Origin: Gemmatimonadales bacterium
Lineage (GTDB): Bacteria > Gemmatimonadota > Gemmatimonadetes > Gemmatimonadales > GWC2-71-9
Reading direction: 5' to 3'
DNA: 64,000 nt
Assembly (NCBI GenBank): GCA_037189525.1
Contig: JBBCJC010000002.1
Coordinates: 992,001 to 1,056,000, forward strand
The notes beneath the pieces were generated by a model. The model saw nothing but the letters and a program-made list of their open reading frames with translations, was not told the DNA's origin and made no database searches. The translations under genes were made by a program, and so were the position numbers. Below are positions 1-64,000 of the stretch, piece by piece; the stretch's first letter is position 1, and the number at the start of each line of letters is the position of its first letter.

Positions 1-1292
1 AGCACGACGTCGGCATTCTTGCCGACCTCGATCGATCCGATCCGGTCGTCGAGGCCCAGGACCCAGGCCGGATTGATCGTGACCCAGCGGATCGCCTCGT
101 CGTGCGAAATGCTGAGACCGAGCTCCTCGGCGACCGCCAGACCCTTGGCTGCATCGTGGGTCAATCGCTGGATGCCGGAGGGATCGTCGGAATGGACGAT
201 GGTCCGTACCCCGGCGGCGTGTACCAGCGGGATATTGCCCAGCGTGCCGTCCATCGCCTCCATCTTGTACCAGCCCCAGTCGGCCCAGAGCGCGGCGGCA
301 ATCCCTTCCTTGGCCAGGATGTCCGCGACCTTGAAGGCCTCGACCCCGTGGTGGAAGGTGCGGATCCGATAGCCGAACTCACGGGCCAGATCGATCATCT
401 GGGCCATCTCGTCGGCGCGATAGCAATGGTTCTGGACCAGGATGTTGCCGCGCAGCACTTCGGCGAGCGTTTCCAGGCCGAGGTCGCGCGTGGGTGCGGC
501 CCCCTCGGGGTTGGCTTGCCAGGCATCCCAGCGGCGCCGGTAGGCTTCGGCCTGAATCCAGGCCGCCCGGTAGCCGGCCATGTTCCCCATCCGGGTGGAT
601 GGGCCGCGTGACGCGTAGACCCGCTTCGGATTTTCGCCGCACGCCATCTTGAGGCCGTACTTGGCGTTCGGGAACTTCATGCCTTGCACCGTGCGCGACG
701 GGACCAGCTTGATCGTCGCGGTGCGCCCGCCGAAGAGATTGGCCGAGCCGGGGAGGATCATCGCGGTCGTCACGCCGGCAGCGAGGGCGCGCGGAATCTG
801 CGGGTCCTGGGGCCAGATCGAGTGTTCCACCCAGACCTCGGTGGTCACCGGCTTGGTCATTTCATTGACGTCGCTCAGCGCCGGGCCGCCCGGTGCCGCG
901 CCGGCGCCTATGTGGCTGTGTGCGTCGATGATGCCGGGAGTCAGATACTTCCCCTGGCCATCGATGATCACGGCGCCGGCCGGCGCGTCGACCGATTGGC
1001 CGACGGCGGCAATCTTTCCGTCGCGGAGCAGCACGGCTCCGTTCCGGATGGTCGGGCCGGCCGCGGTCATGACGTGGACGTTACGGATCACGGTCGGCTG
1101 GGACGGCCACGGCGTGTAGGTACTCGGGTACGGGTTGTCGTTGGGAACCGACTTGCCGCCCGGTCCGATCGGTGGCGCGGCGGGTGAGGCCGGGGCGGGC
1201 GCTGGGCCCATCGAAGCGGGAGGGCTGGAAACGGGCTGCGCTGTCGCGCAGCCGGCCAGCAGCGCCCCAAGTAAGAGCGTGCGAGTCTGCAT
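1..1292 (-). CDS. Amidohydrolase family lipoprotein (runs off left edge)
   Basis: Translated by hand from ATG 1292 with AGGAG upstream: MQTRTLLLGALLAGC lipobox, TPGIIDAHSH metal motif, LPGSANLFGG, LKMACGENPK. Confidence 0.85.
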   Translation of the reverse strand, partial: MQTRTLLLGALLAGCATAQPVSSPPASMGPAPAPASPAAPPIGPGGKSVPNDNPYPSTYTPWPSQPTVIRNVHVMTAAGPTIRNGAVLLRDGKIAAVGQSVDAPAGAVIIDGQGKYLTPGIIDAHSHIGAGAAPGGPALSDVNEMTKPVTTEVWVEHSIWPQDPQIPRALAAGVTTAMILPGSANLFGGRTATIKLVPSRTVQGMKFPNAKYGLKMACGENPKRVYASRGPSTRMGNMAGYRAAWIQAEAYRRRWDAWQANPEGAAPTRDLGLETLAEVLRGNILVQNHCYRADEMAQMIDLAREFGYRIRTFHHGVEAFKVADILAKEGIAAALWADWGWYKMEAMDGTLGNIPLVHAAGVRTIVHSDDPSGIQRLTHDAAKGLAVAEELGLSISHDEAIRWVTINPAWVLGLDDRIGSIEVGKNADVV

Positions 1293-1389
1293 CGGAACGG
1301 GAGATCTCCTCGTGGGAATAGTGCTCACACGGAGAACCCCGTCGGCCCGGGGGAATACTATGGATGCAACGCGCTGCTCTGCTGAGTGA

Positions 1390-1974
1390 CTACGGCTTCT
1401 GGCGGAGGGCGGTCAGGACCGCCATGCCTCGGCTGGACAGGCGATACCCGATCTCGAGACTCTCGGTCAGGCCGAGCGTCTTCAGTTTACGAACGTTGGT
1501 CTTGAAGGCTTCTTTCTCCTGTCCCAACTGGCGGGCGAGATTGCCGGCGCGGACCGCGGGTTGCGCAGCGATCAGCTCCAGGACGCGAGTGGTCCACGGT
1601 CCGGCGGGCGACCGGGCGTCCAACCGGGCGAGCCGGGCGATCAACGTCGTGATGTCCAGCTCCGTCGGAACCGCCTCCCGCAACGCGAGACGCGGATCAG
1701 GCAGGAGCCGGGCAATCTCGATCCGATAGATCGACCCTTCCGGGCGCCGATCGAGGTCGGCGAGCAGTTGGGCGCGATCGGTGTAACCCGCCAGCTGGGC
1801 GTCCGCTTCGGAGATCTCTATTGCTGTCACCTGGGTTACGGTGCCAATTTCGAGTTGCCCGACGGGCGTGAGTAGCGTTCCGCCGGCGCGAACGGTGGGC
1901 CGGCGCCAGCGTCGAAAGGCGAGCCGGATAGCGCCCGCCTGGATCCCGTCGAGTGCCGCCTGACGAAACAGCAT
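1390..1974 (-). CDS. ASCH/PUA-like domain protein with C-terminal winged helix
   Basis: LAFRRWRRPTVRAGGTL N-terminus; FKTNVRKLKTLGLTESLEIGYRLS wHTH-like C-terminus. Confidence 0.7.
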   Translation of the reverse strand: MLFRQAALDGIQAGAIRLAFRRWRRPTVRAGGTLLTPVGQLEIGTVTQVTAIEISEADAQLAGYTDRAQLLADLDRRPEGSIYRIEIARLLPDPRLALREAVPTELDITTLIARLARLDARSPAGPWTTRVLELIAAQPAVRAGNLARQLGQEKEAFKTNVRKLKTLGLTESLEIGYRLSSRGMAVLTALRQKP

Positions 1975-2054
1975 GGTCTAGACAATAATGTGACGGAGCG
2001 CGTGTAGCACAATCTTACGGACACGGTCATCGAAGCCCTTTCTGCGAGAGGCGT

Positions 2055-3245
2055 ATGAGCACTCCATCGCTGGGTATTACGAAGGCGCCGCGCGTCAATT
2101 CCGTGGATGTGCTCCGAGGCGCGGTGATGATCGTGATGGCGTTGGATCACATCCGCGATTTCCTCCATAATGGCGCCCTGACCGGCGCCTCGCCGACGGA
2201 TTTCCGCGGCACGACGACGATCCTGTTTCTGACGCGCTGGATCACGCATTTCTGCGCCCCCGTGTTCGCGCTCACCGCCGGGCTCGGCGCCTGGTTCTGG
2301 TTGCAGAACGGTCGCACCCGTCGCCAGCTCTCGACCTTCCTCGTGACGCGCGGCCTCTGGCTGATGGTGCTGGAGGTCACGGTCATGCGCGTCGGGTATC
2401 AGCTCGCCTGGTGGAGCGAGGCGCCGCTCTTTCTGCTCGTGTTCTGGGCGCTGGGACTCTCGATGATCGCGCTGGCGGCGATCGTCTGGCTGCCGATACG
2501 CGCCATCGCGCCGTTCGGCGCCGCCATCATCCTGCTGCATCCGTTGCTGGTCGAGGTGCAGGTTGCGCGCTTCCTGCACCAGCTCACTGTCAGCCAGGTC
2601 GGCGGGCTGACGGTCATCTCGCCATACCCTCTCTTGCCCTGGGTGGGTGTGATGGCGCTGGGCTTCGGACTCGGACCGCTGTTTTCGGGCGCGCCGGAGG
2701 TGCGGAGGAAGTGGCTGCTGTGGCTTGGCGGCGCGGCGATCGTCGGCTTCTTCGTTCTGCGCTTCATCGGCTGGGGTGATCCGATCCCGCGCCAGCTTGG
2801 CACGACGTTCGGACATCCGGTACTCGGCTTCCTCAACACCAACAAGTACCCGGCCTCGCCGCAGTTCTTGTTGATGACGCTCGGTCCGGCGTTCCTGTTC
2901 CTGGTGCTACTCGACAAGATCGCGCTGGCGGGCAACCGCGTGGCGGAGTTCGTGAAGATTTTTGGACGGGTGCCGCTGATGTACTACGCGGCCCATTTTT
3001 ATCTCGCGCACGCCATTGCGCGGGTCCTGGCCTTTGTCACCTACGGCGGGGCAGCCGCCGAATTCGCCTTGGTGCCGTTCCCCACGTTCGGCGGATCGGC
3101 CGACAAGTTCCCTCCGAACTTCGGCTACGACCTCTGGGTCGTCTATGTGGTGTGGGTGGTGGTGATCGCGGCGATGTATCCGCTCTGCAAATGGTACGCG
3201 GGGGTCAAAGCGCGAGGGCGGAGCTGGTGGCTGAGCTATCTCTAG
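2055..3245 (+). CDS. DUF1624/HGSNAT-like acyltransferase membrane protein
   Basis: RVNSVDVLRGAVMIVMALDHIRDF, TRWITHFCAPVF, NKYPAS; many TM helices. Confidence 0.85.
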   Translation: MSTPSLGITKAPRVNSVDVLRGAVMIVMALDHIRDFLHNGALTGASPTDFRGTTTILFLTRWITHFCAPVFALTAGLGAWFWLQNGRTRRQLSTFLVTRGLWLMVLEVTVMRVGYQLAWWSEAPLFLLVFWALGLSMIALAAIVWLPIRAIAPFGAAIILLHPLLVEVQVARFLHQLTVSQVGGLTVISPYPLLPWVGVMALGFGLGPLFSGAPEVRRKWLLWLGGAAIVGFFVLRFIGWGDPIPRQLGTTFGHPVLGFLNTNKYPASPQFLLMTLGPAFLFLVLLDKIALAGNRVAEFVKIFGRVPLMYYAAHFYLAHAIARVLAFVTYGGAAAEFALVPFPTFGGSADKFPPNFGYDLWVVYVVWVVVIAAMYPLCKWYAGVKARGRSWWLSYL

Positions 3246-3398
3246 TTGTCCGAGGATCCGATCTTCCGCATCAACAACATCAGACGGGATCTACGGGCTG
3301 TCAACGTCCGCATTGCCAGAGCCTTGACGGGGCGACGGACTCCCCCCTACGATGCGCCCCATGATCGAGATTGCCAGGGACGCCGGGAGCACCGCGTC

Positions 3399-5537
3399 GT
3401 GACATCGCCGCGGCGCTGGATACACCGACTCCTGGCCCGGGATGCTGCACAGGATCCGGCGGGGTCGCTGCGCAAGCTCCTGGCCGGCCTGCACGGCCTG
3501 CAATCGCACGCCGATCGGGTGGCCTGGCTCGAACAACTGGGGATCTGGATCGCTGCCGAGCGCGGCGCCGACGGCGAAACCGAGCGGACCAGTCTGTTCG
3601 TCGAAACGCTCCAGGTGGACACGGTCAGCCGCGAGTTGTTCCTGACCGAGCTCAACGCGTTGCTGGTCTCGACCCATGCCATGCGTTTGTTCGCCGATAC
3701 CGGGCTGACTGCGCAGTTCGGCGTGATCGGTGAAGCGGCCGAGCGGATCATCCGGCGCGTGCTGCCCGCGCCGCCCGAGCCGAACAATCTGGCCGAAGTG
3801 CTGCGCAGCATGGTACCGTCGGCGGATGAAGCACGGGAACTCACCCGCCTCTCTCCCGAGGTGTTTGCCGCTCTGGTCCGCTTGCTGACGTCGGACACGA
3901 TGGCGCCTGCCTGGGCACACCTTCGTGCCGAGATGGCGGACGCCGTGGTGACACTCGCGGCGGGCATCGCGACCATCGGCAGTTCGCCCGATGTGCTCGA
4001 TCGCCTCGACGAAGGCGCTCGGCGCGCACCGCCGTTCCTCACGCTGGTGCACCATGCGTCGGCGCTCTCCACTGCCTGCGCATCGCGAGCGGTTCCGGTC
4101 GAACTCCGAGAACAGCTGCTGGAGGCCACGGCCGCGTGCCGAGGTTCGGTCGGTCAGGTGGTGGCCCATATCGAATCCCATGGGGTCAGTACCCATCTCG
4201 TCTATCGTCTCGAGCAGATGAGCGCCTTGCTCGACCGGTTGGATCTGCTGGCCCATGTGGTCACCGCGCCGCCCGAAAAGCGGAATCGTCTGGTCGCCGC
4301 CTTGATTTCCTCGCTGGGGCGGGCCGTCCATCAGGATCGTTCGATCAGCGTGGTGCTGACCAGCACGATGCGCCAGCTCTCCCGCAAGGTGGTCGAGCGG
4401 ACCGGTGAGGCGGGCAAACATTATCTGGTCCAATCCCGGGCAGGCTGGTGGAAAATTCTGGTGGCTGCGGCCGGCGGTGGTGCGCTGACCGTGGGAACCC
4501 TGGCCCTCAAGTTCGTCATCGGCGACATGGACCTGCCGCCATTTTTCGCGGGCCTGGCCGCTTCCATCAACTATGCCGGCTCCTTCGTGCTGATGCAGGT
4601 GCTCGGCTTCAAGCTGGCGACCAAGCAGCCCGCCATGTTTGCCGCCACCCTGGCCGACTCGCTGCTCGATACGCAGAACCAGACCGACCATCAGCGCTTC
4701 AGCGAAGAAGTCGCCCGGGTTACCCGATCGCAGACGGCTGCCGTCCTCGGCAATATCGGGATGGCTGTTCCCGTGGCGATCCTCTTCGATTTCCTCTGGC
4801 GAGTCAAGACGGGACAATCGTTTCTCGAGCCGGAAACGGCGGTCTACGCGGTCAGGTCACTCGATCCGCTCTCCTCGGGAACGATTCTGTTCGCGGCCAT
4901 TACCGGCGTCATCCTGATGGTGTCTAGCGTCATCGGCGGGTGGTTGGAGAACTTTGCCGTCTATCGGCGCCTGCCGGAGGCCATTGCCCACCATCGGGGC
5001 CTGGTGCGCATGGTCGGAGCGTCTGCCGCGCTACGGTGGTCCAGCGGGTTCATGCACTCGATTGCCGGATATGGTACGTCGATTGCCCTCGGATTTGCGC
5101 TCGGCATGGCGCCCGTCGTCGGCGCGTTCTTTGGGCTGCCGCTCGACGTGCGTCACGTGACGCTGTCGGCCAGTCAGCTGGCGTTGGCGCTCTCGGCGAT
5201 GGGACCGGCGTTCTTCCTGACCAAGTTTGCGGCGATCAGTGCGGCGGGTGTCCTGATCATCGGACTGCTCAACTTCGGGGTCAGCTTCGTGCTGGCGCTC
5301 TTGCTCGCGATCCGCGCGCGCGAGGTCTCGGTGCCCGAGGCGGCGCGGCTTCTGGGGGAGACGTGGCGGGATTTCCTGAGGCGGCCGACCCGGTACCTGT
5401 TTGCCGTCAACGAACTCCGCGCGCCTTCCGACAGGGCGCCACGAGCCGAAGTCCTTGCCGAACACGTGGCGACCACCTCGTCGGACGCTATCACGCCCTG
5501 GAGATCGACCGGATCGGGAGAGACGCCACGCGAGTGA
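3399..5537 (+). CDS. Gcr-type 'site-specific recombinase' family polytopic membrane protein
   Basis: GEAGKHYL, LATKQPAM, RSQTAAVLGN, LPLDVRHVTLS, GLLNFGVSF motifs; GTG 3399 with GGGAG RBS. Confidence 0.8.
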   Translation: MTSPRRWIHRLLARDAAQDPAGSLRKLLAGLHGLQSHADRVAWLEQLGIWIAAERGADGETERTSLFVETLQVDTVSRELFLTELNALLVSTHAMRLFADTGLTAQFGVIGEAAERIIRRVLPAPPEPNNLAEVLRSMVPSADEARELTRLSPEVFAALVRLLTSDTMAPAWAHLRAEMADAVVTLAAGIATIGSSPDVLDRLDEGARRAPPFLTLVHHASALSTACASRAVPVELREQLLEATAACRGSVGQVVAHIESHGVSTHLVYRLEQMSALLDRLDLLAHVVTAPPEKRNRLVAALISSLGRAVHQDRSISVVLTSTMRQLSRKVVERTGEAGKHYLVQSRAGWWKILVAAAGGGALTVGTLALKFVIGDMDLPPFFAGLAASINYAGSFVLMQVLGFKLATKQPAMFAATLADSLLDTQNQTDHQRFSEEVARVTRSQTAAVLGNIGMAVPVAILFDFLWRVKTGQSFLEPETAVYAVRSLDPLSSGTILFAAITGVILMVSSVIGGWLENFAVYRRLPEAIAHHRGLVRMVGASAALRWSSGFMHSIAGYGTSIALGFALGMAPVVGAFFGLPLDVRHVTLSASQLALALSAMGPAFFLTKFAAISAAGVLIIGLLNFGVSFVLALLLAIRAREVSVPEAARLLGETWRDFLRRPTRYLFAVNELRAPSDRAPRAEVLAEHVATTSSDAITPWRSTGSGETPRE

Positions 5538-5567
5538 TGCGTGGCGCCTCTCCGATATCGTTGCCGG

Positions 5568-6503
5568 CTACTTGAGTCCCGTCAGGCGATCGCTCACCTC
5601 GCGCAGTTTTGCCTGCGCTTCCGGATCATATGCCTGCGCATGTCCTTTCACCGGCTTCAGCTGATTGAAGTAAGTCCCGGTTGGTTCGGTCGTGACGATG
5701 GCGTTGACCACCGACTCCACTCCTTCGGCAATCGTCGAGCGCGGCGTCGCGCCGAGTGCCAGCGCCATGGTGGTGCCCATGGTGGTTGCGGGGTGGAGTG
5801 AGTAGGTCAGAACGCCCTGGCGTTCGAGGTCCGGAGCCATTTCCACCGTCATCATGACTTGCGCCAGTTTGCTCTGCGCGTAGCCGCGCCGTCCGTTATA
5901 TCCGTTGGCCATCATGACGTCGTCGAAGTCGATCGCGGTCTGTGATCCTGAGGACACGTTGATGATCCGGGAGGGCGCGGCCGCCACGACCAGAGGGAGC
6001 AGTCGCTTGGTTAGCAGGTGATGGGCGAGATGGTTGACGGCAAAATGCATCTCGTAGCCCTCGACGCTGAACCGCCGGGTGCTGTCCAGCAGGAAGCCGA
6101 CGCCGGCGTTGTTGATCAGCAGGTCGAGGCGCTTAGTGTCGCGCTCCACCTGGTCGGCCAGCCGATTGACCTCCTTGAGCGACGCGAGGTCGGCCGCATA
6201 GAACTTGGCGCTTCCCTTGCCGCTTCTGTTGATCTCGGCGGCGAGGGCTTCACCTCGCTCGGCGCTGCGTCCGGTAATCATCACATGCGCGCCCGCGGCC
6301 GCGAGACGACGCGCCACATCCCGGCCCAGACCGTCGGTCGATCCGGTCACCAGGGCAGTCTTCCCGGTCAGATCGGGGAGGGGCGGGGCCTTGGGAAAGT
6401 TGGTCGAGGGCTGCGGCGGCGCAGTTTGCGCCGACATCACGCCGGCGAAAAGCAGCAAGCCGAGCGAGAAGACGCTCGAGCGTTTGAACAGGGGACGGAA
6501 CAT
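5568..6503 (-). CDS. Short-chain dehydrogenase/reductase with N-terminal signal peptide
   Basis: TGSTDGLG, NNAG, YAQSK; hydrophobic leader ending MSA-Q. Confidence 0.85.
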   Translation of the reverse strand: MFRPLFKRSSVFSLGLLLFAGVMSAQTAPPQPSTNFPKAPPLPDLTGKTALVTGSTDGLGRDVARRLAAAGAHVMITGRSAERGEALAAEINRSGKGSAKFYAADLASLKEVNRLADQVERDTKRLDLLINNAGVGFLLDSTRRFSVEGYEMHFAVNHLAHHLLTKRLLPLVVAAAPSRIINVSSGSQTAIDFDDVMMANGYNGRRGYAQSKLAQVMMTVEMAPDLERQGVLTYSLHPATTMGTTMALALGATPRSTIAEGVESVVNAIVTTEPTGTYFNQLKPVKGHAQAYDPEAQAKLREVSDRLTGLK

Positions 6504-6641
6504 CGGTCGAACTCCAGGAATGACGTGGCCCCGATGATAAGCGGGGTCGCTGCGAGTGTCGACCGATGGCGTGATTGCAGACGTTATGACGACTCGATCG
6601 GACAGACGCGTCCATTCATGTCCGGCAGCGGCGTGTCGTGA

Positions 6642-7133
6642 CTATGCTGTCGGAGCGGAGTACAGGCAGAGTTCCCGGGCTGGCGTACCGACGCCGGTGA
6701 TGTATTCCCGTACCGATCGCAATCCGTCTTTGAGGCCGCGATAGTGAACCCGCTCCAACGCGGCTTCATAGAGAAGCCAGGCATACTCGGCGTGCTCCGA
6801 TGGATCCAATCGGATGGTGCCGGCCTCGACCTCGGCGGCGTACACGGCAATCGCCTGCATCTCATCGAAGCGACGGTTGTAGATCATGTAGGTGTGCTCG
6901 CCGGCCCAGATCGATTTGGGCGCGAGGTCGAAGCGGCGAAGCACCCGGTCGATTGCGCCCACCACCGATTCGCCGTCCTCGATCGCATTGCTCGGGATCT
7001 GCCAGAACCTTCCACCGTTGAAATGACGCTCGGCCTTCTCGACCGAGGTGTACAGCACGAAGTAGAAGATGCCTTCGGGTCGGCGTTCGAAGGCCCAGAC
7101 ATCGAAGACGTTTGGTGCGAAGTGAATGGTCAT
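6642..7133 (-). CDS. NUDIX-fold protein with degenerate Nudix box
   Basis: FWQIP..IEDGES, EHAEYAWLLYEAALE C-terminal motif; REUXEE glutamates absent. Confidence 0.7.
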   Translation of the reverse strand: MTIHFAPNVFDVWAFERRPEGIFYFVLYTSVEKAERHFNGGRFWQIPSNAIEDGESVVGAIDRVLRRFDLAPKSIWAGEHTYMIYNRRFDEMQAIAVYAAEVEAGTIRLDPSEHAEYAWLLYEAALERVHYRGLKDGLRSVREYITGVGTPARELCLYSAPTA

Positions 7134-7891
7134 TGGAAATGAAAGCGCTGCTCGCTGAAGCGAGGGTGATCGTCGGATTCCACGAACCGGACGATTGCTG
7201 CGGCGGGCACCTCGGGGTCGGTCAGCTGCTTGTTGTCGGCCAGCTGCTGGAACACCTCGACGATCGGAAGTTTCTCGGGCGCCGTGCTCCGGACCAGGGC
7301 CTGCATCGGAGTGTCGACGATACCCGGTTCATACGACCAGATCGAGACGTCCCGGGTCTTCCCGGTCGCGCCAACCTGCAGGTCGAGCTCGGCGGCCAAT
7401 ACCATGCCCGTGATACGCAGCGCAGCCTTGGTTGCGCTGTAGCCACCCATCCCGGGCACCGGCTCCACCGCCGCGCCGGACGAGATGTTGACGATGCGCA
7501 GCGGGATTTCAGGCGAGGCTGCACGAAGCGCCCATCCCATCAGCAGTACCGGACTGATCGTGTTGACGGCATAGGCGCGCATCATGCCGCCGGGCTCCAC
7601 GTTTGCCACTTGGCCGAGTATGGCCACGTCGGCCGCATTGTTGACCAGGGCAACCCGGCGGACGGATGGATCGGCGACTGCGGAGCTCACCCGGCTGTCC
7701 AGCACAGCAAGCACCTTGTCGGTATCGGCGAGGTCAATCGCGACATGCCGGTATCGCGGGGACTGGATCGAGCCCGGCGTCCGGGAAAGACCGATCACGT
7801 GCCAGTCACGGTCCAGGAGCTGCCGAGCCAGTGAGGCGCCGATACCGGAACTGGTACCGGTAACGATGGCAAGCCGGGTTGCTTGGGTCAT
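7130..7891 (-). CDS. SDR oxidoreductase (sepiapterin/benzil reductase-like)
   Basis: TGTSSGIG, NISSGAA, YSATK, PGIVDTPMQ. Confidence 0.85.
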   Translation of the reverse strand: MTQATRLAIVTGTSSGIGASLARQLLDRDWHVIGLSRTPGSIQSPRYRHVAIDLADTDKVLAVLDSRVSSAVADPSVRRVALVNNAADVAILGQVANVEPGGMMRAYAVNTISPVLLMGWALRAASPEIPLRIVNISSGAAVEPVPGMGGYSATKAALRITGMVLAAELDLQVGATGKTRDVSIWSYEPGIVDTPMQALVRSTAPEKLPIVEVFQQLADNKQLTDPEVPAAAIVRFVESDDHPRFSEQRFHFQ

Positions 7892-7989
7892 GACTCTGTT
7901 GTCTGAGAGTGGGGTCGTTCGATCAGCGTCCTGGTGCAACATAGTCCGTGTCGCGATCTGCTCAAACTGGTCCTGCAGCCTCGCAGCGG

Positions 7990-8520
7990 TCAGAGTAAGG
8001 CCATGCGGGCCAGGACCTGTTGTATGCGGACCTCGGGCGGCCCGGTTACCTCGAAGACGTCGAGGCCGAAGCCATGGCAGTCATCGACGATGATCTCGCG
8101 CAGGGCGTGGTCGACTGCGGTACGGAGCGGCCGCTCGGTGCGGGGGACGACGATCCGGTCGTCGTCTTCGATCGGGACGAAGATGACGAGGCCGAGTCCG
8201 GCGACCGCGTCACGAATGCGCGGAAGCCACCGGTCGAGGTGAAAGCTGTCGCGGTCGCGATGCGTAGTCAGATAACCGAGCAGATCGAGTGGGCATCGAT
8301 CGAAGATGACGTCGTCGCCGGTGTCGGCTGCGTCTTCCAGGGCTCGTTCGAGCTGTGCTTCGAATTCGTCGAGTGACGGCCGATCCGCGAACTCGAACCC
8401 TTCGTCCACCAGCGCCAGGTAGGGCTCCGGGACGAGACGGTAGCCGGGCAGAACATCCGCCAGCCGCTCGGTCAGGGTCGTCTTGCCGACCAGATGGCTT
8501 CCGGAAACCGCCAGATGCAT
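7990..8520 (-). CDS. P-loop NTPase (AAA_28/NadR-like kinase fold)
   Basis: Walker A SGSHLVGKTT; IFDRCPLDLLGY. Confidence 0.75.
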   Translation of the reverse strand: MHLAVSGSHLVGKTTLTERLADVLPGYRLVPEPYLALVDEGFEFADRPSLDEFEAQLERALEDAADTGDDVIFDRCPLDLLGYLTTHRDRDSFHLDRWLPRIRDAVAGLGLVIFVPIEDDDRIVVPRTERPLRTAVDHALREIIVDDCHGFGLDVFEVTGPPEVRIQQVLARMALL

Positions 8521-8526
8521 GGCGGG

Positions 8527-9234
8527 TTATGGCCGAGTATCGGCGGCTGCCGTTGCGAGGCCGCCGAAACGCCGTTCCCGTCGGGCGTACTCCTCGAGCG
8601 CGATGTCGAGATGATCGGTGCTCAGGTCGGGAAACGGCACCTCGAGAAAAACCAGCTCCGCATAGGCGCATTCCCAAAGGAGAAAATCGGAGAGGCGCCG
8701 CTCTCCCCCGGTCCGGATCAGCAGGTCGACCGGTGGCAATAATCCGTTACTGTCGGGATCAGCCGGTGTGCCGGTAAACGCGCGTTCGATCGAGGCTCGG
8801 CTCGAGTAATCCACCGCGACACGGAGATGCATCCGGCGTCCGGCCGCGGTGCGCGCTTCGGCATCGGCGATGGCCTCGACGAGGGGAGCCGGCAGGCGAT
8901 CGCGGCGCCCGAACACCGACAGCCTGATGCCGTGACGGACCAGAGCCGCAAGCTGCGAATCGAGATGCGAGGCGAACAGGTCGAAGAGGAACCCCACTTC
9001 TTCCCGCGGCCGTTTCCAGTTGTCGCTCGAGAATGCGTAGAGGGAGAGCTGTTCGAGTCCGAGCCGGGCGCAATGGGCCACCACTTCCCGGACGGTGCGG
9101 GCGCCCCGCGCGTGCCCCATCCACCTGGGACGGCCTCGGCTGGATGCCCAGCGACCGTTGCCGTCCATGATGATGGCCAGATGCGACGGCAGCGACGATG
9201 GGGCTGCCGGGTCCGGATCGGAATCCGTGGTCAT
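8527..9234 (-). CDS. uppS: cis-prenyltransferase (undecaprenyl diphosphate synthase family)
   Basis: HLAIIMDGNGRWA, YAFSSDNW, DLLIRTGGERRLSDFLLWE. Confidence 0.9.
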   Translation of the reverse strand: MTTDSDPDPAAPSSLPSHLAIIMDGNGRWASSRGRPRWMGHARGARTVREVVAHCARLGLEQLSLYAFSSDNWKRPREEVGFLFDLFASHLDSQLAALVRHGIRLSVFGRRDRLPAPLVEAIADAEARTAAGRRMHLRVAVDYSSRASIERAFTGTPADPDSNGLLPPVDLLIRTGGERRLSDFLLWECAYAELVFLEVPFPDLSTDHLDIALEEYARRERRFGGLATAAADTRP

Positions 9235-9647
9235 GGGCGCCCTACCTGTTTGATCAGCGCTTCCATGTGGGCCAGGTAGCGCTCGAGGGCGCGTCGTCCC
9301 TGTGCTGTGAGCCGATACTCGGTTCGGGGGATCCGACCGTCGAACCCCTTGGTGCAGGAGATATAACCGGCGTCTTCGAGCTTGCGGGCGTGCACCGACA
9401 CGTTGCCGTCGGAGGCATCCAGCAGGGTTTTGAGCTCGTTGAAACTGAGCGATTCGTTCACCGCCAGCGCGCTGACCATGGCGAGGCGCAGGCGTTCGTG
9501 AATGACGCGGTCGAGTTCCAGCGGGATGGCAGTATTGCCGTCGATCGGTGTCAAATGGCCCCCCTTCCGCGAGGGCTTGGCGCCCGTCGCGCGCGGATGG
9601 GATTCGGGTGCACGCGCGCGTGCGGCGTTGCCGTCTCTCTTAGCCAC
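9231..9647 (-). CDS. Winged-helix transcriptional regulator (HTH_34/ArsR-MarR-like)
   Basis: LDRVIHERLRLAMVS, DGNVSVHARKLEDAGYI, TEYRLTAQGR. Confidence 0.85.
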   Translation of the reverse strand: MAKRDGNAARARAPESHPRATGAKPSRKGGHLTPIDGNTAIPLELDRVIHERLRLAMVSALAVNESLSFNELKTLLDASDGNVSVHARKLEDAGYISCTKGFDGRIPRTEYRLTAQGRRALERYLAHMEALIKQVGRP

Positions 9648-10266
9648 CGTGTCTCCGTGCGATGTAGGTACCGAAGCCGATCTGCAGTGCTCCGAAGCCA
9701 GCGGCCATCATCAGATCGCCGTCGAGCGCGGGCAGGAACAGTGCGACTCCGCCGAGTAGCATGAGGGCGAGCCCCATCATGGGAACTGCCCGGATCGAAA
9801 AGGCGCCGGCTGTGGTGACGCCGAGCCCGTAGAGCACCAGCCAGAGGCCGGGAAAAATGTGCGCCGTCAGCCGCGCTTCGATGCCGGGCGTGAACGGATC
9901 GAGCAGGCCGATCGTGATCAGCGCTCCGGCGAAGATGGCCGGCCAGAAACCGAGCAGGAACTTCCGGGTCGGAACGTTGAGCAGGCGGGCACCATTCGAG
10001 GCGATCCGTCGCCGCATCTTGGCCACCATGGCCGCGCTACCGACGATTGCCGCGATGGTGGCGGCGGACAACCATACCGCAAGCCAGCGCTCGGCCGATG
10101 GCTGCCGGGCCGCGATCGGGGCGGTGGCCAACGCGACCACCCCGACCGCCACGAGCCCCCAGCCCGGGACATCCGTGAACGAGGCCGCGCCTTCCATGGT
10201 CCGCCGGATGAACGTCAGGTCGTCCAGGGCGCGATTATGGAGAGCTGGAGGATCGGAGTCGGTCAT
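9640..10266 (-). CDS. Conserved multi-TM membrane protein
   Basis: RALDDLTFIRRTME N-terminus, about 6 TM helices; overlaps the regulator start. Confidence 0.75.
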   Translation of the reverse strand: MTDSDPPALHNRALDDLTFIRRTMEGAASFTDVPGWGLVAVGVVALATAPIAARQPSAERWLAVWLSAATIAAIVGSAAMVAKMRRRIASNGARLLNVPTRKFLLGFWPAIFAGALITIGLLDPFTPGIEARLTAHIFPGLWLVLYGLGVTTAGAFSIRAVPMMGLALMLLGGVALFLPALDGDLMMAAGFGALQIGFGTYIARRHGG

Positions 10267-10303
10267 GTGACGGGTCCACCCGGGCGCGGGTCGTCGTAGC
10301 AAG

Positions 10304-10322
10304 TACTTTGCATTGTAAAGTA
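10304..10322. promoter_or_regulatory. Palindromic operator TACTTTGCA-T-TGTAAAGTA
   Basis: Near-perfect AT-rich inverted repeat about 40 bp upstream of the membrane protein/wHTH/uppS operon. Confidence 0.6.
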
Positions 10323-10458
10323 TTGCGTCGCTCTTTGCAAGCCGGTCTCGGCGTACCGGAGCCGGTGCAGTGTAATGCTTGCAATCGCTGTTCCACGCCG
10401 CCGGGTGCCGGGCGGGGCCGGGATTAGATTCGGTTTCGCCCATGCTGCGAGACATTCG

Positions 10459-11907
10459 ATGATCCGGAAGCTGTCGCTGGCGGTTCTCCTGCTTAGCGGA
10501 CTGGCGACTCGTTCGGCCGACGCTCAGACCCGGGGTGACCAGGCTCCCCGCGCCGGCTATCAGGCGTATCGGGCCAGCATCGAGCGGCTCGCGGCCCTGG
10601 CGCCGTCACTGACCCGGGTCTTTCCGGCGCACAACCTGCCCGTCTCCAATCCGGATGTGCTGCCGCGGGTCCGGGACGCGTTCCGCCAGGTGCGAAGGTC
10701 CGCCGAATCGCGCGGCGAGGGGATGGTCGAATATGGGTTCGAGGGATTCTCGTTCCTGGTGCGCGCGCCGGAGCCGCCGCTCCGGGTCCTGTTCATCGGC
10801 AACAGCTATACCTATTACAACAACCTCCCGGCCATGCTCGAGGACTTTGCCCGTGATGCAAACGCGGCGCGCGAGGTCCGGGTCGAGATGGTGGTGCGGG
10901 GTGGGGCCACTCTGCGGGATCACTGGACCACGGGCGACGCGCTCGCCGCGATCCGGCGCGGCCCCTGGGACTATGTGGTGCTCCAGGATCAGAGCATGCT
11001 CGGCATCACCCTGGTCGAAGGGCGGCCGAGTGTGAACGATCCGGGGCTCTTGCAAAGCTTCGGACGGCTCTTTGCCAGGGAGATCGCAGCCGTCGGCGCC
11101 AAGCCGGTGTTCTATCTCACCTGGAGTCGCCGATCGATGCCGGAACTGCAGCCGCGGTTGAACGCGGCCTACGGTGCGATTGCGCGGGAAACCGGTGCGC
11201 TGCTGGCGCCGGTCGGTCCTGCGTGGCAAGCAGTGTTAGCCGCCCGGCCCAACCTCGACCTCTATGATCCCGATGGCTCTCATCCGTCGGCCGCAGGTTC
11301 GTACCTGGCTGCCGCCACCATCTGGGCGACCATCTCGGGGCGGCCGGCGCTCGGTCTCCCCTCGTCGGTGCGCGGACGAGTCTACACTGAAAACGCCCGC
11401 GGCGCCTTCTATTCGGATTCGACCACGCGACTGGCCACGCTGACGGCCGCCGAAGCCACCACGGTGCAGCAGCTCGTCGACGATGCCGTGCAACGCGGCC
11501 TCCCGGCGTCCTCGGCGTTGGAGACCTTCGAGCACCTCCCTCCGCTTCCAGCTGGGGAGGCCCTTTCACCGGCTCGGCTGGAAGGGCGGTGGGTGGGGAC
11601 CATGCGCCTGTACGATGCCCCCGTCGATGTGACTCTGATCGTCACGGCAAAAGGAACAGCGTACTCGGCGGAGTGGCGTGTAGTGGGCCCCGGGTGGAGT
11701 ACGACCCGGCAGATTCCGAACTTCGCGGTCGGAGGCAGTGAGCTGTCGTTCAGCGTGCCTGATGTGCGCATCCTGACACCGCCGGAACTGCACCGCGCGG
11801 TCCTGGTCGGTGATACGCTGATCGGCCGTGCCTCCATCGGCAGCGTGTTACAGGTGCCTCGGCTGATCGGTTCGTGGACCATGAAACGCGCGGGCACGAG
11901 CCGGTAA
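10459..11907 (+). CDS. Secreted SGNH/GDSL hydrolase domain protein
   Basis: Signal peptide; LFIGNSYT, WDYVVLQDQS, DGSHPS. Confidence 0.8.
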   Translation: MIRKLSLAVLLLSGLATRSADAQTRGDQAPRAGYQAYRASIERLAALAPSLTRVFPAHNLPVSNPDVLPRVRDAFRQVRRSAESRGEGMVEYGFEGFSFLVRAPEPPLRVLFIGNSYTYYNNLPAMLEDFARDANAAREVRVEMVVRGGATLRDHWTTGDALAAIRRGPWDYVVLQDQSMLGITLVEGRPSVNDPGLLQSFGRLFAREIAAVGAKPVFYLTWSRRSMPELQPRLNAAYGAIARETGALLAPVGPAWQAVLAARPNLDLYDPDGSHPSAAGSYLAAATIWATISGRPALGLPSSVRGRVYTENARGAFYSDSTTRLATLTAAEATTVQQLVDDAVQRGLPASSALETFEHLPPLPAGEALSPARLEGRWVGTMRLYDAPVDVTLIVTAKGTAYSAEWRVVGPGWSTTRQIPNFAVGGSELSFSVPDVRILTPPELHRAVLVGDTLIGRASIGSVLQVPRLIGSWTMKRAGTSR

Positions 11908-11943
11908 GGCGCGCTACGGCATCACTGCTTGCTACGCACGGTG

Positions 11944-13125
11944 TTATCGGGTCAGTTCCCAGACCATCGTATCGCGAGCGGAGCCGTCGGGAGCATGCGC
12001 ATGGCCGATCAGCGTCTCGACATGGCGAAAGCCGAGCCGCTCTGGGACGGCCGCACTGCGGAGGTTCCTGGGGTCGCAGCGAATCTGAACCCGTCTGACT
12101 TCCGGATGGCGGAACGCTTCATCGACCAGCGCCTTCGACGCTTCGGTTGCGAAGCCTCGGCCAAGTTCCCGATGGTCAAGCCAGTACCCGATTTCGACGC
12201 CCGCCGGGATGCGCAAGTGGAGGCCGGTGCCGCCTAGCACGCGTCCATCATCCCGCGCGAAGATGCCGTAGGTGCCGTCGAGGCCGGCGGCAAAATCCTG
12301 GGCAAAGCGTTCGATCCGGGTCGTGACGTCCTCGAGCGGCGAGGGCTCGTGCAACGCCCAGGGCATCCACGCCCGCAGGTGATCGAGGTTGGCGTCGATC
12401 GCAGCCTTGAGCCGAGGCGCATCCTCGACCCGCCAGGGGCGGAGCAATAGACGCTCCGATTCGATCTGGTTGGCAAAGCTCAGCCGAGCGGGCGGCAACG
12501 CCTCACTCGACTCGGGCTGGTAGCGAAAGAGGCAGTAGGTGAATGCCTGCTGTCCTCCCGATGGTGTCTGGTGCTCCTCGCGCCGCGTCGTCACCAGATG
12601 GAAGTCGGGTCCGAACTCGTGTTCGAGGTTCTCGGGTGAGTATCGCGCCGTCGGCAGCCCGCTGCACCTGGTCGGCCCGTCATCGGCAAAGGTCGCGATC
12701 AGGACGTAGCCGCCCGGGCGGACCGCGCGCCGGACGTTGGCGATGTACCGGGCCCGATCGTCCGGGTCGATCAGGAAGTGGAATACGGCGCGATCGTGCC
12801 AGCCATCGACGGTAGCTGCGGGCAGCGGGTAGGTGAGGATATCGTCTTCGATCCAGTAGATCGATGAGGCCCGGTCGCCGAGTCGGTCGCGGGCGTGCTG
12901 CAGAGCGGCGACCGAAAGATCGATGACGGCGAGTTTACGGTAGCCGGCTGCCCAGAGATCCTCCGCCAGCCGCGATGCGCCGCCGCCGGCATCGAGAATC
13001 GACGCCGTGGTCGGGAGAAAGGCGCGAATCAGGTCGAGGGATTGCGCAGCTGTCGCCTGAAACCAGCTGACCTCGCTCGGCGCCTTGGTGCGATAGACCG
13101 TTTCCCAATGGGTCTTACGGTCCAT
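11944..13125 (-). CDS. Fusion of class I SAM methyltransferase and RimJ/RimL-type GNAT acetyltransferase
   Basis: HWETVY..VSWFQ, LDAGGGAS, WHDRAVFHFL, then ERLLLRPW, EIGYWL, GRGFATEA, NLRSAAVPERLGF. Confidence 0.8.
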   Translation of the reverse strand: MDRKTHWETVYRTKAPSEVSWFQATAAQSLDLIRAFLPTTASILDAGGGASRLAEDLWAAGYRKLAVIDLSVAALQHARDRLGDRASSIYWIEDDILTYPLPAATVDGWHDRAVFHFLIDPDDRARYIANVRRAVRPGGYVLIATFADDGPTRCSGLPTARYSPENLEHEFGPDFHLVTTRREEHQTPSGGQQAFTYCLFRYQPESSEALPPARLSFANQIESERLLLRPWRVEDAPRLKAAIDANLDHLRAWMPWALHEPSPLEDVTTRIERFAQDFAAGLDGTYGIFARDDGRVLGGTGLHLRIPAGVEIGYWLDHRELGRGFATEASKALVDEAFRHPEVRRVQIRCDPRNLRSAAVPERLGFRHVETLIGHAHAPDGSARDTMVWELTR

Positions 13126-13173
13126 TGGCAGGATCGGCCGGAGTGCGGGTTGGAGTCACGCGCTACCTCGATC

Positions 13174-13542
13174 CTAGCGATGCTGATCGATCAGAATCTG
13201 GTTGCCATCCGGGTCGTGGATCAGAAGGTGACCCGGACCCTGCTCCGTGGCAACCGTGGCCTTGATGGCAACGCCCTTTGCCTGCAACTGTTGCTGGATG
13301 TCCCGGACATCGGTGAAGGTCGGCAGCGGCTTCGCATCGCTGTCCCAACCCGGGTTAAAGGTCAGAATGTTCTTGTCGAACATGCCCTGAAACAGACCGA
13401 TGACGGTCGTCCCGTTCTTCAGGATCAGCCACTTCTGTTCCTGATTGCCTCCCAGGGCCGTGAAGCCGAGCTTCTCATAGAATGCGAGTGAAGCCGCAAT
13501 GTCCTTCACGGCCAGGCTGACGGAGAAAGCGCCGAGGTCCAT
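13174..13542 (-). CDS. VOC/glyoxalase family protein
   Basis: LGAFSVSLAVKDIAASLAFYEKLGF, DPDGNQILIDQH. Confidence 0.9.
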   Translation of the reverse strand: MDLGAFSVSLAVKDIAASLAFYEKLGFTALGGNQEQKWLILKNGTTVIGLFQGMFDKNILTFNPGWDSDAKPLPTFTDVRDIQQQLQAKGVAIKATVATEQGPGHLLIHDPDGNQILIDQHR

Positions 13543-13639
13543 GGGTCCTCCCGGGAAAATCGGGGTGGCTGGGAACGGCTGCCAATTGGCGGCCTCTCTC
13601 GCGAAGATAGCACCGGGACGACCGTTGTGCGGGGGCCTG

Positions 13640-14044
13640 CTACAGGTCGTCCAGCCGTTGCTGCAGGTCGGTGTAGGCGGCCTCGATCAGCGCAGCGAGG
13701 GCCACCGGATCGGCGGGGTGATCGGGGCCGAGCTTGACGTGACGCATGAACTTGCCGGTGCCGACCAGCAATCGGCCGGGATCGGGCAAGTCGGCGCCGT
13801 GGAAGAATCCGACGTTGAGGTGGGCGGTGAAGACATTGACGTAGCCGAACGCGACGTCGCCGATGCAGGCGGTCGGATGTCCGTCGTGGAGCAGTTCCTG
13901 GACATCGTTGCCTGCTCGGCGCATCACGTCGAACCAGTGGCGTGCCGTTGCTCCGAGGCTGCCCGGCTGCGCCTGCAACCAGGCGTCGACGGCCGGGTCC
14001 CGTTTGACCGAATCCGGAAAACGCATCAAGCGATTTGCCGTCAT
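13640..14044 (-). CDS. DUF1801 domain protein
   Basis: HDGHPTAC, HLNVGFFHGADLPDP, GTGKFMRHVK. Confidence 0.85.
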   Translation of the reverse strand: MTANRLMRFPDSVKRDPAVDAWLQAQPGSLGATARHWFDVMRRAGNDVQELLHDGHPTACIGDVAFGYVNVFTAHLNVGFFHGADLPDPGRLLVGTGKFMRHVKLGPDHPADPVALAALIEAAYTDLQQRLDDL

Positions 14045-14069
14045 CGCGGGACCCGACCTCGATTAGGTA

Positions 14070-15767
14070 TTACCGCACGCGGGTAAAGCGGAGATCGCGA
14101 ACGCGCCCCGACTGGATCGTGTACCCGGTGATCCGGCCGCGACGGTCGCGCACGATGTCGATCACGCTGCCGCCACGGGTAAACCCGTCCTTGTAGCTCG
14201 GATCGAGCTCGCCCAGCCGCCGATAGCCGGAGTAGGCCACCAGCTTGTCCTTCTCGACTTTCCAGGTGTGGGTCGCGTCGATCTCGTCGTTCCGATAGTC
14301 GCCGGCGTACTCTGCAAGCTGCGCAGGAGTGAGGTTGGCGGCGCCGGCGCGGGTAAACGTCACGGTTCCCGAGGCGCCGCGCACCAGCATGCGGGCCGGT
14401 GTGCCGCCGTCGTTCTCGAAACGGATTTCGGAGCCGCGGCCCACTCGGAAGCGGTTGCCGGCCAACGGGACATATTCGGTCCGCATCATGCCTTCCGCCA
14501 CCAGCGTGTCGCCCGCCATGACGGTGCGGCGCACTTCGCCGCGCTCGACGTTACGCCATACGCCGACCAGGCTGCGGAGCGTAGTAGCCGGAACGTTGAC
14601 CCGCGCTTCCTTGCTCAGGGCCTCGGTCCAGGCCGCCGCCGTATCCGGACGCATCCGGTCGCCCAGGTAGATCTCGACCACCTTGTCGGTCAGGCTGCCC
14701 GGGTCTGCCGTCGTCAGATTACAGAACGTGGCAACCGCGGTCTTCTGTTCCGGAAAGCGGTAGAACTGCGCCCGGAAACCGCCCCAGCTGCCGCTGTGGG
14801 TGACCACCGGCACGCCGCGCTCGGTGCCGACGATCAGACCCAACGCGTACGCCTGGTCGACGCCCGAGTACGCCGGCGCGCCGTTGTTCAACTTGGTGGC
14901 CGTCGTCATGGCGCGGATGATGTCGGGACCACCGACCGTGGCTTGGTCGAAGTTGTTGAGCCAGCGGCCGAAGTCCTCCACCGTGGTATGGATGCCGCCG
15001 GCGCCCATGATGGCGCCGTCGTAGTTGTTTCGCTGAATCCGGAACCCAGGGCTCCGTGGTGCGTAGCTTTCGGCCAGGTTGGGGATGATGACGTTCCGGT
15101 CCACCAGGAACCGGGTGTCATACATGCCGAGCGGCGTGAAGATCCGCTCGTTGGCAAACTCCTGGAGCGTCTTCCCGGTCAGGCGGTACACCGCCTGCGC
15201 AGCAAGGATCCAGCCGGAGTTGGTGTAGAGATAGCGCTCGCCCGGCGTGTAGTTGGGTTGGGCCGATGTGGTGATGATGTTGATAGCATCGACGGTATCA
15301 CCGGCAAAGGTCCGGCCCGTCTGTCCCCAGAGCGTCCAGAGATCGCGCAGGCCGCTGGTCTGGCTTAGAGCCCGCCGCCAGGTGATCCCGTCGGCATACG
15401 CCGGCATTTCCGGGAAGATTTTCCGGATCGGATCCTCCAGGGACAGTTTGCCGTCCTTCTCCAGCAGCAGCATCGCCATTGCGGTGAACTGCTTGGAGAT
15501 CGACCCGATATCGAGGACCGTCCTCGGGGTGATCGGGGTTCCGTTCTCGAGGCTGGCCATGCCGTAGCCTCGGCCGTAGCGCAGCTTGCCGTTTTCATAG
15601 ACCCCCATGGCGCATCCGGGGGAGTCGGTTCGATCGAAGGCGCGGAAGACGCTATCGGTACGCAGCGCCTTGTCGTCGCGCGTGCCGATGATGTGTTGAG
15701 CCGAGACGCTGTTGACCAGCGTGAGAGACGCGAGCACTGCGGGAAGCCATACGGTGTGACGGGCCAT
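14070..15767 (-). CDS. Serine hydrolase (beta-lactamase class C-like), secreted
   Basis: GSISK (SxxK), YTN, HSGSW; signal peptide; start 15767 or 15773. Confidence 0.9.
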   Translation of the reverse strand: MARHTVWLPAVLASLTLVNSVSAQHIIGTRDDKALRTDSVFRAFDRTDSPGCAMGVYENGKLRYGRGYGMASLENGTPITPRTVLDIGSISKQFTAMAMLLLEKDGKLSLEDPIRKIFPEMPAYADGITWRRALSQTSGLRDLWTLWGQTGRTFAGDTVDAINIITTSAQPNYTPGERYLYTNSGWILAAQAVYRLTGKTLQEFANERIFTPLGMYDTRFLVDRNVIIPNLAESYAPRSPGFRIQRNNYDGAIMGAGGIHTTVEDFGRWLNNFDQATVGGPDIIRAMTTATKLNNGAPAYSGVDQAYALGLIVGTERGVPVVTHSGSWGGFRAQFYRFPEQKTAVATFCNLTTADPGSLTDKVVEIYLGDRMRPDTAAAWTEALSKEARVNVPATTLRSLVGVWRNVERGEVRRTVMAGDTLVAEGMMRTEYVPLAGNRFRVGRGSEIRFENDGGTPARMLVRGASGTVTFTRAGAANLTPAQLAEYAGDYRNDEIDATHTWKVEKDKLVAYSGYRRLGELDPSYKDGFTRGGSVIDIVRDRRGRITGYTIQSGRVRDLRFTRVR

Positions 15768-15805
15768 CGTCATGCTCCAACGGGGTGAAGTGGATTGGGT
15801 TGGTC

Positions 15806-16180
15806 TCACTGGGCGGGACCTTCGACATGGAACAGCTTGTTGTAGATCGACCATGTGCCGCCGACCTTGATGAGAGACAGCGTATCGAGGAACGTCATGC
15901 CCAGGTAGTCGTCGCGGACCCGGGCCACGGCCGTGTTGCCGGCGATGTCGAGTGCAATGATCTCGAGCCGGGCCGGCGCCCCGGACGCCTTGGGTGACGG
16001 CTGCTGGCTCGCGACGAAGCCTGCAAAATCGCCGACCGGCATTTCATGGAGCCCATCGGGCAGGTAACCCGTGATCCGCCCGTTCTCGTGAAACGCGGTG
16101 TGGATCTTCTCCGGGCTCGACTCGTACATCCCGTCGAAATAGGTCTGGATCGCGGTACGAATCAACGAGTCGTCGGTCAT
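15806..16180 (-). CDS. NTF2-like / lumazine-binding family protein
   Basis: IQTYFDGMY..AFH, FLDTLSLIKVGGTWSIYNKLF. Confidence 0.85.
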   Translation of the reverse strand: MTDDSLIRTAIQTYFDGMYESSPEKIHTAFHENGRITGYLPDGLHEMPVGDFAGFVASQQPSPKASGAPARLEIIALDIAGNTAVARVRDDYLGMTFLDTLSLIKVGGTWSIYNKLFHVEGPAQ

Positions 16181-16349
16181 TGAAAAGAGGCCCCGGATTT
16201 GAGGTCACGAGCGAAGGCCCCGAGGGTATCCGGGGTCGGATGGTTCGTTCTGGAGTGTGCGTAACCCCGAACAGTACGGTCGAACCGGGGGATAGGGAAG
16301 GTCTCTTCGGAGGCGGCCTGCTGCCCGCCCGGGTGGGCGGGCCAAGGGG

Positions 16350-16832
16350 TCAGGGAACCCAGCCCGGGAGTACCGCGGCCTGCTCGATCCAGGCAGCCAT
16401 CTGCTTCTCGTCGAACTGTCCCTCCCGGATATTGACGTAGCGGGTGTACTTGTCTTTGCTGGGGTCCGGCGGAACGGGCCGCAGGTCGGCTCCTCGGAAG
16501 AAGGCGACCTTGACGTAGTTGGTAAAGGTGTGGATGCCGAGAAAAAATCCTTGGCCTTCGACGCCGTAGAGCGGCGAATTCCACTTTACCGCCTTCTGGA
16601 GGTTCGGGACGGTGCGCTCGATCAGCGCATCGAGGCGCTTGCCCAGGTCGCTTTTCCAACCCGGCATCGCGGCGATGTAAGCCTGCACGGGCGCGTCGCC
16701 GTCCGCTTTGGCAATCTGCGGATTGCCGCCCGACAGGAGGACCACGTCCTCCCCTTTCTGAGTCTTGGCGCGCTTGGGCCGGCTTCCCGATGTGTTTGCC
16801 TTGCGCCCGGTCTTTCGAGGTGGTTTTGCCAT
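16350..16832 (-). CDS. DUF1801 domain protein
   Basis: LLSGGNPQIAKADG, KAVKWNSPLYG, VKVAFFRGADL. Confidence 0.85.
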   Translation of the reverse strand: MAKPPRKTGRKANTSGSRPKRAKTQKGEDVVLLSGGNPQIAKADGDAPVQAYIAAMPGWKSDLGKRLDALIERTVPNLQKAVKWNSPLYGVEGQGFFLGIHTFTNYVKVAFFRGADLRPVPPDPSKDKYTRYVNIREGQFDEKQMAAWIEQAAVLPGWVP

Positions 16833-16851
16833 CTGAGCTCCCCTTGCTCGA

Positions 16852-17073
16852 TCAGCCGGTGTGAGACTCGCCGCGCCGCTTGGTGCGATACGGCAGCACG
16901 AACAGGTGGAGGCCCGTCAGGAGCAGCAATGCCAGTGGCGCCAGGGGAGAATATGTCACCCAGTCCGGCGGAGTGCCTCGAGTCATTGCGACGAAGTTGG
17001 CAATCACCGCGAGGGTAAAGAGGATCGACACCCAGCGGTGCAGCTGACGAATGCGCGTGTTGAACCGACTCAT
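16852..17073 (-). CDS. Small 2-TM membrane protein
   Basis: MSRFNTRIRQLHRWVSILFT..LLTGLHLFVLPY; start overlaps the SRPBCC stop. Confidence 0.7.
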   Translation of the reverse strand: MSRFNTRIRQLHRWVSILFTLAVIANFVAMTRGTPPDWVTYSPLAPLALLLLTGLHLFVLPYRTKRRGESHTG

Positions 17074-17510
17074 GAGATTCTCCCGAGCAGATCGACCAGA
17101 TTGCCACCCATCATCCGCCAGCCGTAGCGCGCGCCGCCGAAGTTCTGCTTCTGGTGCGGCTTGAACCCGGATTGCACCAGCGACAGCTGCGTACCGGCGT
17201 CGGTCGGTGTCAGGGTGAAGGTCAGGATCGTATCGATGTCGCCGACGATCCAGGACCAACTGATTTTCTGCTGAGGCACCACCTCCAGCATTCGGCAGTT
17301 CACGATCCCGTCCCAGCTGGGTTGTGGTTGGGTCTGGAAGAGAAAGGTGGTGCCCGGGGCCAGACCGAAGTCGACGACCGGGAGCAGCCACTGCGCCAGG
17401 AGTTCGGGGTCGGTCAGCGCCCGCCAGACCTTGTCGGGCGCGTGGGGCAGGTCGAACTCGAAGGTGACCGATTCCGATTGGGACGGCGCGGTTTTGTCGG
17501 CGTGCGTCAT
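17070..17510 (-). CDS. SRPBCC/AHSA1 domain protein
   Basis: PDKVWRALTDPELLAQWL, GTQLSLVQSGF. Confidence 0.85.
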   Translation of the reverse strand: MTHADKTAPSQSESVTFEFDLPHAPDKVWRALTDPELLAQWLLPVVDFGLAPGTTFLFQTQPQPSWDGIVNCRMLEVVPQQKISWSWIVGDIDTILTFTLTPTDAGTQLSLVQSGFKPHQKQNFGGARYGWRMMGGNLVDLLGRIS

Positions 17511-17836
17511 TTGTCCATTCGCTCCAGCAGGCGTTCGAGTTTGCCGACGCGCTCGGTCCAGAAGGCCCGGTAGTGGGTGATCCAGTCGACCAGGGGGGTC
17601 AGGCCGCGCGGTTCGACCCGGTAATAGACGTGGCGGCCTTCGCGCCTCCCCTGGACCAGTCCGGCCTCGCGGAGCGCGGCGAGATGCTGCGAGACCGCGG
17701 GTTGGGAAATGTCGAACCGGGCGGTCAGATCTTTGACCGCCGCTTCCCCCCCTGTGAGGGACTCGAAAATCGCCCGGCGACTCGGATCGGCGAGGGCGAG
17801 AAAGATCTTGTCTTCGAGTGTGGTCGCAGAGGTCAT
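17507..17836 (-). CDS. ArsR/SmtB family regulator
   Basis: FLALADPSRRAI, SQPAVSQHLAALREAGLV. Confidence 0.9.
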   Translation of the reverse strand: MTSATTLEDKIFLALADPSRRAIFESLTGGEAAVKDLTARFDISQPAVSQHLAALREAGLVQGRREGRHVYYRVEPRGLTPLVDWITHYRAFWTERVGKLERLLERMDK

Positions 17837-17845
17837 GTACAACGT

Positions 17846-17871
17846 ATAAGCAAATACTTATGTGTTGTCAA
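17846..17871 (-). promoter_or_regulatory. ArsR operator ATAAG-N6-CTTAT and adjacent TTGACA -35
   Basis: Inverted repeat 17846-17861, 10 bp upstream of the ATG; TTGACA on the minus strand at 17871-17866. Confidence 0.55.
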
Positions 17872-18042
17872 TCTCGACCGGACCTCGGGTGCGACAACCA
17901 CGTTCCGGGCTCTGCTCCAGCCACCGAAGGCGCCTCGGCAACGATTGCGCTATCTCCCGTATCTCAATATTGATATGCCCGAAGCGCCTCGGCCGCCTCA
18001 CGAGTGGGTGTGCCGGTGGGCCTCTCCCAACGACGAGGATAC

Positions 18043-19161
18043 ATGTCGCGGTCTCTCCCGGTCGGAATCGGCGTTGTCGTGGTCGGTCTCCTCACGGGTG
18101 CGCTGCCGCAGTCTCTTGCTGCGCAGGATGCCGATCCGCCTCGGCGCGCCGATGCGTGGATTCGCGAACAGATGGCGGCGCGGAAAATCCCCGGCATGGC
18201 CGTCTCGGTGATCCGCGACGGGCAACTCGTCTTCGAACGGGCCTACGGTCTGGCCAACGTCGAGCATGAGGTTCCGGTGACGACCGCGACCCGATTCATC
18301 ATTGCGTCGACCACCAAGGCCTGGGCAGCTACCGCGATCATGATGCTGGTCGAACAGGGAAAGCTCCGGTTGGACCAGCCGGTCGGCGACCTGCTGCCCG
18401 AACTGCCGCTTGCGTGGCGAGCGGTGCCGGTCCGCCGCCTTCTCTCGCACACTTCGGGTCTGCCCGATGTGATCGAAAGCCCCAACACCGGGGTCGTGCT
18501 GGCGCACACCAGGGACTCGGCGCTCGCGCTCGCGGGGGCCAAGCCGCTCGACTTTCCCGTGGGGACCGAGTGGGCTTACAACCAGACCAACTTCGTCCTG
18601 CTCGGGATGATCATCGATCGCGTCACCGGCACGCCGTTCATGCCGTGGATCCTCGAGCACGTGGCCAGGCCGCTCGGTCTCGAGAGTGCGGTGTTCGGCG
18701 ATTCACGGGCCGTCATCCCGGGGCGGGCGACGCAGTACACTCGTTGGGCGCTGTCCGCGAAAGGACCGCCGGTCCAACTCGATTCGTTGCGGGTGGCCTC
18801 GTATCTCTACGAATCGTGGATGCACATGGCCGCGGGGCTCAACGTGACGGCATCCGATCTGGCCCGGTTCGGCGATGCGGTAGGGACGGGGCGTCTGATC
18901 AGCCCGGCGTTGCGCGACACGATGTGGACCGCGATCACGCTGGCGGATGGAACCGTTTTTCGTTTCAGCGGCACGTCCGGCATGGGCCTGGGCTGGGCGG
19001 TGGATGACGCGCCGAGCGGGAAAGTGGCCTCCATGTCGGGCGGGGCGGCCGCGTCACTGAGGGTGTATCCGGCCCGCAAGCTCACGGTGGCCGTGCTCAC
19101 CAACCTGCAGGGTTCCGGGCCGGAACAACTCTCACAGGGCGTGGCCGACTTTTTCAGGTAG
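18043..19161 (+). CDS. Serine hydrolase (beta-lactamase family), secreted
   Basis: ASTTK, LLSHTSGL, YNQTN; signal peptide. Confidence 0.9.
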   Translation: MSRSLPVGIGVVVVGLLTGALPQSLAAQDADPPRRADAWIREQMAARKIPGMAVSVIRDGQLVFERAYGLANVEHEVPVTTATRFIIASTTKAWAATAIMMLVEQGKLRLDQPVGDLLPELPLAWRAVPVRRLLSHTSGLPDVIESPNTGVVLAHTRDSALALAGAKPLDFPVGTEWAYNQTNFVLLGMIIDRVTGTPFMPWILEHVARPLGLESAVFGDSRAVIPGRATQYTRWALSAKGPPVQLDSLRVASYLYESWMHMAAGLNVTASDLARFGDAVGTGRLISPALRDTMWTAITLADGTVFRFSGTSGMGLGWAVDDAPSGKVASMSGGAAASLRVYPARKLTVAVLTNLQGSGPEQLSQGVADFFR

Positions 19162-19168
19162 CAGCGGT

Positions 19169-19558
19169 TCAGCTGATCCGTTCGAGACGTCCCTTCCTCC
19201 GGATCAGGTTCTTATAGTCCCATTGCACTTCGCGTGACTCCGCCAACCAGCTGTTCAGCAGCTCGGCATCGATCTGGTCGGCGGCCGTAAAACGTGCTTC
19301 GGCCGCCTTGAAGGTCCCTTCGTTCGCGAGCCCCTTCGTCTTGAAGGATTGGCCGCTCCAGAACAGCAGCCTGACGCAGTGCTTGAGCTTGCTGTATCCG
19401 ACGATCGGGTTGCCGTCGAGGAACCAGACCGGATGCGCGTGCCAGATCTTGTTCTCGGCCTCCGGAAGCGCCGTGTCGATTGCCGTGGCCAGGCGGGTGC
19501 AGATGGCCCGGTCGGCCGGGGTCTGAGCCTCGTTGTATTTCCGGGTATCCGCGTGCAT
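19169..19558 (-). CDS. DUF1801 domain protein
   Basis: KIWHAHPVWFLDGNPIVGY, RLLFWSGQSF. Confidence 0.85.
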   Translation of the reverse strand: MHADTRKYNEAQTPADRAICTRLATAIDTALPEAENKIWHAHPVWFLDGNPIVGYSKLKHCVRLLFWSGQSFKTKGLANEGTFKAAEARFTAADQIDAELLNSWLAESREVQWDYKNLIRRKGRLERIS

Positions 19559-19573
19559 CGCGGTCTCCTTGCC

Positions 19574-20095
19574 TCAGGCTGCCGGGGCGGGCTCCGCGTC
19601 TCCGCTCGGTCCGTAGATGTCGGGCACCTTGCTGCCGAGGGCGCGCAGGTGCGTCGATAGCTGGCCGCGGTGGTGGACACTGTGATTGTTGGCGAAGCCG
19701 ATCCAAGCTGCGCGGGACTTATTCATCATGCCGAAGAAGTCCACGTCGGCTGCTAGCTGCTCATCCGACAGGTTGCGCAGCTCGGCAATCTTGCTGGAGA
19801 TCGCTCCCTGGTAAAATCCGATGATGTCCTGGACCTTCTGGAAGGCCGCTTCGGCCTGTTTGACCTGCGCCGGATCGTAGTGGAAGACTCCCTTTTCGAT
19901 ACTCTCCAGGAACCAGAAGTCGGACGTCGCGATGTGGAGCACGAGGTCCCAGGCGGATCGCGATTTCGGATCAGGGCGATAGTCCCGGGTGTCGTCCTTC
20001 ACGGCGGCGAGGACGCGAACGGTTGCCGGGAGTTCGTTTTCCCAGAGCGTGATCATCGCTTCGGCAACGGCTCTGGCGTGCACTGGATTCGTCAT
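19574..20095 (-). CDS. DinB family protein
   Basis: PKSRSAWDLVLHI, NHSVHHRGQLSTHLR, VPDIYGPS. Confidence 0.9.
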   Translation of the reverse strand: MTNPVHARAVAEAMITLWENELPATVRVLAAVKDDTRDYRPDPKSRSAWDLVLHIATSDFWFLESIEKGVFHYDPAQVKQAEAAFQKVQDIIGFYQGAISSKIAELRNLSDEQLAADVDFFGMMNKSRAAWIGFANNHSVHHRGQLSTHLRALGSKVPDIYGPSGDAEPAPAA

Positions 20096-20206
20096 CGGAT
20101 GCTCCTGCTCTTTGCTGTTGGGATTGTCAACGAGACACCTGTCTCTCTGTGGACCCGTACGCAGCCGGCGGTCCGGCCGATGCTGCGAGGGTGTGCCGGC
20201 TCCGGT

Positions 20207-22027
20207 TCAGCGTGGTCCGCTCCCTCCGGATTCCGGTGGCCGCGCCGGCGGAAGCTGTGTGAAATCCGTGAACCCGCCGAAGACCGACTGCGCCGTGATG
20301 CTGGATTCGATCGCGAGCAGCAGGGCTTCGAGTTCCTCGGTGGCCTTGGCGAGCGCCCGCCGATAGATCCGGCGATACCAGGCGAGCATACCCGTGCCCA
20401 GGAGCGCTCCGGCGCCGACGGCCGGGGCCGCGGCAAGCAGGCCGAGCCCCAGGCCGAGCGCGCCTACCGCACCGCCGACGACCGTACCGACCGTTCCGGC
20501 CGTCCCCGAGAACCATACGTCCCATTTGAGATTTTTGCGAAGGCCGGCCCGGAGGTCGCCATAGACCGAGACCTCGGTTGCTGCGGTGGGTCCGCCGAGT
20601 AATCTGAGGGTCACGCTGAGCTGGGGCAGGGCAATCTGGCTCATGCGATACCGGAACGGGGTGTAGTTCACCGCGTTCTGGGTATCGGCGACCTCGATCA
20701 GCCGGACGTTGAAGATCATCACGCCACCGTCGACGGGATGCCCGCCTACCGTCTCACGAAACGAAAGGAAGAACGGAGAATTCGGAAAGACCCGGCCGAT
20801 CGCCTCCAGCACTTCGCGCGCCGTTGCCGGGATCGTTCGGGCGACCGAGACGCTCCTGGCGCGGGTGCCGAGCAGCGAGGTGTAGAGATGATCGCGCGAG
20901 TCGACACCGGCAGTGGTTGGCACCGGGGCCTTGACGCCCTGCTCGGCGATGGCGAGTGCCACGAACTCGGAGCCGATACCGGCTTCGATGGCGGCTGCCT
21001 CGACGTCCTTCAGCCGATAGCTGTCGGTGGGAACCTTGGTTTCCTGCTCCGGCGACGGAGATTGGTATCGTCGCTGGACTCGGGTCGCGGCTTCGGCCTG
21101 GAGCTCGGAGGCGCGCCGCCAGATTTCCTGCGCCTGTTCGGGCGAAACGACCGTCGTGGCAGGCGATCCGCCCCCGGGTTCACGCTCGGCCGCTTCCCAC
21201 GCAGCGGTCAGGGCTTCGGCCAGCGCCTCGCCAGTGGGGAATCGGTCGGCGGGTTTCTTGGCGAGGCATCGTTCGATCACTGCTGCGAGCTGGCGGGGAA
21301 CGCCGGGAGCCGCCGCCTGGAGCGGAGGAGCCTGCCGAGTTGCATGCTGCACCAGCACCGCGGACGCCTGTTCGGCCTCGAAGGGCAGCCGGCCGGTGAG
21401 GGCTTGCCATCCGATCACGCCTAACGCGTAGAGATCGCTCCGGCCGTCGAGCTGATCGCCCGCCGCTTGCTCCGGACTCATGTAGTGGACCGAGCCGAGA
21501 ATCCAGCCGTCCTGGGTCAGGTTGGTGGCCCGGGTGTCGCGGGCAATCCCGAAGTCCGTGACGATGACGCGGCCGGCGCCGCGCTCGATCATCAGATTTT
21601 CCGGTTTGACGTCGCGGTGAATCACCCCGCGGGCGTGGGCGTATGCGAGAGCCCAGGCGGCTTCCCGAAGGACCCGCACCACCTCGCCGGCGGGAACCCG
21701 GCCTAACGTCTGGATCCGTTCGGCAAACGACTCGCCGTCGACATACCCCATGCTGAAAAACGCCAGGCCGTCGATCTCGTCGGCGCGAAAGATCGGCACG
21801 ATGTTGGGATGGGACAGCTGAGCCGCCGTCCGGGCCTCGCGGAGGAACCGCTCCCGGATTTCCGCATTGTCGAGCGCCGGCGGGAGCACTTTGATGGCGA
21901 CCAGGCGATCCAGCCGCTGTTCCCGGGCGAGATAGACCACGCCCATGCCGCCGCGGCCAAGCTCGCGCTGGACCACATACTGGCCACCCAGCCGCTGGTC
22001 GATCATCGCACGGAGCTGGTCGGTCAC
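20207..22027 (-). CDS. Hanks-type Ser/Thr protein kinase with C-terminal membrane domain
   Basis: LGRGGMG, VAIK, HRDVKPEN, DFG, YMSPE; TM hairpin near the C-terminus. Confidence 0.95.
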   Translation of the reverse strand: MTDQLRAMIDQRLGGQYVVQRELGRGGMGVVYLAREQRLDRLVAIKVLPPALDNAEIRERFLREARTAAQLSHPNIVPIFRADEIDGLAFFSMGYVDGESFAERIQTLGRVPAGEVVRVLREAAWALAYAHARGVIHRDVKPENLMIERGAGRVIVTDFGIARDTRATNLTQDGWILGSVHYMSPEQAAGDQLDGRSDLYALGVIGWQALTGRLPFEAEQASAVLVQHATRQAPPLQAAAPGVPRQLAAVIERCLAKKPADRFPTGEALAEALTAAWEAAEREPGGGSPATTVVSPEQAQEIWRRASELQAEAATRVQRRYQSPSPEQETKVPTDSYRLKDVEAAAIEAGIGSEFVALAIAEQGVKAPVPTTAGVDSRDHLYTSLLGTRARSVSVARTIPATAREVLEAIGRVFPNSPFFLSFRETVGGHPVDGGVMIFNVRLIEVADTQNAVNYTPFRYRMSQIALPQLSVTLRLLGGPTAATEVSVYGDLRAGLRKNLKWDVWFSGTAGTVGTVVGGAVGALGLGLGLLAAAPAVGAGALLGTGMLAWYRRIYRRALAKATEELEALLLAIESSITAQSVFGGFTDFTQLPPARPPESGGSGPR

Positions 22028-22152
22028 GAGGCTGGTTCCCCCATTGAGGCACTATCGGACGCCGCGGCAGTATACAGCGGCGCGAGAGCGGTTGCCATCC
22101 CGGCCCAAATCCGCGGCGAGGAAGGGGTGGGGAACGAACCTCATTGCTCCAT

Positions 22153-22390
22153 TCAGTGTCGTCCTTCCGGCGGGGCCTGTCTGGTCAGCAACTCGTCGAA
22201 CCCGGTGATCGCCCCGAGTTCGCGAGTGACATCACCCGGGGTGGATAGCAGCACCAGCATCCGGCCATCCGCGCCTATCGTGTGGTTCCAGGCGAAGGTG
22301 CGGATGAACGGGCCTTCGGACACCAGACGGGGCCGGTTAGTCCGCAGTCGCCCCTCGGTATTGATGTCGACTTCGTAGAAACGGCGGCCG
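22153..22390 (-). pseudogene. Orphan 3' fragment of a TolB/PD40-like beta-propeller gene
   Basis: Start-less frame GRRFYEVDINTEGRLRTNRPRLVSEGPFIRTFAWNHTIGADGRMLVLL..ITGFDELLTRQAP*. Confidence 0.5.
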
Positions 22391-22499
22391 GCCGCCCCCG
22401 CCCCCGGGCTTGCGGGACGTCGCCGGCCCGTTTCATATCCTGTCCGAGCACGCTCGCGCCGGGGCTGCCCGGACGCACCTTTTTCACGAAGGCTTTCCG

Positions 22500-23417
22500 A
22501 TGAAATCAGGCATGGTGGTGGCGGCGGCTGTCCTCCTCGCGTGGTCGGCCGCGCCTGCCGATGCGCAGCTGCTGAGCCGGCCGGTGCCGAACCGCGGCGT
22601 CGAGTCGTTCACCTTCCAGTCGCCGTCGATGGGGGTCCGGTTCTCCCTCAATGTGGGCATGCCGACGGGATACAAGCCGGGAGACGGGAAGAAGTATCCG
22701 GCGTTGATCGTGACGGACGGCGACTTCGTCTTCGGAAGCGTCTATGAGGCGGCTGGTACGCTGTCCGGCGTGATCGCGCCGCTGTTCGTGATCAGCATCG
22801 GGACGTCGTTGGAGGAGGGCGAGCAGGAGCACACCCGGCGGCGGATCTACGAGTTCTCGCCTCCGGGCTGGGATCGGAAGGACACCTTCGGAGAGTTGAT
22901 CACCCAGTTCTGCAAGAGTCTCCAGACTCCGGATGATCGATGCGCCGGCGGTGCGGGCAAGTTCCTCGAGGCCATTGCGACCGAGATGATTCCGCAACTC
23001 GCGGCCCAGTTCCCGATCGACACCGTGCAACTCGGTCTCTTCGGACTCTCGGCCGGCGGCTTCTTCACGTCGTGGGCCATCTTCCAGGACAATTCGCCGT
23101 TCAAGAATTACATCATCTCGAGTCCGGCCATGGCGTACGGGCACGGGGAAATTTTCCGGCAGGAGGCGCGCTATGCCCAGTCGCACAAGGACCTTCCGGT
23201 CGGGATCTACCTCGCGGCCGGGGTACTCGAGGCTACCGACCCGCAGCTCGAAGGGATCGGCGAGATCGTGAGCGGGATGTCACATTTGGCCGGGGTACTG
23301 GCGGGTCGGAAGTATCCCGGGCTCAAGCTGTCGATCGAGTTCCATCCGGGGATGGGGCACACCGACGTCATGGCCGCGTCGGTGGTGAGGGGGCTGCGCA
23401 CGCTCTACGCGAAGTAA
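22500..23417 (+). CDS. Secreted alpha/beta hydrolase esterase (IroE/Fes-like)
   Basis: KKYPALIVTDGD, GLSAGG nucleophile elbow, C-terminal His. Confidence 0.85.
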   Translation: MKSGMVVAAAVLLAWSAAPADAQLLSRPVPNRGVESFTFQSPSMGVRFSLNVGMPTGYKPGDGKKYPALIVTDGDFVFGSVYEAAGTLSGVIAPLFVISIGTSLEEGEQEHTRRRIYEFSPPGWDRKDTFGELITQFCKSLQTPDDRCAGGAGKFLEAIATEMIPQLAAQFPIDTVQLGLFGLSAGGFFTSWAIFQDNSPFKNYIISSPAMAYGHGEIFRQEARYAQSHKDLPVGIYLAAGVLEATDPQLEGIGEIVSGMSHLAGVLAGRKYPGLKLSIEFHPGMGHTDVMAASVVRGLRTLYAK

Positions 23418-23641
23418 CGCGATCCACGGAGTGGCGTGCTCCAAGGTCGAGATTCATGCCGGCTCCTCCCGGAGGGCCGGAGTTTTCGGTCCGGCCGGCA
23501 TCTGTCGGTAGCGTTCGGCAATGCGCCTGAGCCGCTCGAAGAGCGGTATGAATCGCGGGTCGTCCATCACGCCCTGCCAGACGATGTGAGACTAGGGGCA
23601 AGGAGCCTGAAAGGAGCCGGAGCAAATGGTAGCTGCGCTCG

Positions 23642-24154
23642 TTACGGCAACTTTCCGAGACCTGATACAACGAGCTTTCGAAGGGGCTCGCGCAGGGCTT
23701 CCGATCTCTTCAACTCACCCGCGAGGATGACAGCGAAAATCGTCGGACCCGTGCGTACGACCCAGACGGCGCCTTCGTCGGACGATGAGCCCCAGAAGGC
23801 CTGGTCTCCGGGGCCTGGCACTGCCGCCAGCTGAAGACCTTCCGGGAAACTCTTGAGAAACTGCGCCGAACTGGCCAGGGCTTGCGTTGCTTCGGCGGTG
23901 GAGCGGAAGCGAAGGATCCGCGCCGCAAAATAGTTCTCACCTGCGAGCCATCCGCATGTCCACGTCGTGGCTCCCGGGAACTCTTTCGTGTCCGGACCAT
24001 CGGGCTGACCCTGTGCCGGCGACACGCCGGTTACCGAGGTAATCTCCGCCGCTGAGAAAAGCTGGCAAGGACGAGGGTCGGGCGACTGTGCCGCGATGGG
24101 CATAGCGCCATAGGCGATTGCCATGGCACCTAGAAGCATCGTGCGTGTTCGCAT
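23642..24154 (-). CDS. Secreted hypothetical protein (DUF3558-like)
   Basis: Signal peptide; PCQLFSAAEI, Cys pair, VPGPGDQAFW. Confidence 0.6.
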   Translation of the reverse strand: MRTRTMLLGAMAIAYGAMPIAAQSPDPRPCQLFSAAEITSVTGVSPAQGQPDGPDTKEFPGATTWTCGWLAGENYFAARILRFRSTAEATQALASSAQFLKSFPEGLQLAAVPGPGDQAFWGSSSDEGAVWVVRTGPTIFAVILAGELKRSEALREPLRKLVVSGLGKLP

Positions 24155-24424
24155 AGTCGTCTCCCTTCGGATGCCCGCCTGGTACAGGTTCCTCATGCGC
24201 AAATTCGTACTCCGGGTGCAACGCACGCGGTGATGGAATGCGGTAGCTCGTCACCCGCGGGCTCCGGCCCCGGTCATCGCCGAGGAACGGTACATCTCGG
24301 TTTCATCCTCGGCCAGGGGGCGCTACCCCTGTGACGATTGTCGGTCACGGCAGCACGATTGGGCATGGGGCCGCATCCCCGTTGCGTCGGTCGTCGGCGT
24401 GTGGCGCTGATGATAGATTGGGGC

Positions 24425-25894
24425 ATGACCACCACGATTCGCGCCGGCCTGACCGGCCCCCTGCTACTCCTCGCGATTGCTGCCTGCGCTCCGGCGCCTA
24501 CGTACGATATCGTTCTCTCGGGCGGCCGAGTGATGGATCCGGCTTCGGGACTCGACTCGGTCCTCAACGTCGGTATTCTGGGTGACAGTGTTGCGGCACT
24601 GTCGGCCACGCCGCTCGCGGGCAAGGAGGTCGTCGACGTTACCGGGCTGGTCGTCGCGCCCGGCTTCATCGATCTCCACGCGCATGGTCAGACTCAGGGC
24701 GACATGGAAATCCAGGCGCGCGACGGCGTCACCAGCGCGCTCGACATGGAAGCGGGTGTGTTTCCGGTCGCCAAGTGGTATGCCTCACGCGAGGGTAAGT
24801 CGCCGCTCAACTACGGCGGGACCGTGAGCCATCGAGGGGCGCGGTTCTTCGTGTTTCATGACGGGGTCGAGCCCCTGCATGGCGCGACCAACCCCAGGCC
24901 CATCAGCGCGCTGGGCCCGATGCCGGCAGGCGCCAATCAGGCGGCAAACGACGAGCAGATCCAGGCCATGGAGCGCCTGATCGATGAAGGGCTCGATCAG
25001 GGTGCCTTGGGTGTCGGTTTCGGGATCAACTATTCGCCGGCTGCCACGCCGGAAGAAATCACTCGGTTGTTCCGCGTTGCGGCTCGGCGGAAGATCCCGG
25101 TGTATGTCCATACTCGGGCGTTCGGCATCGGTCCGATTCGCGAGGCGATCACGACGGCCCGCGAAGCTGGCGCGTCACTGCACGTGGTGCACGTCGGCAG
25201 CAGCTCCCTGGGCGACTTGCCCGCCGCGCTGGCATTGATCGACTCCGCCAAAGCCGCCGGTCAGGACGTGACGACCGAGGTCTATCCCTACACCGCCGGG
25301 TCGACCTTGTTGCAGTCCGCCATGTTCAATCCCGGTTGGCAGGCCAATCTCCGGGTCGATTATCCGGACCTGGCGTGGGCGCTCACGGGCGAGCGGCTCA
25401 ATCGCGCGAGCTTCGAGCGGTACCGCAAGCAGGGCGGCTGGGTCGTGATCCACATGATGAAAGAAGAGAACATCGTCAAAGCCATCGGGCATCCGGGAGT
25501 GATGATCGCGAGTGACGGGGTGCCCTATGTGAACGGGACCGGTCATCCTCGCGGAGCGGGGACCTACGCGCGCATTCTCGGCCGCTACGTGCGCGAGCAG
25601 CAGGTGCTGACTTTGATGGACGCCCTGGGGCGGATGACCATCCTTCCGGCGCGGCGGCTCGAGCCGAGTGTGCCGATGATGGCGAGAAAGGGCCGGGTGC
25701 AGGTCGGCGCGGATGCGGACCTGACGATCTTCGATCCGGCTCGTGTGATCGATCGTTCGACCTTTACCGAGCCGGCGCTTCGGTCGGAGGGCATTCCTCA
25801 CGTGCTCGTGAACGGCACGTTCGTGGTTCGGAACGGAGAGAATGTGGCGGGCGCGGTGCCTGGCCGTCCGGTCCGCGCCCCGATCAAACCCTGA
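24425..25894 (+). CDS. Amidohydrolase lipoprotein (D-aminoacylase-like)
   Basis: IAAC lipobox, APGFIDLHAH, IASDG, HPRGAGTYAR, GADADLTIFD. Confidence 0.9.
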   Translation: MTTTIRAGLTGPLLLLAIAACAPAPTYDIVLSGGRVMDPASGLDSVLNVGILGDSVAALSATPLAGKEVVDVTGLVVAPGFIDLHAHGQTQGDMEIQARDGVTSALDMEAGVFPVAKWYASREGKSPLNYGGTVSHRGARFFVFHDGVEPLHGATNPRPISALGPMPAGANQAANDEQIQAMERLIDEGLDQGALGVGFGINYSPAATPEEITRLFRVAARRKIPVYVHTRAFGIGPIREAITTAREAGASLHVVHVGSSSLGDLPAALALIDSAKAAGQDVTTEVYPYTAGSTLLQSAMFNPGWQANLRVDYPDLAWALTGERLNRASFERYRKQGGWVVIHMMKEENIVKAIGHPGVMIASDGVPYVNGTGHPRGAGTYARILGRYVREQQVLTLMDALGRMTILPARRLEPSVPMMARKGRVQVGADADLTIFDPARVIDRSTFTEPALRSEGIPHVLVNGTFVVRNGENVAGAVPGRPVRAPIKP

Positions 25895-25906
25895 AGCCGG
25901 CGTCGG

Positions 25907-26311
25907 CTACTCGTTGGTTTTCTGATCGAGATAGGCCTTGATCCTCGACCAGTACTGCTCGCGCCAAGCGCGTTCGGTCTCGGGGATCAGGTCCTTGGGC
26001 ACGCCGCGATGTGTCAGTACGAGTTCCGTGCCGCCGTCGGGCGTCGGTGTCAGCGTGACCGCTGCCATCGAAAAGATGCCTTCGGGAAAACGGCGGTGCC
26101 GCCAGGCCTGCACGATGCGCCGGCCGGGAACGAGATCGACGTTGACTCCGGAGACGTCATTCCCACTGGCGGAAAATGTTCCACCGATCTTGCGGCTGAT
26201 GGTCGCCTTCCGGCCGGTTACCGCCGAGTGTTTCCGCGAGTCAGCCAGCAGATCGTAGATGGTGGCGGGCGGGGCTTTGAGCTTCACGCGCTGCTTGATG
26301 GTCTTGCACAT
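25907..26311 (-). CDS. SRPBCC/AHSA1 domain protein
   Basis: MCKTIKQ, IYDLLADSRKH, RIVQAWR, LVLTHRGVP. Confidence 0.85.
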   Translation of the reverse strand: MCKTIKQRVKLKAPPATIYDLLADSRKHSAVTGRKATISRKIGGTFSASGNDVSGVNVDLVPGRRIVQAWRHRRFPEGIFSMAAVTLTPTPDGGTELVLTHRGVPKDLIPETERAWREQYWSRIKAYLDQKTNE

Positions 26312-26402
26312 CGCTCGGTGTCCTTGGCTGCTCGGATCGAGTTGGCTCAGGGCGCGCGGCAGCCTTCGTCCCAGAGCTGCCCGTAGTGCTGCGCCGCGGT
26401 AC

Positions 26403-26843
26403 CTACCCCTTGCGGACGTGGAAGAAGGCGATGACATACCCGTCGGCATCGGCGACCTCGAAGCCCCACAGTCCGTCGTCGATGAACGATAGCTCCGTTA
26501 CGAATGATACGCCCCGCTCCTTGAACTCGGTAAAGAGGGTATCGGGGTCCAAGGTGTAGATGTACGCATCCCACCGGGCCCACGCATGCCGGCTGCGGTT
26601 CGGGCTCGGCAGGACGTCAGGGTTGATCACCTTGAGCATGATGCCGGCCCCCTCGCGACTCACCTTGCAATAGTAGGAATCTCCTTCCGGTCGCTTGAAG
26701 TCGAGTTTGAAGCCCATGCGTTCGATGTAGTAGGAGACCGATGCGTCGAGATCCTTCACGATGAAGAACGGAGTGATCGAGACGAGATTTGGCGCGGCTG
26801 TTCCCGATGCAGCGTGCTGGGAGCCGATTTTGGTGGAACTCAT
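26403..26843 (-). CDS. VOC/bleomycin-resistance family protein
   Basis: TPFFIVKDLDASVSYY, GFEVADADGYVIAF. Confidence 0.85.
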   Translation of the reverse strand: MSSTKIGSQHAASGTAAPNLVSITPFFIVKDLDASVSYYIERMGFKLDFKRPEGDSYYCKVSREGAGIMLKVINPDVLPSPNRSRHAWARWDAYIYTLDPDTLFTEFKERGVSFVTELSFIDDGLWGFEVADADGYVIAFFHVRKG

Positions 26844-26858
26844 ATCGTGTCTCTCCGC

Positions 26859-26965
26859 GTTGGACGGCTCAGGTTGGACTCAGTCCCAAAATACCGTCGA
26901 CGTTGTTAGCCCGCGAGGCGGGGCCGCGGCGTTGGATGGGAGCTTGCCCGACTGGCCGCTGTAAC
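26859..26965 (-). repeat. Strongly eroded attC (long family)
   Basis: gttggacggc...cttgcccgactggccgctgtaac resembles the 30867 and 32281 sites; inverse core lost. Confidence 0.4.
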
Positions 26966-26975
26966 GGTAACCCAG

Positions 26976-27752
26976 CTATCGCCAGAGGTCGCCGATCGAG
27001 CGAACTCCGGGAACCAAGGCCTGCAGGGCATAGCCGCCGATCGCGAGGCTAACGAGAATGGCAGCGAATGGTTTCCAGGACCGGCGCACTACACCGGCCA
27101 ACCAATGCTGAGGCGATAGCTGTCGCAGGTGACGGTAGGCCCACGCCGCTATGATACCGTCCAGTAGTACTTCTGCAAGAAGCGAAGGTGCTCCGAGCAC
27201 AATGGCGAAGGAGCCGAAGAGGCCGGCGAACACGAAGCCAAGGAGGACGATGGGAACGACGATGACTGCCAAGGACTCATCCAAGTCGACGACATCTATG
27301 AGGTCGATCGAGTCGGAGTCCGCCGGTTCCATGGGAGACACCGGGGACGGAGCATTGATCGAGCTGCCGGCTCCACTCCCTGAGAACTCACCACCGCCAC
27401 CGAACGTGAATGACGGCTCAGCTGGCGCGGAATCGGGAGCGAGACCGGAAGGGTCGATGTGATCCAGCCAACGTGAGCGCTCCCGCTGGGCCTGTCCCAG
27501 CCGCCGCGTCAACCAGATCTTGATGCCAAGCAGGAATGCGAGATAGCCTGCGCAGGCCGCCAGGGTGTACCGTAACGCCATCGAGCCTACGCCGAGGCTC
27601 AGCAGTCCAGCGGACAGGAGGAACCCTGCAGTGCCGGCGCCCAATACGACGCCGAGCATCGCTATTCGCGGGCTTCCATCACCCTCCAGGCGTTTAGCAA
27701 GCGCGGCGATTGCTCTTTGCCGCCTTTTACGGCGTATACCTTTACCCGGCAT
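26976..27752 (-). CDS. Hypothetical membrane protein (cassette)
   Basis: TM helices flanking FGGGGEFSGSGAG; APSLLAEVLLD, HWLAGVVRRSW. Confidence 0.75.
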   Translation of the reverse strand: MPGKGIRRKRRQRAIAALAKRLEGDGSPRIAMLGVVLGAGTAGFLLSAGLLSLGVGSMALRYTLAACAGYLAFLLGIKIWLTRRLGQAQRERSRWLDHIDPSGLAPDSAPAEPSFTFGGGGEFSGSGAGSSINAPSPVSPMEPADSDSIDLIDVVDLDESLAVIVVPIVLLGFVFAGLFGSFAIVLGAPSLLAEVLLDGIIAAWAYRHLRQLSPQHWLAGVVRRSWKPFAAILVSLAIGGYALQALVPGVRSIGDLWR

Positions 27753-27774
27753 AGAAGAATCGATGCATTGGATT

Positions 27775-27846
27775 GCCTAACGGTTATCGCTGACTGCAAA
27801 CAGGCATCGCAGTGATGCGTATGTCAGGCTGCATTGTTGGTTAGGC
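27775..27846 (-). repeat. attC site, intact, 72 bp
   Basis: Minus strand GCCTAAC-caaca-ATGCAGCCTGAC...GCAGTCAGC-gataacc-GTTAGGC; perfect RYYYAAC/GTTRRRY; about 20 bp after the stop. Confidence 0.85.
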
Positions 27847-27865
27847 GGGGTCTGCACGATGCCGG

Positions 27866-28579
27866 CTACTCCCAAAGAAAATAGTAGACTACCCGAAAAC
27901 GCCGTGACAGGATCACGTTGTGCTCGCCCGGCTGCGTAAGGAGATACTCCCCCAGTCGAAAGACGGTGCTGGTGGTATCGACGAGTCGACCCAGTCGTTC
28001 GAAGGTCGCGCCGACTCGGCGGCAGATGTTCCGGTCCTGCACGAGCCGAATCGCCTGCCCGAGGGAATCCACGTTCGACGTCAATCCGAGATGCTGTCGC
28101 ATCTGAGGTGCAGCGAGGGCGTCTACCCACCAGGCGTGCTGGGAAGCGATCTCCGTACTGTCGCGTGTGCAGGTCCAGGCGGCCCGGTGGGCTCGCGCGA
28201 CGCTCATCCGGACCGAGTCGGCTGGGCATTCACCGAGACAGAAGGCCTGAGCCGTGAGGAGGACGACGAGACTGTCTCCGCCAGGCTGCGTCACGGATAC
28301 GGTGCTATCGTACGTACGATAGCCAAGGGCCCGCACGGTAATGCTGTAGCGTCCGACGGCTAGCCCCGACATGTGGAACAGTCCGGCCGAGTCGGATCGC
28401 AGTCCGATTGCACTGTCCCCGGCGGAGCGGCGGACGATGATACGCGCATTCGCGATCGGCCGCTGCCCGGTCACGTCCCGCACATGCCCGACGATCCTCG
28501 CTGCCGGCTCTTGGGCGACAAGGCTCGTGCCCAAGAGGGTGATTATGCCGAGTAAGCTGACAAGCCGTTTCATGGGCAC
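27866..28579 (-). CDS. Secreted carboxypeptidase-regulatory-like domain protein (cassette)
   Basis: Signal peptide; GHVRD..RPIANA, SDSAGLF, GRYSITVRALGY. Confidence 0.7.
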   Translation of the reverse strand: MPMKRLVSLLGIITLLGTSLVAQEPAARIVGHVRDVTGQRPIANARIIVRRSAGDSAIGLRSDSAGLFHMSGLAVGRYSITVRALGYRTYDSTVSVTQPGGDSLVVLLTAQAFCLGECPADSVRMSVARAHRAAWTCTRDSTEIASQHAWWVDALAAPQMRQHLGLTSNVDSLGQAIRLVQDRNICRRVGATFERLGRLVDTTSTVFRLGEYLLTQPGEHNVILSRRFRVVYYFLWE

Positions 28580-28580
28580 T

Positions 28581-28600
28581 ACCTAACGACTCTGCTAAGT
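28581..28600 (-). repeat. attC remnant (core site GTTAGGT only)
   Basis: GTTAGGT directly before the cassette start; no matching inverse core. Confidence 0.45.
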
Positions 28601-28632
28601 ACCGGGAGAATGGCGCCTTCGTGCGATCGTGG

Positions 28633-29118
28633 CTAGTCCACGAGTCCGGGACGGTTTGGCATTGCGATCATCGTGCCAGTCATGGTGGCGATGAGCGTGC
28701 CGGTCATGTCCGGCGTTGCCCCGGGTTTTACTTCGCCGTCCGTGTCGGCCACGCGGAACTCACCCGAGACGACGGTCAAGGTCCGGCCCGCGCGAACGAC
28801 CCGCCCGATCGCATAGAAGCGACTCCCTCGTGCCGGCGCGAGCAAGTTGACCTTGAACTCTACGCTCAACACTGCCGCGCCGGACTCCATCAGACTGAGC
28901 GCTGCATAGCCGCAGGCGCTGTCCATCACGGTCGTCACTATGCCGGCATGGAGAAAGCCATGCTGTTGCGTCAGTTCCGACCGGAACGGGAGTGCGAGGA
29001 TGACCTCGCCTGGCTCGACTCGCGCTAGCGTGGCGCCGAGGGTCGCCATCACGGCCTGTCGCTCAAAGCTCGAACGGACACGCTGCTCGAAGTCCGGGTC
29101 TCGCGGTGTCTGGGACAT
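28633..29118 (-). CDS. PaaI family thioesterase
   Basis: QQHGFLHAGIVTTVMDSACGYAA, SVEFKVNLLAPA. Confidence 0.9.
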   Translation of the reverse strand: MSQTPRDPDFEQRVRSSFERQAVMATLGATLARVEPGEVILALPFRSELTQQHGFLHAGIVTTVMDSACGYAALSLMESGAAVLSVEFKVNLLAPARGSRFYAIGRVVRAGRTLTVVSGEFRVADTDGEVKPGATPDMTGTLIATMTGTMIAMPNRPGLVD

Positions 29119-29203
29119 CAGAGCAACTTAGCGTTGCTTGCCGAGCGGCTCAACGCCCAGCGCTTCATCGACCTTCTCCTGGGTCCTCGTTTCGTTTGAG
29201 GTT

Positions 29204-29344
29204 GCCTAACGATTGAGGTGGTCAGCAGTAGGCGCCCCTCGGAGCCGAGCGGTTCGCGCTGTCCTCCGACTAACGTGGTGGAACGGTCGCGACTCCGGAA
29301 GAGGACGCTTGCCCGGCCGGATGTCTGCAAACCCATGTTTAGGT
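29204..29344 (-). repeat. attC site, long family, inverse core mutated
   Basis: Plus strand gcctaac...gcgactccggaag...ctgcaaaccc..gtttaggt; homologous to 32281-32417. Confidence 0.7.
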
Positions 29345-29743
29345 GATGTGATCCTGGAACCACTTTCGGGAACGGGCAGACATGATGAGGTCGATACATT
29401 CGAAATGCAGCCCCCAGCGCCAATGATAGCCCGCCAATGATGGGGAGACGACCGTATTTCAACCTCTCCGGCCCCAACGTGGCTAGCGCCAGCCAAGCGA
29501 GCGCCAGATGTGTCTTCCGAAGACGCTCATTATCTCGCCGAATTGCTGATAACCGTGGATGCCTCGTATTCCACCGTCGAACAGAACGAGCAGCCATTGA
29601 GGGAGCCACGCGATGCCCAGGGCCTGAGCATTCTTCGCAAGCCGATTGCGCGCTGTCGCCAGGCTGTTCGGTAAGACGTCCTCGGCAAATCGAATGTCGT
29701 CCAACAACCGTGCTCGTCGCCGGAGTAGGCGCCATCGTGACAT
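29345..29743 (-). pseudogene. Possible degraded cassette ORF
   Basis: About 400 bp between two attC sites; ATG 9 bp after the core site; no frame gives a recognisable protein. Confidence 0.3.
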
Positions 29744-29752
29744 CCAGAGGCC

Positions 29753-29801
29753 CTCTAACGTTTGCTTTTGCAATTAGCAGAGTGTGTGACCGTTGTTAGA
29801 T
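29753..29801 (-). repeat. attC, internally deleted (49 bp)
   Basis: Minus strand ATCTAAC...GTTAGAG, a few bp after the stop at 29808. Confidence 0.55.
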
Positions 29802-29807
29802 CGTCGA

Positions 29808-30575
29808 TCAGAAAGACACGGGATAACCGGTCAGTTGGCCCAATAGCCTGCCGTCTGCGAGCGGCAACACCACGAAGAAATCATAGAAGTCCGGAGGAAA
29901 GCGTCTGGATTGATCTGGATTCCTTTCAGTCAAATTTACCCTGAAAGTGACGAACGCTGCCTTGCCCCTAACGGGAGCTGGTATGGTCTTCGACGATAGG
30001 AGGGGCCCTATGCCGTCTGGGGCCTTGGCTCGAATCTCGAACGTGAGAGCGGGAGGGCCGAGGGTTTCGGTCTGGAGTCCGATGACATAACTGACAGTGA
30101 TGTCGATCGAGTCTACACCCTTGAACCCATTGCGGCGAAGGAGCGTGTCGCCCGTGGCGGCGTTCTGGAAGGTGGCGATGAAGGGTTGCGCGCTGGTATC
30201 GGGATCCACGACCAGGATCTCGGATTGGGCTACAAAGTTCGGATAGTCGGTTGCTCCCCCTCCGCGGGCGAGGATCCCTCCGCGGCCGGCGGCCAAAGGC
30301 GTCACCAGTCCGCTGCTGTCCACGCGAAGGGGCCCGAACCACACGCTCCAATTCGTGCCTAGCTGTCGTCCGTCGGCAGTCACCGGGCGTGCGCTCAGAC
30401 GGACCGTATCATTGATGGTCAGGATCAGGTTCTCGAGATTGATCCGGAACTCAGTGACGCAATCTCCGGTGCACGGGATCACCGGACCGACGGGCGCGTC
30501 GTCTCCGCAGCCGGTCAGGACTCCGGCCGACAAGAGTATGCCAAGAACATTCCAACGAATGGTGCTCTTTCTCAT
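29808..30575 (-). CDS. Hypothetical lipoprotein with Ig-like domain (cassette)
   Basis: LTGC lipobox; DTVRLSA, VDSSGLVT Big-like motif. Confidence 0.65.
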   Translation of the reverse strand: MRKSTIRWNVLGILLSAGVLTGCGDDAPVGPVIPCTGDCVTEFRINLENLILTINDTVRLSARPVTADGRQLGTNWSVWFGPLRVDSSGLVTPLAAGRGGILARGGGATDYPNFVAQSEILVVDPDTSAQPFIATFQNAATGDTLLRRNGFKGVDSIDITVSYVIGLQTETLGPPALTFEIRAKAPDGIGPLLSSKTIPAPVRGKAAFVTFRVNLTERNPDQSRRFPPDFYDFFVVLPLADGRLLGQLTGYPVSF

Positions 30576-30590
30576 GGGTCCACTTCTCAA

Positions 30591-30650
30591 AAACTCGCGG
30601 TTTCGGAAGAAGAGTCTTGACCGGCTGCCCGCTGCAACTTCTTGTTGGAC
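30591..30650 (-). repeat. attC half site (inverse-core arm)
   Basis: ccggctgcccgctgcaa identical to the 32281 site, ending gttggac; core arm deleted. Confidence 0.6.
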
Positions 30651-30866
30651 AGCATCACGGCGATCGTCGCCTACAGGCGGTGTGCGAGTCGCAGACCGAG
30701 TGGGGAACCTCGAGAGGCTCTGCTTTGGGCAGACACTGGTACCCCCGTGAGGATGAGGGCAAGAAGCACCGGGGGTACATCGCATGATGGAAGGTAGTGC
30801 GGCTGCGCTTGTCTAGCGGTGATCTGAAGCACATTTCCGCTAAGGGCAAATCCGGGTGACTTGCCT

Positions 30867-30984
30867 GTTGAACGGCATTTGGATTTCGGCGGCAACCGCC
30901 ACGGAGCCAAGCGGCTGCTCCATCCTCAGGTCAACATGGGGAACGGAACTCTGCCCGGCTGTCCACTGCAACACTCTGTTAAAC
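30867..30984 (-). repeat. attC site, long family, internal deletion
   Basis: Minus strand GTTTAAC...GTTCAAC; shares ccatcctc..aacatgggg and gcccggctg-cc-ctgcaa with the 32281 site. Confidence 0.65.
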
Positions 30985-31062
30985 CTCTGCATGAAACGGG
31001 CACCGGCAGCAGTACATGAGACACATAATTTGATACTCTTACGTTGTCCGCAGTCATCCCGT

Positions 31063-31611
31063 TCATGGGTCGTTGTCTGGGACTGCCCTAAACGTCAAAG
31101 ACACGCGGCGAGACCGCAGGTATTCCCGACCGTTCCACACGTCTGACGTACGACTGGGAATCCCATGCTTCCAACGCCAGCGAGCCTCTCCAGACAGCAC
31201 CAGCAGACTTCTAGGTTCGAGAAACAGCTCGTAGGAAGCCTCCGGGCCCGAACGCGTGAATCGCATCATGCAGGTCGACCCCAAGCTGATCGATGTAACT
31301 ACTTCTCCGAAAACGGACTGATCCAAGTGATCAAAGATCCCAGTGCCCGGTTGGTATTCATTGGCGACAAGCTGATTGGGAGTGCTCTCGAGATGGCCGT
31401 CTTGATAGAGCTGTCGCGCTAAGGCAGTTGCCCAAACGGGGAGATCGCCGATTCGGTATGCTACTTGGCGCTTATGGTCGTAGTGATAGCCGTACACCTG
31501 AACGCCATGATCCACGGATGTCTGCCACCGTTGTTGGTCAACAGCGGAGAAGAGTTGATCGTGAGTTCCCTGATCCAGGTAGCCCGGAACATACGTAATG
31601 CCCGCAATCAC
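31063..31611 (-). CDS. AlkB-like 2OG-Fe(II) dioxygenase (cassette)
   Basis: NEYQPGTGIFDHLD (HxD), WKHGI, RVSLTFR; GTG with GGAG RBS. Confidence 0.85.
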   Translation of the reverse strand: MIAGITYVPGYLDQGTHDQLFSAVDQQRWQTSVDHGVQVYGYHYDHKRQVAYRIGDLPVWATALARQLYQDGHLESTPNQLVANEYQPGTGIFDHLDQSVFGEVVTSISLGSTCMMRFTRSGPEASYELFLEPRSLLVLSGEARWRWKHGIPSRTSDVWNGREYLRSRRVSLTFRAVPDNDP

Positions 31612-31657
31612 GGAGTAGTCTCCAAAGGTTGCTTTCTCACGGCCAGTTTGTAGAGGT

Positions 31658-32206
31658 CTAATTCCGGGATGTCCAGGCTGGCGGCTTTTGCCCCATCTTG
31701 AGAATGTGCTTCCTGAAGACGATTGCCGAGCCACTGAGTGCGTCGGTCGTGACAAAGGCGATTGGCAGGCCTGGCTCAGCATCGAGGATGAGTTCCGCTG
31801 TAAACCCGTTCCTGCGAAAGAGATCTACGGCCTCACGGGCGGCTTGCTCCGGATCGGCCACCACAAAGCCCAACGCGGCGCTCGGCTGCCCGAGCCGATC
31901 GAGCATCGTCTGGCGCGGATGGTTGACTATGGTGCCGTTGCTGAAGATGGTGCGCTCGACGTCGTCGGAATCGACGCGGAACCTCGGCACGTGCCCATGC
32001 AACTGCATCAACTCTTCGAGCGCGATCAACGCAGGTGTAGACTTAGCCGAGAACACATGGTAGTCGCGGTCAGGGAACGGAAGAGGGTTCCGATCGCGCA
32101 CAAGACTGGTGGTCCACGCAGCCAGAAGCAGCACCGCCACGAGCGCCGGATAGAACACAATGCGAGGCACTTTTACGGAACTGTTGACGAATCGTGCAAC
32201 TGTCAT
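31658..32206 (-). CDS. Hypothetical membrane-anchored protein (cassette)
   Basis: 182 aa ORF with N-terminal TM, downstream of an attC core site. Confidence 0.65.
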   Translation of the reverse strand: MTVARFVNSSVKVPRIVFYPALVAVLLLAAWTTSLVRDRNPLPFPDRDYHVFSAKSTPALIALEELMQLHGHVPRFRVDSDDVERTIFSNGTIVNHPRQTMLDRLGQPSAALGFVVADPEQAAREAVDLFRRNGFTAELILDAEPGLPIAFVTTDALSGSAIVFRKHILKMGQKPPAWTSRN

Positions 32207-32280
32207 GGGTTTTTCCGATCACGCGGCGGTGATTGTTGTGAATTCCGGATGTTGCCACCATGCCGATCGCGGCACGAGGC

Positions 32281-32417
32281 GTCTAACGACTTTGAGTTTC
32301 AGCAGCAGCCGGTATGGAACTGAGCAGCCGCGCCATCCTCCCAACCAACATGGGGGCGCGGCCGCGACTCCGGAAGCGGAACCCCGCCCGGCTGCCCGCT
32401 GCAAACCCCTGTCAGGC
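32281..32417 (-). repeat. attC site, long family, 137 bp
   Basis: Minus strand GCCTGAC (contains the toxin TGA stop)-agggg-tttgcagcgggcagccgg...ccggctgctgctgaaac..GTTAGAC. Confidence 0.75.
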
Positions 32418-32714
32418 GTCTTCCGGAGCAACCGGCTCGTCGGGGAGTTGGGCACCGTGCCAGACCCCAACGACCCAAATCGTCCTCTGAACCACGCGAT
32501 AGAAGAACCGATAGGGCCGAACAATGACCTCCCGATACGGGAGGTCCGGAAACTCCGGGATCCGCCGCCCGGACTCAGGGAACCGCTCCAACCGTTTCAA
32601 CGTCTTCAGCGCACGGGCGTGAAACCGCCGCGCCACGGTGGGTCGATCGGCGAGAATGTACGCGACGACCGCAAGGAACTGCCGGTCGCCCGTCGGGGTG
32701 AACCGAACCTTCAC
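32412..32714 (-). CDS. RelE/ParE family toxin
   Basis: KVRFTPTG, LERFPESGRRIPE, YREVIVRPYRFFYRV, VWHGAQ. Confidence 0.9.
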   Translation of the reverse strand: MKVRFTPTGDRQFLAVVAYILADRPTVARRFHARALKTLKRLERFPESGRRIPEFPDLPYREVIVRPYRFFYRVVQRTIWVVGVWHGAQLPDEPVAPEDA

Positions 32715-32992
32715 ACGCCAGCGTCGCGCAACATCTGGTCCGCCTCGGCCAAGACCGCGTCCAAATCTCGGCCCTTCCCTGCAGCAATCTCCCGTTCCCC
32801 AGTCGCCAGGAGGTGGAGGAGCTGCCGCTCACGTTCCGCCTGTTCGTAGGCCTCCACGCTCAGCATGACGGCGGCCGCGCGCCCCCGCTGGGTAATGACC
32901 ACCGGCGCTCGGGACTTCTTGACTTGAGCCAAAGCACGGGCCGCATCTTGGCGAAAGTCGGTGATGGGGATGATAGGTGGGACTTTGGACAT
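32711..32992 (-). CDS. Phd/YefM family antitoxin
   Basis: IPITDFRQ, PVVITQRGRAAAVMLS; 4-nt overlap with the toxin. Confidence 0.9.
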   Translation of the reverse strand: MSKVPPIIPITDFRQDAARALAQVKKSRAPVVITQRGRAAAVMLSVEAYEQAERERQLLHLLATGEREIAAGKGRDLDAVLAEADQMLRDAGV

Positions 32993-33007
32993 TGGAACGA
33001 CCCTTTA

Positions 33008-33029
33008 GACGTACACTGCAAGGTACGTC
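33008..33029. promoter_or_regulatory. TA autoregulatory operator GACGTAC-N8-GTACGTC
   Basis: Perfect 7-bp inverted repeat 15 bp upstream of the antitoxin ATG. Confidence 0.6.
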
Positions 33030-33179
33030 AGGGCGTGCGTCAGCGCAAACCGGTCGATTGGAGGACCTTGCCGATCAGGAAGCGATGCCTACCCCGTCAT
33101 CCCGCCATTCGCCCCAAAACCGATAGCGGTGGTTCCAGGCAGTCGATTCTGTTCCCCCGTCTCCTAACTGGAACCCGTC

Positions 33180-33461
33180 GTGTCGATCTTCCGTCTCCTC
33201 GTAGTCCTCACCTCCACCGCCCTCGCCGCTGCTCCCGTAGCCAACCCAATCCATCTGGCGCCGGGAAGCGCGCTGCTCCGGCTCGATCGGATCACGCCGT
33301 CCGTCGACAGCACCTTCATCCGTTGGTCGATGAACGGCCAGGAGCGGGCGGGCCCGATTCAGATCGAGTCGGTCCGCCGAATCACCCGGGACGGCGGTGC
33401 GGTGCTCGAGGGGCAGGGCAGCAGGCGGCCCGTTAAACATACCTCGACCGAGCCCGCGTGA
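33180..33461 (+). pseudogene. Truncated secreted-protein gene, opposite orientation
   Basis: Signal peptide MSIFRLLVVLTSTALAA; ORF ends inside an attC remnant. Confidence 0.4.
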
Positions 33462-33483
33462 CTGCTGCAGGGCCTCGTTGGGC
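33451..33483 (-). repeat. attC half site (inverse-core arm)
   Basis: Minus strand GCCCAAC-gaggc-cCTGCAGCAG about 15 bp after the stop at 33499. Confidence 0.5.
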
Positions 33484-33498
33484 GGCCGCCGGATTTCG

Positions 33499-34215
33499 TT
33501 AGCGTATTACGCTGGTTGATCGTCCTGCCTCGTCGAGTATTTCGATCTCAGGCGTTCCCTCCGCAGTTACGCTCAAACGCAGACGAGGGCGTCCCTTAAC
33601 GTCCGAGAGTACTAGCACTGCGGTATTGTCTCGCCCCTTGCCGAGAAACAGTCGCTGAGTGGTCAACTGGTCGGCATCACGGAGAGCTTGGATCGCCTGA
33701 CGACGCGCTGAGGTGTCCGGCATCGCCTGAATCTCTCGGTACTTCTCCTGCAAGACGTCGCCCGGAATGTTTGGCTGCTGCCACATCTCCAGCCCGCTTG
33801 AGTAAGTTCCATTGTCACCCTCGAGATGCCTGAATCCGATTGTCTGGTCGCCGCGGACCTTATCGAACGTTAACGATCCGAAGTGGCCAATCTTGCCATT
33901 CTCGCCGTAGATGAGCCCGCCCATCTCATCACCGAGGTGGTTAAAGAAGATCAATCCGGGAGGACGTGGCCCTGCACGCGGAATGATCCTGCCATTGACA
34001 ATGCCGGGGTGCTGACGGGCCTGGTTAGAAATCACCATTCGCAACTGTCCATCGCTTTCCACGATGTTGATGCGTTGTACGTCTATTTCGGCGAAGCTGA
34101 CCCGCCCCTGAGGACTCTGAAAGGCGACCACGAGGGTCAGAAGTGCCAACGCCGTGACGACAACCGCATAGCGCTTGAGGAAGCGTACATCGCGACTCAG
34201 TGCGGATTCATCCAT
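33499..34215 (-). CDS. Hypothetical membrane-anchored protein (cassette)
   Basis: N-terminal TM; EIDVQRINIVESDGQLRMVISN, GLIFFN..GDEMGGL, LSDVKGRPRLRL. Confidence 0.75.
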   Translation of the reverse strand: MDESALSRDVRFLKRYAVVVTALALLTLVVAFQSPQGRVSFAEIDVQRINIVESDGQLRMVISNQARQHPGIVNGRIIPRAGPRPPGLIFFNHLGDEMGGLIYGENGKIGHFGSLTFDKVRGDQTIGFRHLEGDNGTYSSGLEMWQQPNIPGDVLQEKYREIQAMPDTSARRQAIQALRDADQLTTQRLFLGKGRDNTAVLVLSDVKGRPRLRLSVTAEGTPEIEILDEAGRSTSVIR

Positions 34216-34387
34216 TTGGTAGCCTCATATGCCATGGTATTCGACGAAACACTGGTCCTTCGATTTGGATACTTCGGTGGCGGCTCGCGTTGCATGGAGA
34301 TGGTTCTGGAGCAAATGTTTGCGAACGGCGGTCAATCGCATGGGGTGCGCCTAGCACCTGGGTCTGCCTGCATTCTCGGATTGGGCC

Positions 34388-34567
34388 GCCCAACTAGGGT
34401 ATGGACCTGCTGGCGCTGTGCACAAGTCCGGAATACGGTAAACGCTACCGCAGAATTCTGAGCCTGCGGTATTCATCGGCCGAGCAGCGACCGACAAAAC
34501 TGATACCCGATCGCAAGGAACCATCGGGCCGCTAACCCTACCGACAGTTGCAGAACATTGGTTAGGA
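34388..34567 (-). repeat. attC site, about 180 bp
   Basis: Minus strand TCCTAAC-caatgtt-CTGCAACTGTC...GCAGGTCC..GTTGGGC with internal hairpin accgcag/ctgcggt. Confidence 0.6.
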
Positions 34568-34622
34568 AGCTCTCCGCCTATGCTAAATGAAGGTGAGCTA
34601 GGCGTGTCCCCAGATGTCAGCG

Positions 34623-34952
34623 TCAATCGACGATAAAAAGTCGCGCCCCGCCCTCCGTCGAGGACCGATGCGGAGCCACGTCGTCCGACACATGGTACGA
34701 CATCCCCGCCGTCATCACATGCTTCCCGCCACCTTGAATTTCCGTGACGAGCACGCCGTCGAGCACATAGAGAATGTGACCCCGATGACACCAGTGATCC
34801 GCCAGGTACCCCGGTGAGTACGTCACCAGCCGTACCCGAACGTTCCCAGCCTGGATCGTCCGCCAGATCGCCTCGCCGGTTGTGCCCGGATGCCGGGTCT
34901 CCGGAACCGTGGACCAGTCCGTGATGCCGAAAGGGACGCCCTCGATCTTCAT
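34623..34952 (-). CDS. DHCW-motif cupin fold protein
   Basis: YSPGYLADHWCHRGHILYVLDG, PHRSSTEGGARLFIVD. Confidence 0.9.
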   Translation of the reverse strand: MKIEGVPFGITDWSTVPETRHPGTTGEAIWRTIQAGNVRVRLVTYSPGYLADHWCHRGHILYVLDGVLVTEIQGGGKHVMTAGMSYHVSDDVAPHRSSTEGGARLFIVD

Positions 34953-35012
34953 AACTTCACCTTACCTGTAGTCGACGCGATCGACCCAATATCTGACCGC
35001 CACCTGAGCAGG

Positions 35013-35561
35013 TCATTCGCACCGCTTCTGACGGAAATCGACCGGCTGGCACTCGAATGCCGACGTCGCCCACAGGCCGCGGTTGTTCTGCTGCGCATCG
35101 CGCGCGGCGCTTCGGAACTGGTCGGCATACCGGACGTTCGGCGGCAGGATGTAGACGACCGCAAAGCCCTGATGCAGCATCGACTCGTTGATCAGCTCGC
35201 CGTCCTCGTTCCACAGATAGGCCAGGATCCGCCCGAACTGATCGCGCTCGCGAACGTCGAGTTCCAGGCCGACCTCCGATTGGCGCGGCAAAAGCGCCCT
35301 GAGCGCCGCCGCCGACCGGTCACCGAATGGCCGTTGTCGTAACTCCGGCGCGTCGATGCCAAGCAAGCGAATCGACTGCTTGGCCCCTTCCACCTCGCAC
35401 TCGACCGAGTCGCCGTCGACGACCCGGAGCACTCTACAGGTCGGCCGCTCCACCGTCGATTGCGGCGGTGTCGCGGCCGGCGCCGAGGATGACCAGTACC
35501 AAAGCCCGACGGCCAGGGAGGTCAGCCCGGCGGCCAGACGGACCCAGGCCCGACGAGTCAT
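35013..35561 (-). CDS. Thermonuclease (SNase) family protein
   Basis: VVDGDSV, IRLLGIDAPE, RDQFGRILAY, RGLW. Confidence 0.9.
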   Translation of the reverse strand: MTRRAWVRLAAGLTSLAVGLWYWSSSAPAATPPQSTVERPTCRVLRVVDGDSVECEVEGAKQSIRLLGIDAPELRQRPFGDRSAAALRALLPRQSEVGLELDVRERDQFGRILAYLWNEDGELINESMLHQGFAVVYILPPNVRYADQFRSAARDAQQNNRGLWATSAFECQPVDFRQKRCE

Positions 35562-36301
35562 GGACTCGGCGGAATGTCGGTTGCGGACGCGTCCGGATCG
35601 CTCGTCTGCGCAGCAGGAGCGGGGCGGTCAGTGGCCCGCCGGCGCCGTTGTCGCCCTTCCTCATACCACCGCCGCGTAATTTCCCCGGCCAGTTCGCGGT
35701 TGCCCAGCCCGAATGCGAGTCCCGCCGCCAGCGCGATCGCGCCGAGCACCAGGGTAAACGCCGCTGTGACGATTTCGGCCGCCACGCCCATCTGCTGGGC
35801 AGCCATGAAGACGGCGATCAACACCACCGCCGTCTTGGCCAGCTTGGCCAGGGTCGGCACGCCTTCGACCGCGCCCGCCGACGCCAGCACGATGCCCCGA
35901 ACGAACTCGCCCACGATCATGCCCAGGATGACGATCACCACGGCCGCGATCAGGGTCGGGATGTACGAGAGCATGGTCCCGAACATCTCGTTGATGCTGT
36001 CGAGACCGAGCGCCGCGCTGGCCAGGAGGATGACCACCAGCATCACCAGCCAGAAGAGGAGCTTGCCGACCGCGTGAATCGGATCGACTCGCATACCCGC
36101 CCGATCCACCGCCTCCGACAACCCGCCCGCTTCGGCCACTTTGTTGAAGTTGAGGCGGCGGAGCAGGGCATCGGTGGTGTGCGCCACCAGTTTCGCCAGG
36201 AAGTAGCCGGCCAGCAGGATCAACAGCGCGCCGAAAAACGCGGGCACGATGGCGACCAGTTGCGCCAGGCCGATCTGCAGACGTTCGAACAACGGATTCA
36301 T
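35558..36301 (-). CDS. TM_helix/CmpX-like mechanosensitive channel-related membrane protein
   Basis: YIPTLIAAVVI, AAGLAFGLGNRELA. Confidence 0.8.
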   Translation of the reverse strand: MNPLFERLQIGLAQLVAIVPAFFGALLILLAGYFLAKLVAHTTDALLRRLNFNKVAEAGGLSEAVDRAGMRVDPIHAVGKLLFWLVMLVVILLASAALGLDSINEMFGTMLSYIPTLIAAVVIVILGMIVGEFVRGIVLASAGAVEGVPTLAKLAKTAVVLIAVFMAAQQMGVAAEIVTAAFTLVLGAIALAAGLAFGLGNRELAGEITRRWYEEGRQRRRRATDRPAPAAQTSDPDASATDIPPSP

Positions 36302-37341
36302 GGATTCACCTCGAGGACGACCTTGCCCAGCTGACTCCCGCTCGCCAGCCGCTCGTAGGCGCGGACGCCTTCCTCGAGCGGTACCACCAGATCCACCGGC
36401 GGCGTCAGCTTACCGCTGTTGGCCACCGCCATCATGGCCTGGAAATCGGCGCTGGTGCCCATGGTCGACCCGAGCAGGCTCCACTGGAACCAGAAGAGCT
36501 TGCGGATGTCGATCGAGACATGCGGCCCCGTGGTCGCCCCGCAGGTGACCAGCCGGCCTCCGGGGCGCAGCGACCGCAGCGACTTGTCCCAGGTTTGCTC
36601 ACCGACCGAGTCGACCACCACGTCGGCTCCGACCCCCGTCAGCGCGCGGACCTCCTTGGCCACGTCCGCGGTGACATGATTGAGGGCAACATCCGCGCCG
36701 AGCGCGGTGGCGGCCGCGAGCTTGTCCTCGGACGAACTGGTCACGATCACCCGCGCGCCGACATGCTTGGCAATCTGCAGTGCCGCCAGCGACACCCCAC
36801 CACCGATCCCCCAGATCAGGACGGTCTCGCCCGGCGCGAGCCGAGCCCGGGTAACGAGCATCCGCCATGCCGTGAGGGTGGCGAGCGGCAGCGCCGCTGC
36901 CTGGGCCCAACTCAAGTGCGCTCCCACCGTGGCCACGTTGCGCGCCGGCACGACCAGATATTCGGCCGCGGTGCCCGGGCTGTGCTCGCCGATCACGCCG
37001 AAGCGCCGGCAGTACGGCTCTTCGCCCGCGAGGCACATGGCACAAGTCCCGCAGGAGAGACCGGGATTGAGGACGACACGATCGCCCGGGGCCAGTCCGG
37101 TGACCTCGCTGCCCACCGACTCGATCACGCCGGCCGCATCGGTCCCGACGATGTGTGGAAAGCTGAGGGTGACACCCGGCAACCCGCCGACGACGAAGAT
37201 GTCGAGCCGGTTGAGCGCGGCTGCCTTGACGGCGATGCGGACCTGATCGGGCTGTTCCAGCGTCCGATCGGGGAGTTCGAGGGTTCGGAGCCGGTCGAAT
37301 CCGCCGTGTCCGGTCAGCGTAAGTGCGCGCATAGCTTGCAC
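36298..37341 (-). CDS. Zinc-binding alcohol dehydrogenase family protein
   Basis: CGTCAMCLAGEEPYC, GIGGGV, GRLVTCGATTG. Confidence 0.9.
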   Translation of the reverse strand: MQAMRALTLTGHGGFDRLRTLELPDRTLEQPDQVRIAVKAAALNRLDIFVVGGLPGVTLSFPHIVGTDAAGVIESVGSEVTGLAPGDRVVLNPGLSCGTCAMCLAGEEPYCRRFGVIGEHSPGTAAEYLVVPARNVATVGAHLSWAQAAALPLATLTAWRMLVTRARLAPGETVLIWGIGGGVSLAALQIAKHVGARVIVTSSSEDKLAAATALGADVALNHVTADVAKEVRALTGVGADVVVDSVGEQTWDKSLRSLRPGGRLVTCGATTGPHVSIDIRKLFWFQWSLLGSTMGTSADFQAMMAVANSGKLTPPVDLVVPLEEGVRAYERLASGSQLGKVVLEVNP

Positions 37342-37429
37342 AAGTGAGAGAGATGTGCAAGATATATGTCTGCAGTCGCGCAGGGCGAGTCATCAGACAG
37401 GCGAACAGTCTTTCGCGTTGGAGGACGAG

Positions 37430-37936
37430 ATGGTGTTCCGTGATGTGGAAATGGGTTGGACCGGGTCGGGGTGGATGGAGCCTATGCCGTCGTCATCCCC
37501 GCCAGCAGCGCCGGCTCCAGTTTCGGCACCGGCCCCAGCGGCCGTGCCGCCCGTTCCCGCCACACCGGTGGTGCTCGAAGTTCCCGAGCCCGCCGCGCCC
37601 AAGCCGCGTACTGCCAAACCCAAGGCGGCGCCCAAACGGGTCGCCAAGCGGAAACCGGCTGGCAAGAAAAAGCCGGCCGCACGTCCCAAGTCGGCCAAGA
37701 AGGCCGCCAAGTCAGTTGCCCGGCCCAAAAAGGCCGTCAAGAAAGGTGGAAAAAAGATGGCGAAGAAGACTGCGAAGAAGGCCGCGAAGAAGTCGACCAA
37801 GAAGGTCGCTCGCAAGCCGGCCAAGAAGGTTGCCAAGAAGGCCGTGAAGAGAGTCGCTGCGAAGAAGGCCACCAAAAAGGTCGCGAAGAAGGCGACCCGC
37901 AAAGTCGTCAAAAAGGCCGCCAAGAAGCGGAAGTGA
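37430..37936 (+). CDS. Histone H1-like Lys/Ala-rich protein
   Basis: GGAGG RBS; Pro/Ala linker then KKAAKK repeats; alternative internal start at 37757. Confidence 0.65.
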   Translation: MVFRDVEMGWTGSGWMEPMPSSSPPAAPAPVSAPAPAAVPPVPATPVVLEVPEPAAPKPRTAKPKAAPKRVAKRKPAGKKKPAARPKSAKKAAKSVARPKKAVKKGGKKMAKKTAKKAAKKSTKKVARKPAKKVAKKAVKRVAAKKATKKVAKKATRKVVKKAAKKRK

Positions 37937-38877
37937 ACGGTTCGGCGTCTGACGAGGGGGCGCTCCACGAGCGTGGGGCGCCCCCTTCGCCTTCCTCACC
38001 TCCGGATGCCAGCTCGGCACGGGAACGGCTGGGTCGATTCTTTGCCCGACGCCTGAATCGGCACGGCTGGGTGGCCCGACGGGAACTGGGCCAGCCATCT
38101 CCGGGAGATGATCAGCTCCGCCAACAGCTGGCCACTTCGGCCGGCTCGACCTTCCGGCAGGGTTCCGGTGCTTACAGTTGGGCCCTTCGTACCGGCCTGG
38201 TCGAAGACCTGGCGGCGCTCGCTCCCGGTTCGGAGCAGCTCCGCGAAGCCGTCGCCCCTCTACTGACTCTCAGCGGTCGCGCCGGCGCATTTGGGGAAGG
38301 GTGTACCTCCGCGAGACACGGCCACCGCGTCTGCGAGCATTTCATCGGCGGCTTCTTTGCCGTCGCCCCTCCGTCCGCTCGCGTTGCCCCGACCACGTTA
38401 CCCAACGGACGCGCCTACCGGGTCGAATCCCAGGCCCGCTTTGCGGCAAGTTGCTGGATCCTGCGCGCCGTGCTCCTAGCCGGAGCCCAGGACGACGCCG
38501 GTGTGCAGCGGCACCTGAGCAGCTTCGGTTATCTGTTGGAAGAGTGGGATCGCTGGGAGGATTTCCTCATCCCCGACCTGGCCTTTGCCGCGCTCGGCGC
38601 GCTCGCGATTGCTCCGGAGCGGTGGCGTGATACCCGCGAGTCGTTGCTGCGGGTGGTGAGCGGCCGTCAGCTGCGCGACGGGACCTGGCCCAAGGTCGAT
38701 TTCTTCACCGCGCTGGACGGTCTGGTGGCCGTCGATCACCCCACCGCTCGCGAGCTGCTGGAGCGGGCCCTGCCAAGTCTCTTGCAGCGGCAGCGGGAGG
38801 ACGGGTCGTTCGGCACCGTGGCACCCGATGAGCGCGGCCTGATCGGGCTTCGTGTATTGGCCCGCGTGATCGGCTGA
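37933..38877 (+). CDS. Hypothetical protein with prenyltransferase/QW-type repeats
   Basis: GTGA overlap with the upstream stop; RQLRDGTW and RQREDGSFG. Confidence 0.65.
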   Translation: MNGSASDEGALHERGAPPSPSSPPDASSARERLGRFFARRLNRHGWVARRELGQPSPGDDQLRQQLATSAGSTFRQGSGAYSWALRTGLVEDLAALAPGSEQLREAVAPLLTLSGRAGAFGEGCTSARHGHRVCEHFIGGFFAVAPPSARVAPTTLPNGRAYRVESQARFAASCWILRAVLLAGAQDDAGVQRHLSSFGYLLEEWDRWEDFLIPDLAFAALGALAIAPERWRDTRESLLRVVSGRQLRDGTWPKVDFFTALDGLVAVDHPTARELLERALPSLLQRQREDGSFGTVAPDERGLIGLRVLARVIG

Positions 38878-38929
38878 CGGATCGGTTCGGATGGTCCCGC
38901 GGTCCCCCGCGCCGCTCTATATTAGCGGG

Positions 38930-39151
38930 GTGTCCTTCCATTGGTCTCCCACCCGCATGGATCAGTTGGAGCGAGCCGCCCGCGAAGGGAAGCGGGTCGC
39001 CCTGATGCGTCGCGGAACGGAATACGTCGTGATCGCCCGCCGGCTCGAAATCGGCGCGCGCGGTGACCGCCTGATCGGCTTCCTTACCATGTCGGGTCAG
39101 GAGATGGCCTTCGAGCTCGACCAGGTCGAGTCCTTCGAGGTCGTCTCGTGA
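38930..39151 (+). CDS. Small hypothetical protein
   Basis: DQLERAAREGKRVALMRRGTEYVV; GTGA overlap with rnhA; start uncertain (38930 or 38957). Confidence 0.65.
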   Translation: MSFHWSPTRMDQLERAAREGKRVALMRRGTEYVVIARRLEIGARGDRLIGFLTMSGQEMAFELDQVESFEVVS

Positions 39152-39816
39152 CGGCGCCCGTGCCTCGGCCCCGCGTCGTGGTCGCCCACCTGGATGAAAG
39201 CTGTCTGGGCAACGGCCGAGAGGGGTCGAACCCGGGGGGCGCGGCGGGTCTGATCGAAACCCGCACCAGCCGGGGCGTGGAGCGGCGGGATTTCTACGTG
39301 TCGGCGCCGGCCACCACGAACAATCGCATGGCCCTGACCAGCGCCATCACCCTGCTCGAAATCCTGGCCGGCAAGGGCCACCGTTTGCGGGTGCTGGTGA
39401 TTTCCGACTCCGAGTATCTGGTGCGCGGAAGTCGCGAGTGGCTGCCCGGGTGGGTGGCTCGCGGCTGGAAACGCAAAGCGGGGCCGATCGAGAATCTCGA
39501 ACTCTGGCGCTCGCTCCACTCGGCGCTCACCTTGCACGATACCCAACTAGTCTGGGTCCGGGGGCACGCCGGCCATCTCAAGAACGAGTTCGTCAACGAT
39601 CTGGCCATCAAGGCGGCGCGAGAACAGGTCGCCACCAAAGGCGCGATCGAGTCGACGTTACCGGAATGGCTTGCTGCGCATCGTGCCAAGGGGCGCTACC
39701 TCGAATCCGATCCGGATGCGTCGTATGCGGTGCTCGAACAGCGGGTCGCCGCCGGAGAGCGGTTTGCCATGTCGCTGGACGAACGCGCGGTGAGCGCGGC
39801 GGGAGGGCGGGAATGA
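39148..39816 (+). CDS. rnhA: Ribonuclease HI with atypical active site
   Basis: DESCLGN..NPGG, TTNNRM, SDSEYL, WVRGHAGH.KNE. Confidence 0.85.
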   Translation: MTAPVPRPRVVVAHLDESCLGNGREGSNPGGAAGLIETRTSRGVERRDFYVSAPATTNNRMALTSAITLLEILAGKGHRLRVLVISDSEYLVRGSREWLPGWVARGWKRKAGPIENLELWRSLHSALTLHDTQLVWVRGHAGHLKNEFVNDLAIKAAREQVATKGAIESTLPEWLAAHRAKGRYLESDPDASYAVLEQRVAAGERFAMSLDERAVSAAGGRE

Positions 39817-40766
39817 CCGACCTGGAACGCTTCGTCAAACGATTGCTGGAGACCCTCAAGGCCCGTCATCCCGCCGGGGCGCAGCGTCCTTTCACGGTCG
39901 CCGAGTTGCGTGGCGCCGTCCTGCCGTACCGAATGCACCGCTCGGCGCTCGGACTCTCGAGTAGCGAAGACTACGAGCTGCTGGTTTTCCGTCTGATGGC
40001 CGAAGAGGGAGGCTTTGCGCGGACGACGCCACCCGATGCGGCTGACCGCGCCCGGGAAGAGCTGGCGTCGCCGGTGCCGGATCTGGATTTGGTAGAGCTT
40101 TGGGGCGATGCCACGCTCCAGTTGACCCACGACGTCGCCAACCGGCTGGCGGCGATCGAATCTGCCGAGCTGGCGGAAGTCCCGTCTCCCGCCGATCCGG
40201 TTGCGCCGGTAGCTGCGGTGGAGCCCTTGCTACGGGAAGCGGATTTCGTTGAGGCGATAGTCGACGGTGCGGAGCAAGTGCATTGCCTCGCGAATGACGA
40301 GGAGCCGGTCGCGGTAGACCTCGAGGAATTGGTAGTCTCGGATGCGGAGCAGGCGGATGGCGAAGACTCGAATGAGCCGGACACCGAGCCGCTGGAGGGC
40401 AAAGGCTCGAATGAACCGGACACCGAGCTGCTGATCGAGGAACTGCTTCCGACGGTTTCGGTGGCCGCGCCCGCCACGAGTTCGTCGTCGGACGTGCACG
40501 CGCGAGAAGAAATTTCGGCCGAGTTGTCGGCTCCGGCGCCGTTCGAGCCGCTGGCGGACAGTGTCTCGGTCGATGGCATCACGGCCACGTCGATCGGCGA
40601 ACGGGTCTGCCTGTCCTGCGAGGCGCCGCTCCCATCGGATCGGCTCCTGGCCTTCTGCCCTTTCTGCGGCGAACAGGTCGGGGTCCGACGTTGCCGGCGC
40701 TGTGGCAGCGAGATGGAGCCGGACTGGCGATATTGCGGGGCATGCGGAGAGGCCCATGTCCGATAA
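39813..40766 (+). CDS. Double zinc-ribbon domain protein
   Basis: C-terminal CLSC, CPFCG, CRRCG, CGACG; acidic linker. Confidence 0.8.
   Translation: MTDLERFVKRLLETLKARHPAGAQRPFTVAELRGAVLPYRMHRSALGLSSSEDYELLVFRLMAEEGGFARTTPPDAADRAREELASPVPDLDLVELWGDATLQLTHDVANRLAAIESAELAEVPSPADPVAPVAAVEPLLREADFVEAIVDGAEQVHCLANDEEPVAVDLEELVVSDAEQADGEDSNEPDTEPLEGKGSNEPDTELLIEELLPTVSVAAPATSSSSDVHAREEISAELSAPAPFEPLADSVSVDGITATSIGERVCLSCEAPLPSDRLLAFCPFCGEQVGVRRCRRCGSEMEPDWRYCGACGEAHVR
40367..40433 (+). repeat. In-frame tandem duplication, period 39 bp (SNEPDTE)
   Basis: ctcgaatgagccggacaccgagccgctg / ctcgaatgaaccggacaccgagctgctg. Confidence 0.8.
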
Positions 40767-41640
40767 GCTGACCCCCGATCCCCGCAACCGGGTTCCGGCG
40801 ACGATCGACCGCGCCACGCTGGACAAGATCATCCAGCGGGCGGCCGAACTGCAAACCGGTGAGCGGGAGGTGGGTGACCACCTCACGCCCGACGAAGTGC
40901 TGGCACTCGGCAAGGATGTCGGCATCCCGACCAAGTACCTCCAGCAGGCCATGCTGGAGCATCAGACCACCGCGACCGTGGCGCCGGATCAGTCGCTGAC
41001 GGGCCGGCTGGTGGGGGCGGCCGATCTCCAGGCGCAGCGCGTGGTGCAGGGCGACGCGGACGACGTGCTCGAGGCGCTGCTCCGCTGGATGGAAAAGAAC
41101 GAACTGATGGTGGTGCAGCGGCAGCAGGCGGGATGGATCAGCTGGGAGCCGCTCCGCGGAATGCAGGCGGCCATCCGGCGCGGCGCGGCGTCGCTCGATA
41201 CCAGTAAGCCCAAGTTCATGCTCTCCCGCGCCGACGTCGTAGTGGCCACCGTGACGCAACTCGAGCGCGGCTACACTCATGTGACCCTCAATGCGCGGCT
41301 CCGCTCCGCCCGCCGCGACTACGTCGTCGGCGCCTCGGTGTCGACCGGCCTGGGTGTCGGCGGTACCGTCGTTCTCGCGGCACTGGGTGCCATGAGCCTG
41401 GTGGCGGCATTGCCGGTTGGCATCGGGCTCCTGATCAGCGGTGTCGTGATGCGCAGCTATCCGCCAATCGTCGAACGGGTCCAGCTCGGGCTCGAGCGGG
41501 CGCTCGACTTCCTGGAACGGGGCGGCGTCAAGCCGTCGCACGAGCTGCCCGCGCGCGCGCCCGGCATCATGGACCTGCTGGCCAACGAAGTACGGCGCGC
41601 CTTGACCTCGGGCGATCAACGGAAGGGCAAACGGTCATGA
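40756..41640 (+). CDS. Hypothetical membrane protein resembling the kinase C-terminal domain
   Basis: IIQRAAELQ..LTPDEVLALGKDVGI; C-terminal TM hairpin. Confidence 0.75.
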   Translation: MSDKLTPDPRNRVPATIDRATLDKIIQRAAELQTGEREVGDHLTPDEVLALGKDVGIPTKYLQQAMLEHQTTATVAPDQSLTGRLVGAADLQAQRVVQGDADDVLEALLRWMEKNELMVVQRQQAGWISWEPLRGMQAAIRRGAASLDTSKPKFMLSRADVVVATVTQLERGYTHVTLNARLRSARRDYVVGASVSTGLGVGGTVVLAALGAMSLVAALPVGIGLLISGVVMRSYPPIVERVQLGLERALDFLERGGVKPSHELPARAPGIMDLLANEVRRALTSGDQRKGKRS

Positions 41641-42530
41641 GCGAGATACGCATCGAGTCGGTCGGAGTGGTCGGTGGCGGTCTGATGGGCAGCGGGATTG
41701 CCCAGGTATCGGCCGTCGCGGGTATTCCTACCGTGATTCGGGACGTTGGTGAGGCGCAACTCAAAAAGTCGCGCGCCGCCATCGAGCAGTCGCTGGGCAA
41801 GCTGGTCGAGAAGGGCAAAGTCTCGACCGAGCAGCGCGACGGCGCCCTGGAGCGACTCCGCTTTACCACCGATCTCGATGTCGTGGCCGGCAACGATCTG
41901 GTGATCGAGGCCATCTTCGAAGATCTGGACGCCAAGAACGCGCTTTGGCGGGATCTCGACGGCCACGCGCCGGCTTCCTCGATCTTCGCCACGAATACCT
42001 CGAGCCTCACGGTTGCGGCTATGGCCGCGGTGACCAAGCGCCCGACCCAGTTCGTCGGCCTCCACTTCTTCAGTCCGGTGCCGCTGATGGCGCTGGTGGA
42101 AGTGGTCCGGACGGTGACGACATCGCCGGCGGTCTTCGATGCCGCGTTTGCCTGGGCCCGGCGGATCGGCAAGGAGCCGATTGCCGCGAAGGACAGCGCC
42201 GGCTTCGTGGTCAACCTGCTGCTGATCCCGTATATGCTCGATGCGGTCCGCGCGCTCGAACATGGGGTGGCCTCGGTCGAAGATCTCGACAAGGCGATGA
42301 AGCTGGGCTGCAATCACCCGATGGGGCCGCTCACCCTGGCCGACTTCACCGGGCTCGACGTCTGCTATAACGCGGCTGAGATTCTCTTCAAAGAGTTTCG
42401 CGAGACCCGCTATGCGCCGCCGCCGCTGCTCAAGCGCCTGGTGCTGCTGGGTCACCTCGGTCGCAAGACGGGGCGCGGCTTCTACGATTACTCCGTCAAC
42501 CCGCCGGTTCCGGCGAATCTCGGCATCTGA
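41637..42530 (+). CDS. hbd: 3-hydroxybutyryl/3-hydroxyacyl-CoA dehydrogenase
   Basis: GGGLMGSGIA, ATNTSS, GLHFF, HPMGPL, LGRKTGRGFY. Confidence 0.92.
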   Translation: MSEIRIESVGVVGGGLMGSGIAQVSAVAGIPTVIRDVGEAQLKKSRAAIEQSLGKLVEKGKVSTEQRDGALERLRFTTDLDVVAGNDLVIEAIFEDLDAKNALWRDLDGHAPASSIFATNTSSLTVAAMAAVTKRPTQFVGLHFFSPVPLMALVEVVRTVTTSPAVFDAAFAWARRIGKEPIAAKDSAGFVVNLLLIPYMLDAVRALEHGVASVEDLDKAMKLGCNHPMGPLTLADFTGLDVCYNAAEILFKEFRETRYAPPPLLKRLVLLGHLGRKTGRGFYDYSVNPPVPANLGI

Positions 42531-43249
42531 TGCGGATCAGGCTGGCAGCAGCGCTCGCGGTGGCGGCCGGCGTGGCCGTCGGTTGCCGCGCAACGACGGG
42601 GCGGCCGCATTTCGACCCGTTCCCAGAGTCGGAGCATGTCGAGATCGGGTTTGGCCTGATCGATCGCACCGCGACCGTGATGCAGATTACCGATACCGTG
42701 CTGGCCTATCTGGAGGCGGACAGCATTCCGTTTGCCAAGGTGCGCCGGTACGACGGCTATCTGGAAACCGACTGGCTCGACGCGGAAACCCTTCGGCCGG
42801 CGGACCGGCGCCCACTGGGCAGCAACACGGTGCGGGTCCGGGTCTGGATCAACCCGACCATGCCCGGGTACGGCCAGATCGAGGCGGAAACCAGCTACAA
42901 CGTGATGGCCGATCCCTCGCGACCGTCCCGTGAACTGGAAGCCCCGGTCGAACTCGGTCACCCGGTCAACCGGCGCATCGGCGACGTGCTCAAGCGGCTT
43001 GGTACGCTCTACGGCGCCCCGACCGACTCGGTGGCAACGCCTCCGGCCGAGCCGCCGCCCGGAACGCCGCCCGCGCGTCCCGATACCGCCGCGCGCGACA
43101 CCACCGCTCGGCCGGCGCCGCCGGTGCCGGATTCGGTGCGGACCGACACCACTCGTCGTCCGGCTCCGGATTCGGCGCGGACCGATACCACCCGTCGTCC
43201 AGCTCCGGTACCGCCGCCGGCTCCGCTGCCGTTTTCTCCCCGCCCCTGA
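42530..43249 (+). CDS. Hypothetical lipoprotein with Pro-rich repeat tail
   Basis: AVGC lipobox; DGYLETDW. Confidence 0.75.
   Translation: MRIRLAAALAVAAGVAVGCRATTGRPHFDPFPESEHVEIGFGLIDRTATVMQITDTVLAYLEADSIPFAKVRRYDGYLETDWLDAETLRPADRRPLGSNTVRVRVWINPTMPGYGQIEAETSYNVMADPSRPSRELEAPVELGHPVNRRIGDVLKRLGTLYGAPTDSVATPPAEPPPGTPPARPDTAARDTTARPAPPVPDSVRTDTTRRPAPDSARTDTTRRPAPVPPPAPLPFSPRP
43079..43204 (+). repeat. 39-bp tandem repeats (PDS[V/A]RTDTTRRPA)
   Basis: Units 43127-43165 and 43166-43204, plus a degenerate unit at 43079-43117. Confidence 0.8.
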
Positions 43250-43263
43250 CGCGCCGCGACACC

Positions 43264-44910
43264 ATGGATACTCCCACGTTCACCGGCATCTGGCGAACCG
43301 ATGACCGCGCTCGGGCCGCCTACTCGGAAGGGGCCGGGATCTACCGCGTCATTCCCCGCGCCGTGGCGGTTCCGTCGACCACCAAAGCTCTGGTCGATCT
43401 GGTGCGCTGGGCTCACGAGCACGGCGTGCCGCTGGTGCCGCGCGGCGCGGGCAGTGGGATGGCGGGCGGCAACGTCGGTTCGGGGGTCGCACTCGACCTG
43501 ACCGCGCTCGATGGAGCGCCCATCGTGGTCGATCCGATCCGCTGCCTGGCTACTACGGGCGCGGCCGCGCGTCTGGGCGACCTCCGCGAGGCTGCGGCCC
43601 GCCATGATCTGCGGATGCCGGTCGATCCTTCCAGCGAGCGCTGGGTCACGGCCGGCGGCGCCATCGGCACCAACGCGGCCGGCAGCCGGACCGTCAAGTA
43701 CGGTTCGGTCCGCCGCTGGGTCCAGGGCCTCACGCTCGTCAGCGCCGATGGTGAAGTGGTCGTGCTCGAGCGCGGCAAGCCGTCGCCCAGGTGCGCGCTG
43801 GTCGAGCGGATCGAGGCGATCCTGGCCGACACACTCCGCCTGGCGCGCTGGCGGGTCGCGTCGAGCTTCCCCAAGGTGCGCAAGAACACGGCGGGGTACG
43901 GACTCGACGCCTTTCTCGAATCGGGCGACCTGATCGATCTGGTGATCGGCGCCGAAGGCACCCTGGGCATCGTGACGGAGGTGGTCTGGCGATTGGAGCC
44001 GATTCCTCCGCATCGGGTCGGCCTGCGCGCGGCGCTCCGCGATCCCAAGCGGATTTCGCACACCATTCCGGCGCTCCTGGAACTGGCGCCCAGCCGGCTC
44101 GAGTTTCTCGACGGCACCTTCATCCGCTTCGTCGACGACGCCATTCGCGCGGTACCCCGGGGCGACCGGCTGGCCGGCGCCGCGGCGATCTTCATGGTCG
44201 AGTTCGAAGGCAGCGACGCCGCGGCGCTCTCGGGCGATCTGGAGCGGGCGGTGGGTATCCTCCGGCCCGAGAGCCTCGAGGTCGCGGTCGGGGAAGATGA
44301 TACGGAAGTCGAGGCGCTCTGGGCGATTCGGCACGCGGCCAGTCCCAAGCTGGCGTCGCTCGGTGAGCAGTTCCGGACCATGCAGGTCATCGAAGACGGC
44401 TGTGTTCCGGTGACTCGGCTGGGCGAGTATCTCGAGGCCGTTGCGGCCATTGCGATCCGGCGTGAGGTGCCGGTGGTGCTCTTCGGCCACGCCGGTGACG
44501 GCAACGTGCACGCCAATCTGCTGCCCGATGTGACCACCGAGGGCTGGGAAGCGCGGGTCCGCGCCGTGTACGACGACGTGATGCAACTCGTCGTGGCACT
44601 GGGCGGAAGCCCGAGCGGCGAACACGGCGATGGCCGGTTGCGCGCGGGGCTGACCGAGCGGGTCTACGGCTTCGAAGTGAGCCAGATCTTCCGGCAGATC
44701 AAACGCGCCTTCGATCCGGTGGGCATCCTCAATCCCGGGATCAAGCTGGTCGACGGGATCGATCCGCTGCAGTCGCTCAAGGTGGGCAAGGCCGCCGCGC
44801 CCATTCCCGGCGACGTCGAGGCCGGGTTGCGGCGTCTCGAACGGCAGGCGGGATATTCCTGCTCCCGCCTGGCGCTGGCCGATGATCCGCTGGGCGTGCC
44901 GTTGACCTGA
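43264..44910 (+). CDS. FAD-binding oxidoreductase (GlcD/D-lactate dehydrogenase family)
   Basis: PRGAGSG, GAEGTLG, GHAGDGNVH, SGEHGDG, FDPVGILNPG. Confidence 0.9.
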   Translation: MDTPTFTGIWRTDDRARAAYSEGAGIYRVIPRAVAVPSTTKALVDLVRWAHEHGVPLVPRGAGSGMAGGNVGSGVALDLTALDGAPIVVDPIRCLATTGAAARLGDLREAAARHDLRMPVDPSSERWVTAGGAIGTNAAGSRTVKYGSVRRWVQGLTLVSADGEVVVLERGKPSPRCALVERIEAILADTLRLARWRVASSFPKVRKNTAGYGLDAFLESGDLIDLVIGAEGTLGIVTEVVWRLEPIPPHRVGLRAALRDPKRISHTIPALLELAPSRLEFLDGTFIRFVDDAIRAVPRGDRLAGAAAIFMVEFEGSDAAALSGDLERAVGILRPESLEVAVGEDDTEVEALWAIRHAASPKLASLGEQFRTMQVIEDGCVPVTRLGEYLEAVAAIAIRREVPVVLFGHAGDGNVHANLLPDVTTEGWEARVRAVYDDVMQLVVALGGSPSGEHGDGRLRAGLTERVYGFEVSQIFRQIKRAFDPVGILNPGIKLVDGIDPLQSLKVGKAAAPIPGDVEAGLRRLERQAGYSCSRLALADDPLGVPLT

Positions 44911-44929
44911 CCCGGGTTAGGTTCGCGAC

Positions 44930-45262
44930 CTAGCGGAATTCGCCCTCGAGCAGCGGTTCGATCCGCTGCAGCAACGATCTCAAACGTTCGACTTCGGCTG
45001 CCACGACGCGTCGTCCCGATGCCGTAAGCCGGTAGTACCGTCTGGGCGGTCCTTCCGCGCTTTCCTCGATCATCGCATCCACGATCAATCCGCGTTCGAC
45101 CAGCGCCTTGAGCACGCGATAGAGCGTGCCGGGGCCCAGCACGCGATTGCCCATGCCGGTCGTTCGCAACTCGGTCATGATGCCGTAGCCGTGTTTCGGG
45201 CCGGCAGCGAGCGTGGCCATGATCTCGAACTCGCGAGCGCCCAGTCCTCGATGCTCAGTCAT
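44930..45262 (-). CDS. PadR family regulator
   Basis: PKHGYGIM, GPGTLYRVL, RRYYRLTASGR. Confidence 0.9.
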   Translation of the reverse strand: MTEHRGLGAREFEIMATLAAGPKHGYGIMTELRTTGMGNRVLGPGTLYRVLKALVERGLIVDAMIEESAEGPPRRYYRLTASGRRVVAAEVERLRSLLQRIEPLLEGEFR

Positions 45263-47914
45263 TGCGCAGCACCTCCATCGGGTCGGTGGAAGCCGCTCGG
45301 CGCGCAGGAATGTCACAGGCCAGCGCGGCGGCGCCCACCATCACCAGCACGCTTACGCCGAGACTGATCGGGTCGACCGCCCCGACGCCGAAGAGCAGGC
45401 TTCGGATCGCCAGGGCCAGTGCCATGGCTCCCGCCGTACCGAGCCCGATTCCCGCCAGCGTGAGACGTAAACCGTTGCCAAGGATCTCGCGCCTGACCTG
45501 AGCGGCCGGCGCACCGAGCGCCATCCGAATCCCGATCTCGTGGCGTCGCCTGACGACCAGGTAGCTGAGCAGCCCGTAGAGCCCGACCGTCGCGAGCAGC
45601 AGGCCGACCAGACCGAACGAGGACGCCAGCGCCGTGGCGATTCGGTTGGGGAGGAGGTTGATCCCGATGACCTCCTGCAAGGGTGCCTCCATCGTGACGC
45701 CGAGGTCCGGTGCGATCGAGCGGGCCGTGGCCCGCATCGCGCTCCCGATGCCGGCGTCGTGCGGCGCGTGACGGACCAGGAACGAGAGCGACCCGGTCTG
45801 ATTCTGGACGGCGGCGAGGTAGATCATCGGCGTCGGTTGCTCACCGAGCGAACGGTACTTCCCGGTTGGTGTGAGCCCCACGACGACGGCTGGTCGTCCC
45901 GACGTGGCAGTGCCCCAGCGGAGCGCCCGTCCGATCGGATCCTGACCCGGCCAGATCCGCGAAGCCAGCGCCTCGTTCATCACGATCGATAGCGGCCCGC
46001 CTGGTTGGTTGCTCGCGTCGAATCCGCGCCCGCGTACGATCGGGATCCCGGCGACGCCGAAGTAACCGGGCGTCACCGTGGCATGATCGGTCCAGAACAG
46101 GCCCACGCCGGGCTCGGGTTCCCGGCCGTCGATGCTCACGGCGCTTCCCTGGTTGCCCAGGGAGAGCGGTACCTGATCGATGGCGCCCGTCGCGATCGTT
46201 CCGGGGCGTGCGCTCAACTCCCGCTCGAAGCGGTCGGCAAAGGCGAGGATCTGGTCGTGCGAGTAGTGCAGCAGCCGGAAGTCCGATGCCAGGACGTGGA
46301 CGTTCTCCGGGTCGAAGCCGAGGTCGACCTCCGCCGCGCGATCGAGGGCCCGGATGAAGAGCCCGGATGTCACGATCAGCAGGGTCGAGCCCGCCACCTG
46401 GGCAGCGACCAGCAGCGAACGGAACCGCAGGCGGCCGGCTCCCGAGGGGGCGCCGTCATGGAGCGCACCAACCGCGCCGACCCTGGTGCTCTGCAGCGCC
46501 GGGAGTAGTCCGAACAAGAGCCCGGTCGACAGCACCACGACCAGGCTGGCGAGGAGGACCCGCCAATCGGGGGCGAAGTCGAGCTGGAGTGGAACCGGAA
46601 ACGGAAGCGAGAGATGGGCCAGACTCGACACGGCACCCCACGACAGGGCGACGCCGAGTGCCCCACCGACGTGAACACGATGAGGGTCTCGATCAGGAGC
46701 TGGCGGATCAGGCGCGATCGGCTTGCCCCGATTGCCAGGCGGATGGCGGTATCCCGGCTGCGGGCCATCGCGCGGGCCACCATCACGCCCGCGATGTTGC
46801 TGCTGGAAATCAGTAGCACCGTGCCGCCCAGTACCAGAAGCAGGCCGAGGAACCCGAGCACCGGGAGGAGCATCGGGGCCGGCATCGACGAGTATCCTCG
46901 GACGTCGACCCGCCGGTCCCAATCGAGTCCGGCGGCGCGGCCCAGAAGGACCAAGGTGGTCGAGATCCGCTCAGCTACCTGCGCAGGAGCGAGGCCCGGA
47001 GCGCGCCCGATGATTTCAAGCCAGGTCTGCCGCCGGTTGGTCAGTTTGGCGTGCGCATCAGGGCCAAGGCTGGCGGCGAGCGGGACCCAGAGCGCTCCCG
47101 CGATGCCCCCGATGTGCCCTCCGAAGCCGGGCTCCGCGACGCCAACGATGGTAAACGGCTCGCCGTTCAGCGTGACCGAGCGGCCGATCACGCTGGAGTC
47201 GGCTCCGAAGCGATCGCGCCAGGTGGCGTGGCTCAGCACCGTTACGCGTTGCGCGCTCGTGGCGCTCTCCTCGTCGGTGGGAGCCAGCAGCCTGCCCAGA
47301 GCTGGATTGGTGCGCAGAATCGAAAAGTAGCCGCCGCTCACGGCAAAGCCGAACAGCACCTCGGCGTCCCGGCCGAGTGTCGCGCTTGTCATGAAGACGT
47401 GGTAGGAGGCCAGGTCGACCTGGCCTTGCCAGGCGTCGCGGAGATCGCGGAAGTCGGGGGCCGAGAAAGTGTGGAAGCTGGACCCGTTCTGTCCCAGGGC
47501 GTGGACCGTCACCAATTCGTCCGGGGCGCGAATCCCGGCCGGTGTGCGCAGCAACAGACCGTTGGCGATGCTCAAGACGCTGCTGGTGGCGCCGACTCCC
47601 AGGCCGATGATGACGGTTGCCACGGCCAGCAGGGCAGGGGTGCGCCGGAGCGAGCGCCAGGCGTAGCGAGCGTCCTGGCGGATTCCGTCGAACGGCGTCC
47701 GCCGGGTAAGCGGGATGCCGACCCAGGTCCGAAGCAGCGTGATCAGGTGATCGGCCGTGAGGCGGATCGCGACACCGATGCGCCTTGCCCGATTTTGGTT
47801 CGAGATCGCATCCCACTCGGCGTCGGCCATGGTTGCAAGTTCGGTGGCGAGATCGCGATCGAACCAGGGTGGGTAGAGCCGGAAGACCGCGCTGTACCAG
47901 GTAGGGGCAGGCAG
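45255..47914 (-). pseudogene. ADOP-type duplicated MacB/FtsX ABC permease, frameshifted near 46671
   Basis: 5' half (QDARYAWRSLRRTP..RLIRQLLIET) and 3' half (GGALGVALS..HEIGIRMALGA..DPMEVLRND) lie in different frames; N-terminal RLYPPWF motif follows a CTG. Confidence 0.8.
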
Positions 47915-47927
47915 AAAATCCTCGATG

Positions 47928-47948
47928 GTATATCCGAAACGGATATAC
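47928..47948. promoter_or_regulatory. Perfect palindrome GTATATCCG-AAA-CGGATATAC, putative PadR operator
   Basis: 9-bp arms immediately upstream of the ADOP-padR operon RBS. Confidence 0.65.
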
Positions 47949-48103
47949 GTACCGACCCCTCACAATGGTTTCAATTCGGGACGCCGCTCGCGGGATTCCG
48001 TGATTCTCATGGGCGGGTTGCCCTACATGAGGTTGACTTTATTGGAGTCAATCGGGGATTGCATGAAATCGGAACTGAAATTATCGTAAATACATTCTCG
48101 CAA

Positions 48104-48122
48104 GAGAATGAAAGTCATTTTC
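48104..48122. promoter_or_regulatory. Fur box-like site
   Basis: GAGAATGAAAGTCATTTTC, 15/19 to GATAATGATAATCATTATC, in an AT-rich region upstream of two iron-type receptors. Confidence 0.65.
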
Positions 48123-48210
48123 ATTTACTCAAACGGATTGACATCGAACGGTCTCTGGTACCGCTGCGGCGGACCGCGCCGGTCGATTTCTGCAGGAGAA
48201 CAGTCACGCA

Positions 48211-50445
48211 ATGATCAACTGTCAGAGCATGCGCACAGCGGTAGCCGTTTTGGGGTTCAGTTTGACCCTGTCGGCTCCCGGCTTGGCGCAGAGCGAGTCC
48301 GATAAAAAGCGACCGGCCCGGGATACGACCAGAGCCGCCGGGTTACAGGACGTGGTCGTGATCGGAACCCGGGAGCAGGCTCGTCTGTCGACCGGGTCGG
48401 CCTATGTCGTCCGTGCCGAGGAACTCCGGCAGTTCGAGTTCACCAACGTGCACAGCATCCTGCGCAGCGTGCCCGGTGTATACGTCCGTGAGGAGGACGG
48501 GCTCGGCACCTTCCCGCGCATCGGGATTCGCGCTTCGTCGTCGGGGCGCAGCGACCGGATCTCGATTCTGGAAGACGGTATTCCCGCCGCGATGGCGCCC
48601 TACGCCAACACGTCGGCGTACTACTTCCCGGCGGTCGGCCGGATGAGCAGTGTCGAGGTGCTCAAGGGGCCGGAAATCCTGCGCTACGGTCCGCAGACGA
48701 CCTCGGGCGCCATCAACCTGCTGTCGACACCGATCCCCGAAACGCCAAGCGGGTTCATCAGCGCCGAACTCGGCGCCTGGGACACCCGAAAGGTTCACAC
48801 CTGGGTCGGCGGTACGTTCGGGCAGTTCGGCATCCTGGCCGAGGCCTACCCGCATCGCACCGATGGCTTCCAGCGGATCGATCGGTCCACCCGGACCGCC
48901 GGCAACGACATCGCGGACTATCTGCTCAAGCTCCGCTGGAAGAGCGATGCCAGTGCGTCGGTCCAGCAGCAGCTCGATCTCAAGCTGCTCCATGGCGAGG
49001 AGTACGCCGACGTCTCCTATCTCGGCCTGACCGATGCCGATTTCCGCCGTGATCCGGATCGTCGCTATGGGCTGAGTGAGCTCGAGCGCATGAATCGGGG
49101 CCGGCAGTCCGCGAGCCTCCAGTATCGGATTGGCTTCGCACCTGGCATCACGCTGGTGACGACCGGCTACTACACCGATACCCATCGGGACTACACCCGG
49201 CTCAATCAGATCAACGGGATCGGAATCGGCGGGTCGGGCATCACGTCGCAGATCAACAACGGCGCCGCCAACGCCGCGCTCCTGCAGGGCATCCTCGACG
49301 GCACTGCCAATACTACGCATGCCAACGGTGTCCGCTTCGGAAACAACTTCCAGAACTTCATCGCCAAGGGTATCCAGCTCGAGGCCCGGACTGCGTTTGC
49401 CACGGGCAGCGCCACGCACGAGCTGGCCGGCGGTGTGCGGCGCCACGAAGATCTGAGCCGGAACACGGCGACCCAGACCAATGTGGTCTATGACCAGGTC
49501 AACGGCAGTCTCGTGTACCGCGCGGCGACCGCCGCCACGCCTAACGAAGGCTATGCCAAGGCGACCTCGTTCTGGCTCGCCGATCGCATTCGTATCGGAG
49601 ATCTCGCGCTACTGCCCTTGCTGCGCCACGAGCGGATCAGCAGCCGCGCAGACGTGGCGGTTCCGACGAGCGCCAGCAACACGCTCGAGAAAACCACGCT
49701 TGGACTCGGCGTCAACTACGAAGTCGGTCAGCAGTGGACGGTGTTGGCGGGAATCCATCAGGGCTTTGCTCCTCCGGGATCGGGCGCGGTCGACGGAAGC
49801 CGCGGCGAAGAAAGCACCAACCTCGAAGGCGGCATCCGCTTCCGGAGCGCCAGGTTCGGTCTCGATGCCGTCGGATTCTACACCGGCTACGACAACGCGC
49901 TGCGCAACTGCCTCGTCGCCAACCCGTGCGCAGATGGCGCGATCGACGGGGTGCAGCAGGACGGCGCCAAGGAAGTGTACGGCGTCGAGGTCGGTCTCTC
50001 GGGCAATCTGGTCGACCGGAACGGTCTCCGGCTTCCGGTTCGGCTGGCCTACACCTACACCGACGGCAAGTACACCCGTGGCGCCGATGTGGCCTCCGGA
50101 GTGCGCGAGGGCGATGTGCTCGACTACACCCCCAAACACATCGGTCGCCTGGTCGTGGGGGTCGAGCACGATGCCGGGTTCGATTTCAACGTGGGCTTCA
50201 ACTACTCGGACGGTGCCTGCACCACGACGACCTGCGAGCGGCCTGGAGTGGATAACCGGTTTCTCACGACCGAGTCGCTGTTCACGCTGGATCTGTCGGC
50301 GTCCTATGCTCTGACCTCGTCCATCGATCTCTACGCGCGTGGCGAAAACCTGTTCGATGAGCGCCGCATTTCCCATCGGGGATCCGATGGCGCGCGTGGA
50401 AATCCCGGTCGCTATGTCGGCACCGGGCTGCGGGTGCATTTCTGA
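48211..50445 (+). CDS. TonB-dependent receptor (FecA-like)
   Basis: PGVYVREEDGLG, VEVLKGP..YGPQT.SGAIN plug; C-terminal F. Confidence 0.9.
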   Translation: MINCQSMRTAVAVLGFSLTLSAPGLAQSESDKKRPARDTTRAAGLQDVVVIGTREQARLSTGSAYVVRAEELRQFEFTNVHSILRSVPGVYVREEDGLGTFPRIGIRASSSGRSDRISILEDGIPAAMAPYANTSAYYFPAVGRMSSVEVLKGPEILRYGPQTTSGAINLLSTPIPETPSGFISAELGAWDTRKVHTWVGGTFGQFGILAEAYPHRTDGFQRIDRSTRTAGNDIADYLLKLRWKSDASASVQQQLDLKLLHGEEYADVSYLGLTDADFRRDPDRRYGLSELERMNRGRQSASLQYRIGFAPGITLVTTGYYTDTHRDYTRLNQINGIGIGGSGITSQINNGAANAALLQGILDGTANTTHANGVRFGNNFQNFIAKGIQLEARTAFATGSATHELAGGVRRHEDLSRNTATQTNVVYDQVNGSLVYRAATAATPNEGYAKATSFWLADRIRIGDLALLPLLRHERISSRADVAVPTSASNTLEKTTLGLGVNYEVGQQWTVLAGIHQGFAPPGSGAVDGSRGEESTNLEGGIRFRSARFGLDAVGFYTGYDNALRNCLVANPCADGAIDGVQQDGAKEVYGVEVGLSGNLVDRNGLRLPVRLAYTYTDGKYTRGADVASGVREGDVLDYTPKHIGRLVVGVEHDAGFDFNVGFNYSDGACTTTTCERPGVDNRFLTTESLFTLDLSASYALTSSIDLYARGENLFDERRISHRGSDGARGNPGRYVGTGLRVHF

Positions 50446-50458
50446 TTTGCTGCACAAC

Positions 50459-50490
50459 CTTCCCTCACGGCCTGTTCGGCGTGAGGGAAG
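50459..50490. other. Intercistronic stem-loop
   Basis: cttccctcacg/cgtgagggaag 11-bp arms, no U tract. Confidence 0.55.
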
Positions 50491-50527
50491 CAACTATCAC
50501 TACTGAACTCTCCGCCGGAGAACCACG

Positions 50528-52756
50528 ATGGTCCCCGTTCCTGTAGTTCGTACGATAGGCTTGGCCGCGGTCATGGGTTTGACCATGTCGGCCGCCGTCG
50601 TTGCCCAGACAGAACCTGCCAAGAAAGCCGCCCGCGATACCACCAAGGCCGTCAGCCTGCAAGAGGTGGTTGTTTCGGCTTCCGGATTCGAACAAGAGAA
50701 GAAAGACGCGCCTGCCAGCATCACCGTGCTGAAGCGTGCCCAGCTCGAGAAGCAGCGCAATAACAGCCTGGCCGAGGCGCTTGCGGATGTGGAAGGGATC
50801 GATGTCGGCGGAACGGTCGGCAAGACCGGCGGCATGAATATCGGTATGCGCGGCATGCCGAGTGACTACACCCTGGTCCTGATCGACGGCCGCCGGCAGA
50901 ATGCGGCGGGCAATGTCACACCCAACGGATTCGGCGAAACCTCCACCAGCTTCCTGCCGCCGGTGTCGGCCATCGACCGGATCGAGGTGATTCGCGGTCC
51001 GATGGCGACGCTGTACGGATCCGATGCCATCGGCGGCGTGATCAACATCATCACCCGGAAGGTGAGCAGCCGGTGGCACGGTTCGCTGACCTCCGATGCG
51101 ACGGTACAGGGCAACTCGGAGTTCGGTAACACCTACTCCGGGAACGCCTATCTCAACGGTCCGGTGCTGCCAGGGCGGCTCGGTCTCGCGGTGCGCGGCA
51201 GCCTGCTCAAGCGGGCGGAGTCGGATCTCAATCCGACCGGCGAGTTTGCCGACGCGACCGAGATCAGCAAGCGCGGACCGAGCCCGGTCGAAGCCGATAT
51301 CTACTCGGTGGGCGGCCGTCTCACACTGACGCCCGGCGCCGCGCACGACGTCTGGTTCGATGTCGAGATTGCCCGGCAGCGCTACGAGAACGGCGAGGCG
51401 CAACTCGGCACGCTCGACCGTCCCGATGCCACGCCTCCGACTTTCAATGGCTACGGCCCGGAGCAGAAGTTCTATCGCGACGCGCTGACGCTGGCCCATA
51501 CCTGGCGGTTCGGCGCGGGGATTCTCGAGTCGAGCATCATGCGCAATGCGACCGAGACGATTGGCCGCACGCTGCCGGCTGGCACGCCCGGCGGTCCTCC
51601 CGGCAGCGGCGCGCCGAACAAGGTGGCCGGCTCGCCCCGTCAGCTCGAGGCGACCAACACGGTGTTCGATACCCGGCTGACGGCCGGAGCGGGCCGGCAC
51701 GTTTTCACGGTTGGTGGGCAGTATTGGGACGCCGAGATGATCGATGGCGTGGCGTTGGCGCCCTTCACCTTCACCCAGTGGTCGGCGTTTGCGGAAGACG
51801 AGTGGCGTTTCGTCAGGGACCTGGCCCTGACTGCCGGTGTCCGCTATGACGACCACAGCTCGTTCGGCAGTCACGTGAGCCCGCGTGCCTACCTTGTCTG
51901 GACGGCGAACCAGAACTGGACCTTAAAGGGTGGTGTCAGCGGCGGTTACAAGACGCCGCGATTGGAACAGCTGGTCGATGGTATCACGGGATTCACCGCA
52001 CAGGGTCGAACCGCGACGATCGGCAGCCCCGGCCTCAAGCCGGAAACCAGCGTCAGCACCGAACTCGCCGTGCTGTACGGCAATCAGAGCGGCTGGTCGG
52101 CCGGCGTCAGCGTCTTCAACAACAACTTCAACGACAAGATTGCCTCGGGAACACCGGTTCCGAACTGCACCTTTCAGGGCAACCCGAATGCCGCCGGCTG
52201 CGTCAACTACGGCAACTTCCCGACGCAGGAGACGTTCGGCCAGGCGATCAACATCGACAAAGCAGTGACGCGCGGGTTCGAACTGAGCGGCCGAGTGCCG
52301 TTTTCCCAGGCTGTCTCGCTACAGGGGAACTACACCTATACCGAGAGCGAGCAGAAAAGCGGTAGCTCGGAAGGGTGGCCGCTGACCAACACCCCGAAGC
52401 ACATGCTCAACGGAACCGTCCGCGCCGATCTTGGCCGGACCGTGGGTACCTGGGTCCGTGGGGAGTATCGCAGCAGCCGGGCGCGCCGTCTCTCGGAGGG
52501 CGCCAACGCGGCCTACGATGCGCTCGGCGATTTCAAAGCGTACGGCCTCCTGCACCTGGGCGGTTCGTTCCAGTTGGTCAATGGTGTCACGATCAATGCC
52601 ACCATCTACAACCTGCTCGACACGGACTTCCTCCAGTACGCCTCGTATCAGGGCACGCCGAGCGCGGCCAATCCGACCGGCATCCTGTACACCAACGTGT
52701 ACAACAACCATCAGGAAGGCCGCCGGATCTGGCTCTCGACCAACCTGAGCTTCTGA
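50528..52756 (+). CDS. TonB-dependent receptor (CirA/IrgA-like)
   Basis: SASGFEQ..KDAPASITV, IEVIRGPMATLYGSDAIGGVINIIT; C-terminal F. Confidence 0.92.
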   Translation: MVPVPVVRTIGLAAVMGLTMSAAVVAQTEPAKKAARDTTKAVSLQEVVVSASGFEQEKKDAPASITVLKRAQLEKQRNNSLAEALADVEGIDVGGTVGKTGGMNIGMRGMPSDYTLVLIDGRRQNAAGNVTPNGFGETSTSFLPPVSAIDRIEVIRGPMATLYGSDAIGGVINIITRKVSSRWHGSLTSDATVQGNSEFGNTYSGNAYLNGPVLPGRLGLAVRGSLLKRAESDLNPTGEFADATEISKRGPSPVEADIYSVGGRLTLTPGAAHDVWFDVEIARQRYENGEAQLGTLDRPDATPPTFNGYGPEQKFYRDALTLAHTWRFGAGILESSIMRNATETIGRTLPAGTPGGPPGSGAPNKVAGSPRQLEATNTVFDTRLTAGAGRHVFTVGGQYWDAEMIDGVALAPFTFTQWSAFAEDEWRFVRDLALTAGVRYDDHSSFGSHVSPRAYLVWTANQNWTLKGGVSGGYKTPRLEQLVDGITGFTAQGRTATIGSPGLKPETSVSTELAVLYGNQSGWSAGVSVFNNNFNDKIASGTPVPNCTFQGNPNAAGCVNYGNFPTQETFGQAINIDKAVTRGFELSGRVPFSQAVSLQGNYTYTESEQKSGSSEGWPLTNTPKHMLNGTVRADLGRTVGTWVRGEYRSSRARRLSEGANAAYDALGDFKAYGLLHLGGSFQLVNGVTINATIYNLLDTDFLQYASYQGTPSAANPTGILYTNVYNNHQEGRRIWLSTNLSF

Positions 52757-52779
52757 TCCTGTTGCGATCGGAATGAAAG

Positions 52780-52818
52780 AAGCCGCCCTCTCGGTTCCGA
52801 GAGGGCGGCTTTGTTTTC
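52780..52818. terminator. Rho-independent terminator, likely bidirectional
   Basis: aagccgccctctcgg-tt-ccgagagggcggctt followed by tgtttt, between convergent genes. Confidence 0.85.
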
Positions 52819-52825
52819 TCCCTGC

Positions 52826-55303
52826 TCAGCGACCCAGCGCGCGGTCGATGCGGGTCAGGGCATCCTCCAGATGAATCCGGGTGTTGCGATCCGCGGGTTG
52901 CCTGGTCAGAGCGGCGTCGATCTCGCGCTTGAGGCTCCGGAGCTGGTCTCGGATCAGCGGCCGGATGTCGGACTGCCCGATGTGGAGATCCGCGTTCAAG
53001 GGTGGATCGTTGTCGTTGCCGACGCGCAGGTTCCCGCTCGACGGCGGGTTCCACGACTTGGACTCGGCGTTATGCAGCAGATGGTGCGTATGGTCGAGAT
53101 AGCCACGCTGCAGGTTGCGCCGGTAGGTGTCGATCGGATTGCCGGTTCGAACCTCGCGCCAGATCATCGCGCGCACGTCGTCGAGCATCGCCGCGGGCCG
53201 ATAGGACCGGTCGCCCAGGAACGCTTCCTGTTCGATCAGGCGTGCCAACCTGGCGTGATTGAGCACCCGGTTGACGGCGAGCACCTGATAGGCGCGGATT
53301 CGTTCGACCGCGCCGGCGTGCTCGATCCGGCCGAGCAGGTCGCGATCGAGGGCCCAGGCCGGCGTCGCGAAGACGTGCGTATCGAGGAACGCCATCGCCT
53401 TGCGCTGGTAGGCCGGATCAATCGGCGTGTAGACCGGCCCCGCCTCGCCGATTCGCTTGTGATGGGTCCAGAACCCGCCGATGGCTGCCGACGCATGCTC
53501 GGCAAAGCGGTTCCACTGGGTCAGGTTCTGGAGGTAGTGGGCTTCCAGTTCGTAGTAGTCCCGGTTCGGCTTCGCGACCCATTGCACCAGGCTTCCGGTG
53601 GCGCTGCGCAGGTTCTGCATGCCGAGCTCGGCCGCCCGGATTGGATCGTCGGAAATCCCTTCCGTCATCCGGTACGGGTCCCACTCCACATCCATGCCAA
53701 ACTGCGCTTCGGCGGAACGGAACCATGGCTTGTCCGCGCGTTCGACGATCCACTGATTGAGCGTCGGCAGTTCATCGTGCGCGGTTTTGGCGTCGAGGAT
53801 CGGACGATATCCCCACATGACCGCGAACTTATCCCAGAGACCCAGCCGGCGTTCCGGGGGCACGCCGTCGCCGGGCTGCGCAGCGTAGTTGTACCGGGTT
53901 CGGCCGACCGACGAGGCGGAGTGTCCCATCCGCCGGACGAAATCCGGATTGCGGATCGAGTCGACCGGATAGACGAAATTGGCCAGCTGATTGTGCGGCA
54001 GGCCGACCGAGTGGGCCGTCTCGTGTGAGATGACGTAACGGAGCGCCTCACCCATGTCGGCGGTGGAGAGCTCGCTGGTCTGGAACGACGGATTCGCGGC
54101 GGCGACTTGTGACACCAGCCACCAGCGCAGCCGCTCCATCACGCCGTGATACATGTTGGTGTGGGCGCGAATCACTTCTCCCGAGCGCGGGTCGATCACG
54201 TCGCCGCTCGAATTGGCAGAGCGCACTGGTGTCGCGACGTAGCGAATGACCGAATATCGCGCATCGAGGAGGCTGAATTCCGGATCTTCCTCTTCGGTCG
54301 GCGCGCGGCGAACCTGGATGGCATTCTTGAACCCCGCCAGCTCGAATGCTTCGTTCCACTCGAGCACCCCAGCTTCGAAGAAGGGAAGCCACTCGGGCGG
54401 CGTCGCCGGATCGATATACCAGACCCAGGGTTTGACGGGTTCGACGAGCTCGCCGCGCCGGAACGCCGCGGTGTCCTTCGGCTCCAGCCGGTAGCGGCGG
54501 ATATACTGTTCGGCGCGAACACCCTGAAAACGACTCGAGTAGTCGGTTCGGGTCGAGGTGATGTAGGTGACGCGTTCGTCCGCCAGCCGAGGTGTCATCG
54601 GCTTGACGGGTAGCAGGATCATCGAATGGTTGACTTCGAACGAAATCGACCCGCCCCGGACGTTCGAGGGTGGGCGGTCGGCTGCGTAGGTACGGACCAC
54701 CCGGAGTTCGAGGTTGATCGGAAAGCTCCGGGCCCATTCGAGCCAGGTCCGGCTGCGATCATGGCTGCGCACCGCATACTCGGTACGGCGCTGCCTGGGC
54801 ATCGAAAACGCCGGTGTGTCGCCCAGGTAGAGTTCGGTAACATCGACGACCGTGGTGCCGGCGCCGCGTGCCTTGATCGGCAGCGACGCCAGCACCGGAG
54901 CGAAGTTGGAGTTGTCGACTGCCAGGCGGATCGCGCTGCCGGAGTCGGCGGTGTTGTCATGCTGAATACCGCGGAGCAGGATCCGGCCCTCGCGGGACTC
55001 CCAACGGACCACGATGTTCGGCGCCATCATGGCGCCGCCGTCCGCCAGCCCTTCCTGGGCTTTGGCGTACCGGCTCATCACCATCATGTCGCGGCCGAGC
55101 AGGGAGTCGGGTATCTCGAACAGGAGGCTGCCGTCGGCCCGATGGACGGTAAAGAGTCCGGCGTCGGACTTGGCGGAAGCCGGAATCGCGGCGCTATAGG
55201 CTTCGGATTGCGCACCAAGAGGATGCCATGCGAGCGCGGCGGAGCCGGCCAGGACTGTGCGGAAGAGCATGCGCCTCCCGCGGGCGGGAACGAGGGGCTT
55301 CAT
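52826..55303 (-). CDS. Zinc metalloprotease (DUF5118/DUF5117/DUF4953, EcxA-like)
   Basis: GLFTVH, LLFEIPDSLLGR, DPRSGEVI, HETAHSVGLPHN. Confidence 0.88.
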   Translation of the reverse strand: MKPLVPARGRRMLFRTVLAGSAALAWHPLGAQSEAYSAAIPASAKSDAGLFTVHRADGSLLFEIPDSLLGRDMMVMSRYAKAQEGLADGGAMMAPNIVVRWESREGRILLRGIQHDNTADSGSAIRLAVDNSNFAPVLASLPIKARGAGTTVVDVTELYLGDTPAFSMPRQRRTEYAVRSHDRSRTWLEWARSFPINLELRVVRTYAADRPPSNVRGGSISFEVNHSMILLPVKPMTPRLADERVTYITSTRTDYSSRFQGVRAEQYIRRYRLEPKDTAAFRRGELVEPVKPWVWYIDPATPPEWLPFFEAGVLEWNEAFELAGFKNAIQVRRAPTEEEDPEFSLLDARYSVIRYVATPVRSANSSGDVIDPRSGEVIRAHTNMYHGVMERLRWWLVSQVAAANPSFQTSELSTADMGEALRYVISHETAHSVGLPHNQLANFVYPVDSIRNPDFVRRMGHSASSVGRTRYNYAAQPGDGVPPERRLGLWDKFAVMWGYRPILDAKTAHDELPTLNQWIVERADKPWFRSAEAQFGMDVEWDPYRMTEGISDDPIRAAELGMQNLRSATGSLVQWVAKPNRDYYELEAHYLQNLTQWNRFAEHASAAIGGFWTHHKRIGEAGPVYTPIDPAYQRKAMAFLDTHVFATPAWALDRDLLGRIEHAGAVERIRAYQVLAVNRVLNHARLARLIEQEAFLGDRSYRPAAMLDDVRAMIWREVRTGNPIDTYRRNLQRGYLDHTHHLLHNAESKSWNPPSSGNLRVGNDNDPPLNADLHIGQSDIRPLIRDQLRSLKREIDAALTRQPADRNTRIHLEDALTRIDRALGR

Positions 55304-55560
55304 CGTGGCGGACCTATGGCGTTGGATGGCGATGGAGTCACGGCGTCAGGACAATGCTTCTGACCCGCGCCGGCATCTTCCGATAGTACCCACGCAGAGG
55401 GTGGTTCGCCAGAGAAACCGCGATTGCAGCGTTCTCCCTTGAATATGGTGCGGCCTCGCCCTGCAACGTGCCGTCGCTTTCCAAATCGGGAGCGGGGCGT
55501 TACATGTTTGTGATCGAGCCTGGCTGCTCGACAATCCTTTCCACTTCGGACCGACCGATC

Positions 55561-56148
55561 ATGACGAACGTTTCCCCGAGACACGGGGACGACGATGCAT
55601 TCGACGTCGACGCGAACCTGATGAAACGATTGCGAGACGGCGATGCCGGCGCGCTCGATCATCTGATGGACCGGCATTGGGGCCATGTCGTCTCGTACAT
55701 CGAACGGATGGCGGACATTCCTGAAGCTGCGCAGGATATTGCGCAGGAAGTCTTCCTCCGGCTCTGGCAGCAGCGGGTCGATTGGCATCCGACCGGATCG
55801 CTACGGTCGTTCCTGCTTTCCGTCGCCCGCCATTTGCTGTTCAATCAGGACAAGAAGCGCTGGCGGGAGGTGCGGCACCTGCCGTCATATCGCGCCGAGC
55901 TGGAGCGACGGAAGCAGGAGACACCGGGGGAGTCGCTGGATCGGGCGGAGTTGCGCGCCGCGGTCCATCGCGCCGTCGCCTCGCTGCCGCCACGCCGCCG
56001 AGAGGTCTTCGTGCTCGCCCGGATTCACGGGCTCTCGTACAAAGAGATCGCCGACGTGATGGAGATCTCGCCCCAGACGGTCGCCAATCAGCTGAGCGCG
56101 GCCGTGGCAGAATTGCGGGGCATCCTGCGCGGCATCACCGAGCCTTGA
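55561..56148 (+). CDS. ECF sigma-70 factor (FecI-like)
   Basis: AQDIAQEVFLRLW, LPPRRREVF, GLSYKEIA, TVANQL. Confidence 0.92.
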   Translation: MTNVSPRHGDDDAFDVDANLMKRLRDGDAGALDHLMDRHWGHVVSYIERMADIPEAAQDIAQEVFLRLWQQRVDWHPTGSLRSFLLSVARHLLFNQDKKRWREVRHLPSYRAELERRKQETPGESLDRAELRAAVHRAVASLPPRRREVFVLARIHGLSYKEIADVMEISPQTVANQLSAAVAELRGILRGITEP

Positions 56149-56240
56149 CGGCCGGCATTCCCCCAGCATGCGTCACCCCCTGATCCCCCTGTTTTTCCTT
56201 CCGATGGTATAAACCCACCCTCAGCGGAACTCATTACATC

Positions 56241-57245
56241 ATGGACGAAGCCGCGATCATCCGCGTCCTGCGGGGCGAAGCCACCGAGCGCGAGCACCGG
56301 GAACTCTCGGTTTGGCGCCGGGCCGCCGTGGAGAACGAGCGTCTCTACCAGGATGTCGCCCATCTCTGGCGGCTGACGGCGGTACTGGGGGATGATGTGC
56401 CCGACCGGCCGCATCCGCCGGCCACCGAGATCATCCGAAGCGAGCCGGCCCGGCTGGTCGTGCGGCAGTTCGCTCCGCGCCGACGCTCGCGGATATCTAT
56501 GGCTGCGCTGGCGGCTGCCGCAGTCGTGCTCATCGCCCTCGGTGTTCGTGCCGTCATTGGCGATCCCGCCACGCCTGTCGCGGCGGCAACGGAGTTCGTC
56601 ACGGGCCCGGAGGAGCGGGTGACGGTGACTCTCACCGACGGCAGCGTCGTCCGGCTGGCCCCCGAGAGTCAATTCCGGTTTGTGGACGGCCGAGATGAGC
56701 GGCGCGCGGAGCTCAACGGCCGGGCCTACTTCGCGGTGGCTAAGGAGGAGGGGCGGCCTTTTCGGATCGAGACGCCGTCTGGCGCTGCCACCGTACTTGG
56801 TACCCAGTTCGATCTCGACGGGCGGGAGCAGCACTTTCGCCTCGTCGTGATCGAGGGACGCGTGGCGGTCGCGGCGGCCGATTCGGCCGTGGAAGTCGGG
56901 CCCAAGCAGGTCGCCTCGATGGCCGCCGGTGCCCCGCCGACCATCGCGGCGGCACCCGACGTCGATACCGGTACCAACTGGGTGGGCAACTTCCTCGTGT
57001 TCCAGGGCACCCCGGTGCGCGAGGCCCTGCGCGAGATCGAGACACGATACGGCGCGACGATCCGCTTGATAGATCCGGAGCTGGCGAACGACCGCATCAG
57101 CGCCTGGTTCACCGATCGTGATTTTCCCCATGTGATGACGACGATCTGTCGGATTCTGGATGCCCGCTGCGAGGTGGGTAGCCGGCGCGCCGTCGTAGAA
57201 CTGCGGCGGGGCGGGGGCCTCGAGCCTCCGCTGCCATCGAGTTGA
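56241..57245 (+). CDS. fecR: FecR family anti-sigma sensor
   Basis: TM, LTDGSVVRL, GRAYFAV..RPF, VLGTQF, EGRV. Confidence 0.9.
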   Translation: MDEAAIIRVLRGEATEREHRELSVWRRAAVENERLYQDVAHLWRLTAVLGDDVPDRPHPPATEIIRSEPARLVVRQFAPRRRSRISMAALAAAAVVLIALGVRAVIGDPATPVAAATEFVTGPEERVTVTLTDGSVVRLAPESQFRFVDGRDERRAELNGRAYFAVAKEEGRPFRIETPSGAATVLGTQFDLDGREQHFRLVVIEGRVAVAAADSAVEVGPKQVASMAAGAPPTIAAAPDVDTGTNWVGNFLVFQGTPVREALREIETRYGATIRLIDPELANDRISAWFTDRDFPHVMTTICRILDARCEVGSRRAVVELRRGGGLEPPLPSS

Positions 57246-57273
57246 GTTCACCCCCGATGGAGGAGCGGCAAGC

Positions 57274-60200
57274 ATGACCGAAGCACGGAAACGGGGTCGG
57301 GTTATCGGCGGCGTCCTCGTCGCCGCGACGTGCCTGGCCGGATCGTCGAGCGCGCAGGCGCAGCGCACGCCGACGCAGCTCGGTGCGCTGGTGTTGCAAG
57401 CCCATTCGCCGCTCACGCGCACCGCTCGGCTCAATGTCCAGAACATCCCGCTCGGCGCGGCACTGGTGCATCTGCGCCAGCGCTCGGGTGTCGACCTGGC
57501 GTATAGCACCCGGGTCATCCCGCCAGCGCGCCGCGTCGACTGCGAGTGTGCGGGTGTGACGGTGGCCGAAGCGCTCGATCGAATGCTGGCGGGGACATTC
57601 CTCCGTTATGTGGAGTTGGATGGTCAGGTCATCATCGAGCCTCGCGCGCGGCCCGAGCACCTGGATCGTGCAGCGGTGACAACGGCGGTGCTTGCTCCGG
57701 ACCGGCGGCGTGATGCAGCGTTGCAAATGGAGGAGGAACAGACGCCGTCGATCATCGGAGTCGTATATGGCGTTGGTGCGCGACCGGTCGTGTCCGCACG
57801 CGTCTTCGTTGTCGGCACGACGCGGCAGTCGACGACCGATGCCGAAGGGCGGTTTCGGATCACCGACGTGTCGGAGGCTGGTCTCACCATCCGCATCCTT
57901 GCCATCGGCTATCAACCGCTGATGCGGAACGTGCGAGCCGGCACGGAAGTTCAGTCGTTCCAGCTGGTCGAGAGCCCGGTCAACCTAGATGAGCTGATCG
58001 TGACCGGGACGGTCGGCGCCACCGAGAAGCGCGCGATCGGCAACTCGATCGGCCAAGTCAAGGCGTCGGAAGTGCTCGAGCTCGCGCCGGCGGCCGATGC
58101 GGTTCAGCTCATCAACGGGCGCGTGCCGGGTGTGCTGGTTCAGCCGTCGACGGGCGTCGTCGGTGGAGGCGGCCGGATTCGGATTCGTGGGGCGTCGAGC
58201 ATCTCACTCTTCGGCCGAGACCCGCTGCTCTATGTCGATGGGATCCGAGTGGACAATCGCGCGCACTCGGGGCCGGGATCCCAAGGAGCCGGCGCGGCCT
58301 CCGGGCCTGCCTCCCGCATGAACGATATCAACGCCGAGGACATCGAGTCGATCGAGATCGTGAAAGGTCCAGCGGCCGCAGTCCTCTACGGGACTGAGGC
58401 GACGGGCGGCGTGATCCAGATCATTACGAAGCGGGGCAGCCGCAGTGGTCGCGCCGAGATATCCACGACGGTCAAGCAGGGCACCAACTGGTTCATGAGC
58501 GCTGAAGAGCGCTGGCCCTCGATGTATTCGCGTGTCGACGGCGAGATCCTCGAGGTGAACCTGGTACGCAACGAACGTGAGCGCGGCACGCCGATGTTCC
58601 GGAACGGTCGCACTCAGGGATACGGAGTGAACCTCAAAGGCGGGGCGGAGCGTGTCCGGTACTTCGCGAGCCTCGACGTCGACCACGAAACAGGCATCGA
58701 ACCTACCAATACGATGTTCAAACTGGGCGGCCGAACCAATCTCGACCTCCCGCTCAGTGATCGGTTCGACATCGGCGTTAACCTCGGTCTGGTGAGCAGC
58801 GATCTGCAGCTCCCGATGGAAACGGGCACCGGAATGTGGCGCTCCGAGTTCTTCGGCAATCCGGCAACCGTGAACTCACCGTTCCGCGGCTTCGACCCGG
58901 CCCCCCCTGAAGTCTGGCACCGTGCGTCCGAAAGTCGGAGCCAAACCAGTCATTTGATCGCTGGGCTGAGGCTTCAGCATCGTCCGACCACTTGGTTCAA
59001 TCATCGCCTGACGCTAGGCATGGATCTCGTGAGCAGTGACAACTTCACGCTGTTTCGCAACATCGCGTCGATTCCCGAGTTCGCCCCGTTCAATCTGGGG
59101 GGTGGCGGTGCCCGTCTCGGAACAAAGTGGTCTCGACGCGAACAGCTTACGACGAACACCGTCGACTACGCTGCGAATGCGACGGCGAACCTTCGTCCCT
59201 CGATCGTGTCGACTTCTTCCGTTGGGTTGCAGTACTACCGGACCTTCAACTCCTTCGCGACGGCCGAAGGGCGAGAGTTTCCCGATTTCTCGGTCCGGAG
59301 CATCAGCGCGGCGGCAACCACCTTCGGGTCGGACAATTTCACCGAGAACGCCACGGTGGGGATGTATTTCCAGCAGCAGTTCGCCCTCTCGAATCGCCTG
59401 TTCCTGACGGCGGCCATCCGTGCCGATGACAACAGCGCCTTTGGTGAAGCGTTCGATCTGGTCACCTATCCGAAGGTAGCAGCGAGCTGGGTCGTGAGTG
59501 AGGAGGGATTTTGGCCGCTCCGGTTTGTCGACGTGCTCAAGCTGCGCGCGGCGTATGGGCAGGCCGGCCAGCAGCCCGCAGCGTTCTCCGCCGTGCGTAC
59601 CTACACCGCAATCGGGGGCCCCGCCGGTCCGGGGCTGCGTCCCGGAGCAAGCGGCAATCCGGACCTGGGCCCCGAGCGCGGCGAGGAGATCGAAGTCGGA
59701 CTGGAAGCGTCACTGTTCGGCAGTCGCGTCTCGATCGACGCGAGCTACTATCACAAGACCACTCGCGACGCTATCCTCGGTGTACCGACCATACCCTCGC
59801 AGGGATTCATCGGAACCCGGCTGGTGAATGCGGGTGTACTGCAAAATCAAGGAGTGGAGCTGGGTCTGACGGCTCGAGTGCTGGACGGTACCGCCGTGGC
59901 GCTCGATCTCGGTGTCAACGTCTCCCGCAACGACAACAAGGTGCTGGAGCTTGCCAACGGGGCCACGGAGCTACCGGTGCTCGACGATCGCTTGTCGCAT
60001 AAGGTCGGGTACCCGGCATTCTCGAGCTTTATCCGCAAAGTGGTGAGCGCGGACCTTGGTTCGGACGGTGTGGCGACGAACATTCTCTGTGATGGCGGAC
60101 CAGGGAACGCCCCGATGTCGTGCGCCAGCGCACCGGGGATCTTCGTGGGCTCCGCGCTCCCGAAAACGGAGGGTTCGGTGAGCTCCACGCTGACGCTCGG

Positions 60201-60621
60201 GGGCCGCGTTCGGCTGTACGCTCTAGTGGATTTCAAGCTTGGTCACCAGCTGTTCGACAACAGCATTCTGCTGCGGTGCTTGAACGGACGCTGTCGTGAA
60301 CGGTTTTACCCGACCGAATACGATCCTCTTTGGATAGCCACGACGCAGAATCCTTCGGGGCTCTTCGACTGGAGCATTCGGGACGCCGGTTTCGCCAAGC
60401 TCAGAGAACTCTCGGCCAACATGGCGTTGCCCTCCGCCTGGGCGCGAGTGCTCGGTGCGCGCTCCGGAAGCGTGACCGTCGCCGGGCGCAATCTCCATAC
60501 TTGGACCAACTGGACCGGGCTCGATCCGGAGTCCTACCAGGTCAACAACGTGTTCAGTCTGGCACTCGGCTCGACGCCGCAGCTGGCCCAGATTGCGGCC
60601 GCCATCAACCTTGTGTTCTGA
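57274..60621 (+). CDS. SusC/RagA family TonB-dependent transducer with N-terminal STN domain
   Basis: IRIRGASS, PLLYVDG, DIESIEIVKGPAAAVLYG, GRNLHTWT..GLDPE. Confidence 0.92.
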   Translation: MTEARKRGRVIGGVLVAATCLAGSSSAQAQRTPTQLGALVLQAHSPLTRTARLNVQNIPLGAALVHLRQRSGVDLAYSTRVIPPARRVDCECAGVTVAEALDRMLAGTFLRYVELDGQVIIEPRARPEHLDRAAVTTAVLAPDRRRDAALQMEEEQTPSIIGVVYGVGARPVVSARVFVVGTTRQSTTDAEGRFRITDVSEAGLTIRILAIGYQPLMRNVRAGTEVQSFQLVESPVNLDELIVTGTVGATEKRAIGNSIGQVKASEVLELAPAADAVQLINGRVPGVLVQPSTGVVGGGGRIRIRGASSISLFGRDPLLYVDGIRVDNRAHSGPGSQGAGAASGPASRMNDINAEDIESIEIVKGPAAAVLYGTEATGGVIQIITKRGSRSGRAEISTTVKQGTNWFMSAEERWPSMYSRVDGEILEVNLVRNERERGTPMFRNGRTQGYGVNLKGGAERVRYFASLDVDHETGIEPTNTMFKLGGRTNLDLPLSDRFDIGVNLGLVSSDLQLPMETGTGMWRSEFFGNPATVNSPFRGFDPAPPEVWHRASESRSQTSHLIAGLRLQHRPTTWFNHRLTLGMDLVSSDNFTLFRNIASIPEFAPFNLGGGGARLGTKWSRREQLTTNTVDYAANATANLRPSIVSTSSVGLQYYRTFNSFATAEGREFPDFSVRSISAAATTFGSDNFTENATVGMYFQQQFALSNRLFLTAAIRADDNSAFGEAFDLVTYPKVAASWVVSEEGFWPLRFVDVLKLRAAYGQAGQQPAAFSAVRTYTAIGGPAGPGLRPGASGNPDLGPERGEEIEVGLEASLFGSRVSIDASYYHKTTRDAILGVPTIPSQGFIGTRLVNAGVLQNQGVELGLTARVLDGTAVALDLGVNVSRNDNKVLELANGATELPVLDDRLSHKVGYPAFSSFIRKVVSADLGSDGVATNILCDGGPGNAPMSCASAPGIFVGSALPKTEGSVSSTLTLGGRVRLYALVDFKLGHQLFDNSILLRCLNGRCRERFYPTEYDPLWIATTQNPSGLFDWSIRDAGFAKLRELSANMALPSAWARVLGARSGSVTVAGRNLHTWTNWTGLDPESYQVNNVFSLALGSTPQLAQIAAAINLVF

Positions 60622-60631
60622 GGACCGTGCG

Positions 60632-61939
60632 ATGCAGAGCGTTCTGTCGATGATGGTCGATCGCGTTCGAGGTCTCCGGGCCGGTGTGGTGCCGCTTCTC
60701 CTGATCTCCGCCGGTGCCTGCAACGCGCTCGACGACTTGCTCTCGGTCGAGCTTCCGGGTTCGATCACCGCCGAAGAGGCGCAGTCGCCGGCCAAAGCAG
60801 CGGCGCTGGCGAGCGGTGGGATCACCTTGTTCAACTGTACGCTCCTCGGGCACATCGTGGAGGGCGCCACCCTCGGTGATGAACTGACTGGAGGGACCGG
60901 TGGCGCAAACACAGCCGATAATCGTTCGTTCTTCCTCGAATACACGCTGGGCACGGCGGGCACCGGATGCTTGGGTAACAGTTGGGGGGCGCTGTCCGCC
61001 GCGCGGTGGCACAACGAGAATACGCTTGCTTTGCTTCAGGGTTGGTCCGACCAGGAGGTTACGAATCGCTCGGCGTTGATGGCACAGGCCGCTATCTATG
61101 CCGGATATAGTCTGGTACTGATGGCGGAGCGGTTCTGCACTGGCGCGGTCGACGGTGGTCCCGAATTGTCTTCCGCGCAGCTTTTCGACCGGGCTGAAGA
61201 TCTCTTCGCCCAGGCGATCACAACGGCAACGGCGGCGTCGAACCAAGACCTGCTGAATCTGGCGCGGAGCGGACGGGCGCGCACTCGGCTTGGTCTCGGC
61301 CGGCTGGCCGATGCGGCGAGTGACGCTGCGTTGGTGCCTCAGGGCTATCTCAAGAATGCCGAGTACCCCGGGACCGCCGCCGTGAACGAAAACGGCGTCT
61401 ACACGTCGATCGTTCTGGGCGACACACGCACCATCGATCCCCGGTATCGGGACATGCGGTTCAATGGCGTACCCGATCCGCGAGTCGTTGCCACGAACAC
61501 GGGCCGTGTTACCCGATGGGCTGAACCCCTATGGATACCCGCGAAGTACCCAACTCGCACTACTCCGATCAGGATGGCGTCGTGGCAGGAGGCGCAGCTG
61601 ATCATCGCCGAGAACCGGGTAAGGAGCGGTGATGCTTCCGGTGCTGTCGCTATCATCAACGCGCTCCACGCTGCGGCGGGTATCCCGAGCTTTGCCAGCG
61701 ACGATGCCGCCGAGGTGCTTCAGCAGGTCATTTATGAGCGTCGTGCGGAGTTTTTTTTCGAAGGCCAGCATATCGGTGATTTCCGCCGGCTCGAACTTCC
61801 GTTGATTCCCGCTCCCGGAACGCCGTACTACAACGAACCGAATCAGACGTGGGGTTCGGCGCGGTGTTTCCCTCTCCCGAACTCCGAGCGGTCGAGTAAT
61901 CCCAACTTGGCCATGCGCAATCTTACGACCGTGCGTTAG
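60632..61939 (+). CDS. RagB/SusD family lipoprotein
   Basis: AGAC lipobox, EAQLIIAE, YERRAEFFFEGQ..DFRR, PLPNSE..NPN. Confidence 0.88.
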   Translation: MQSVLSMMVDRVRGLRAGVVPLLLISAGACNALDDLLSVELPGSITAEEAQSPAKAAALASGGITLFNCTLLGHIVEGATLGDELTGGTGGANTADNRSFFLEYTLGTAGTGCLGNSWGALSAARWHNENTLALLQGWSDQEVTNRSALMAQAAIYAGYSLVLMAERFCTGAVDGGPELSSAQLFDRAEDLFAQAITTATAASNQDLLNLARSGRARTRLGLGRLADAASDAALVPQGYLKNAEYPGTAAVNENGVYTSIVLGDTRTIDPRYRDMRFNGVPDPRVVATNTGRVTRWAEPLWIPAKYPTRTTPIRMASWQEAQLIIAENRVRSGDASGAVAIINALHAAAGIPSFASDDAAEVLQQVIYERRAEFFFEGQHIGDFRRLELPLIPAPGTPYYNEPNQTWGSARCFPLPNSERSSNPNLAMRNLTTVR

Positions 61940-61942
61940 ACC

Positions 61943-63331
61943 ATGTCGACGTTGGGTAAGACCGCTCTCGACGATGGAGTCCGTTGTCGCCATCGAACGG
62001 CGCCGCGCGTGATGTTGCGATTCGCTGTCCTCCTCGCTGCGACAGTGTGCCTGTCGAGCGGCGCAGCAGCGCAGTCCGACAGCACGGCAAATACCTTCCT
62101 CCGTTGGGCTGCGGGTGCGTTGCGTCCGGTGAGCGTCGATTCAGCCGGAGAGAAGCTGATCGACGCCGACCGCCTGCTCGAGATGATCGGGTCCGCCCCG
62201 ATCACGGCGTTGAGTGAGGCGACTCACAACGGAGACGAGGTGCTGAGATTCCGCAACGCCCTGTTCCTCGCGCTGGCTCGTGAACGGCGCTACGGTGCGC
62301 TGGCGATTGAATCGGGCCTCAGTGAGGGCGCACGGCTCTATGAGTACGTACGAGGTGGATCACGGTCGTTTGGCGCTACGGTCGATAGCGGCTTCAGCTG
62401 GACCTTCCACACACATCGGGCCAACCAGGGGCTGCTGCAGATCCTGCGCGCATATAACACGGCGGCTCCCGGCTCCCCCGTCAGCTTATACGGATTCGAC
62501 GTTCCGGGAAGTCCCGGGAACACCGCGGCAGTCCGTGGGGTGAGTACGGCGCTGGGGGAGGCACTCTCTTACCTTCGCGAGGTGGACGAAGCGGAGTCTG
62601 AGCGCATCAATCATCGTGTCGCGACCTTCCTGGGGGCGACCCCTCGAGAAACATACGCCCATTATCTCCAGCTTGCGTTCGTCGATCGGGATCGGCTGTC
62701 CGGTGCGATCGCCGACTTGATTGGTGTGTTCGAGCGACGCGAGAAGAAGTATACGGAGGCGACGTCGGCCGAGCGATTCGCGTGGGGATATCGTCATGCC
62801 ATCGGAGCGCGCCAGATCGACACCTGGCTCCGGATGCTACCGCTGAACGAACGCCCGAAGCACTACTTCGAGCACCACGCCTATCGCGATCGGGCGATGG
62901 CCGAGAACGTCGATTGGATCAAGCGTCGAGAAGGGCCCGATGCCCGCCTCATGGTCTTTGCGTCCCGGTTCCACATCGCGGGTAGTCCGGTCCAGGTCTT
63001 GAGCTTGCGGGATAGTGAGCCGACACAGGCAGTCACGCTGGGCAGCTACCTCCGGGCGCAGTATGGAAACCAGGTCGTCCTGATCGGAAACATCTTCGGG
63101 CGTTCGCCGGCATGCCCTCCGTCGAAGCCTTCGACGAGCATGAGCCTGGATCGCTTGCTGTCAACCCTGGGCGTCCGATCGTTCGTCCTGGATCTTCGGC
63201 AGGCGCCGCAAGCCGTGCGGGCGTGGTTGGACCAGACGCACGCGCTGGACGAATACTTTGCGGTCAACATGGCGCAGGCTTTCGATATCATCTACTACAA
63301 CCAGGTCGATCCGCCTCGCTGCCGACCGTAG
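61943..63331 (+). CDS. Erythromycin esterase family protein, secreted
   Basis: LSEATH, LAIES, LYGFD, RDRAMAENV, AFDIIYY; true start may be 62009 or 62012. Confidence 0.8.
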   Translation: MSTLGKTALDDGVRCRHRTAPRVMLRFAVLLAATVCLSSGAAAQSDSTANTFLRWAAGALRPVSVDSAGEKLIDADRLLEMIGSAPITALSEATHNGDEVLRFRNALFLALARERRYGALAIESGLSEGARLYEYVRGGSRSFGATVDSGFSWTFHTHRANQGLLQILRAYNTAAPGSPVSLYGFDVPGSPGNTAAVRGVSTALGEALSYLREVDEAESERINHRVATFLGATPRETYAHYLQLAFVDRDRLSGAIADLIGVFERREKKYTEATSAERFAWGYRHAIGARQIDTWLRMLPLNERPKHYFEHHAYRDRAMAENVDWIKRREGPDARLMVFASRFHIAGSPVQVLSLRDSEPTQAVTLGSYLRAQYGNQVVLIGNIFGRSPACPPSKPSTSMSLDRLLSTLGVRSFVLDLRQAPQAVRAWLDQTHALDEYFAVNMAQAFDIIYYNQVDPPRCRP

Positions 63332-63472
63332 GCGGTGTGTCGTCGTGAGTAGTATCGCAGATGACACTGTGACATCTCCCTCTTGCGAGCATGTCTGGAG
63401 GCAGATGTTCAGAAGGCGGCAATACGCTTTTCGTTTTTGAAGCATCTTCCTCCGTTTCTTCCAGAGAGCACG

Positions 63473-64000
63473 ATGAATCCACGAGCCGGTAGCGTAGGTA
63501 CGGCGATCGCCGTATTGGTGCTGGTTGGTATCGGCGGGTCGGTCGTCCCGACCTCGGCCGTTGCGCAGGATGACACCTCGTTCGTCTGGGCCCAGCCGTC
63601 TCCACGGGCTGCGAACGAAGGAGAGGGGCCTTTCAACCGGCTGATCATCACCGGTGCTAGGATCATTAACGGTACCGGGACGCCTCCTTCACGCCCCACG
63701 ACGATCGTCATCGAGCGGAACCGGATCGTCCGGCTCGGCGGCCGGGTGGACGCACCCGGCCCGAACGACAAAATCATCGACGTACGCGGCGGCTATGTCA
63801 TTCCGGGCATGATCGATACGCACGTCCGGATTCTCTCTCCCGCTCAGGGTGTTTTCCCGACGGACTATCCGCTCAAGCTGCTCTTGGCGCATGGGATCAC
63901 GACGGTCGCGTCGATGCAGGATTATGGCCCACAAACGGATTGGGCGCTCGAGCTCCAGAAGCGGTCGGCTGCGAATGCGGTTGTGGCACCGCGGCTCCAG
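63473..64000 (+). CDS. Amidohydrolase family protein (runs off right edge)
   Basis: Translated by hand: signal peptide, IITGARIINGTG, VIPGMIDTHVR, LLLAHGITT. Confidence 0.8.
   Translation, partial: MNPRAGSVGTAIAVLVLVGIGGSVVPTSAVAQDDTSFVWAQPSPRAANEGEGPFNRLIITGARIINGTGTPPSRPTTIVIERNRIVRLGGRVDAPGPNDKIIDVRGGYVIPGMIDTHVRILSPAQGVFPTDYPLKLLLAHGITTVASMQDYGPQTDWALELQKRSAANAVVAPRLQ

What the first reader, a model, noticed from the sequence alone, without database searches (positions are those of the whole stretch)
26859..34955. Integrase-less integron cassette array (CALIN) in active decay
Seen: about 10 attC-like elements (27775, 28581, 29204, 29753, 30591, 30867, 32281, 33451, 34388, weak 26859), most a few to tens of bp behind the stop of a co-oriented minus-strand ORF. 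They have RYYYAAC...GTTRRRY ends and L-box-like CTGCA..CTGAC/GCAG arms. Cargo is heterogeneous (PaaI, AlkB, cupin, TA pair, secreted orphans) and looks lower in GC. No tyrosine recombinase lies at either end; core-like genes follow at 35 kb. Known: this is integron cassette architecture. Inference: an orphaned chromosomal array in a probable Gemmatimonadota genome, whose cassettes are becoming fixed as attC sites erode.
Basis: partly seen in the sequence, partly recalled or inferred. Interest (0 to 1): 0.82.

Follow-up and report, generated by a model that had tools for sequence, protein, structure and literature searches.

The report
Integrase-less cassette array keeping its dock
This is a real but eroding row of swappable gene cassettes that has no recombinase gene beside it yet still begins with a copy of the genome's own cassette docking sequence, one of several such spare docks that were likely loaded from a distance by the single integrase gene 1 Mb away, which is broken in this strain.

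Summary
The array is real, but it is not a plain orphan. Four of the ten listed elements score as attC with a covariance model built from other loci, four are remnants and one (26859) is unsupported. The tenth (34388) is an attI: a 3-mismatch copy of the site beside the genome's only integron integrase, 1.02 Mb away. That integrase is frameshifted here but in frame in contigs of two sludge strains. The genome holds about 70 attC sites and two more integrase-less attI-like heads. One heads 14 or more intact attC sites, and its first cassette is a 99% copy of a main-array cassette. A sister species keeps the same attI at the orthologous locus, with different cassettes and intact attC sites. Orphan attI heads with arrays also occur in other relatives. 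Best reading: duplicated integron platforms lost intI, kept attI, and were loaded in trans; this one is now largely frozen. The cupin is flank, not cargo. CALINs are well known. attI-headed satellites did not turn up in seven paper searches, but this scan noted them before in other genomes (unchecked AI notes). No recombination assay exists.

The parts
34388..34465 (-). attI-like docking site heading the array; crossover G|TT at 34394; one substitution (34398) in the otherwise conserved spacer before the core
   Evidence: 3 mismatches in 23 nt to the intI-linked site C2:2291-2313; next genomic hits at 6 mismatches, controls at 5; 73-nt alignment beats 1000 of 1000 shuffles; same site at the orthologous locus of G021
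34466..34622 (-). non-coding spacer between cupin and attI, no IntI remnant; holds an inverse-core box near 34561-34567 that is also present in G021
34623..34952 (-). DHCW cupin gene: conserved flank, not a cassette
   Evidence: NF038084 above cut-off; G021:C39 aligns from 34622 onward at 84%
33499..34215 (-). first cassette ORF, 238 aa, no family hit; three 36%-identical paralogues on C1
   Evidence: its start core at attI is the exact complement (7/7) of its own R'' at 33477-33483
33395..33483 (-). broken attC of cassette 1 (R'' and L'' kept, R' lost)
   Evidence: sequence; no attC fold, z 1.09
33180..33461 (+). antisense 93-aa ORF with a signal-peptide-like start, overlapping the broken attC; likely an inverted gene fragment
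   Evidence: no family
32412..32992 (-). Phd/YefM antitoxin + ParE/RelE toxin cassette; candidate start core 33162-33168
   Evidence: Pfam PF02604 and PF05016; a 72% identical pair lies between two attC sites in G015
32281..32417 (-). attC of the genome's own ~140-nt family, best preserved, but R'' AAC changed to GAC
   Evidence: CM 93.8 bits, rank 58 of 69 in the genome; fold z -3.27
31658..32206 (-). 182-aa ORF with N-terminal hydrophobic segment, no family; no attC between it and the AlkB-like gene
31063..31782 (-). AlkB-like 2OG-Fe(II) oxygenase ORF (longest frame; the true start is probably downstream)
   Evidence: PF13532 E 1e-20
30867..30984 (-). decayed attC of the genome family with an internal deletion
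   Evidence: CM 43.0 bits; fold z -0.14
30651..30866 (-). about 220-nt cassette without a credible ORF
   Evidence: no second copy in the genome
30591..30650 (-). 5' half of an attC, fused to the start of the next gene
   Evidence: HMM positions 2-56, E 0.0014
29808..30575 (-). lipoprotein-like orphan ORF (255 aa from the ATG at 30575)
29753..29801 (-). 49-nt attC remnant (terminal boxes only)
   Evidence: no model hit; z -0.63
29345..29752 (-). cassette with a short orphan ORF; differs from two sludge strains by a 1-nt indel at 29639
29204..29344 (-). decayed attC of the genome family
   Evidence: CM 53.0 bits; fold z 0.90
28633..29118 (-). PaaI-like hotdog thioesterase cassette
   Evidence: PF03061, TIGR00369
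28581..28638 (-). 58-nt short attC remnant; R' intact
   Evidence: no model hit; z 1.76
27866..28579 (-). secreted carboxypeptidase-regulatory-like domain cassette
   Evidence: PF13620; start core matches own R'' 6/7
27775..27846 (-). 72-nt attC of a foreign short type, R boxes 7/7 complementary, single copy in the genome
   Evidence: CM 18.6 bits, E 0.018
26976..27752 (-). last recognisable cassette, 258-aa membrane protein; its own attC is no longer detectable
   Evidence: starts 23 nt after the core at 27775

Best explanation
The region is an integron cassette array of about eight cassettes, headed at 34388-34465 by a copy of the genome's attI sequence and lacking a local integrase, and it was likely loaded in trans by the genome's single IntI, 1.02 Mb away. 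Shown: the attC sites and remnants; the attI-like head; one IntI in the assembly, co-oriented with and upstream of its own attI and frameshifted in this strain; further integrase-less attI heads in this genome and in relatives; and different first cassettes at orthologous heads. Inferred: the platforms arose by duplication or repeated acquisition of a whole integron followed by intI deletion; IntI made elsewhere inserts cassettes at G|TT of these heads; and in this lineage the window's dock has fallen out of use, so its attC sites erode and its genes, including a toxin-antitoxin pair whose flanking sites are damaged, become fixed.
For: attI identity. Cassette 1 core and R'' are 7/7 complementary exactly at the attI crossover. 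There is only one IntI in the genome. G021 has the same attI next to the orthologous cupin, 18 of 19 nt identical against 135 of 248 columns in the spacer, with no intI and unrelated first cassettes; two of its three attC sites score 112-113 CM bits. The second orphan head C11:200 (orthologue G021:C64, different first cassette) leads into C7 or C12 (17 and 14 attC sites, all 100 HMM bits or more). Its first cassette differs at 4 positions in about 410 nt from main-array cassette 4, and the identity starts at the core. In G007 the stretch just upstream of the intI start survives 240 nt before an orphan attI (z 5.5, 0 of 200 shuffles). G006:C10 has IntI fragments before an attI-like site. Of 8 attI-model hits at E<0.01 outside the training set, 7 are followed by a co-oriented attC or array. 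G083 (99% complete, one IntI) has two orphan heads with arrays.
Against: No recombination or binding test was run. The window array itself shows no recent gain: a sludge strain with a different first cassette at the main attI has the same first cassette here. No window cassette has a DNA copy elsewhere in the genome. No intI or intI-promoter remnant was found at this locus, so its origin by deletion is borrowed from G007 and G006. Different content in G000 and G021 could come from differential loss. The attI model found no orphan in most genus members (hits in 4 of 22 genomes), and own-attI patterns gave only the intI-linked copy in G008 and G011. One of the 7 supporting hits (G007:C14) is a 95% duplicate of a training locus. 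The assembly is in 16 contigs and both long arrays are broken, so an unassembled second intI is not excluded.
Confidence: 0.7

Rival explanations
1. Dead relic: a second complete integron lost its intI long ago and has only lost cassettes since; the attI is a passive leftover (closest to the first reader's view).
For: Eroded attC sites, a substitution in the attI spacer, a largely static array in conspecific strains, and several full-length intI per genome in relatives such as G001, G007, G011 and G012.
Against: The attI core is far better conserved than its spacer between G000 and G021. G021's orthologous array has intact attC sites. A sister orphan head carries a 99% copy of a main-array cassette.
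Confidence: 0.17
2. The motif is kept as a cassette promoter (Pc) rather than as a recombination site, and the arrays were moved behind it by homologous recombination between the 86%-identical attC repeats or by other rearrangement.
For: A -10-like hexamer sits just before the core in all heads (alignment). Flanks of arrays are shuffled between G000 and G021.
Against: Junctions fall exactly at the G|TT core, as site-specific recombination predicts. The sigma-70 scan found no site. The two roles are not exclusive.
Confidence: 0.08
3. The array began by chance insertion at a secondary genomic site (attG, consensus GWT) and grew by attC x attC insertion; the likeness to attI is coincidental or convergent.
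For: attG insertion is frequent and proposed as a source of small CALINs (10.1101/2022.09.11.507474, passages).
Against: That paper finds attG sites unlike attI in sequence. Here the head is collinear with the genome's attI over about 70 nt and is the only 3-mismatch copy in 4.65 Mb.
Confidence: 0.05

Closest known systems
[quoted passage not shown]
   Same: Two or more attC sites with cassettes and no intI within 10 kb; IntI elsewhere in the genome, as for half of CALINs; degenerate attC sites as a step to gene fixation.
   Different: Those papers see CALINs mainly as cassette donors or degraded integrons. Their tool does not detect attI outside the clinical classes. Here the array has its own attI, and sister platforms show signs of receiving cassettes.
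Sedentary chromosomal integron with species-specific attC repeat, inverted-integrase arrangement (PMC4889954, passage on the inverted group)
   Same: About 60 homogeneous 135-141-nt attC sites (training set 86% mean identity), a TA cassette, and intI co-oriented with the cassettes with attI at its 3' end.
   Different: Split over at least four attI-like heads with one intI, rather than one platform.
Xanthomonas CALINs at conserved loci away from ilvD (10.1101/2025.06.18.660453, passages and section 10 read)
   Same: Conserved chromosomal position across species, intI elsewhere and often inactivated, arrays frozen after inactivation.
   Different: No attI at those CALINs is reported in the passages read.
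Delta-attI-type cassettes of mobile integrons (PMC12901181, abstract read)
   Same: attI sequence away from intI that IntI still recombines.
   Different: Those are attI fragments ending a cassette inside an array; this is an array head next to a conserved chromosomal gene.

Membership tests
CALIN | at least two attC sites clustered on one strand | tested here: met
   4 hits with a self-built CM; IntegronFinder's own model was not available
CALIN | no integron integrase or pseudogene nearby | tested here: met
   nearest IntI 1.02 Mb away
CALIN | ORFs co-oriented and ending just before attC, with start core complementary to own R'' | tested here: met
   7 cassettes scored 7, 5, 6, 5, 4, 5 and 6 of 7
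complete integron | adjacent intI | tested here: not met
attI site | homology to the attI beside the cognate intI, with a GTT core at the first-cassette junction | tested here: met
attI site | accessory direct-repeat IntI binding sites upstream of the simple site | tested here: inconclusive
   a second motif about 65 nt upstream of the core recurs in most G000 and G021 heads, degenerate in the window
attI site | IntI-dependent attC x attI recombination | not testable with these tools
   needs a bench assay
attI site | associated cassette promoter Pc | tested here: inconclusive
   no sigma-70 match
REP-like dispersed repeat | dispersed, independent of gene ends and strand | tested here: not met
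   70 of 72 clustered, 51 of 64 behind co-oriented stops

The most novel reading that the evidence does not exclude
Gemmatimonadales run distributed integrons: one integrase serves several conserved, integrase-less attI docks around the chromosome and moves cassettes among them. Many CALINs would then be live receiving platforms missed because attI is not searched for, and this window shows one dock being retired while its orthologue in a sister species stays in use.
Probability: 0.55. Interest if true: 0.72.

Novelty: new variant of a known kind. Interest (0 to 1): 0.52.

Why it matters
CALINs are about as numerous as complete integrons, and 95% have no recognisable intI pseudogene nearby, so their origin is open (PMC4889954, PMC9024848). 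If a share of them keeps a working attI, they are extra capture and expression sites under one integrase, not just debris. This genome and G021 give a directly testable set: four attI-like variants per genome, a natural intact IntI, and one locus in both a fresh and a decayed state. The cargo in the window is ordinary.

Tried and rejected
Rfam found nothing in the window. PADLOC found nothing for 10 of 10 cargo proteins tested. No RNA holder was listed. The loose pattern gave no more hits than its control and was dropped; its extra loci had no attC. The G036 hit is the end of an attC-like site, not a head. The Pedobacter and Clostridium loci (2 of 7) have no attC or IntI and were treated as chance. 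Of 11 attI-model hits at E 0.01-0.05, only 3 had IntI sequence or a co-oriented attC (G001:C59, G142, G073:C186); 8 were rejected. G001:C271 (E<0.01) lies 782 nt from a contig end with no attC seen. The G021:C29 heads were not counted. The C5:157154 head of G000 scores within background without a gap (14.0 against a control maximum of 19.5) and is missed by the model; it is supported only by a gapped alignment (1 of 1000 shuffles) and by its position before an array. No intI-promoter remnant was found for the 6 G000 and G021 orphan heads or L109; only G007:C16 had one. The left flank is not syntenic in G021, so G021's array tail could not be traced. The joint 27796-28571 in two sludge runs does not match a clean excision at the cores. 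The other tyrosine recombinases (C3, C2:1.29 Mb and 1.35 Mb, C8, C14) score far below the IntI cut-off or miss the model.
Full report
Setting. The window is G000:C2:992001-1056000 of a 4.65-Mb assembly, 98% complete, in 16 contigs. The host is a Gemmatimonadales bacterium, judged from the titles of 5 of 7 public records that carry the same attI pattern. The stretch 26900-34600 has GC 0.603 against 0.655 for the genome; 19 of 597 equal windows are as low.

The attC sites. A heuristic scan found 38 attC-like sites in the genome. An HMM from 34 of them, none from the window, with 86% mean identity, gave 72 hits above 20 bits. 70 of the 72 have a same-strand neighbour within 4 kb. 51 of the 64 with an intact 5' end follow a co-oriented stop within 60 nt, against 19 of 60 on the other strand and 20% at random. 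They are therefore not dispersed REP-like repeats. A covariance model from 16 non-window sites of several genomes (96% of cells paired, 13 of 24 pairs with changes on both sides) gave four hits in the array. These are 32281-32417 (93.8 bits), 29204-29344 (53.0), 30867-30984 (43.0) and 27775-27846 (18.6, E 0.018, only just above the 15-bit background). The best ranks 58th of 69 genome hits and has GAC for AAC in R''. Of the ten window sites folded, only 32281 folds clearly better than shuffles (z -3.27); 27775 pairs its R boxes (z -1.58). A main-array control gives z -5.85. 30591, 33451, 28581 and 29753 are halves or box remnants, and 26859 has no support. Decay is real: median HMM score 62.6 bits against 122-140 in the large arrays.

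The integrase. TIGR02249 hits C2:2394-3322 in two frames. A profile of 26 relatives' IntI run over six frames finds no other IntI and nothing near the window. The gene is co-oriented with its cassettes and its attI lies 3' of it, an arrangement also seen in several relatives. The frameshift is in the probable source run with 0 differences. Contigs of two sludge runs (X2, X6) carry 7 more letters there, which keeps the frame; the run X11 does not show the place. X2 also has a different first cassette at this main attI (loose end at the core).

The element at 34388 is an attI. The 23 nt ending in the core beside intI have one copy at 3 mismatches in the genome, at window 34388-34410. The next hits are at 6 mismatches, and reversed and complemented controls reach 5 at best. 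The two sites are collinear over 73 nt (0 of 1000 shuffles as good). The core at this site is the exact complement of the R'' box of the first cassette (7/7), as expected if that cassette was inserted here. The cupin lies upstream and belongs to the flank.

The orthologous locus. G021 (same genus) aligns to window 34622-40175 at 84%. Its contig ends in the same attI, which overlaps the start of a small contig by 55 nt. The core region is 18 of 19 nt identical, against 135 of 248 columns in the spacer. No IntI lies upstream. Its first cassette is unrelated to the window's and is 79% identical to three gene-less cassettes of G000's C7 array. A later one is 83% identical to a G000 main-array cassette. 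Its three attC sites score 47, 112 and 113 CM bits.

More heads. G000 has a third attI at C11:200 (33.2 bits in a matrix not trained on it, control maximum 19.5; model E 7e-9) and a weaker fourth at C5:157154. No IntI hit lies in the first 30 kb of C11 or in C5:140-175 kb. C11's first cassette is a second copy of main-array cassette 4. Identity begins at the core, there are 4 differences in about 410 nt, and the two copies continue into C7 and C12 with different attC sites and different next cassettes. Which head leads to which contig is unresolved, but either way an integrase-less head precedes 14 or more intact attC sites. G021 has the orthologue of this head with a different first cassette (C64), and further heads at C17 and C41. 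A sequence-only model from 11 heads hit 4 of 22 genus genomes and 12 of 121 family genomes. Of 8 hits at E<0.01 outside the training set, 7 precede a co-oriented attC or array (one is a near-duplicate of a training locus). Of 11 weaker hits, 3 do or follow IntI sequence. G083, 99% complete with one IntI at a contig end, has two orphan heads with 4 and 5 attC sites. attI diverges between species, so misses are not absences; but G008 and G011 showed only their intI-linked copy.

Origin. Several relatives have two or three full-length intI. In G007 an orphan head retains the roughly 30 nt that precede the intI start codon, 240 nt before the core (z 5.5). G006:C10 has IntI fragments before an attI-like site. 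This points to whole platforms that lost intI. No such remnant is detectable at the window locus, so the origin there is inferred.

State of the window array. The probable source run spans it in two contigs with no differences. A sludge run about 1-1.5% different covers most of it in pieces, including one contig from 32494 to 36103 across attI and cassette 1. So while the main attI turned over, this one did not. Cassette 1 has lost R', the TA cassette's R'' is altered, and the attI has a substitution. By established integron mechanism these changes would lower excision and insertion; this is inferred, not measured. TA cassettes are reported to kill cells when excision is too high (PMC13108822, abstract), which may add to the freeze. 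One hint of variation remains open: the body of the 27866-28579 cassette has low or no cover in the three other runs, and two show a joint from 27796 to 28571 that does not fit a clean excision.

Comparison with print. By definition this is a CALIN. PMC4889954 (passages, section 20) lists integrase loss, rearrangement and secondary-site insertion as origins. It notes that CALIN cassettes may be excised in trans and re-inserted at the integron's attI, and that loss of the integrase from one of several integrons is hard to tell apart. PMC9024848 (passages) says attI is not detected outside class 1. PMC9668308 (passages) says CALIN cassettes can be excised or captured by IntI in trans. 10.1101/2025.06.18.660453 (passages, section 10) reports CALINs at conserved loci without mention of attI there. 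PMC3146285 (passages) describes attI only beside intI. 10.64898/2026.03.17.712381 (passages) uses an engineered attI with integrase supplied in trans, so the reaction is feasible. Seven searches returned no paper describing several natural attI-headed arrays under one integrase; the library lacks most subscription papers, and supplements were not read. Earlier notes of this scan report the same idea in other genomes. I reached the reading before seeing them and did not test them.

Verdict. The array is real and, as a CALIN, ordinary. The added finding is its attI head and the multi-dock layout of this clade: well supported as sequence anatomy, likely but untested as mechanism. New variant of a known kind; interest 0.52.

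Noticed in passing
G000:C2:2394-3340 (L007): The genome's only integron integrase has a frameshift near C2:2912 in this strain, while contigs of two sludge strains keep the frame; one of them has another first cassette at the main attI.
   Followed up: yes
G000:C11:194-269 (L168), C7, C12: Second integrase-less attI heading a long array of intact attC sites; its first cassette is a 99% copy of main-array cassette 4.
   Followed up: yes
G000:C5:157090-168200 (L169), C5:1125386-1125490, C2:627569-627662: A third, decaying satellite array with a weak attI-like head, and two isolated attC remnants.
   Followed up: partly
G000:C5:873068-873826 and C5:915621-915997: Genes that are attC-bounded cassettes in G021 (80% and 86% identical) but stand without a detected attC in G000: possible domesticated cassettes.
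   Followed up: no
window 26327-26395: A 69-nt stretch between the glyoxalase-family and AHSA1-like genes is cleanly absent from two sludge strains; it has faint attC-like arms.
   Followed up: no
window 27797-28570: The cassette body has low or no cover in three other runs, and two show a joint across it with unknown sequence between: possibly a replaced or diverged cassette.
   Followed up: partly
window 33170-33430: An inverted gene fragment replaces the 3' end of the first cassette's attC; possibly an off-target recombination scar.
   Followed up: no
G000:C8 and C14: Both contigs join end to start (141-nt overlap) and encode a tyrosine recombinase: likely circular or excisable mobile elements.
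   Followed up: no
G021:C29 (L093) against G000:C2:361941-362066: A 7.9-kb insert with attC sites in G021 sits between flanks that lie 125 nt apart in G000.
   Followed up: partly
G105:C1:2206-2287 (L161): attI-like head followed by an attC in a 99%-complete genome where no IntI was found.
   Followed up: partly
window 37355-37936: Lys/Ala-rich histone-like protein ORF in the conserved right flank.
   Followed up: no
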